Positions 1 through 32,000 of a stretch of 32,000 nt of DNA are shown piece after piece. Each line of letters opens with the position of its first letter. The first letter of the stretch is position 1. The notes under the pieces were generated by a model, which was given only the letters and a program-made list of their open reading frames with translations, did not search any database and had not been told where the DNA came from. Both the position numbers and the translations under genes were made by a program. Origin of the DNA: Zestosphaera tikiterensis (lineage in GTDB: Archaea; Thermoproteota; Thermoprotei_A; Sulfolobales; NBVN01); contig NBVN01000005.1 of the NCBI GenBank assembly GCA_003056265.1, positions 13,918 to 45,917 on the forward strand, read 5' to 3'.

Positions 1-653
1 TTATCGTAGCTAATGGGGCTGATCTGGAAACCTTTAAGCCCATTGACAAGGAAGAAGCTAGAAGGTACTTCCAACTGAAAGAAAACGATTTCATAATTGT
101 GTACATGGGGACAGTAGGAACTTACTATAGACTGACAGAAGTGTTAAATGTGCTTAAAAACCTAAAAAGAAAACTCGCTCAAAAAATTACAGTAAAGCTC
201 TTAGTAGCGGGTACTATAGTTGATAGTCTTCATAAAAGCTTTTTTAAAGCAATAAGCGATCCAGATATCATATACTTGGGCGAGCTCCATCTTGATAAAC
301 TCAAAATAATACTTTCAGCTAGTGATGCTGGGCTAATACCCCGTATAGAAGACCCCATCTTTGACTATGCTATACCTGCAAAGTTCTACGAGTATATAGC
401 GATGGGACTACCAGTATTAGCATTATGTAGAAAAGAAAGCGAGCTGGCTAGACTCATTATAAAAAACGGTCTTGGTCTCGTATGTGAAGCACCTGACGTA
501 CAATGCATCGAAGAAGCACTTACAACTTTAGCCATAAACCATAATATTTATGTAAAGCTCAAAGAGAATGCTATTAGATATAGAAAGTATGTTGATCGTA
601 AAATAGGCGGCGAGATCTTATCAGCTATAGTAAGACGTTTAATGCAACAGTAG
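1..653 (+). CDS. Glycosyltransferase, GT-B fold / GT4-like, C-terminal part (5' end lies outside the window)
   Basis: The frame of ORF 99..653 stays open back to base 3 (IVANGADLETFKPIDKEEARRYF...), matching the N-G-x-D...F-x-P segment typical of GT4 enzymes. Further on, FYEYIAMGLPVLAL matches the E-x7-E / G-x-P-V sugar-nucleotide binding region. It is the first gene of a co-directional glycan operon. Confidence 0.75.
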   Translation, partial: IVANGADLETFKPIDKEEARRYFQLKENDFIIVYMGTVGTYYRLTEVLNVLKNLKRKLAQKITVKLLVAGTIVDSLHKSFFKAISDPDIIYLGELHLDKLKIILSASDAGLIPRIEDPIFDYAIPAKFYEYIAMGLPVLALCRKESELARLIIKNGLGLVCEAPDVQCIEEALTTLAINHNIYVKLKENAIRYRKYVDRKIGGEILSAIVRRLMQQ

Positions 654-663
654 AGGGAGTAGT

Positions 664-2478
664 ATGGTTAACCATCAAGACAAGAATAAATTGTTAGTGT
701 TGATATTTCTAGAATTCACATTAGCTTTCTTCATGCTAGATCTGAATTTTAGAGCTAGCTCTCTGGTAGATAATTGGCCCTTGGAAGGCGTCTTGATTGA
801 AACAATTATCGTATTAATGGCTATATCTATTGCCGCATGGTTAATCTTTAGGAAAGTGACGCCATCGCTTATATTCGCAAGTATTATTACATTATCTCTA
901 TATATAGCTATGCCTGTAGTTAAATATTCAAACGGCAAGGGAATATATGGTATTGGCGATCCGGCAGCACATTATTCTTTTGGGATGTGGATAATAGAGT
1001 GGGGGCATGTCGCGACAAACAATGAACTGTACTATTCGAGTCAATATGGTACTCATCCAGGTAATGGAATAATACCGGCAGTGGTACACATAACGGCAGG
1101 GCTAGATTTACCATTGACTACTTCGATGTACTTAATGATGACAGCTGGATATATTTTGTATTTAATATTCCTCTTATGTCTAGTGAAACGCCTTAGCTCT
1201 GCACATATCAATAGTTATAGCAAATATCTGCTGCTACTCTCTATAATGTTTTTCAATACATATTTCCCTCCATATTATGGAGGAGTAGAGCTTAGTTATG
1301 GTTTTGTTGGTCTTCTTCTTTATACTGTAGTTCTATCATTGCTTAAGACCAAAGATTATTTTCCAAGCAAAACACTTACGATCTTTCTTCTGGGTTACAT
1401 TGGTCTGTTACTAACTCACTACTCTACAACGGTAATTATTACTTTCTACTTAGTTCTAACATTTCTAACATCTATAATCCTAGACATATTCTTGCACATG
1501 CGATCAAAGATGTCTGTCTCGATCGCTTTGCTTCCAGCCGTCGTATTCCTTTGTTATGAATTAATTGTGGATATCCTTTTAATATCCTCTACACTACATT
1601 TCGGCCTCCAAAGGTTGGTGTCTCTATATATATCGGAACTAGAGATGGCTGAAAAAGCTATGGAAAAGTATCCTGCACTAACTTTTCTGGATCTCGTCAA
1701 ATATTTGTTGAGCAAAAACGTTAAACCTTTGGTTATCCTGAGTAGTATTTCAATGTACATGGTCTTGCTACCAATGTTTACTAGACTTAGATTACGTAGA
1801 AACAATCATTTTAAGTTTTTAGCCTTACTTTTTCTTTCTTCACTTCCAACATGGATATTAGGATGGGCTGGAACTGGGGAATTTATGAGTGGGGCAAGAG
1901 CTATAATGCTTATCCAGTTCGTATACGTGTTGAACATTTTGAGCATTACCTATGATATACTAGAGTCAAAAAGATATGGAAAAGTGGGATCCTCGTTGAT
2001 GAGCGTTATAGCATTTACCCTCATCATTTCAGGGTTTATTTTTAATTACGGTCTTCCCTTAGGCCCCTTACTTCAGAGTAAAGAAGGAGATCTCTTCATG
2101 TATCCAGTATCGAGTCAGGGAGCTGTAACTCCATGGGTTCTACATTCTATAGAGTATACCAATAAATTCTTAAAGTATGAAGATCCCGATTTCCTATGTT
2201 TGGTGCCATATATAGGATACGGTCTTTGTGATTTATTATGGGAATCACCTAAAATACCGAAACACGGTTTTATTTCACCACCTTCTATAGCTTCTGAGGA
2301 TGTTATAAAGCTAATAGATGGTTATACTAATGTTGTAGTCCCAATACCATCAAGCGATAAAGTACTTCCAGGGCCTATAGGTTACAAAAGCTACTACTTG
2401 ATACCTTACAACTACTGTTTAAATCGATGTAAGGGTAAAATTTATACTAATGGACTCTACAACCTCTTTACGAGGTAG
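664..2478 (+). CDS. Polytopic membrane protein (about 12-14 predicted TM helices plus a ~130-aa C-terminal soluble domain); possibly a glycan polymerase or GT-C-like transferase
   Basis: The 604-aa ORF starts 11 nt after the upstream GT gene. It has long runs of hydrophobic segments (e.g. LLVLIFLEFTLAFFML, IIVLMAISIAAWLIF, YILYLIFLLCLV) and a hydrophilic Cys-containing tail. The function is inferred only from context in a glycan cluster. Confidence 0.6.
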   Translation: MVNHQDKNKLLVLIFLEFTLAFFMLDLNFRASSLVDNWPLEGVLIETIIVLMAISIAAWLIFRKVTPSLIFASIITLSLYIAMPVVKYSNGKGIYGIGDPAAHYSFGMWIIEWGHVATNNELYYSSQYGTHPGNGIIPAVVHITAGLDLPLTTSMYLMMTAGYILYLIFLLCLVKRLSSAHINSYSKYLLLLSIMFFNTYFPPYYGGVELSYGFVGLLLYTVVLSLLKTKDYFPSKTLTIFLLGYIGLLLTHYSTTVIITFYLVLTFLTSIILDIFLHMRSKMSVSIALLPAVVFLCYELIVDILLISSTLHFGLQRLVSLYISELEMAEKAMEKYPALTFLDLVKYLLSKNVKPLVILSSISMYMVLLPMFTRLRLRRNNHFKFLALLFLSSLPTWILGWAGTGEFMSGARAIMLIQFVYVLNILSITYDILESKRYGKVGSSLMSVIAFTLIISGFIFNYGLPLGPLLQSKEGDLFMYPVSSQGAVTPWVLHSIEYTNKFLKYEDPDFLCLVPYIGYGLCDLLWESPKIPKHGFISPPSIASEDVIKLIDGYTNVVVPIPSSDKVLPGPIGYKSYYLIPYNYCLNRCKGKIYTNGLYNLFTR

Positions 2479-3692
2479 TGACAGTGCAAATCAGAAACTT
2501 CTATGCTTTCCTCCTCGACTTCCCCGTTTCACATTACATTAGTGGATGGAGGAATATCAGTAGAACTCATCATTTGCTAGTGTTTATAGCAACCGATGAA
2601 GGTATCATAGGGTTAGGTGAAGGCACTCCATATGCTACTTCACATCTCTCCGACTATATTTATGCGTTAAGATTATTAGGAAAACTCAAGGGATGCAATA
2701 TAGAGGATGCCTTAAGCACGCTTAGAATGACGGAAAACAAGCTATTCGAAAAAAGGTCTACAGTCAACTTTGGAGCGTTCTTGGCAATCGAATCAGCTCT
2801 TCTGGATGCCTTAGCTAAGGCTAGGAAAAGCCCTGTTGCAGAGGTCTTGGGTGGTGCGTATAGAACGACCCTTCCTGTTGCTGGCACTGTGTTTCTCGGT
2901 CATCCGCTGAGGATGGTTAAAAGGATTAGGTGGTGGCTTGAAAGAGGTGTGAAGCATGTGAAGTTGAAGATTCCATGCAACATCAATAAGCTGGAACTTT
3001 ACCTAGATACTGTAATGCGTATAACGCGACTGAGGAATGAAGGTGTAACTCTGAGGGTTGATGCAAACGAATGCTTCAAAGAGCTGGATAAGGCGTACAA
3101 GGCGCTTCAAATAATGAGTAGATACGGTGTTGACATCGTTGAGCAGCCGATGCCTAGGGATAGATTGAGGGAGATCGCCAGGCTCAGGAAAGCTTTTTCA
3201 CCGACGATCAAGATTATGCTGGATGAAAGCCTTATGAGACCACAAGACTTAGAGACCTTTGCAACCATGGAGGCAGCAGATATCGTGAACTTCCACCCAT
3301 CAAAACTCGGATGCCCAAGCATAACGCGCGAGGCTATATTGAAGGCTAAGAAACTAGGCTTCGAGGTAAATATAGGGTCATCCTTAATGACCGAGGTAGG
3401 GCTAGCACACTACTTAAACTTAGCGGCATCGCTACCCGAGCTAGATTATCCATTAGAGGAAGTAGGTATAAAAGAATTCTATCCTTCATATAGTGTGCTT
3501 AAACCCCAGAAAAGTGTATTGCTTACTATTACTAATGGAAATATGAAGCTCCCTTCGGACTTAGGTACCGATATAAATTTTGAAGACTTAAGACTAGATA
3601 CGCTTAAAGCCTTCTTTGAAAGAGTCGAACCATCATACATACTGCGTGATAAAGTTAAAATGCTACTTAGCAACATAATTAGAAATCTTTAA
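2478..3692 (+). CDS. Enolase-superfamily enzyme, muconate-lactonizing-enzyme (MLE) subgroup (dipeptide / N-acyl-amino-acid epimerase-like)
   Basis: All the barrel motifs can be read in order: HVKLKI (K-x-K), LRVDANECF (metal Asp), VEQPMP (metal Glu), IMLDESL (metal Asp plus Glu) and NFHPSKLG (second catalytic Lys). The GTG start overlaps the upstream TAG by 1 nt (TAGTG), and an alternative GTG lies at 2484. Confidence 0.8.
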   Translation: MTVQIRNFYAFLLDFPVSHYISGWRNISRTHHLLVFIATDEGIIGLGEGTPYATSHLSDYIYALRLLGKLKGCNIEDALSTLRMTENKLFEKRSTVNFGAFLAIESALLDALAKARKSPVAEVLGGAYRTTLPVAGTVFLGHPLRMVKRIRWWLERGVKHVKLKIPCNINKLELYLDTVMRITRLRNEGVTLRVDANECFKELDKAYKALQIMSRYGVDIVEQPMPRDRLREIARLRKAFSPTIKIMLDESLMRPQDLETFATMEAADIVNFHPSKLGCPSITREAILKAKKLGFEVNIGSSLMTEVGLAHYLNLAASLPELDYPLEEVGIKEFYPSYSVLKPQKSVLLTITNGNMKLPSDLGTDINFEDLRLDTLKAFFERVEPSYILRDKVKMLLSNIIRNL

Positions 3693-3783
3693 ATTCATTC
3701 GACCATAACTATCTGTAAGGTGTATGCAACAAGATAATATGTTGCATTAGCCAATTGAGTTAAACGGAGGTCTAAGGAATACC

Positions 3784-5571
3784 ATGAAAGTATGCCCTAA
3801 TCACATACTGTTAGTGATTTCAGCCAATACCGATATACCTAGCAAGGTTCACATGTCTGCGGAGGGATTAAACTTCTCTTATTCCAAAAACTTATCTAAT
3901 GGTACTACTAAGATTAGTATTTATGCAAGTAACTCCTGTGGCATCTACGAATCTGAAGAAAAGCTCATCATCATAAGTGGTCTCTTTAAAGATTCTATTG
4001 AAGATTATGCAGATAAGCATATAGACGAAATTCTAGCCTCTTTTGGCCATCAAGGCTTCATAATCTTGATCGATAAGAAGACCCTCGATATTTACATAGT
4101 ACAGGGCCCTGTAATATATCAGCCTATATTCTACACGTTGCAAAATGGCGTTGTTTTAGCTTCAGATGATATGAGTACAATAGTTAAAATTCTCGAGGAC
4201 GTGTATGATGTAAAACCCTCCATGGATTTACTGGCATTATATGAATTTATTCTAGTAGGCGAGATAGTATCGGCTCGTACCATAGTTAAAGGAATAAAAC
4301 ACATTAGAGCCGGCGAATATGTACATATAACTGCCGAGGAATGTTTAGGACTCAATCATACTAATTATTGGGAACCATGGAAAATAATAGAATCACCTAC
4401 ACATAATCTAAATGCCAACAAGTCCGATTTACAAATTTTGCTCCAAACACTATTCGAAATAACTAGCGAATACTGTGAAGTAAATGAGAGCACCATTGGT
4501 GTACCTTTTTCAGGCGGGCTCGACTCAACTATGGTTTTAACTCTTTTATTAAAGGCTTGCAAGAACAAGAAGGTGATCCCGCTTCATCTAAACGTGGGTA
4601 GTATCTACGAGCTTTATTTAACTAAGCAGATACATGAAAGAGTTTGTGAAAGTAATAATGTGCACTGCGTTTATACTCGGTATTCCATCACAGAAATTTT
4701 AAGCAGTTACGACGAACTACTACATAGACACATATGTTGCATTCCATTCCCTCGACCCGGTGATGCAGCACTTACATACTCCTTGCTAGCTGAAGCCTTC
4801 AGCAATACCGGGGTTAAGTTTGTTATAAGTGGTGATGACGGAGATTGTATTTGGGGCGGTTATGACCTTCCCGCCTACTATATTCTTCAATTACTACTCA
4901 AGAAGGATTTCAGTAAATTTATTCAACTCATAAAAATCCTCTTCTCGTATGACCGCTCAATTCTAGTTAGATTCATAGCTGAAACAGTAGATACCTTCAT
5001 GAAAACCTGGCTTCCCTCAATCTACTTTACTAGGAGAGCGAAAAGAGTTGCTAGATTGAATCGTGCAAAAAGAAGATTTTACAAGCTCTTAGCACAATAC
5101 ATTTCTACATTATATGAAAATACACTAAGGCCGTTGTCTACGAATATCTTCAGGGAATATCTTACACGGAGATTCGTGTTTCTGTCATCTCCCCTAATTA
5201 ATACGAACGTAAGAGCCCATGAATGTCGCAACATAATTTTGGCCCCTCTTTTTGCTTCACGTAAGTTGCTAGAAATAATAGCTTCTTTACCAGATGAGCT
5301 ATTCTTTACCCCATATGGTTTTAGAAGTCTTCAAAGGGTCTTCTTAAAAGTTGCTGGCTATCCCCCATCTATATATAAACAAAAGAAAAGCGGTTTTTCC
5401 ACTACCAACTATGTTACTACTGATGCCCAAATAATTACAAAGATAAAGAGTTTGATTAGCACCGATCCGTATATTTCCAAATCCGTAGATCTTCACAAGT
5501 TGGATGCTCACGATCTCTTAAAGGTATATAACGCAAAGCTTAAATACGAATGCCTAATTAAAGACGTATAG
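3784..5571 (+). CDS. Asparagine-synthase-like PP-loop ATP-pyrophosphatase / amidoligase, N-terminal glutaminase nucleophile apparently absent
   Basis: The PP-loop VPFSGGLDSTMV sits in the middle of the 595-aa protein, and size and domain order fit AsnB/WbpS-type enzymes. The N-terminus reads MKVCPNH rather than the M-C-G start of class-II amidotransferases. Confidence 0.75.
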   Translation: MKVCPNHILLVISANTDIPSKVHMSAEGLNFSYSKNLSNGTTKISIYASNSCGIYESEEKLIIISGLFKDSIEDYADKHIDEILASFGHQGFIILIDKKTLDIYIVQGPVIYQPIFYTLQNGVVLASDDMSTIVKILEDVYDVKPSMDLLALYEFILVGEIVSARTIVKGIKHIRAGEYVHITAEECLGLNHTNYWEPWKIIESPTHNLNANKSDLQILLQTLFEITSEYCEVNESTIGVPFSGGLDSTMVLTLLLKACKNKKVIPLHLNVGSIYELYLTKQIHERVCESNNVHCVYTRYSITEILSSYDELLHRHICCIPFPRPGDAALTYSLLAEAFSNTGVKFVISGDDGDCIWGGYDLPAYYILQLLLKKDFSKFIQLIKILFSYDRSILVRFIAETVDTFMKTWLPSIYFTRRAKRVARLNRAKRRFYKLLAQYISTLYENTLRPLSTNIFREYLTRRFVFLSSPLINTNVRAHECRNIILAPLFASRKLLEIIASLPDELFFTPYGFRSLQRVFLKVAGYPPSIYKQKKSGFSTTNYVTTDAQIITKIKSLISTDPYISKSVDLHKLDAHDLLKVYNAKLKYECLIKDV

Positions 5572-5596
5572 CCTATACTTTTATAGGTGTTCAGGT

Positions 5597-6898
5597 ATGA
5601 ACGCTATCTGCGTCTTCGGCCTTGGTTATGTTGGTCTTCCATCCGCTGTGGTTTTTGCTTCTAGGGGGTTTAGCGTTGTAGGTGTTGATGTGGATGCTGG
5701 GAAGGTTGAGGCTGTTAACCGTGGTGTTAGCTATCTCCGGGAGCCTGGTCTGGAGGGGCTTCTTAGAGAGGCTGTTGCTGGTGGTAGGCTTAGGGCTACG
5801 ATGGATGCTGATGAGGCTTTGAAGCTCTGTAATACAGTATTGATTGATGTCCCTACTCCTGTTAGGGGTGGTGTCGCTGACTTAAGCTACGTCACTAATG
5901 TATTGACAAGGGTTTCTAGGAGGCTTCGCAGGGGTACGCTCGTGGTCATTGAGTCCACTATTCCGCCGGGCACTACTAGTGGTTTGGCTAGGAGGATTCT
6001 CGAGGAGGGCTCCGGACTGAGGGTTGAGGAGGACTTCTACCTTGCCCACGTACCTGAGCGTATTGCCCCGGGTAAGGCTATTGAGGAGTTGCTGAATGCT
6101 CCTAGGGTTGTTGGTGGTGTTGGCCCTAGGTCTACTGAGGTGGCTTTAGCTATCTATAGTAGAGTTAACCCTAACATGATCCCCACCGACTCCACTACAG
6201 CTGAGTTTGTTAAGCTGGCTGAGAACACCTATAGGGATTTAAACATAGCATTCGCAAACCTACTAGCCCTAATGGCTGAGAGCTTAGGGATAGATGTCTA
6301 CGAGGCTATAAGGCTAGCTAGCACTCATCCAAGAGTAAGGATCCACCAGCCGGGCCCCGGTGTTGGAGGCCCCTGTCTAACCAAGGATCCATACATGCTT
6401 GCATCACTACTACAGGAATTCTGGGGAACCGAGCTAATTAGGCTCAGTAGGAGGATAAATGAGTTCATGCCCCACCACATGGTTAAAATAATTGAGCGCG
6501 TAGCAGGCTTAGAGGGCTTCAAGCTAAGTGGTTCAAGGATAGCTGTCCTAGGCTCAGCGTATAAGGGTGGAGTAGATGACACGAGGGAGAGCCCCTCAAA
6601 AATCGTAGTTAGTGAGTTGATGAGGAGGGGGGCTGTAGTGATTGTTAACGACCCATATACTAGTGAATCATTTGGGGCTGAATACTATGGAGACGTGTAT
6701 AAGGCTGTAGAGGGCTCAGACATGGTGGTCATCGTTACAGACCACCCGGAGTACAGGGATCTAGACCTAGAGCGCGTTGGTAGAGTAGTGAGGAGGAGGG
6801 TTATCGTTGATGGTAGGAGGGTCGTAGATCCATATAAAGCTATGTCTCTCGGGTTTAAGTATTACGGCATAGGTTACGGTAGGGCTTGGAGGATATGA
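5597..6898 (+). CDS. wecC: Nucleotide-sugar dehydrogenase, most likely UDP-N-acetyl-D-mannosamine dehydrogenase
   Basis: It has an N-terminal Rossmann motif (VFGLGYVGLPSAV) and the catalytic-Cys motif VGGPCLTKDPY of the UDP-glucose/GDP-mannose dehydrogenase family. It overlaps the downstream UDP-GlcNAc 2-epimerase gene by ATGA, which is the classical wecC-wecB pairing. Confidence 0.85.
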   Translation: MNAICVFGLGYVGLPSAVVFASRGFSVVGVDVDAGKVEAVNRGVSYLREPGLEGLLREAVAGGRLRATMDADEALKLCNTVLIDVPTPVRGGVADLSYVTNVLTRVSRRLRRGTLVVIESTIPPGTTSGLARRILEEGSGLRVEEDFYLAHVPERIAPGKAIEELLNAPRVVGGVGPRSTEVALAIYSRVNPNMIPTDSTTAEFVKLAENTYRDLNIAFANLLALMAESLGIDVYEAIRLASTHPRVRIHQPGPGVGGPCLTKDPYMLASLLQEFWGTELIRLSRRINEFMPHHMVKIIERVAGLEGFKLSGSRIAVLGSAYKGGVDDTRESPSKIVVSELMRRGAVVIVNDPYTSESFGAEYYGDVYKAVEGSDMVVIVTDHPEYRDLDLERVGRVVRRRVIVDGRRVVDPYKAMSLGFKYYGIGYGRAWRI

Positions 6899-7989
6899 GT
6901 GTGTTAGTCTTTACCGGTACTAGGCCCGAGATAATTAAGTTAGCTCCTGTTATTAAGAAGCTTGTGGATGAGGGTGTTGAGTTTACTTACATACATACGG
7001 GTCAGCATTACGACTACGAGATGAGTCAGGTGTTTATAGAGGAGCTTGAGCTACCTAAACCGCATTACTCCTTCAGGTTGGAGAACTATACACCCGCTTC
7101 ACAGCTTGGTGAGGTAATGATACATATAGATAAGGTGGTGAGTTCTTTAAAGGGTAGGCCTAAGTTAACGCTTGTTCAAGGAGATACTAACAGCGTTTTA
7201 GGGGCTGCTTTAGCTTCTTTAAGGTTAGGTATTAAGATAGGTCATGTGGAGGCTGGGCTACGTAGCTATGACTGGAGGATGCCTGAAGAGCATAATAGGA
7301 GGATGGTTGACCACATATCGGATTATTTATTCGCCCCTACGGAGTTATCTCGAAGGAATCTTGAGGATGAGAGGGTTTTAGGTCAGATATACGTAACGGG
7401 TAATACGGTTATAGACGCTTTAGATACGTACTTCAGCAGGGTTTTAGAGGTTGAGGGTAGGGTGTTGGAGCAGGTTAGATTTGATGAATATGTGTTAATT
7501 ACGTTACATCGTGCTGAAAACGTTGACGACTCGAAAGTGTTGAAAAGCTTTGTTGAAATTCTCCGTAAGCTACCCATACCTGCTGTATACCCTATACACC
7601 CAAGAACTAAGAGAAGGCTTTTAGAATACGGTCTTTTAAACACTGTTGAATCACTTAACCACATCCAACTACTACCCCCGCAGGGCTACTTCGAATTTCT
7701 AGCGCTACTTAAAAACTGTAAATTAGCTATGACTGACTCAGGCGGTGTGCAGGAAGAGGTAACACACCCTAAAATCAGGAAGTATGTGTTAGTTCTTAGA
7801 AGCTCTACCGAAAGACCTGAAGCAGTTCAAGCAGGTTTTGCGAGAGTTGTCGGTTTAAACCCTAACGTTGTTTTAGCTGAGCTGGAGAAGGTTATTTCCT
7901 CAAGTAGCGAACCACCTACAACTTCACCTTTTGGCGACGGCAGAGCTAGCGAGAAGATCGTAGAGATCGTTAAAAAAGAGCTTTATTAA
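6895..7989 (+). CDS. wecB: UDP-N-acetylglucosamine 2-epimerase (non-hydrolysing)
   Basis: Family motifs present: TGTRPEIIKLAPV, HTGQHYDYEMS, QGDTNS, HVEAGLRSYD, PEEHNRRMVDHISDYLFAPT and MTDSGGVQEE. The listed ORF starts at TTG 6886. ATG 6895 overlaps the wecC stop (ATGA) and is the more likely start. Confidence 0.9.
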   Translation: MSVLVFTGTRPEIIKLAPVIKKLVDEGVEFTYIHTGQHYDYEMSQVFIEELELPKPHYSFRLENYTPASQLGEVMIHIDKVVSSLKGRPKLTLVQGDTNSVLGAALASLRLGIKIGHVEAGLRSYDWRMPEEHNRRMVDHISDYLFAPTELSRRNLEDERVLGQIYVTGNTVIDALDTYFSRVLEVEGRVLEQVRFDEYVLITLHRAENVDDSKVLKSFVEILRKLPIPAVYPIHPRTKRRLLEYGLLNTVESLNHIQLLPPQGYFEFLALLKNCKLAMTDSGGVQEEVTHPKIRKYVLVLRSSTERPEAVQAGFARVVGLNPNVVLAELEKVISSSSEPPTTSPFGDGRASEKIVEIVKKELY

Positions 7990-8047
7990 CTTATTAACCC
8001 ACACCAGTAGGTTAGGTTAAAACCTAAATATGGTGAGGCAGTAAGAG

Positions 8048-8365
8048 ATGAGCTTAAGTAGGGGCTACTTAGTTGAGGTTGTTGTTAAGGAGGTTAGGGG
8101 TTTCTGCTCTATCGGTTATAAACCAGGCGATAGATTCATCATCGAGAAATACTACATAAGGAGCAATCAAGAAAAACCTATATGCTTACATGCTCTAAGC
8201 TCTATGCTCACACTTATAACGCCATTCCTTAAAGGCGTTTCAGCTAGGGATTTAGGTATAGGTTCTGAAGATAACGTAGGCTACGTACAATGTCCAGACC
8301 CAGGCAAACCCTATACATGCGGCGGTACTGTAGTTTTTGAGTTAAAACGAACAAACCTTAAGTAA
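8048..8365 (+). CDS. Small Cys-rich conserved protein, TIGR04076-like
   Basis: The 105-aa protein has the pattern C-x...PICLHAL...QCPDPG...YTCGGTVVFELKR, which I recognise as the TIGR04076 family signature. Four Cys and one His suggest a metal or Fe-S site. It is the last gene of the co-directional operon. Confidence 0.55.
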   Translation: MSLSRGYLVEVVVKEVRGFCSIGYKPGDRFIIEKYYIRSNQEKPICLHALSSMLTLITPFLKGVSARDLGIGSEDNVGYVQCPDPGKPYTCGGTVVFELKRTNLK

Positions 8366-8863
8366 GGTAAAACATACGTAGCTGTAAACTAAGAAGAATT
8401 AACTTTAAACATACGTAAGCACTTAAGAAGTGTTTAAGTAGGGAGTCCTATATAAACATAAATACCACCACATTAACAACTAAGTGTTTTGTTTCTTTAG
8501 GTAGTGATTTTTATTTAGGGAAACCATAGGTATGAGGTCTTTAAGCTAACTTTAGCTAAGCTTACTAGGGATAGTCGTTAAGGTTTAATTAAGTCTAGGT
8601 TTTAAGCACTCCTAAGTTACTTCCTGAAGATATTATAGAGGGTTTTAATGTGATGTTATTAGTTGCTATCACTTAAGAACTTAAAGCTTAGGGAAACATC
8701 TTAAGATTTGCTTAACTCCGCTTTAACTATATTCTCAACCTTAACATTCTTTAAGGTCATTGCTTTGAAGTTGGCTTTCCTAAATCTAGTTGAGGTTTAA
8801 ATGAAGCTGGATTTACACCTCATTAAGCTTTCAGAAATTCTAAACCGTTAAGAGAGTATTTTT

Positions 8864-8892
8864 CCAGCTAAACATAATTAATGTTTAGCTGG
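8864..8892. repeat. Perfect 12-bp-stem hairpin (ccagctaaacat / aatta / atgtttagctgg)
   Basis: Read directly: 8864-8875 is the exact reverse complement of 8881-8892, with a 5-nt loop. It lies in the ORF-free region and is preceded by a T5 run. Confidence 0.8.
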
Positions 8893-9454
8893 AGCGAGTT
8901 ATATGTCGTTAGTAGTTAATAGTTCGTTAGCGGTTTCATAGTTTATTCCACGGCCTTCACGGTTAGTTTGAAAGTCCGTCTAATTGCCTTAAACTAACTC
9001 CTGAATCCCCTCGACGTGATGGTTAGGTAGGGGCTGGGGTTAGGTCTTGAAGACCTCAGATACCGCAACTCACTTTTCAACATCTACGCATTAGCTAGAA
9101 CAACCGCCGGGGCACACCCACAATACTAACCTACGGAAGCCACGGGATCACCGGCCTTAAGGAAGGTATGAACAGAGCGAGAAATACATGGCTCTACAGG
9201 CTCCACCTCCTAAACACTCCCTAAAAATCAAACCACAGAAAAACAAGGGAGAAACAACCACAGCTGTGGAGTTAAACCCCACGCACATCACCTTATTCAC
9301 CACTTCCATAACTTCCACCTAACGCTGAAAACAAAACGACGTTAATGCTGGTTTTGAGAGGCAAGTTATTAGAAAACCTAGCTTTGATAAACTTAACAGA
9401 GCGTAAATCTACACTCAAGAACAGGCCCCGACTAAACGCTCCAGGTCTGCGTTA

Positions 9455-9496
9455 GGGTTGGTTGGGTAGGGTGTTAGGGAGGATGTTTGGGGAGGG
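9455..9496 (+). other. G-quadruplex-type G-run tract
   Basis: GGG runs at 9455-57, 9464-66, 9469-71 and 9477-79 (loops of 6, 2 and 5 nt), then GGGG at 9489-92 and GGG at 9494-96. This satisfies the G3-N1-7 x4 pattern on the plus strand. Confidence 0.6.
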
Positions 9497-9580
9497 CTCT
9501 AGTTTCTAGGATTACCTCTCTAGTATGTTAAATATGTTAAAATAGTAGATAAAACTTATGCTGTTTGATTAGTTTTAACG

Positions 9581-9602
9581 TTAAACACGAATTCGTGTTT
9601 AA
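9581..9602. repeat. 22-bp perfect palindrome TTAAACACGAATTCGTGTTTAA
   Basis: Verified base by base as its own reverse complement. A second small palindrome, TTAACGTTAA, overlaps its 5' edge (9575-9584). Confidence 0.9.
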
Positions 9603-9749
9603 TTGTCTAATCAGAATGCCGAGTTAGATTTCCAGCCCCCAGACCCAGAAAATCTACTTCTCGATAAGAGGGTTGGAAAAGCTAATTGGAGGTCAGATCC
9701 CATGAGTAGATTTTTAGAGCTTACCCCCAGAAAAGCTAATTCCTTCGTA

Positions 9750-9765
9750 AGTGTAAATTTACACT
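9750..9765. repeat. 16-bp perfect palindrome AGTGTAAATTTACACT
   Basis: Verified as its own reverse complement. A degenerate copy of one arm (gtaaatctacactca) lies at 9403-9417. Confidence 0.85.
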
Positions 9766-9862
9766 CAGAAAGTAGAAAGCAGAGCCCCAACCTCCAGCAA
9801 AAAGCTAAGTAAAAGCTAAAACAGAAAGAAGGGGCTAAGGACTGGGTAGGCATGCCTTATCC

Positions 9863-9878
9863 TTGATAAGCTTATCAA
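9863..9878. repeat. 16-bp perfect palindrome TTGATAAGCTTATCAA
   Basis: Verified as its own reverse complement. A degenerate half-copy (ttgataaactta) lies at 9384-9395. Confidence 0.85.
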
Positions 9879-10030
9879 ACCCTCCCCCCACAAACCTAAA
9901 CCCAACACCTAGTTAGAACCTAGTGAATTAAAACCTAAGGCTTACGAAAGCATTTTAGAAGATCCTGAAGTAACTGTGGAGGGCTATAGAGTTAGTAGAT
10001 GAAGGTAAGGTTAAAGACCCTACAGACTTA

Positions 10031-10279
10031 GTGAAATATTTAAAAATAACACTACCTCAAGCTATAGAATTATTTAACGCAATCGCTGAAGCTAAGGGGG
10101 TAAAGTTAGCGTCAACTTTAGAAGCTTCTAAAGAGTTGGAAATCCACATTAAAAAAGCTGAGGAACTCATCCCAAAGATTGAGGAACTCCTCACCAGAAG
10201 CGATGAGCTGAAAAGCCTTTACGACCTCGCGGTATTAACAGATCAGAAACTTCTCTTCTCCACTGCGAGACAGTTGTGA
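10031..10279 (+). CDS. Hypothetical small helical protein (82 aa); the frame continues open past its TGA to 10456
   Basis: The ORF has Lys/Glu/Leu-rich helical sequence and no recognisable motif. See the finding on the in-frame TGA. Confidence 0.4.
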   Translation: MKYLKITLPQAIELFNAIAEAKGVKLASTLEASKELEIHIKKAEELIPKIEELLTRSDELKSLYDLAVLTDQKLLFSTARQL

Positions 10280-10598
10280 TTAAATCTAAGTTGCGCAAAT
10301 AGAGTTGGAGACTTCTGTGAAGTAGAACCGCTTACTGAACGTCAAATAGATTTCCTTGAGGAATTAGTTAAAATCGGGAAAGCAGAAAAAGTAGGTGAGT
10401 CAAGAACAGCAGAAGTTCTTAAAAAATATGGGAGAAGAAGTAATGAAGGAAATTAGTAGAGGAAAATCCTACCCAAGATACCGTATAGACATTAAGAAAC
10501 GTCCATATATATGCACACTCTGCTGGCATTACATCACATCAAAGGAAAAGAAAGATAACGTGCTGAATGTTCGCATATAATTAGTTTTAGATATCTCG

Positions 10599-10651
10599 TA
10601 TAGACAATATATTGTGAATTGCTTTCAATTTTCTAGCTTATATTGTCTATA
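10599..10651. promoter_or_regulatory. 13-bp inverted repeat pair (tatagacaatata ... tatattgtctata) bracketing the start region of the 10643/10661 ORF; possible operator
   Basis: 10599-10611 is the exact reverse complement of 10639-10651, with a 27-nt spacer. The left arm also contains the 12-bp palindrome acaatatattgt (10605-10616). The right arm overlaps the TTG 10643 start and sits 10 nt upstream of ATG 10661. Confidence 0.35.
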
Positions 10652-11158
10652 GGTGGTTTAATGAAGTGGAGGTATTTAAGGAGGTATTATGGGAGGGTGT
10701 TGATTAGGCGTGAGCTTCTGGAGGCTTTCAACTTCGTCTGTAATGAGCTTAAGTTAACTCAACAAGAATGTTTTCTTATGTTGCTGAAGTTATTCACTAT
10801 AGTCAGTAGTTCCTTCGGTAGTGAGAGAATTAAGGAAGTCTCCAACAAATTAAAAGAAAGCTTAAAAAGCGAATTCTCTAACAAAGAAATTGCGGGTTGG
10901 TTGGGGGAGTTTTCCGTAAATCTTTCGGTTATGATTCAGAAGGCGGGTTCTTTAGATCGTTTAACGGAATCTATGAGTAAGTTAATAGAGGAGCAGAGGA
11001 GGGTTTTAAAAGAAAATGATTTATTGAGAACCGTAGCTAAAGAATTAGATTCTATTCTAGAGGAAGCTTTAGACAGGCTTTTTGATTGCGATGAAGATTC
11101 TTGGGTGAGGCTAGATGATAGGAGAGATGAGGTTAAAAAGAGAGCTAAACTCCTCTAA
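10643..11158 (+). CDS. Hypothetical coiled-coil protein (probable start ATG 10661)
   Basis: The 171-aa ORF is rich in charged and helical sequence (LIEEQRRVLKENDLLRTVAKELDSILEEALDRL). No catalytic motif was recognised. Confidence 0.5.
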   Translation: MSIGGLMKWRYLRRYYGRVLIRRELLEAFNFVCNELKLTQQECFLMLLKLFTIVSSSFGSERIKEVSNKLKESLKSEFSNKEIAGWLGEFSVNLSVMIQKAGSLDRLTESMSKLIEEQRRVLKENDLLRTVAKELDSILEEALDRLFDCDEDSWVRLDDRRDEVKKRAKLL

Positions 11159-11309
11159 CCTTCAGCTATAACAACTACGCTCATATCGTTGTTAATGTTT
11201 CAGCTTCTTCTAATTGGAGGAGGATTTAAAGCTTAGCTTTATGAAGGACTTAGCTTCTATAGTCAAAGTTCATATGGGTTAAGGAGTGTTTATTTTAGGG
11301 GGTTGAGAA

Positions 11310-12560
11310 TTGCTTAAATTACTCGCTGTTGCCAATCCTTTCCCATGGAGTGGGGGTAATTACAGAGCTATGAAGTCTTTAATAAATTACCCATCGTTTG
11401 GGATTAAACCTTATTTACTCTTACCTTCTGTTGATTATGAGTCTTACGACGTTAACTTTATCTCAACGCTTGTAGCTAAAGGTGTTGACGTTGTTGGGTG
11501 TTTAGGTTATAATCCTAAGGGTGTTATTACTGCGAGAATTCGAGCTTTGCTACACCCCCTCATACCTAAGGTTTTAACTCACGTAAATCTAAAAGACCTT
11601 CCCTCCGATGTTAATGCCGTTCTTTCTTTTCATGAATTTTGGGAGGCCTTGTGGGTTACGCAATTCGTAGCGTCTAAGATGGGGAAGCCGTCAATAGCTG
11701 TTTTACAGCTTCCCCCGTTTTACGCTTCTAAGAATAGATTGAGGGCATTACGTCAAGCAATTAAAATCTACTATAACAGCTTATACGGTAGCAACAACAT
11801 TAAGGGAGTCGTAACTCGAACGTACTTAAATGCTTTAAACATGTTGCATAGCCGTAGATCTGCGGGCATCTTAAAGAAATACAGCTTCATCATCGGTATC
11901 AGTAAGGCAATATGTGTGGAGACAGGCCTTAACCCATCGAGCAGAGTTTACTGTATGGATCCCGGTGTTACGTTAGATGATGAAGACCTTAAATTAATTA
12001 ACGAAGTTCGCGATAGGTTTAGAGAGAAAAAGAATTACGTGGTTTTTGGTGGTAGGCCCGCTGTAGATAAAGGTATTGCTGAAGGTCTTCTAGCATTTAA
12101 GAAAATCACTGAACGCTTTAATAGCTGTAAACTATATATTACTGGTAAAGTTCGTAGCCGTGTGGTCAACCGACTTCTCAAGTTTGCTAAAAGACTCAGT
12201 ATAGAAGATAAGATCGTTTTCGCAGGATTCATCCCTAGAAAGGAGCGATTTAGGATTGTTAGAGAAGCTAAGCTCGTACTCTACCCAAGCCACGTAGATG
12301 GTTTTCCATACGCTATCGCTGAAAGCTTACTTCTAAATACACCAGTCGTTGCCTATGATATCCCCGCTATAGATATATATTACAGAGGTTTAGAAGGAGT
12401 TAAGATTGTTAAAGAGCTTGACGTGAACGCCATGGTGGATGAAGCAATAAATATTCTGTCCAGCAATAAAGTTGAAGTCGAAAAACCTAAACTTAGATTA
12501 TGGAACGAGATTATAGAGGAGGAGATAAACCTTATAAAGCATGTCGCAAGTAAGTCTTAG
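11310..12560 (+). CDS. Glycosyltransferase, GT4 family
   Basis: The C-terminal half has VVFGGRPAVDKGI and PSHVDGFPYAIAESLLLNTPVVAYD, the E-x7-E / G-x-P-V-V region of GT4 retaining transferases. It uses a TTG start. Confidence 0.8.
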   Translation: MLKLLAVANPFPWSGGNYRAMKSLINYPSFGIKPYLLLPSVDYESYDVNFISTLVAKGVDVVGCLGYNPKGVITARIRALLHPLIPKVLTHVNLKDLPSDVNAVLSFHEFWEALWVTQFVASKMGKPSIAVLQLPPFYASKNRLRALRQAIKIYYNSLYGSNNIKGVVTRTYLNALNMLHSRRSAGILKKYSFIIGISKAICVETGLNPSSRVYCMDPGVTLDDEDLKLINEVRDRFREKKNYVVFGGRPAVDKGIAEGLLAFKKITERFNSCKLYITGKVRSRVVNRLLKFAKRLSIEDKIVFAGFIPRKERFRIVREAKLVLYPSHVDGFPYAIAESLLLNTPVVAYDIPAIDIYYRGLEGVKIVKELDVNAMVDEAINILSSNKVEVEKPKLRLWNEIIEEEINLIKHVASKS

Positions 12561-12561
12561 G

Positions 12562-12900
12562 GTTGAAGACACAAATGTAGAGTTATATAAGGAATGTTTA
12601 ATCCACTTGACCTTAAGGGTTTTAAAGAGTAGTAAAAGTTGTACTTATTATTCAGTTTCAGTGATGGACCTTCAATATATGGGTTTGTGTTGATTTTAGC
12701 TGAGGAGCTTGGGGTCGATAGAGCTCTTGTGAGGCCTGCGGCTTTAAATGACGTAAGGCTTATAGCCAGGAGGCCTAAGGATTCAAGTCTTAACGTATCT
12801 AAAGCTGTGGGGGGAGGGTTTAGCATTACCTCCTGTGAGGGCATGTATGAGGGACTTCATTAAAGCCTACAAAACAATGGTTGAGGATGTGAAGGTGTAG
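12562..12900 (+). pseudogene. rfbD: Remnant of dTDP-4-dehydrorhamnose reductase (C-terminal third only, frameshifted)
   Basis: ORF 12639..12863 reads ...SIYGFVLILAEELGVDRALVRPAALNDVRLIARRPKDSSLNVSKA..., the conserved RmlD C-terminal block (A-x-R-P-x-x-S-x-L). The expected tail (DFIKAYKTMVEDVKV*) continues in another frame to 12900. No Rossmann N-terminal domain is present upstream. Confidence 0.55.
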
Positions 12901-13038
12901 GGAAATGCCTTTCGAATTGTTTAAACGGTTGGATATTCCAGATATAGTTGAAGATGTTAGAGGTTTCTTTAATGACGTGGTCCTATATTAATTGGGAGGG
13001 AATGTTTAATAGCTCTGTTCGCGACTTTAAGTCATGAG

Positions 13039-13401
13039 GTGAATAGTGTGGGCCATGTAAGGGAGCTTATAAAGCTGTATCACCGTGGTAGGTCTCTGAG
13101 CGTTGAAGCGTTGATAGATACAGGTGCTACGACTCTTGTTCTACCCAGGAGGGTGGCAGAGGAGCTCGGTGCTGAGGTGCTGGGGGAGATGGATGTGGAG
13201 CTGGCCGACGGAACGATTAGGAGGGTGCCCTACACAGTTGTAGAGGTCGAGCTAGGCGGCAGGAGGGGTCCTCTTCTCGCCGCAATAGTTGAAGGTGGAG
13301 AGGTATGCGTAGGGGTGGAAGCTTTGGAGAGGCTTGGCCTAGCCGTAGACCCAGCGACAGGGAGAATACACCCAACGAGAAGATTTGTAACAAGGCTTTG
13401 A
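13039..13401 (+). CDS. Retropepsin-like (clan AA) aspartic protease, small single-domain type, canonical D-T-G-A motif
   Basis: ALIDTGATTLVLP carries the catalytic D-T-G-A. LADGT and GVEALERLGLAVDPATG match the flap and C-terminal strands of the AF_0612-like archaeal clan AA family. The probable start is GTG 13048 (MGHV...). The gene is markedly GC-rich: 37/60 G+C in 13201-13260. Confidence 0.7.
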   Translation: MNSVGHVRELIKLYHRGRSLSVEALIDTGATTLVLPRRVAEELGAEVLGEMDVELADGTIRRVPYTVVEVELGGRRGPLLAAIVEGGEVCVGVEALERLGLAVDPATGRIHPTRRFVTRL

Positions 13402-13519
13402 GGGGATCTCAACTCAGTTGTTAAATGGGGCCCACTTCAGGTGGAGCGGTTCCGATAAGCAGTTAAAGACTAGTAAAGAGGAAATGCTTTGAGGAAGTAC
13501 CGATTCCGGAGGGAGTTAA

Positions 13520-13750
13520 ATCGCTATACTATGTGACGACACCCTCAGCGGTGTAGCTAGTAGAGATGGTAGAGGTGAGGTGCTGCGCAGGATCTGTATA
13601 AAGCTTCTCGAGCGCGACCCAGGCATATTTGAGGTTGCGCTCTTCAGCTCATCGATATATGAGCCGGAACTCTCCAGAGACGTCGATCCGCTTACGGTCT
13701 CCTCGAAGTCGCTTACGGGAGTTCTGCCCCCCTCAGGAACTCCGAGGTAA
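13520..13750 (+). pseudogene. Possible decayed minimal nucleotidyltransferase (MNT) fragment
   Basis: A 76-codon open stretch without an ATG reads ...ICIKLLERDPGIFEVALFSSSIYEPELSRDVDPLTV... This mirrors the MNT core L-F-G-S-x-x-x-G-x(5)-S-D-x-D-L-L, but with both Gly replaced. It competes with the listed minus-strand ORF 13516..13794, which has a low-complexity Ser-rich translation. Confidence 0.3.
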
Positions 13751-13963
13751 CCAATAGATTTATTTGCTGAGTATACAGCATCAGTAAGCATCACAACAAT
13801 TAAAGGACTGAAATAATCATGGAAAAACGCTACAGCCCCCTAAGGGTGAGGAGGAGGTCAGGACATGTGTTCTCTAATGTTAACTTAAAATACCATAGCG
13901 CTATGCTTTACGTCTTTCCATGGTTGCGGACCAGCATCAAACATTTAAATTCGAGCTTGACTA

Positions 13964-14350
13964 ATGTATTCAGGGTCTGAGTTAACCATGGGACATACGA
14001 TGGCTAGGGTGAAGCTATATAATCCATATGACCTATCGAAGCATGCTGAACTGAATCTGCTCGTAGATACTGAAAGCACATATACCTGGGTTGGGCGTGA
14101 GGTGTTAGAAAAACTTGAGGTTAGGCCTACGGCTAGATGGAGATTTAGAGCTATTGATGGTAGAATAGTTGAGAGGGATATAGGTGAAGCTGTTATTGAA
14201 TGCCTAGGTGAGAAAGCAACTAGAATAGTTGTCTTTGCTGAAAGAAACGACACGGAAGTTCTCGGTGTTGATGCTTTAGAAGGACTTAGACTAGAGGTAG
14301 ACCCGACAACAAGGCAACTTAAAAAGATAGAAGCATTACTAGCTCTATAA
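13964..14350 (+). CDS. Retropepsin-like aspartic protease paralog with variant active-site motif D-T-E-S
   Basis: LLVDTESTYTWV, AIDGR and GVDALEGLRLEVDPTT align with the two neighbouring paralogs. The probable start is ATG 13988 (MGHT...). Confidence 0.65.
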   Translation: MYSGSELTMGHTMARVKLYNPYDLSKHAELNLLVDTESTYTWVGREVLEKLEVRPTARWRFRAIDGRIVERDIGEAVIECLGEKATRIVVFAERNDTEVLGVDALEGLRLEVDPTTRQLKKIEALLAL

Positions 14351-14852
14351 ACATCTACAACTTTCTTTCATAGATCCCGGTTTTTAGCACTCTTCCCCAT
14401 GTTTCAAACAATTCTCCTTTCATGGAACCCGATAAAGTTGGCATAGAGCCTTTCGTTGAATTGAATAAAGTTAAATGTTTAGACTCCTTAGCTGTTTATC
14501 CAAGAGTGGTTTTGACTATCATTTATAGTTGCCACCCTCGGATTCATTACGGTCTCTTCAAGCCCATCACTGCAGTTCATCCCAGATCTCTGAAACCTAG
14601 AATCGTTAAATTATCGTTGTAGATAAGGTTTATAAGCTTTAAGACGCTCATAAAAAGGCTGAAGCTATCCTGAAAAACGCCACGCCCTCATCGGGGTAAG
14701 TCACGAATTAGTTCCCGCCATCAGCCCCTAGAATGTGTGGTTTTCTCATCCCTTACTACGGTTATCTAAACCAACACAACAATTATTGAAGTTGCGAAAA
14801 GTTTATAAATGTCTACTCCGGCTAAATAGCGAAGCCTAAGACTTAAATACGG

Positions 14853-15242
14853 GTGGTTAATGTGGGTTTTGTATATGTTGACGTTATTGTTCATGGGGTT
14901 GGGATGTCGAGAAGTATTAAGATGCTCGTTGATATCGGCTCTACCTACATAGTTCTTAAGCCGGATGTTATTAAGGAACTTAACCTTTACGAAACACCTT
15001 ATACGGCTGAGGTAACTTTAGCTGATGGGAGGAAGGTTAGAACTAAGCTGTATTTAGCTGAAGTTGAGGTTAAGGGTAGGAAGGGACCTGCTTTCATAGT
15101 TGAGCTAGACACACCAACACCCCTACTAGGAGTTCACGCACTTGAAACCTTAGGCTTTCGAGTCAACCCCGGAACCGGTGAAGTAGAGGAGATATCACCG
15201 GAAGGAGGATACCTACTTAACCAACAAGCCAAAGAAACATAG
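14853..15242 (+). CDS. Retropepsin-like aspartic protease paralog with variant motif D-I-G-S
   Basis: MLVDIGSTYIVL, LADGR and GVHALETLGFRVNPGTG match the same family. It has a GTG start, with an alternative GTG at 14862 giving MGFV... It is AT-rich: 22/60 G+C in 14941-15000. Confidence 0.65.
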   Translation: MVNVGFVYVDVIVHGVGMSRSIKMLVDIGSTYIVLKPDVIKELNLYETPYTAEVTLADGRKVRTKLYLAEVEVKGRKGPAFIVELDTPTPLLGVHALETLGFRVNPGTGEVEEISPEGGYLLNQQAKET

Positions 15243-15512
15243 CATATACGTTGAATCCCACCCACGTCTTACGGCTGACCATCACCACTTTCAAGAAGTT
15301 CTTCATAGATAACTTCAAAACAGTTAACCCCTACGCAGGCAGCTCACATCATGGGTGAGATTCCCTACTAGGTTAACGTAGGGGTTTAATTGTTGAGAAC
15401 CTTCTCACGAATACCTACCTATAGAGTTCGTTGAAACCCGCGGTACCTCTATATCCTGTCATTCATGTTTCATTATTTTTATGTAGTAAGTTATGAATTC
15501 TGTATTGTATAG

Positions 15513-15777
15513 ATGATGCGCTTGAGTTACGTAACTGTTTCAGCTAGGATCAGGAGGGAGCCTTACGAAATCTTAGGAGGTATGGAGTAGTTATTAGCTA
15601 TGTTATCATGAAGGTTTTAGAGGAGGAAGTTATGAAGAGGGATAATGAGGAAGTTATGAAGGCGTTAAGGAAGGCTCAGAAGATATTAGCGAAGATACCG
15701 CCGGAGGAGATAGTTAACGTGATAAGGAGTAGTCGTGAGGAAAGATGAAGCGAGTTTACGATCCTTCACACTACTAA
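15513..15777 (+). pseudogene. Decayed vapBC-type module: frameshifted RHH-like antitoxin plus a 10-codon stump of the toxin gene
   Basis: Frame 1 gives MMRLSYVTVSARIRREPYEILGGME* (15513-15590). A second frame, open from 15548, gives ...LRRYGVVISYVIMKVLEEEVMKRDNEEVMKALRKAQKILAKIPPEEIVNVIRSSREER* and ends at 15748. Together they resemble the intact antitoxin at 16020, which has the same ...IR..REER tail. An ATGA-overlapping ORF, MKRVYDPSHY*, stops at 15777. Confidence 0.45.
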
Positions 15778-16019
15778 TACCTATAAATATTACAATGCTT
15801 ACGCTGTACGAGAAGGCTAACCCATTCCCGCCCTGAAGGGTGGGGTTCCTTTAGAAGGTTCATCAGTTTGCATCCTGTTTTTAAAAGATAAGCTGGACAA
15901 GCTTACGAGGGGAGCTATCAGCTTTCGTTGGCTGGTAATCTACCTCAATAAGTAGATCGCTTATGCTTGAAATGCTTATATTACTTACTTCGGCATGCTC
16001 TATATAGGAGGTATGTAGG

Positions 16020-16295
16020 GTGGTTAAGGTTAAGACTAGCATATACGTGGATAGGGAGTTGTGGGAGAGGTTTAAGAAGTATGCGTTACGGAGGGGTGTG
16101 GAGGTTAGTAAGCTTCTTGAAGATATGGTTAGAGACGAAATGATTGAAGAAATTTTGGATGAGGCGTTGTTGAGTATGGTTGGTTCGGAGGATTACGAGA
16201 TAGATTTCAAGCCTATCAAGCCTAGAGAAGGTCTTGTAAGCGAGTTGATTAGAGTTGCGAGGGAAGAAAGAGCTAGCGATATACCTAGACAGTAG
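16020..16295 (+). CDS. vapB: VapB-type antitoxin (ribbon-helix-helix-like N-terminus)
   Basis: MVKVKTSIYVDRELWERFKKYALRRGVEVSKLLEDMV is a typical beta-strand plus two-helix RHH start. The gene overlaps the downstream PIN gene. Confidence 0.7.
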   Translation: MVKVKTSIYVDRELWERFKKYALRRGVEVSKLLEDMVRDEMIEEILDEALLSMVGSEDYEIDFKPIKPREGLVSELIRVAREERASDIPRQ

Positions 16296-16725
16296 TGCTA
16301 GTGCTATAGTGAAGAGGTATATTGAAGAACCGGGAAGTAATGTTGTAAGAGAGCTCCATTTAAAAGCATACTCTAGGGAGGTCTTCCTATCATCCAGCAT
16401 ATGGAATGTTGGGGAGGTTTTAGGAGCGTTTGATAGAGCTAAAGTCATCGGTAGAATGTATGAGGAAACATACATCACAGTCAGGAGGAGATTCCTGTTA
16501 GAGACTAGAAGGATGGCGAGGCTGAGATCCCTGCGGGTAGTCCCGTTGAGGATGGGGATCCTAGTGGAGGGCTGGAAGCTCATAGAGAAGTATCACATCT
16601 ACGAAGCCGACGCTATACAACTAGCTTCAGCAAAATACGTGAACGCTTCACAGTTTCTAACAGGGGATAAGCAACTTCATGAAGTAGCCACAGAAGAGAA
16701 GCTAAATAGCATGTATTTAGGATAG
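16255..16725 (+). CDS. vapC: PIN-domain ribonuclease toxin
   Basis: The N-terminal IYLDSSASAIVKRYIEEPGS carries the first acidic PIN residue (l-D-t/s-S). Later come YEADAIQLASA (conserved D-A) and FLTGDKQL (the C-terminal acidic residue region). It uses a TTG start. Confidence 0.75.
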   Translation: MRGKKELAIYLDSSASAIVKRYIEEPGSNVVRELHLKAYSREVFLSSSIWNVGEVLGAFDRAKVIGRMYEETYITVRRRFLLETRRMARLRSLRVVPLRMGILVEGWKLIEKYHIYEADAIQLASAKYVNASQFLTGDKQLHEVATEEKLNSMYLG

Positions 16726-16764
16726 GAAATTAAATATTCAATTAAAGATTAGTAGCTAACCACA

Positions 16765-17088
16765 CATTTACTTCACGCACACAAAACCGCATATAGCGAA
16801 CGCATAGACGTTCGTAAGCATGATTTATTGGGCTGTAACCTATTTGATGTTCGGAGATATAGCTTATAAGCATTTTCACTACTAATAGTATGTTGGGAGT
16901 CCGCTTAGGCGATGGGAGCAATGCTCCAAGCCTAAGCAAAAACTTAAACATAGATGGGAGGGTCGTGCCGTTACCCTCGACAGCCGCCCATGAACCTACG
17001 GGATGAGGTAAGCAAGCCCTCTAGGTGGAGGCGGAACTCCCTAGATAAGACCACGAAAACATATGAAATGACTGAAATGAACATCTAG
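16765..17088 (+). pseudogene. tnpB: Degenerate C-terminal remnant of a TnpB (IS200/IS605 OrfB) gene
   Basis: Several frames interrupted by stops read FTSRTQNRI*, then ...LLGCNLFDVRRYSL*, then ...PMNLRDEVSKPSRWRRNSLDKTTKTYEMTEMNI* (ends 17088). These resemble the T-S-Q-x-C Zn-finger region and the Met/Asn/Glu-rich tail of the intact TnpB at 26581..27810 (...AMKNEARQSGGTKNEGMKKTIKSY). Confidence 0.4.
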
Positions 17089-17178
17089 GGAGAAACGGTA
17101 GTAACGTGTTTAACAAGGTAGTGGAGGCACTCTCTAAGAATGCTTAGATAGGTATCAACGCTATTTACCTCTAACTAA

Positions 17179-17670
17179 TTAGCTCTTCAGAGCTTTAACG
17201 AATTCGTTAAAACTTTGAGACTTTGCTATAGCATGATCTACGTCTATGACTCTAGCTATGTCCCTATAAGGCTTCTCAGCTTTGACGACGATCTTACTGA
17301 TCCTCTCGCTTAATCTCCTCTCCGGATCCACCACATCTTCAGGGTTTTCCTCGCATAAGCCAGCTAGAATCCATGACTCAATAGATTTGTTAACTCTTAA
17401 AACCCTTACTACAACACCTTTATTCTTCAAATCCATTAAGCCCCTACTCACCTCTTTATCGAACTTCTCCAGCGTGTCTTCCGCTAATCCATGCGTATCC
17501 TTTAGAAGTAATATGTAGTTATAAGTGTCTACTAAAGCCCTAGCCTTCCTAACAGCCTTCTCCACTCTGTTACCTCTTAAAACGAAGGCTTTACATTTAA
17601 CGCTAAGTCTCCTACATACCTCCTCAATAAAGCCAGCATCACTGCTACCTTCAACAAATACGGCTATCAT
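17179..17670 (-). CDS. DUF4276-like / Toprim-like small protein (third gene of the cassette)
   Basis: The 163-aa protein starts MIAVFVEGSSDAGFIEEV (a beta-strand ending in acidic V-E-G-x-x-D), then has LLLKDTHG and SIESWILAG. I recognise this pattern as the DUF4276 family. Its ATG overlaps the ATPase stop by 4 nt (ATGA). Confidence 0.65.
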   Translation of the reverse strand: MIAVFVEGSSDAGFIEEVCRRLSVKCKAFVLRGNRVEKAVRKARALVDTYNYILLLKDTHGLAEDTLEKFDKEVSRGLMDLKNKGVVVRVLRVNKSIESWILAGLCEENPEDVVDPERRLSERISKIVVKAEKPYRDIARVIDVDHAIAKSQSFNEFVKALKS

Positions 17671-18872
17671 TCCACATCACCAAAGAATCTCGAGTACCAC
17701 GCTTCACCGAGGGTACCGCCTTCCTTAAGGAACTTCCTCACAACCTCGGCTTCACTTCCCTCAATTAACTTCTTAACCTTAGTTTCCGACCCCACCTTAC
17801 CCACAATAAAAACCTCCTCAGGATTGACGTAGTCGAGTAGATGTGGTGATTGCGTAGTAAATATTACTTGGGAGGGGGCCTTCCTCGCTAAATCTACAAG
17901 AGCTTCAAGTAGGTTTGGATGCACGTGGTTTTCAGGCTCTTCAACAGCTACAACATTGAACCCTGCGTTAAGTATGAAAGCTATTGCTAAAAGCCTTATA
18001 GTCCCGTCGGATATGCCCCCAGGCCTAAGGGGTAGGGTGAGGTCTCTAGACTTAAGCCATACCTCAACAACGTTACCCTCTATATGCGGTATAACCTCCT
18101 CAACCTCAGGGACAAGACCCCTAACAACATCCTCAACCCTAGTGAAATCCCTCCTCCTCTCCAAGTAGAGATGTAGTAAATACCTAGCTAAGTTAGCTCC
18201 ACTATACTTAACTACAGGCTCAGCAGATACGTTACTACTAAGCCTTACGCTAGCAGGGTTAAAACCAAAAACACCAACCCTTCTAAGAAACTCTATAATC
18301 ACATGTATAGACTCGTCAACATCTATAGGAGGTATTGTTAAAGGCGATGCGTAAAGACTTAATAGTACTTTCTTAACTCCTCCCTCAGGGCTTCGAAGGA
18401 CTACAGTAACATCCTTAGAGATCCCTAAACCCACTTCTTTAATAACTCCATCCCTAGATCTATACCTAGCAGTACTTACCTTACCAGAGCACTCATAGAG
18501 TACTTCACCCCCCTTCTTTATAACTTCTTCATACCGATCCTTGAGTAGTCTTAATTCGTATGAAGCCTCCTCCCCTTTAAGCTCTAGAGTAGTCTTCACT
18601 TCTATAGTTTCGTATATGTTGAAACTATGTACTAGATCTCCGAACGGTATTTCGTTAGGTGAATCCTCATCAGGTGTTGGAAGACCTACTGTAACATGGT
18701 TTCTTAATAATCTTAGAGCTTTTAATACGTTGCTTTTACCGCTGGCGTTAGGCCCTATAAGCACGTTTAGCTTGCCTAACTCTATACACGCTTCTTTAAT
18801 GCTTAGGAAGTTCTTAATGCATAGCTTCTTAAGCCTTACGCTTGACTCACTAGTTGAGTAGAAGTCACGCAT
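17667..18872 (-). CDS. ABC-type / AAA_21-AAA_15-like ATPase (RecF/SMC-like head)
   Basis: It has LKKLCIKNFLSIKE at the N-terminus, Walker A GPNASGKS (aa 40-47) and Walker B / D-loop FNVVAVEEPENHVHPNLL near the C-terminus. Length is 401 aa. Confidence 0.85.
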   Translation of the reverse strand: MRDFYSTSESSVRLKKLCIKNFLSIKEACIELGKLNVLIGPNASGKSNVLKALRLLRNHVTVGLPTPDEDSPNEIPFGDLVHSFNIYETIEVKTTLELKGEEASYELRLLKDRYEEVIKKGGEVLYECSGKVSTARYRSRDGVIKEVGLGISKDVTVVLRSPEGGVKKVLLSLYASPLTIPPIDVDESIHVIIEFLRRVGVFGFNPASVRLSSNVSAEPVVKYSGANLARYLLHLYLERRRDFTRVEDVVRGLVPEVEEVIPHIEGNVVEVWLKSRDLTLPLRPGGISDGTIRLLAIAFILNAGFNVVAVEEPENHVHPNLLEALVDLARKAPSQVIFTTQSPHLLDYVNPEEVFIVGKVGSETKVKKLIEGSEAEVVRKFLKEGGTLGEAWYSRFFGDVE

Positions 18873-18875
18873 ACC

Positions 18876-19811
18876 CTACCCAGCCCTCCCTACTTTATGA
18901 CCTACGTTTATTAACTTGCTTAAATTACCAATCACTACTACGTCTCCTTCTTTCACCATGCTTGTTGGGGTATTATTTCTTAATATTAGCTTTATCTCTT
19001 CACGACCTACGTACGTTCCAATCCCTTTAAAGCCTTGTTTTTCAAGTAATTTGTGGGTGGTAATGTCTTGATTCTCTACGATGGATACTTCATACATCCC
19101 CACGCGCTCCCCGCCAAGGACATTACGCGTTCCTAAGACTCCCACATAACCGTAGTGTGGGTAACCTCCCTCAACATATACGACGCTATCCTTAATGTTA
19201 AAAGCTAATGGTGTAGGGCCTTCACCCACCGTTTTATAGCTCTTTAAGAGGATGTAGTTGTTATTTACTTCGCTGACAACCCCTTCTAAACCTCTAGCGT
19301 TTTGAGTAGGGATAAACCTATGTCTAGCGATAGCTAGTTTAACACCCCCTCTAGCTCTATACCTATCGTGGGTAAATCTAACCTCTAAATGCATGTGAGG
19401 CTCCGTCCACGGTAGGAAATAACCTGAAATGATGAGCCTCCCTAAAGGATCACCATACACTAATTTCTCACCAGGCTTAACCCCCGGCTCAACATGTAGG
19501 GTTTTAACTACATACATAGAGTTTAAGCTAAGGATCATTAGATAGTCTTGATTTAAAGCATCACGCCTACGTACAGGAGTATCAACCCTCTTAACCTCTA
19601 ACACCCTCACCTCCTCAAACGGTAGTAAAGCTTCGTTACTTAAGAAATACACATCTACCGCATGTCCCTCCCTATGTGGTGTGTAGGGACTGTTGAAAAG
19701 ACTGTAGAAAGACGCCGCATCTAAGCATAAAGGATGTTGAGGACTGTTTATAGGGTATAGCAGATCCCTACATGAAAACCTCCCGACGTAGGTCCACATC
19801 ACAGCATTCAA
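18876..19811 (-). CDS. M23/LytM-like metallopeptidase-fold protein with an uncharacterised ~160-aa C-terminal beta-rich domain (first gene of the cassette)
   Basis: REGHAVDVYF resembles H-x-x(x)-D, and VKPGEKLVYGDPLGRLIISGYFLPWTEPHMHLEVR matches the M23 G-x-x-V-x-x-G-x-x-I-G...H-x-H-x-E block. There is no signal peptide or TM segment. The stop lies 3 nt before the ATPase start. The start is TTG 19811, with an alternative ATG at 19799. Confidence 0.55.
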   Translation of the reverse strand: MNAVMWTYVGRFSCRDLLYPINSPQHPLCLDAASFYSLFNSPYTPHREGHAVDVYFLSNEALLPFEEVRVLEVKRVDTPVRRRDALNQDYLMILSLNSMYVVKTLHVEPGVKPGEKLVYGDPLGRLIISGYFLPWTEPHMHLEVRFTHDRYRARGGVKLAIARHRFIPTQNARGLEGVVSEVNNNYILLKSYKTVGEGPTPLAFNIKDSVVYVEGGYPHYGYVGVLGTRNVLGGERVGMYEVSIVENQDITTHKLLEKQGFKGIGTYVGREEIKLILRNNTPTSMVKEGDVVVIGNLSKLINVGHKVGRAG

Positions 19812-20086
19812 ACCCTACTATCTTAGAAGCTAACTCTTAAATCCATTTAATAAACAAACCCCACAGCAACCTTCCCCGCAATCTACTTCACAGCAGTATA
19901 AAGTTTCTCTAAATCGATTTCCAAACAATAATATAAGAGCATATCCTTCAAACCAGTAAGTCTCAACACCTTAGTAAGCATCGCAAGACGTATTGCATCG
20001 TTAATGAGGGAGATCCCGCCTTTACTTACGTCAACACCGTTCTTCAATTAGTGGACGTTGCTGCCATGTTTAATTAATGTTAAAGC

Positions 20087-20455
20087 ATGTTTATTAATTG
20101 GATTTACTACCTTAGTTATGGAGTCTGCCTATATAGTGATGGGGTTGATGAGTGGTGGGGTGGTTTCCCCGGCGGGTTTCTGTGTAGGGATTTAGCTAAA
20201 GTGTCTGAAGAGGACTTTAAGAAGCTTGAAGAGCTATCTAGTAAGTACCCTGAGGTAGTGTTTCTAGCTATTACGGGATCTATAGCTCGTAAGGGCTTCA
20301 GCATACATGACGTAGATGTGGCGGTGAAGCTCAGCGCAGTTAAGGATAGATACGAAGTTTTAACATCCATTCTAACCGATATCTCCGAAATACTTAAGGT
20401 TCCGGAGGAATGCGTTGATTTAATAGACCTCGATAGAGCGGATCCAGAGGTCTGA
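20087..20455 (+). CDS. Minimal nucleotidyltransferase (MNT) domain, C-terminally truncated by an inserted element
   Basis: VVFLAITGSIARKGFSIHDVDVAV is the G-S-x-x-R-G...D-x-D NTase core. The ORF ends in a TGA supplied by the inserted sequence (20453-55). The listed N-terminus looks non-coding, and GTG 20201 (VSEEDFKKLEE...) is a more plausible start. Confidence 0.7.
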   Translation: MFINWIYYLSYGVCLYSDGVDEWWGGFPGGFLCRDLAKVSEEDFKKLEELSSKYPEVVFLAITGSIARKGFSIHDVDVAVKLSAVKDRYEVLTSILTDISEILKVPEECVDLIDLDRADPEV

Positions 20456-20759
20456 CTCTTGCGTTTGTCTTCATTCCTCATGGTTTTCCTCCACCCCCGC
20501 CTTTTGGGAGTTTAGCTTCATTGCCTTAGACTCCCGCATTGCTTCGCTAAACTCCCTGAGGCGAATGTGGAGGGGTTTAGGGGTCTTCATCCTTATCTCG
20601 CAACTGCTCATCGCTCGTCAGAGCCTCCACATCCCACATTATTACTTATAGCAACACTTATAAGTTTTCGGATAAAGAAAATCAAAGAGCAGAACCCCAC
20701 AACGACACCACCAACATAAACAACCATTCCTTAATGAACTAAGGCGACATCCAGAAGTT
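20453..20759 (-). mobile_element. 307-bp MITE-like derivative of a tnpB-type IS200/IS605 element, inserted in the MNT-HEPN gene
   Basis: It is flanked by atccagaggt (20442-51) and atccagaagt (20749-58). Its low-coordinate end (ggtctgactcttgcgtttgtcttcattcctcatggttttcctccacccccgcc) is visibly homologous to the right end of the full IS at 26548 (ggtctgaatgatactcttaat...gttttcttcatcccctcatttttcgttcccccgctc). On the minus strand it carries a decayed TnpB-tail-like reading (AMKLNSQKAGVEENHEE). The exact ends are ambiguous because of the flanking repeat. Confidence 0.5.
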
Positions 20760-20828
20760 AAAGCAGGTATTCTCAGGAACTCCGTCGTAATCATAGATAG
20801 GGGGTATTACGAAGAGCTTGTTAAAGAG

Positions 20829-21335
20829 GTGGAGAACTTGCTTAAGGAGTACGGCGAGCTTAGAGAGCTTTCAATTAAGGAGTGGCTGTACTCGCAGGAC
20901 CCTGCATCAGTGGATATCTCAATTATTAAACGTGGATTTGAGTTCGTAAGATCTGAGGTCGAGTTCTTAAAAGAGCAAATACTTGAAAAACCCGTTGATG
21001 AAGTAAAGAACTCACCAATTTTAAGTAGAGTTCTTGAAAGAAGCTATCAACTCATAGTGGAGGCCTTAGCAGACATCGCAAGGCATATCACATCGTCAAT
21101 GGGTTGGGGGCCTTGCTTTACGGCTTCAGAATGTTTTAAGAGAATAGCTGAGAAGAACGTAATCCCTGAACAGCTCGTTGAGGAACTCATTAAGAGGATG
21201 AAGGTCAGAAACATAATAATCCATAGATATCTAGATGTAGACTACGAAGAACTCTATAAAGACACACATAAACTCATCTCATTAACTCACGAGTTCGAAG
21301 AACATATAGTTAAATTCCTTAGGAACTTAAAATGA
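20829..21335 (+). CDS. HEPN (DUF86-type) domain protein, originally continuous with the upstream MNT domain
   Basis: KVRNIIIHRYLDVDY is the R-x4-H (R-N-x-x-x-H-x-Y) HEPN RNase motif. The frame is open upstream to 20721 and encodes PEVKAGILRNSVVIIDRGYYEELVKEV, which is the missing MNT C-terminus. Confidence 0.75.
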   Translation: MENLLKEYGELRELSIKEWLYSQDPASVDISIIKRGFEFVRSEVEFLKEQILEKPVDEVKNSPILSRVLERSYQLIVEALADIARHITSSMGWGPCFTASECFKRIAEKNVIPEQLVEELIKRMKVRNIIIHRYLDVDYEELYKDTHKLISLTHEFEEHIVKFLRNLK

Positions 21336-21632
21336 GCTAAATGCTAAAGCAGTTTTATTTAAGAGCTTCCCTCCCCATCCTCTTACTTAAACTGTTTGAT
21401 GCGTATAGGTAGTAGCATTTCAATCCCCCAGCTATTTAAAGCATTAACCATCAACTCGCTTCATGAAATTTAACCCTACTTATTTTAAGTTCTTGAGCTC
21501 ATGCTAGATTTATTTGAAGGGTTTTAAACGCGTTAGAGGAAGAATTTAGTATAATCAGCAGGTGCTGACGTACTTCACGTTCTTTCATTTTTATTTATTT
21601 TAAAGCCTAGAGTTTATAGAGAGTGTAGTATT

Positions 21633-21962
21633 ATGGATTTTAGGTTCTACGGAGATATTGATGATGTAGACGATAGTAGTATAGTGTTTGATAGGGGCAG
21701 TAGGACCGTGTATTTATTTAAGCCTAGGCTTAATCCTGAGGACGAGATTACTTTAAGATTTTCACGTATTCTTGAGAAGCTTGGGATAGAGTATGTTGTT
21801 GTAGCTGGATATATAGCCATCCTCTTCGGTAGAGGTCGTAGGACTGAGGATCTAGATTTTATAGTAATGCCCCTCACCGAAGGTATGTTCGTGGATTTAT
21901 GTAGGGAAGTATCCGAAGAAGGCTTTACGTTAATGCAGGGTGATGTAAGGGTTCGGGTCTGA
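21633..21962 (+). CDS. Nucleotidyltransferase-fold protein fragment (AbiEii/DUF1814-like R-x-T/S-x-D-L-D-F motif), truncated by an inserted element
   Basis: YVVVAGYIAILFGRGRRTEDLDFIV resembles the G-G-x-A...R-x-S/T-x-D-x-D-F NTase core. The last residues and the TGA (21960-62) come from the inserted element's end (gggttcgggtctga). Confidence 0.45.
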   Translation: MDFRFYGDIDDVDDSSIVFDRGSRTVYLFKPRLNPEDEITLRFSRILEKLGIEYVVVAGYIAILFGRGRRTEDLDFIVMPLTEGMFVDLCREVSEEGFTLMQGDVRVRV

Positions 21963-22275
21963 ACGATACTCCTAATCCTTCTCAAATATTTTTAATTGTT
22001 TTCTTCATCCCTTCATTTTTTGTTCCTCCGCTCTGTCGGGTTTCATCCTTCACAGCAGAGGCTCTTAGGGGCGACCCAAACACCCCCACACACGCTTACC
22101 CACTCTCTCCCCTAATCTCTACGATACTACCTTAGGGATCCACCTACCCTACGGGTGGATAAACCCCTCATCAACTCAAACAAAACTACCCAACCAACAT
22201 ATATAAACCTTTAAAATAGAAAGAAATTAAAAACATTTAAGAATATCGAGGAATTACATAGAGGGCAATACGGCT
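21949..22275 (-). mobile_element. ~327-bp MITE-like deletion derivative of the tnpB IS family (right end / omega-RNA region plus left end, no tnpB)
   Basis: 21949-22100 aligns by eye at about 80-85% identity with 26548-26700, the 3' end of tnpB plus the right end of the full IS. 22237-22275 (ttaagaatatcgag...catagag...tacggct) matches the other IS end at 28029-28077 (ttaagaatatttgag...tatagaa...tacggct). The minus strand encodes a TnpB tail remnant, GVFGSPLRASAVKDETRQSGGTKNEGMKKTIKNI*. Confidence 0.6.
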
Positions 22276-22542
22276 ATGGGTCAAAGCCTTCATGAAGAGA
22301 TTGAAGTTGAGAGGAAAAAGAACCTGGAGGATATCATACACTATGCTAAATGGGAGGCTGAGGCAGTTAAGAAGCTGGGGAGAAAATGGTTTGATATAAG
22401 GGATAGGTGGCTATGGGAATCCTTCAAAGCCGATAAAGAAATGTGGAGAAACCCTAAGGTCAGAGAAGCTTTAATAAAGACGATTACGTTTATAGATAAG
22501 TTAAAAAGGAAGAAATGCGCTTCAGACCCTCTTAAATGTTAA
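22276..22542 (+). CDS. Hypothetical 88-aa protein starting exactly at the MITE boundary; may be the displaced C-terminal part of the interrupted gene
   Basis: The ATG at 22276 immediately follows the element end (tacggct|atg). The sequence is Lys/Glu/Trp-rich with no motif recognised. Confidence 0.35.
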   Translation: MGQSLHEEIEVERKKNLEDIIHYAKWEAEAVKKLGRKWFDIRDRWLWESFKADKEMWRNPKVREALIKTITFIDKLKRKKCASDPLKC

Positions 22543-22590
22543 TACCCACTATAATTGCTTGCAGCACTGTTTCGTCTGAGAGCGGTGACA

Positions 22591-22610
22591 TAAATAAAAA
22601 TAAAAGATAA
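22591..22610 (-). terminator. T-rich tract (minus strand ttatcttttatttttattta) downstream of the feo operon; possible archaeal oligo-T terminator
   Basis: It sits about 55-75 nt downstream of the stop of the minus-strand gene 22667..23197, in a convergent intergenic region. Confidence 0.3.
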
Positions 22611-22666
22611 TCAGAGGCCGCTCCCGGGCAAGCGGTACCGTTAGCTCCATGGTGTTAACACCTCAT

Positions 22667-23197
22667 TTAAGCAAGCCCTCTGATAACTTCTCTTATGCTG
22701 CTTACGAAGAAGTACAGAGGTATTAGCAATATCCCAAGCAATAAGTGAGGAGATATTCCCCAAGGGTCTGTTGCTAGGCTCCATCCTTCGACTTCACTGC
22801 CCCATAGGAGTGGGTAGTAGGCTGCTATAATGTCGGATACTATTATTAGGACGTTAAGAACCATTAATATCACTCCAAGTACCCAACCAACGAAGAGGAA
22901 TCCGGCGGCTTTAACGTAGAGTCTCTTATTATGTAATTGAATCGATCTAACGAGTATTAAACCAACTAACGTGAGGACTAGGCCTGAAAAAGGGTCTGGA
23001 AATATGTTTGGTATACGTACGTCCAAAAAGTTAACGCTTAAGTTTACTCTACTTTCAACCCATGGAAACCACCAGCTAATCACTCCGTTGTAGAGCTGTA
23101 GCAACCCATATATAACGTATAGCGTCGCTACCGCTAAGACGTACGCTTTAACCCACACGCCCACCCTCATCTCTTCCTCCGTCAGCAATCGAGTCAT
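22667..23197 (-). CDS. Integral membrane protein (about 5 TM helices), co-operonic with feoB
   Basis: Hydrophobic helices are visible (VWVKAYVLAVATLYVIYGLLQLY, GLVLTLVGLILV, FLFVGWVLGVILMVLNVLIIV, LLLGILLIPLYFFV). The start lies 4 nt after the feoB stop. Confidence 0.6.
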   Translation of the reverse strand: MTRLLTEEEMRVGVWVKAYVLAVATLYVIYGLLQLYNGVISWWFPWVESRVNLSVNFLDVRIPNIFPDPFSGLVLTLVGLILVRSIQLHNKRLYVKAAGFLFVGWVLGVILMVLNVLIIVSDIIAAYYPLLWGSEVEGWSLATDPWGISPHLLLGILLIPLYFFVSSIREVIRGLA

Positions 23198-23201
23198 AGC
23201 G

Positions 23202-25214
23202 TTACACCCCCATCAACCTACCTATGCTGACAATAAGCCATGCCATACCGTATGCTAGTAAGAGCTCGTAGAAAACAGTAAATAAAGCCCACTTAATTCC
23301 TGCTTCATGCTTAATAACAGCTATAGTGACTATGCATGGAACGTAAATCAATATGAAGACCATGTAAGCGTACATAGTTAATGGATCATATAGGGAGGCT
23401 ATCCTCTCGCCTATACCTTCTTCACCCACACCATACAGTAAGGCCATAGCGCCTAGAACTATTTCCTTAGCTATGAAGCCGAATATCGCCGCAACCACAA
23501 GCCTCCAATCCCACCCAAGAGGTGCGAAAAGCGGTTGAGCGCTTTTACCCACAATAGCTACAATACTTTCCTCAACGTTATCTGTGAAGGATATGCTAGG
23601 AGTGAATATCGAGAGCAATCCTAAAACTACTATACCTGGGAATATAACCTTACCGGCTTTAGTGAAGAAGAGCTTCGCCCTACCCCAAGCCTTGGAGAGG
23701 GCTACACGTAGCACAGGCATTAAGTACTGCGGCAACTCTATTATGAAGGTTGCTGCCTCACCCTTCAGTACAGTCTTTCTAAGAACTGTTGAGACGGCGA
23801 GAGCCAGTAAAATCCCTAAGACGTAGAGGGAGAATATAACGTTGCCTCCCATCCTACCCCAGAACGTCATCGCTATAGCTGAGAAGAAAACCAACCTAGC
23901 ACTACAAAGCATTAACGGGTTAACAACTATAGCGGCTATTCTCTCCTTCTCACCAGGTATGGCTCTAGTGGAGTATACGGCGGGGACGTTACATCCAAAC
24001 CCTAATATCATAGATATTATAGCCCTTCCCGGAAGGCCGAATTTCCCCATAATCTTATCCATGAGGAACGACGCTCTAGCCATATACCCGAAATCCTCGA
24101 GGATAGATAGTGCGAAAAACAACGTGAATATCAACGGAACAAAGCTTAAAACCGTTCCCACACCATTTAACACGCCGTAGTCCCCGAAGAGTAAGTAATC
24201 TAACCAGTCAATTCCGGTTACACCTTTTAAAGCTTGTGAAACCCATGCGAATACGTCGCCTAAGAAACCGCTAAATGGTGCTGAAACCATAAACGCAAAT
24301 TGAAATAATATCCATAACATGGCTAGGAATATCGGTATGCCGAAAACAGTGTCTAAGAATGCTTGATCGAGGATGTCGGAGATAGTGAGTCCTCTGACTT
24401 TCAGTAAAACCCCTTCAAGAATCCTCTTAACTACTTCATAACGTTCGTTAGCCAGCGTCATCTCCGGATCGCCAAACTCTTTAATAAACTCCCTTCTAAC
24501 CTTCTCAACTTCAGCAAGGTCTTCCTCACTCAACGAAGTCGATACTTTCTTTAAAACATCCTTATCCCCTTCTAAAAGTTTTATCGCAACCCACCTAGGG
24601 CTAAGCCCCTGCGTTATCTTACCTTCAACAAGCCGCTCAACTTTCTTTATGTACTCTTCTACCTTGGGGTCATACTCAATAACTTTATGGGTTGGCTGCT
24701 TGAAAGCCTTTAATATCGCTTCACATAGTTCCTTCATCCCCTTCTTCTTCGGAGCTACTGTAACTACTACCGGAACTCCAAGCCTTTCCCTCAGCAATTC
24801 AACGTTGATCCTCGTGCCAGCCGCCTCTATTAAGTCAACCTTATTTAACGCAAGCACTACGTTCGCTCCCAGCTCCAGCAGTTGAAGCGTTAAGTAGAGG
24901 TTTCTCTCTAGGTTAGACGCGTCAACTATGTCAACCACAACATCAGGCTTCTCATAGATTATGTAGTCCCTCGCTATCATTTCCTCTATAGAGTAAGCTG
25001 TTAAGCTATACGTTCCTGGAAGGTCGATAACGTAGATCTCAACGCCGTTAAAACTACATAACCCCTCAGCTTTCTCAACAGTTTTACCGGGCCAGTTGCC
25101 GACGTGTTGACGTGAACCTGTTAGGTTATTGAATATAACCGATTTACCAACGTTGGGATTGCCTGCCAACGCCACCACAATATCCGCCTGCTTCCTGCTA
25201 GCGCTCACCTCCAA
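23202..25214 (-). CDS. feoB: Ferrous iron transporter FeoB (G-domain plus permease)
   Basis: G1 is GNPNVGKSVIFNNLTG, G3 is DLPGTYSL and G4 is NKVDL, followed by a long polytopic permease domain. Length is 670 aa. Confidence 0.95.
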   Translation of the reverse strand: MEVSASRKQADIVVALAGNPNVGKSVIFNNLTGSRQHVGNWPGKTVEKAEGLCSFNGVEIYVIDLPGTYSLTAYSIEEMIARDYIIYEKPDVVVDIVDASNLERNLYLTLQLLELGANVVLALNKVDLIEAAGTRINVELLRERLGVPVVVTVAPKKKGMKELCEAILKAFKQPTHKVIEYDPKVEEYIKKVERLVEGKITQGLSPRWVAIKLLEGDKDVLKKVSTSLSEEDLAEVEKVRREFIKEFGDPEMTLANERYEVVKRILEGVLLKVRGLTISDILDQAFLDTVFGIPIFLAMLWILFQFAFMVSAPFSGFLGDVFAWVSQALKGVTGIDWLDYLLFGDYGVLNGVGTVLSFVPLIFTLFFALSILEDFGYMARASFLMDKIMGKFGLPGRAIISMILGFGCNVPAVYSTRAIPGEKERIAAIVVNPLMLCSARLVFFSAIAMTFWGRMGGNVIFSLYVLGILLALAVSTVLRKTVLKGEAATFIIELPQYLMPVLRVALSKAWGRAKLFFTKAGKVIFPGIVVLGLLSIFTPSISFTDNVEESIVAIVGKSAQPLFAPLGWDWRLVVAAIFGFIAKEIVLGAMALLYGVGEEGIGERIASLYDPLTMYAYMVFILIYVPCIVTIAVIKHEAGIKWALFTVFYELLLAYGMAWLIVSIGRLMGV

Positions 25215-25452
25215 TCACCTCAACAAATATCTTCATAGCGGCACCTCTACCGATGGCTATTCTAGAACCCTTAACGTCTAAGAGGATCGGACCTGAGCCG
25301 AAGACCTTAACCACCCTAACGATTGAGCCTGGAGTTATTCCAAGCTCCGCTAACCTCAACATCAACCCTTTCCCAGACATTACGTTAACCACCCTCACTA
25401 AACTTCCCTCCTGAGCCGTGGACAGAGGAATCATAGCCGACAACCTCAACAA
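25198..25452 (-). CDS. feoA: FeoA-domain protein (second copy; probable start at Met-7, position 25434)
   Basis: It is a small SH3-like FeoA domain: GSLVRVVNV...LRLAELGITPGSIVRVVKV...GPILLDVKGSRIAIGRGAAMKIFVE. It overlaps the feoB start. Confidence 0.8.
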   Translation of the reverse strand: MLRLSAMIPLSTAQEGSLVRVVNVMSGKGLMLRLAELGITPGSIVRVVKVFGSGPILLDVKGSRIAIGRGAAMKIFVEVIGGER

Positions 25453-25669
25453 TTACAATATCTGCCTTCTCTCTTTGAATAGATACGTTATATCCCCTAA
25501 CCTCAAACTCTATAGGGTCTTTTAATGGGGCGTTCCTTACAGCCTTAACACTCACTCCCTTAGAGAACCCCATCTCCACGAGCCTTCTTTTAAGCCATGA
25601 AGGCGCCTCTAGATAATCAACGATAATCCCCACCTCCCCAGGTCTCATTTCACTCATCTTCTTCCTCAT
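25385..25669 (-). CDS. feoA: FeoA-domain protein (first copy)
   Basis: PGEVGIIVDY...KRRLVEMGFSKGVSVKAVRNAPLKDPIEFEVRGYNVSIQREKADIVIVE is the FeoA signature. Confidence 0.8.
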   Translation of the reverse strand: MRKKMSEMRPGEVGIIVDYLEAPSWLKRRLVEMGFSKGVSVKAVRNAPLKDPIEFEVRGYNVSIQREKADIVIVEVVGYDSSVHGSGGKFSEGG

Positions 25670-25679
25670 TTGAGACCCC

Positions 25680-25779
25680 TTAGGTCTACCTAAATTTTCC
25701 CTATCTAAATTTAAGAAGACGATTAGGTACTAATAAATATTAACCTAAAAAAGTTAGGCCTAATATTAGGACTACCTAA
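25680..25779. promoter_or_regulatory. Cluster of TTAGG...CCTAA palindromes; putative DtxR-family operator sites in the feo promoter
   Basis: Sites: ttaggtctacctaa (25680-93, 11 nt upstream of the feoA ATG), ttaggtac-N10-taacctaa (25723-48), ttaggcctaa (25754-63, a perfect palindrome) and ttaggactacctaa (25766-79). The half-sites equal those of the classical DtxR/IdeR box TTAGGTTAGCCTAACCTAA. Confidence 0.45.
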
Positions 25780-25796
25780 AATCGTCAGAACATTTG

Positions 25797-26273
25797 CTAA
25801 CGACCTAACGAAGAAGTATGTTCTTTCCTTCTCATGCAAAACTTCTCAAACTTTTTCAACCAAGACACTATTGAGTGCTGACGATCTCTGTAGAAGTTAA
25901 TAAATTCTACAAACATTATTATCTGCTTTATTGTCTCGGGATGTAGGCTATGCTCAAGAACGTGTGCGTCTTTAAGAGCCACTTCCTCAGGCACTAAGAG
26001 TATTTCAAGAAAGCCTTTAATATAGCTGAACCTCTTCTCCACAAGTTCAGCTACTTCCCTACCCTTCTGAGTTAATCTTATGCCTTTATACTTCTCATAC
26101 TCCACTAGCCCCTCCTTATTAAGCTTTTCGAGCATTTCAACTACGCTGGAGGGTTTAACACCAAGCTTTAAGGAAATATCTTTTACACGAACATATCCCT
26201 TATGCCTCTCGATTTCGTAAATTATCCTTAGGTAATCCTCCATCCGCTCAGTAACGCCTCCCAGAGAGCCCAC
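25797..26273 (-). CDS. DtxR/MntR/SirR-family metal-dependent transcriptional repressor (probable start ATG 26243)
   Basis: MEDYLRIIYEIERHKGYVRVKDISLKLGVKPSSVVEMLEKLNKEGLVEYEKYKGIRLTQKGREVA is the family's winged-helix N-terminal domain. A helical dimerisation / metal-binding domain follows. Confidence 0.85.
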   Translation of the reverse strand: MGSLGGVTERMEDYLRIIYEIERHKGYVRVKDISLKLGVKPSSVVEMLEKLNKEGLVEYEKYKGIRLTQKGREVAELVEKRFSYIKGFLEILLVPEEVALKDAHVLEHSLHPETIKQIIMFVEFINFYRDRQHSIVSWLKKFEKFCMRRKEHTSSLGR

Positions 26274-26374
26274 CTAATGAACTCTCTTCACATAAAGTTA
26301 AAAACTTGAATCAATTGCTTTTTCATTTAACACTCTAGTTCTTGAGGTTCGTAAAGATTTATTAGTTAGGGGGT

Positions 26375-26587
26375 ATGCAGGTTAGGGGGGTAACTATGCC
26401 GTACTTCGATCCGGAGCCGAAGAAGTGTAGGGAGGATTTCTTCAACGCTGAGAAGGAGGTTGAGGAGTTTAAAAGAGGTCTTAACGTTTCTAAGCTTGTA
26501 GTGGTTTCCGGGTTGAGAAGATATGGTAAGACATCCCTTATCTTAACGGGTTCGGGTCTGAATGATACTCTTAATCACTCTCAATAG
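26375..26587 (+). pseudogene. N-terminal fragment of an Arch_ATPase-type AAA+ ATPase gene, interrupted by the IS
   Basis: REDFFNAEKEVEEFKRGL...LVVVSGLRRYGKTSLIL is the canonical F-x-N-R-E-x-E-L...G-x-R-R-x-G-K-T-S-L start (Walker A). The last 12 codons and the stop derive from the IS end. The probable start is ATG 26396. Confidence 0.7.
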
Positions 26588-26720
26588 CTCTTAATTGTTT
26601 TCTTCATCCCCTCATTTTTCGTTCCCCCGCTCTGTCGGGCTTCATTCTTCATTGCGGAGGCTCTTTGGGGTGACCCGGGCACCCCCGCATACGCTTTTAA
26701 AACCTTCAGCCAAATGTTTA
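26548..26720 (-). ncRNA. Putative omega-RNA (reRNA) scaffold of the tnpB element
   Basis: Called by position only. In characterised TnpB systems the guide RNA scaffold is encoded by the 3' end of tnpB plus the right end, and this is exactly the segment conserved in the tnpB-less copy at 21949-22100. I could not compute a secondary structure. Confidence 0.3.
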
Positions 26721-27810
26721 TAGCTCCTATTACATCTCTATCGGCTCTGAACCCGCATTTACGGCATATCCCGAATCTTCCAATATATCTAATTTTTGAT
26801 TTACATCTTGGGCATGTTGAAGATGTTTTCTTAGGATTTACAAACACTACTGGAACGTTATACTCAATAGCTTTACTTAATATTGATTCTTGAAGCTTTC
26901 TATAAGCAAACATTGTAAGCTTCCAAACAACTCTATCATTTTTGTTATTGTATGATTTTCTAAGCTTTTTTAAATCTTCTAAAGCTATTGTGTAGCCATG
27001 TCTCTTAGCTTTCAACGTAATTTCTTTCGCGAACTTCCTACACCAATTAATAACGATATTTCTAGACCTTCTATGGAGGTTTTTAACTCTCTTCAAAATC
27101 TTCTTATTGTATCTCCACCTCTTAGGATATTTCTTCTGAATTTCTTCAGCTCTAGCTTTCTTACTTAAAGCATCTATAAACCTAGTCTTATATCTTCTAA
27201 TGTCAGGGCAGTCATATGATACGACATGCCTTAAATTCAGGTCTAGAGCTACAACACCTTTAGGGATGTATGGTGTGTATCTCACCTTAAACACTATACT
27301 CACGTAGAGCTTGCCATTACGGTATTTAATGTGTACTTCCTTCCACTTCAAACTTTTAAATCTTTCGATATATCCATCCCTATGTTTGATTCTAAGGGTG
27401 TATTGCTTATCTCTTAGAATAATTTTAATAGTTTTGTTGCTTAAATTTACTTCAGCATCTTGATGGTCTAGTCTAGTAAAGAGCTTTTTAACGGTAGGTT
27501 TTGAGCCTTCGTTACTCTTAGCGGATTTAACTAATGCTATTGCTGTGTTGTATATGTTTCTCACTACATGTGCTCTAAAACCATATACTCTAAGCATCCC
27601 GTAGAACATTTGATGTGCTTGATCTTTCTTAGGTATTTCTTCAAGCTCCCATAACGCATCTATAACTTTCTGAAGAACGCACCTATATATCACCAAATCC
27701 CAGAACAAATCCTTGATATCTCCCTCTACAACCTCAGCTACAGCTTTTAAAGTCCTATGGTATACTCCCTCAGGCATCCGCCCAACTCTAGAGCGGATAA
27801 ACGCCTTCAT
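26581..27810 (-). CDS. tnpB: TnpB (OrfB) RNA-guided nuclease of an IS200/IS605-family element
   Basis: RuvC-I is VVALDLNLRHV, RuvC-II is YTIALEDLKKL, the Zn finger is CPRCKSK...CRKCGF and RuvC-III is RADRDVIGAINIW. Length is 409 aa. A TATA-like tttataaattt (27846-56) lies upstream. Confidence 0.9.
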   Translation of the reverse strand: MKAFIRSRVGRMPEGVYHRTLKAVAEVVEGDIKDLFWDLVIYRCVLQKVIDALWELEEIPKKDQAHQMFYGMLRVYGFRAHVVRNIYNTAIALVKSAKSNEGSKPTVKKLFTRLDHQDAEVNLSNKTIKIILRDKQYTLRIKHRDGYIERFKSLKWKEVHIKYRNGKLYVSIVFKVRYTPYIPKGVVALDLNLRHVVSYDCPDIRRYKTRFIDALSKKARAEEIQKKYPKRWRYNKKILKRVKNLHRRSRNIVINWCRKFAKEITLKAKRHGYTIALEDLKKLRKSYNNKNDRVVWKLTMFAYRKLQESILSKAIEYNVPVVFVNPKKTSSTCPRCKSKIRYIGRFGICRKCGFRADRDVIGAINIWLKVLKAYAGVPGSPQRASAMKNEARQSGGTKNEGMKKTIKSY

Positions 27811-28066
27811 CGGATATTCACCAGAAGATATTATCAGAGTACAGATTTATAAATTTAACTACTCCGATAATATATAGGTGAAGCTAATGGTATCAATATA
27901 TATATATTCAAAGCTAAGGTAGTTAAAACAGGTGGAAAATATCTAATATATCCACCAAAAAAATATCAGGAGAAACTCAAGAAACTCCACGGAAAAGAAA
28001 TTAGCGTTATAGTTATAGAGGAAAGTGATTAAGAATATTTGAGAATACCAAGAAATTATATAGAAT

Positions 28067-28924
28067 GTGCTACGGCTCTTACCGTCTGGGATGATTTCAG
28101 TGAATGATTTGTTGATGCTTTTTGAGAGGGAGTTGAGTAGGAGGGGTTGGTTTAAGTCGATCGTAACCTCCATAGAGGGTGTTGAGGTAGGGGGTTTTGG
28201 CGTGAGGTTCCGCCGCAGGGATTTCAATACTTTAGTTAACGTGTTGGAGAGGTTGGAGGGTCGGGTATTGGTTTTTGATGAGGTTCAAGAGCTTAGGAGA
28301 AGTAGATATAGGTTTGATTCCCTTATAGCGTATCTCTACGACCACGTGGATGTGAAGGTTGTGGTTTCCGGCTCTCAAGTTGGGTTAATGCGTAGGTTCC
28401 TCCGCTTCGACGACCCCTCAGCGCCTCTCTACGGTAGGCCGTTTTACGTCGTTAAGCTAAAGCCTCTCACTAGAGAATTAGCACGTGAATTCCTACTTAA
28501 GGGTTTTGAACAGGAAGGGCTTCAACCACCGGTTGAGTTGATAGAGGAGGCTTTAAACATATTCAACGGAGTGATAGGCTGGTTAACCTACTTCGGCTAC
28601 TCCTACACAAGACTTGGTGTGAGGGATCTAACCTCCGTGTTGGAAACCGCAGCGAAGCTAGCTTATGAAGAACTTAATCACGCACTTCAAATATTCAACG
28701 TCGGTAGGCCGAGATACGAAGCAGTTCTAAAACTACTTTCCGAAAGGAGTTCCTCATGGTCTGAAATAATTAGGTATGTAGAATCTAAACACGGTAAAAT
28801 ACCTAAAAACACCCTCAACAACATCCTTAAAAACTTAATCGATATGGGCGTATTGGAGAAATCCGAAGGCATGTATAGAGTGGCGGATCCCGTCCTGCGG
28901 TATGCGATAAGAAAATACCTATAA
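28067..28924 (+). pseudogene. C-terminal fragment of the Arch_ATPase / DUF234 ATPase gene
   Basis: VLVFDEVQEL is the Walker B, followed by VVVSGSQVGLM. The C-terminal winged-helix tail, GMYRVADPVLRYAIRKYL, is typical of DUF234. The frame is the same as the N-terminal fragment. Confidence 0.7.
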
Positions 28925-28932
28925 GCAAAACC

Positions 28933-29550
28933 TCAAAAACTACGTTGCTTCTGTAGGTTTACCCAAGGTTTATGGCATATCCTCTCCCAAACGTCTCTAA
29001 CTACGTTTCTATTATGTCTTAACTTCATTAAATACCTTACGGCGGGTTCTACATCTTTAACTTCTTTAATTGACTCTCCTTTAATCATGAGTACGTCGTC
29101 GTCATAACTGCAGGCAACGTATCTAATCACTTCTATTAGGTCGTTTAACTCTGTAAGCTCTATAACTACGTATCCTAAGCTTTTAAACATGTTTATAGAT
29201 GGTTTATTTGTTTTCCTAGCCGTGGCTATGAAGTACTTAACGCCTTCCCAACTTAACAACTCCTCAATAGAGGAAACTAAAACCTTGCCGTAGCCTAACC
29301 CCCTGAAGGCGTCCTTCACAACCACGTAATACACAACCCCCAGAGGTTCGGGCTCAATTAAAACTTTAAAGTATAGGCCGGAGCCGACGACCTCACCGCG
29401 TTCCTTAACTATGGCTGCGTTGCATACGCCGGACTCTAAGCAGGATCTAGCGTAATATCCGTGAAACCAAGACATAGCGGAGGAGACCAATCCCTCAACA
29501 AGGTCAGCGCATTCAACACCGCATGTCTCAACAACTACGTCATCAAACAC
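28933..29550 (-). CDS. GNAT-family N-acetyltransferase
   Basis: YYVVVKDAFRGLGYGKVLVSSIEELL is the acetyl-CoA binding motif A (R/Q-x-x-G-x-G/A). It uses a GTG start. Confidence 0.8.
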   Translation of the reverse strand: MFDDVVVETCGVECADLVEGLVSSAMSWFHGYYARSCLESGVCNAAIVKERGEVVGSGLYFKVLIEPEPLGVVYYVVVKDAFRGLGYGKVLVSSIEELLSWEGVKYFIATARKTNKPSINMFKSLGYVVIELTELNDLIEVIRYVACSYDDDVLMIKGESIKEVKDVEPAVRYLMKLRHNRNVVRDVWERICHKPWVNLQKQRSF

Positions 29551-29612
29551 TTCATCAACACCCTCTCTCCTACGGAGGACTCTAAAAACTGATTTAACTC
29601 AGGCTTTAAGAG

Positions 29613-30980
29613 TTACTCTCCCTGAGATACACACTCTAGAAACTCGTTTAAAGCTTTCCTATAGAGTTCCTCAAACGTAGTTGAGTTAGGAGTTAATTCA
29701 ACGTCGTTAGTAAGTAATGTAAACTTTTGATTTCCGTAACTTCTTAAGTCCTCATAACTCATAACAGCTAATTCGGAGTCGAGCTTATCGTAAGATCCTT
29801 TATTAACTAGTAAAAGCATATGCTTTACGAAGCATTTAAAAGCTTTAAGAGGGTTGTCAACGCCCACATACTTAACTTTACTCGTTAAGTACCTGCCAAC
29901 CATGTTAATCAACTCTGAAGTTCTTAAATTAGCTAACTCAGCTAAACCCATTAAAGAGTTAACAACTCTCTCGTTGAAGTACTTAACGCTTAAGTCGTAG
30001 ACATCTCGATCTGAATGATATACTGGTTTAATCTTATGTATGTTATGAAAAACTAAAGTAGGTATCGCTAGGTTTAAAGCTGATAACGCGTCGGTATAGG
30101 CTATGCCGGCGTTAGACTCAACGACTTCAACGTTGCTTACGTACCTCCATAAACCCTCATCCAGCCCAACGAAGCTTACCTCAAGAGGTTCTGTAAACGC
30201 GGTGTCAACAACTACGAATAGTAGGGTGTTTTCAAGGGCTTCACCGTACCTACTTACGTAAGCTCTCGAGCCGTAAGCCCAGTAAAGCAGGGGTTCTTCA
30301 GGATCTCCATATTCTTCAGCCGTGAAGCTAACTAACCTAACGGGCTGCCCTCCCTTCTTACTTACCTCCTCAGCTAACTTCATAAGGATTAAAAGACCGT
30401 TGACGTCGTCTCTAAACCCGCTTAACCACCTATCGTGGTGGGCTGCCACAACCATCTTAGGCTCTTCCCCGTAAGTAGCTTCAAGGTTGTAACCAGTGCT
30501 TAAAACCTTCCTAACCTTCACCTCAACATCCACACGCCTTCCGTAAAGTTCCTTAAGCTTTAACCCAACATCTAAAGGTATGTGAACGCTTAAGACATCA
30601 TCCCTAACTTTCGAGGTGGTTGAGTAGCTTAACTCACCTGTCAACACTATACGTCTTTTCCTAACTTCAGGGTAGGAATCGAAGAAGATAACCGCTTCAT
30701 ACCCTTCCTTAACGGCCCTTCCGTGAATAACCCACATATTATCAGGGTCTTCAGTAGTTGGCGTTAGTAAGACGTCCCTACCTAAAACCCCGCTTACGTA
30801 TTGAGATCTTTGAGGGGGTTGTGAAGTGCATTTTATGGAGCCGTTTATCAAGCAGTTAACATCCTCCCAAGAAACAACCTCAACGGGATGTAACCTAACG
30901 TCAAACCCTAAATCACTTAATCGATCGCGTAAACTCCTAACTAAGTTAAGCTCGGCTTTAGACCCGGCAACGACGTCCAC
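29613..30980 (-). CDS. M28-like (aminopeptidase-type) metallopeptidase
   Basis: Ordered metal-ligand-like motifs are present: VVAAHHDRW, FRDDVNGLLIL, SFTAEEYG and PVYHSDRDV. It uses a GTG start. Confidence 0.6.
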   Translation of the reverse strand: MDVVAGSKAELNLVRSLRDRLSDLGFDVRLHPVEVVSWEDVNCLINGSIKCTSQPPQRSQYVSGVLGRDVLLTPTTEDPDNMWVIHGRAVKEGYEAVIFFDSYPEVRKRRIVLTGELSYSTTSKVRDDVLSVHIPLDVGLKLKELYGRRVDVEVKVRKVLSTGYNLEATYGEEPKMVVAAHHDRWLSGFRDDVNGLLILMKLAEEVSKKGGQPVRLVSFTAEEYGDPEEPLLYWAYGSRAYVSRYGEALENTLLFVVVDTAFTEPLEVSFVGLDEGLWRYVSNVEVVESNAGIAYTDALSALNLAIPTLVFHNIHKIKPVYHSDRDVYDLSVKYFNERVVNSLMGLAELANLRTSELINMVGRYLTSKVKYVGVDNPLKAFKCFVKHMLLLVNKGSYDKLDSELAVMSYEDLRSYGNQKFTLLTNDVELTPNSTTFEELYRKALNEFLECVSQGE

Positions 30981-31053
30981 GAAACCACCCTAAGAAACGA
31001 GTTTAAAACCGCATAAATAAAGCGTTGGAAACACTACTACTTAGGGTTCCTAC

Positions 31054-32000
31054 ATGAGGAGTAGCCACGTAGGTAGTTTCCCGTTGGGATACAGCCTTGA
31101 AAACGTGGGTAGGGTTCTTAAAGACCTTGCGGCAGTAGGTGTTGACGTCCCCCCATACCCTCAGATGAGGAGCTTCATAGACATATACGTTAACCCACTA
31201 CTTAATGAAGGTCTTGCGTACCTAGTCGGGAACTTCATATATGCTGACTCAACCCAACTAATGAAGCAACGGGTTAAACATACCTCAATACCTGAGGCTG
31301 AGTACGCAATTCAATTCGTTAAGGAAGCTAGGCTAGGGTTTAAAGGCTTAAGAGCTCCGGTAACGGGGGCTTTCACACTATCCTCTAGGGTTTACGTAGT
31401 TAAAGGTAGTGTGGATCTCACGTCAACGGCTTTAGCTCGTAAGGAACTACTTCAAGGGTTTTTCGTTGGTTACGTAGGTGGGTTAGTTAAGTATATGTCC
31501 TCACTGGGTTATGACGTAGTCTTTATGGATGAGCCTTCACTAACTTTAGTTATAGGGGCTAGGAAAAACCTCTTCAACTACAGCGATGATGAGGTTATAG
31601 AAGCTTTAAATAACGTAGCTAAGGAATCAAACAACGCTGAGGTGGGGATTCACGTATGCGGTAGGATACATAAGAGACTTTTCGAAGTTTTAACCCGCGT
31701 ACCTAAGGTAAGGTACTTAAGCTTCGAATTTCATGACAACCCAGGGAACCTGGAGGTAATCGATAAACACCTACTTGAATCCTACGATAAGGTGATATCC
31801 CCAGGCGTTGTCAGCTCTAAAAAACCCGTTGTTGAGGAGTTAAGCGAGGTCTTAAACATACTTAAGAAGGTGGTTGAGAAGGCTGGAGGTAGGGTTGATT
31901 TAATAGCTGGTGACTGCGGCTTCGCAGGGTTGAGGGGTTCCTTAGGTGATGTGGAGAGGGAGTATAGGTTATCCCTAGCTAAGCTTGAGAAAGTGGTTAA
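31054..32000 (+). CDS. Cobalamin-independent methionine synthase (MetE C-terminal domain)-like protein, 3' end outside the window
   Basis: I translated it manually from ATG 31054 and found no stop to the window end. It reads MRSSHVGSFPLG..., then VVFMDEPSL, GIHVCG and AGDCGFAG, which fits the His/Cys...Cys zinc-ligand pattern of the MetE/URO-D-like fold. It is not in the supplied ORF track because it runs off the end. Confidence 0.65.
   Translation, partial: MRSSHVGSFPLGYSLENVGRVLKDLAAVGVDVPPYPQMRSFIDIYVNPLLNEGLAYLVGNFIYADSTQLMKQRVKHTSIPEAEYAIQFVKEARLGFKGLRAPVTGAFTLSSRVYVVKGSVDLTSTALARKELLQGFFVGYVGGLVKYMSSLGYDVVFMDEPSLTLVIGARKNLFNYSDDEVIEALNNVAKESNNAEVGIHVCGRIHKRLFEVLTRVPKVRYLSFEFHDNPGNLEVIDKHLLESYDKVISPGVVSSKKPVVEELSEVLNILKKVVEKAGGRVDLIAGDCGFAGLRGSLGDVEREYRLSLAKLEKVV

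Follow-up and report, generated by a model that had tools for sequence, protein, structure and literature searches.

A HEC-01-type ATPase/DUF4276 gene pair and a probably independent M23-like DUF8155 gene tightly juxtaposed in Zestosphaera tikiterensis

In this study, we analysed three closely packed genes in a window of 32,000 nucleotides (the whole stretch of DNA considered here) from a MAG of the crenarchaeon Zestosphaera tikiterensis, an origin that agrees with the archaeal host proposed in a preliminary description of the locus. We consider it likely, at roughly 80%, that the three genes represent two independent entities, namely a HEC-01-type ATPase/DUF4276 module (17179-18872) and an unrelated, conserved archaeal DUF8155 gene located directly ahead of it. 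Judged from its sequence, the pair is an archaeal member of the already catalogued candidate type HEC-01, whose defence function is unproven. The tight spacing reflects juxtaposition of a mobile pair 3 nt behind DUF8155 in the Zestosphaera lineage and not a three-component system.

Results

The ORF list and the sequence confirmed the packing of the three minus-strand ORFs. The M23-like DUF8155 gene (18876-19811; ORF of 311 aa with a TTG start) is followed, after a 3-nt gap (18873-18875), by the gene of an AAA_21/AAA_15 ABC-type, HEC-01A-like ATPase (17667-18872; 401 aa), for which a sensor/scaffold role in the two-gene module is predicted. The latter shares a 4-nt ATGA overlap (17667-17670) with the gene of a divergent DUF4276 (Toprim-superfamily), HEC-01B-like protein (17179-17670; 163 aa), the predicted nuclease effector, and this overlap is predicted to couple translation of the DUF4276 gene to that of the ATPase gene. 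All motifs quoted in the preliminary description (GPNASGKS, VVAVEEPENHVHP, MIAVFVEGSSD, LLLKDTHG, IESWIL and PHMHLEV) are present. Because the closest relatives of the ATPase also carry its N-terminal extension, the ATPase ATG and the 3-nt gap can be taken as real, and the true start of the DUF8155 gene is likely the ATG at 19799 (307 aa), as in its 96%-identical homolog P0001. The junction on the minus strand (18873-18920), which comprises the 3-nt gap and the final ~45 nt of the ORF for DUF8155, was read directly from the sequence; it holds A/T-rich TATA-like boxes (TTAATAAA, CATAAAG), placed ~20-45 nt ahead of the ATPase ATG, that may serve the ATPase/DUF4276 pair as an internal promoter. 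The C-terminal tail of the DUF8155 protein encoded there (residues ~300-311) is unconserved among homologs and is modelled with pLDDT <50. Co-transcription of all three genes in Z. tikiterensis is plausible from this layout, and transcription may possibly read through from DUF8155 into the pair.

The toxin-antitoxin (TA) modules reported earlier for the surroundings were found on both sides, outside the module and on the plus strand. VapBC (16020-16725) consists of a VapB-like RHH antitoxin (16020-16295; Pfam RHH_3/RHH_1) and a VapC PIN toxin (16255-16725; Pfam PIN), and MNT/HepT (20087-21335) consists of a Polbeta nucleotidyltransferase, MNT (20087-20455; Pfam Polbeta, 2.5e-7), and HepT (20829-21335; Pfam HepT-like, 1.2e-18). 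MNT/HepT also flank DUF8155 on L006, a 96%-identical metagenome contig of the same species, with an indel between the two copies. A full TnpB gene is located at 26581-27810. When this TnpB was used as the query, nothing similar to it turned up in the stretch just downstream of the cassette, for which a tnpB remnant had been described; the sole fragment (21949-22097) lies beyond MNT/HepT, on the other side.

Comparison across genomes separated the pair from the DUF8155 gene. Of the 55 ATPase loci whose downstream sequence extends for 450 bp or more, 50 encode the small partner immediately after the ATPase gene on the same strand, and this partner is the only recurrent ATPase neighbour (42 of 59 loci in one BLAST cluster); no conserved third gene was found at these 59 loci. 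Neither the ATPase nor the DUF4276 partner was detected at any of 56 DUF8155 loci, a set that includes the 60%-identical relatives L007 and L008 and in which the downstream sequence extends for 1.7 kb or more at 38 loci. Conversely, of the 28 ATPase loci whose upstream sequence reaches 1 kb or more, none carries DUF8155. The two closest relatives of the ATPase, at 66% and 55% identity, occur with a partner of 163-164 aa; neither has DUF8155 upstream, where an intergenic region of 230-270 nt is followed by a divergent gene. Beyond the window, the DUF8155/ATPase junction appears only in the conspecific contigs L006 and L121, of which L006 keeps the junction and ends 9 nt into the ATPase gene; of the ATPase gene, the near-identical copies from two metagenomes (96-98%) include the first 9 nt and the 3' end, and the small gene is covered in full. 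The recurrent downstream partner and the lack of co-occurrence with DUF8155 identify the ATPase/DUF4276 pair as the unit. With the trio present in no independent lineage (0/56 DUF8155 and 0/28 ATPase loci), the synteny expected for a conserved three-gene system was not observed, and such a system was rejected.

The middle protein was recognized as an ABC ATPase by Pfam (AAA_21, 1.4e-29; AAA_15, 1.8e-17), as the preliminary description had proposed, and its sequence is identical to PUA31941.1 from Z. tikiterensis. The HEC-01 matches reported here are scores against the HEC-01A and HEC-01B profile models of PADLOC, and by this measure the ATPase matched the HEC-01A model PDLC04178 at 4.4e-44 (residues 9-380 against model positions 4-367 of 399) and six more HEC-01A models at 1e-29 or better. 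The pair as a whole matches a catalogued candidate. The solved structure closest in sequence to its N-terminus is that of the OLD-family nuclease 6p74 (2.8e-9). A homolog search yielded 159 clusters at E<=1e-30, all of which were archaeal where an organism was named, and this ATPase-bearing archaeal clade is coherent. Walker A K46, the signature S288-D-G-T291 and the Walker B EEPEN are invariant across 13 relatives, whereas the H-loop His341 is replaced by Gln in the window ATPase alone (His in 12 of 12 relatives), which makes the catalytic competence of this copy uncertain.

For the 163-aa protein, the DUF4276/Toprim-like assignment made earlier held up. The Pfam DUF4276 model (PF14103) aligned with residues 108-161 at 28.7 bits, just under the cutoff of 30.2, and 12 of the 16 members of the archaeal clade of this protein matched it. 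In hhalign, this clade aligned over its full length (166 columns) with bona fide DUF4276 partners, a reference set in which 10/10 members are DUF4276, at 97.5% probability (E 5.7e-12). Matches of the 163-aa protein itself to HEC-01B were weak (PDLC04198, 3.6e-5, C-terminal part only; PDLC04196, 1.2e-4, residues 24-161); among the clade members, HEC-01B was matched by 11 of 16 (best E 5e-8) and mad4 by 9 of 16, and all ten bona fide partners matched HEC-01B. OLD-like_TOPRIM was matched by 3 of the 16 clade partners and RloB (PF13707) weakly by one (2.3e-4); the window protein showed no Pfam RloB match, no Pfam match to DUF4435 at E<=1 and no AriB match in PADLOC. The AF2 model (pLDDT 93.9) has a beta-alpha x4 core, in which the invariant E7 follows beta1 and D58-x-H60 lies at the end of beta3. 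The canonical Toprim D-x-D is D-x-H in most of the archaeal clade, with Lys instead of H60 in two members, and D-x-D is present in bacterial DUF4276 partners. Fold searches against the PDB returned generic flavodoxin-like three-layer alpha/beta folds as the best matches (e.g. lumazine synthase, TM ~0.4) and did not confirm the Toprim assignment, and no solved structure matching by sequence was found; in a viral fold library, an RloB-like protein ranked first (TMq 0.56), and DnaG-like TOPRIM models followed in places 12, 17 and 28. DUF4276, to which Mad4 is homologous, has been placed in the Toprim superfamily, as has RloB (PMC12065111). Taken at the level of profiles, the 163-aa protein is a divergent member of DUF4276 and, with it, of the Toprim superfamily.

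The DUF8155 assignment of the 311-aa protein was made through precomputed labels on its homologs, since the Pfam copy searched reported neither DUF8155 model: P0001 is labelled PF26482/PF26483 (DUF8155, DUF8155_C), with PF26482 present on each of the 17 homolog clusters. Its M23-like character, claimed in the preliminary description, was supported by fold. When the AF2 model (pLDDT 85.3, pTM 0.87) was searched against the PDB with Foldseek, M23/LytM domains made up almost all of the 30 best matches, with a probability of 1.0 for many chains; these included 2gu1 (4e-4), ShyA, lysostaphin, LytU, DipM, Csd1/2 and EnvC, with target-normalised TM up to 0.58. By sequence, Peptidase_M23 (PF01551) scored 13.8 bits (E 0.069), below its cutoff of 28.7, and a profile search of PDB sequences reached the M23 domain of 6yj1 at E 0.47. 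The N-terminal domain shares the M23/LytM fold, with the C-terminal half of M23 aligning to a conserved 'LHV...GDxxG...S...HxHxE' block; unlike M23, DUF8155 carries an additional beta-rich domain at its C-terminus. In an alignment of 55 sequences, H46, D53, H106, H139, H141 and E143 are invariant, with H139-x-H141 in 55/55 and H106 in 53/53. In the M23 block described earlier, the His of 'GHAVD' (H50) is present in only 5 of 52 members, and the invariant first motif is H46-x6-D53, whose spacing is non-canonical (H-x3-D in M23). No N-terminal hydrophobic stretch was seen by eye. Together, these features indicate that the DUF8155 protein is putatively cytoplasmic and has the fold of an M23/LytM-like zinc hydrolase, with a metal site that is non-canonical (H-x6-D ... 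H ... H-x-H) but apparently intact; it is probably an amidase or peptidase acting on an intracellular substrate. To our knowledge, murein is absent in crenarchaea and in the archaeal lineages with DUF8155.

A profile search of 1.84 billion representatives returned merely 249 DUF8155 proteins at E<=1e-3, a number that suggests a compact family apart from canonical M23. The best 150 of these 249 representative-cluster matches are 105-387 aa long, too short to contain a fused ATPase of ~400 aa. All 47 DUF8155 genome loci came from archaeal records. A gene for LplA (lipoate-protein ligase), with or without two radical-SAM genes, is found near DUF8155 in 12 loci of Desulfurococcales, Thermococci and Bathyarchaeia, and the order is operon-like in L056 and L059. 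This lipoate link concerns about a fifth of the loci and is absent from the window, and it raises a possible role of DUF8155 in lipoyl-protein metabolism. No PADLOC match was obtained for the DUF8155 protein. From its distribution and neighbours, DUF8155 appears as a vertically conserved archaeal gene in housekeeping neighbourhoods, unrelated to the ATPase/DUF4276 pair, and its proposed part in defence is not borne out by these contexts.

Discussion

The supposed undescribed three-gene system dissolves into a catalogued two-gene candidate of the HEC-01 type beside an unrelated gene. The preliminary description proposed a single undescribed defence system made of all three genes: a PARIS-like ATPase/Toprim pair, and a cytoplasmic M23-like peptidase serving it as activator or second effector. 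The 3-nt gap on a shared strand, the junction repeated in a 96%-identical conspecific contig, the intact M23-like site and the position among TA modules are consistent with this proposal. However, co-occurrence outside the species is nil (0 of 56 DUF8155 loci and 0 of 28 ATPase loci), the closest relatives of each component lack the other, DUF8155 has housekeeping neighbours and no PADLOC match, and the pair is complete alone at 50 of 55 loci, and we regard the proposal as very improbable. The spacing, the shared strand and the same junction in L006 leave room for a lineage-specific functional link, in which the Zestosphaera lineage would have captured a housekeeping DUF8155 gene into a transcription unit with the HEC-01-type pair as a third component, for example as a protease activating, or activated by, the ATPase/Toprim complex. 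We give this only a slim chance; if true, it would be the first cytoplasmic M23-fold enzyme in archaeal immunity.

[quoted passage not shown] The latter result raises the alternative that the pair is not antiviral and is instead a selfish addiction or TA-like module, or a nucleic-acid housekeeping factor travelling with mobile DNA. Its position between the VapBC and MNT/HepT modules points in the same direction, as do the unrelated genomic contexts in close relatives, which suggest mobility, and Pfam's own description of AAA_21 as a 'putative AbiEii toxin, Type IV TA system' domain. This alternative is unlikely in our estimation: HEC-01 was discovered within defence systems, the nearest architectural relatives of the pair (OLD, PARIS, AbiL, Gabija and MADS3-4) are defence systems, and abortive infection and TA behaviour can coexist. 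The private H-loop substitution, together with the IS and TA debris and the truncated genes of the surrounding region (among them the TnpB fragment and the MNT/HepT indel relative to L006), could also mean that the Zestosphaera copy is compromised or decaying and that the three-gene packing is without functional meaning. Against such decay, both ORFs are full length with their other motifs intact, D-x-H is clade-wide and not a private lesion, and parts of the module recur nearly unchanged in two metagenomes; we find it highly improbable.

Favouring two independent entities, we propose a mechanism for the pair by analogy with related systems. Most likely, an oligomer of the ATPase would hold the small Toprim nuclease inactive and would sense a viral or foreign-element cue, and ATP binding or hydrolysis would then release or activate the nuclease, which would cut nucleic acid (tRNA or DNA) and stop the growth of the infected cell. 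The D-x-H Toprim partner of the archaeal clade could guide biochemistry on a system type that has shown no E. coli phenotype so far. DUF8155, which is uncharacterised, without literature and found here in archaeal records only, offers a testable lead through its M23-like fold, invariant metal site and LplA/radical-SAM neighbours. We also suggest caution in reading gene packing, as a 3-nt spacing in compact archaeal genomes does not count as evidence that genes form a functional unit.

Among known systems, the pair is most similar to HEC-01: its two genes are adjacent on the same strand, the ATPase matches HEC-01A over its full length and the partner belongs to the DUF4276 family. It differs in that the partner matches HEC-01B weakly and with partial coverage, in the D-x-H of the archaeal clade in place of D-x-D, and in its location outside any Hma system. 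AbiL and MADS3-4 have been classed with the systems of an ABC ATPase plus TOPRIM (PMC11464382), and the earlier analogy of the pair with a PARIS-like sensor ATPase and Toprim effector matches published classification (PMC11464382; Payne et al. preprint); by its predicted domains, the pair falls in the architectural class of OLD, PARIS (AriA/AriB), AbiL and MADS Mad3/Mad4. As in MADS, an AAA_21-type ATPase is combined with a DUF4276 protein, and the ATPase matches PADLOC mad3 at 1.9e-21. However, it reaches only 85.7 bits against the cutoff of 420 of the NCBIfam MAD3 model, and the window ORFs searched yielded neither a methyltransferase nor any other MADS gene, on which grounds membership in MADS was rejected. 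AbiL is approached through an AbiLi match of the ATPase (9e-30) and through the small protein, whose closest fold in the viral library is the RloB-like protein; the latter likeness is at the fold level only, and AbiL membership was rejected because the partner is not of the RloB family by Pfam. The ATPase also matches GajA and Old models (1e-18 to 1e-20), but ATPase and Toprim are separate polypeptides in the window and fused in OLD and GajA, and a GajB-like helicase, as in Gabija, is lacking. With PARIS, the pair shares an ABC ATPase and a separate small Toprim-superfamily effector, and AriA models match the ATPase (9.4e-30, partial). The window ATPase scores far better with HEC-01A than with AriA models, however, and its partner is DUF4276 and not DUF4435, with 163 aa being about half the size of AriB (roughly 35 kDa). 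PARIS membership was rejected on the missing DUF4435 and AriB matches, and PARIS, in which the ATPase scaffold frees the nuclease once a trigger is sensed, is the best mechanistic template for the pair.

Results

The locus consists of three minus-strand ORFs, which encode a 311-aa DUF8155 protein (18876-19811, TTG start), a 401-aa ATPase (17667-18872; PUA31941.1 by exact-sequence match) and a 163-aa small protein (17179-17670). The first two are separated by a 3-nt gap, and the last two share a 4-nt ATGA overlap. The ORF listing and the sequence agree exactly with the ORFs and spacing given in the preliminary description, and every motif quoted there was found in the sequence. The N-terminal extension of the ATPase (MRDFYSTSESSVR) also occurs in the nearest relatives of the protein, which confirms both the ATG start and the 3-nt gap. 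For the DUF8155 gene, the probable start codon is an ATG at 19799, which matches its 96%-identical homolog P0001.

These genes had been proposed to form one undescribed three-gene defence system, and this was rejected on co-occurrence over 120 loci, examined by iterated HMM searches across the six-frame ORFs of the fetched sequences. Neither the ATPase nor its small partner was found in any of the 56 DUF8155 loci, which were collected by closest-relative look-ups and a one-genome-per-species scan (47 loci, all archaeal records) and include 38 with at least 1.7 kb of downstream sequence. Likewise, DUF8155 was absent from all 28 loci with at least 1 kb of upstream sequence among the 64 sampled for ATPase relatives. 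The small partner lies directly downstream on the same strand in 50 of the 55 ATPase loci with sufficient downstream sequence, and in neighbour clustering no other gene recurred beside the ATPase. At close range, the nearest DUF8155 relatives (60% identity; L007 and L008) are present without an adjoining ATPase/partner pair, and the relatives that share 66% and 55% identity with the ATPase (L010/L011 and L012) have the partner and, upstream, 230-270 nt of intergenic sequence before a divergent gene. A 661-aa divergent ABC_tran gene beside DUF8155 in L007 was considered as an ATPase partner and rejected, as it encodes a GNAT-ABC_tran fusion unrelated to HEC-01A (BLASTP E 0.25). The DUF8155/ATPase junction recurs only in two conspecific metagenome contigs, L006 (96% identity) and L121 (98%), which represent one lineage and not independent conservation.

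Homologs of the peptidase-like gene sit in housekeeping neighbourhoods, which also speaks against the proposed trio. A lipoate-protein ligase gene (LplA-B_cat, 6.7e-53) was found within ~4 kb in 12/56 DUF8155 loci, from Desulfurococcales, Thermococci and Bathyarchaeia (regions L056:6001-9710, L059:4131-7862, L054:3683-7718 and L004:6001-10693; further loci L021, L024, L029, L032, L038, L044 and L047). Two radical-SAM genes, which may resemble LipS1/LipS2, are also present in five of these 12, and L056 and L059 have the single-strand order DUF8155, radical SAM, LplA, radical SAM. The ATPase loci contain no LplA or radical-SAM genes, and the association is absent from the window.

The 311-aa protein scored 13.8 bits against Peptidase_M23, under threshold, and its homologs are labelled DUF8155 and DUF8155_C in Pfam. 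With its AF2 model (pLDDT 85.3, pTM 0.87), a PDB search retrieved little other than M23/LytM domains, so the M23/LytM block recognized earlier holds as a fold. The histidine of the 'GHAVD' motif (H50) does not hold, being unconserved. Over 55 DUF8155 sequences, H46, D53, H106, H139, H141 and E143 are invariant, which makes H-x6-D, not H-x3-D, the first metal motif. A profile search of 1.84 billion representatives gave 249 clusters for the family, and the best 150 of the 249 matches are all 105-387 aa long, which leaves no fused ATPase among them. The C-terminal beta-rich domain DUF8155_C (residues ~160-311; 18876-19340) is confidently modelled, matches PDB folds only at low probability and keeps its own invariant motif, GG-x-P-x-Y, at residues 215-220. 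No literature on DUF8155 was found.

The 401-aa protein belongs to the ABC-type ATPases (Pfam AAA_21 1.4e-29, AAA_15 1.8e-17), in line with the earlier RecF/SMC-like call, and it matches the HEC-01A models of PADLOC over its full length (4.4e-44). HEC-01 is the "Hma-embedded candidate 01" of that catalogue and consists of the ABC ATPase HEC-01A and the TOPRIM-like HEC-01B. In the alignment with relatives, Walker A (K46), the S-D-G-T signature and Walker B (EEPEN) are invariant. At the H-loop position, codon 341 (17850-17852, minus strand), the window alone has Gln (CAA, 'TTQSP'), and all 12 aligned relatives have His ('TTHSP'); this single-base change could impair ATP hydrolysis. The family closes with a strictly conserved 'EGGTLGEAWYS' (17670-17720), of which G385-W392 is invariant in 13 sequences, and the small partner may dock at this C-terminus.

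The small protein by itself scored 28.7 bits against Pfam DUF4276 (cutoff 30.2), with the C-terminus alone aligned, and matched HEC-01B weakly (3.6e-5). Its assignment to DUF4276/Toprim-like proteins was supported at the level of its clade, which matched bona fide DUF4276 partners over the full length in profile-profile comparison (97.5%, E 5.7e-12). DUF4276 is matched by 12 of the 16 clade members, and a few match OLD-like_TOPRIM, Toprim or RloB. HEC-01B is matched by 10/10 bona fide DUF4276 partners and 11/16 members of this archaeal clade, and mad4 by 9/16. The AF2 model (pLDDT 93.9) also supports the assignment, with a core of four beta-alpha units in which the invariant E7 follows beta1 and D58 closes beta3. 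Fold searches gave generic flavodoxin-like folds in the PDB (TM ~0.4) and, in a viral library, an RloB-like protein as the best match (TMq 0.56), followed by DnaG-type TOPRIM models. The clade profile gave chance-level matches only against PDB sequences. Two papers place DUF4276 or HEC-01B in the Toprim superfamily (10.1101/2024.01.29.577857; PMC12065111). At codons 58-60 (17491-17499, minus strand), the archaeal clade has K-D-x-H (rarely D-x-K), whereas bacterial DUF4276 and Toprim proteins have D-x-D; D-x-H is thus a clade-wide change at the predicted metal site.

Zestosphaera is a Desulfurococcaceae crenarchaeon, so the earlier guess of a murein-free archaeal host was reasonable. Z. tikiterensis has been cultured together with a nanoarchaeote. 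The locus is surrounded by a glycan-biosynthesis cluster and, after it, a variable region that carries VapBC, MNT/HepT, retropepsin-like ORFs, a full TnpB gene (26581-27810) and FeoAB. A tnpB remnant had been reported directly downstream of the cassette; a tblastn search with the window's own TnpB found nothing in 16726-17178, and the sole fragment lies at 21949-22097, past the MNT/HepT pair. This IS remnant of 149 bp spans the tnpB 3' end (aa 373-408) with some flanking sequence, and it is 84% identical to 26548-26696, the corresponding end of the full gene. Between MNT and HepT, ~298 bp (20451-20749) are absent from the 96%-identical contig L006, and the ORFs also differ in size (MNT, 122 aa in the window vs 171 aa in L006; HepT, 168 aa vs 78 aa), which indicates that this toxin-antitoxin pair is undergoing remodelling within the population. 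Two retropepsin-like aspartyl-protease ORFs (Asp_protease_2/gag-asp_proteas) are located at 13039-13401 and 14853-15242, and a similar ORF (L012:367-732) lies ~1.8 kb from a HEC-01-like pair. Downstream of the small gene, 450 bp without ORFs include a GC-rich patch at 16900-17050 (0.54-0.58 vs ~0.40 for the window), which is 98% conserved in L121. A structured RNA or mobile-element end in these 450 bp was rejected, with no Rfam match even at E<=1, folding z-scores of -0.7 and 0.07, and no phage-record match. Base composition gave no signal of a recent insertion of the pair (GC ~0.42 over all three genes).

Discussion

We consider, with a probability of about 80%, that the locus comprises a HEC-01-type module of two genes and, next to it, an unrelated gene. 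The ATGA overlap implies that translation of the ATPase and the small protein would be coupled. The DUF8155 ORF ends in a tail with little conservation and low pLDDT, in which TATA-like boxes can be read by eye ~20-45 nt before the ATPase ATG, and the pair may have its own promoter. Scans for sigma-70 promoters and intrinsic terminators gave counts at or below shuffle expectation, and these bacterial-type models are uninformative for an archaeon.

By analogy with PARIS, OLD and Gabija, an ATPase oligomer would sense a viral cue and control the small Toprim nuclease, and the released or activated nuclease would then cleave nucleic acid and arrest the infected cell. Given that the pair is a unit, we regard the odds of such a mechanism as roughly even, with two caveats, namely the D-x-H of the archaeal clade in place of D-x-D and the H-loop Gln of the window ATPase alone. 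For the adjoining M23-like family, the lipoate-protein ligase and radical-SAM neighbours speculatively suggest a cytoplasmic amidase or peptidase tied to lipoyl-protein metabolism.

Among known systems, the PARIS structural paper puts AbiL and MADS3-4 among the ABC ATPase and TOPRIM systems, and DUF4276 is among the domain annotations behind its tree (PMC11464382). The analogy to PARIS drawn earlier is thus supported for the pair, although strictly the pair falls outside PARIS, as its small partner does not belong to DUF4435. It falls outside MADS as well, since the ATPase scored 85.7 bits against the MAD3 equivalog (cutoff 420) and none of the window ORFs searched matched a methyltransferase. 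[quoted passage not shown] The pair is therefore already known, as a candidate system of the HEC-01 type, and the one described here is a new archaeal member of this known candidate kind, adjoining an unrelated gene.
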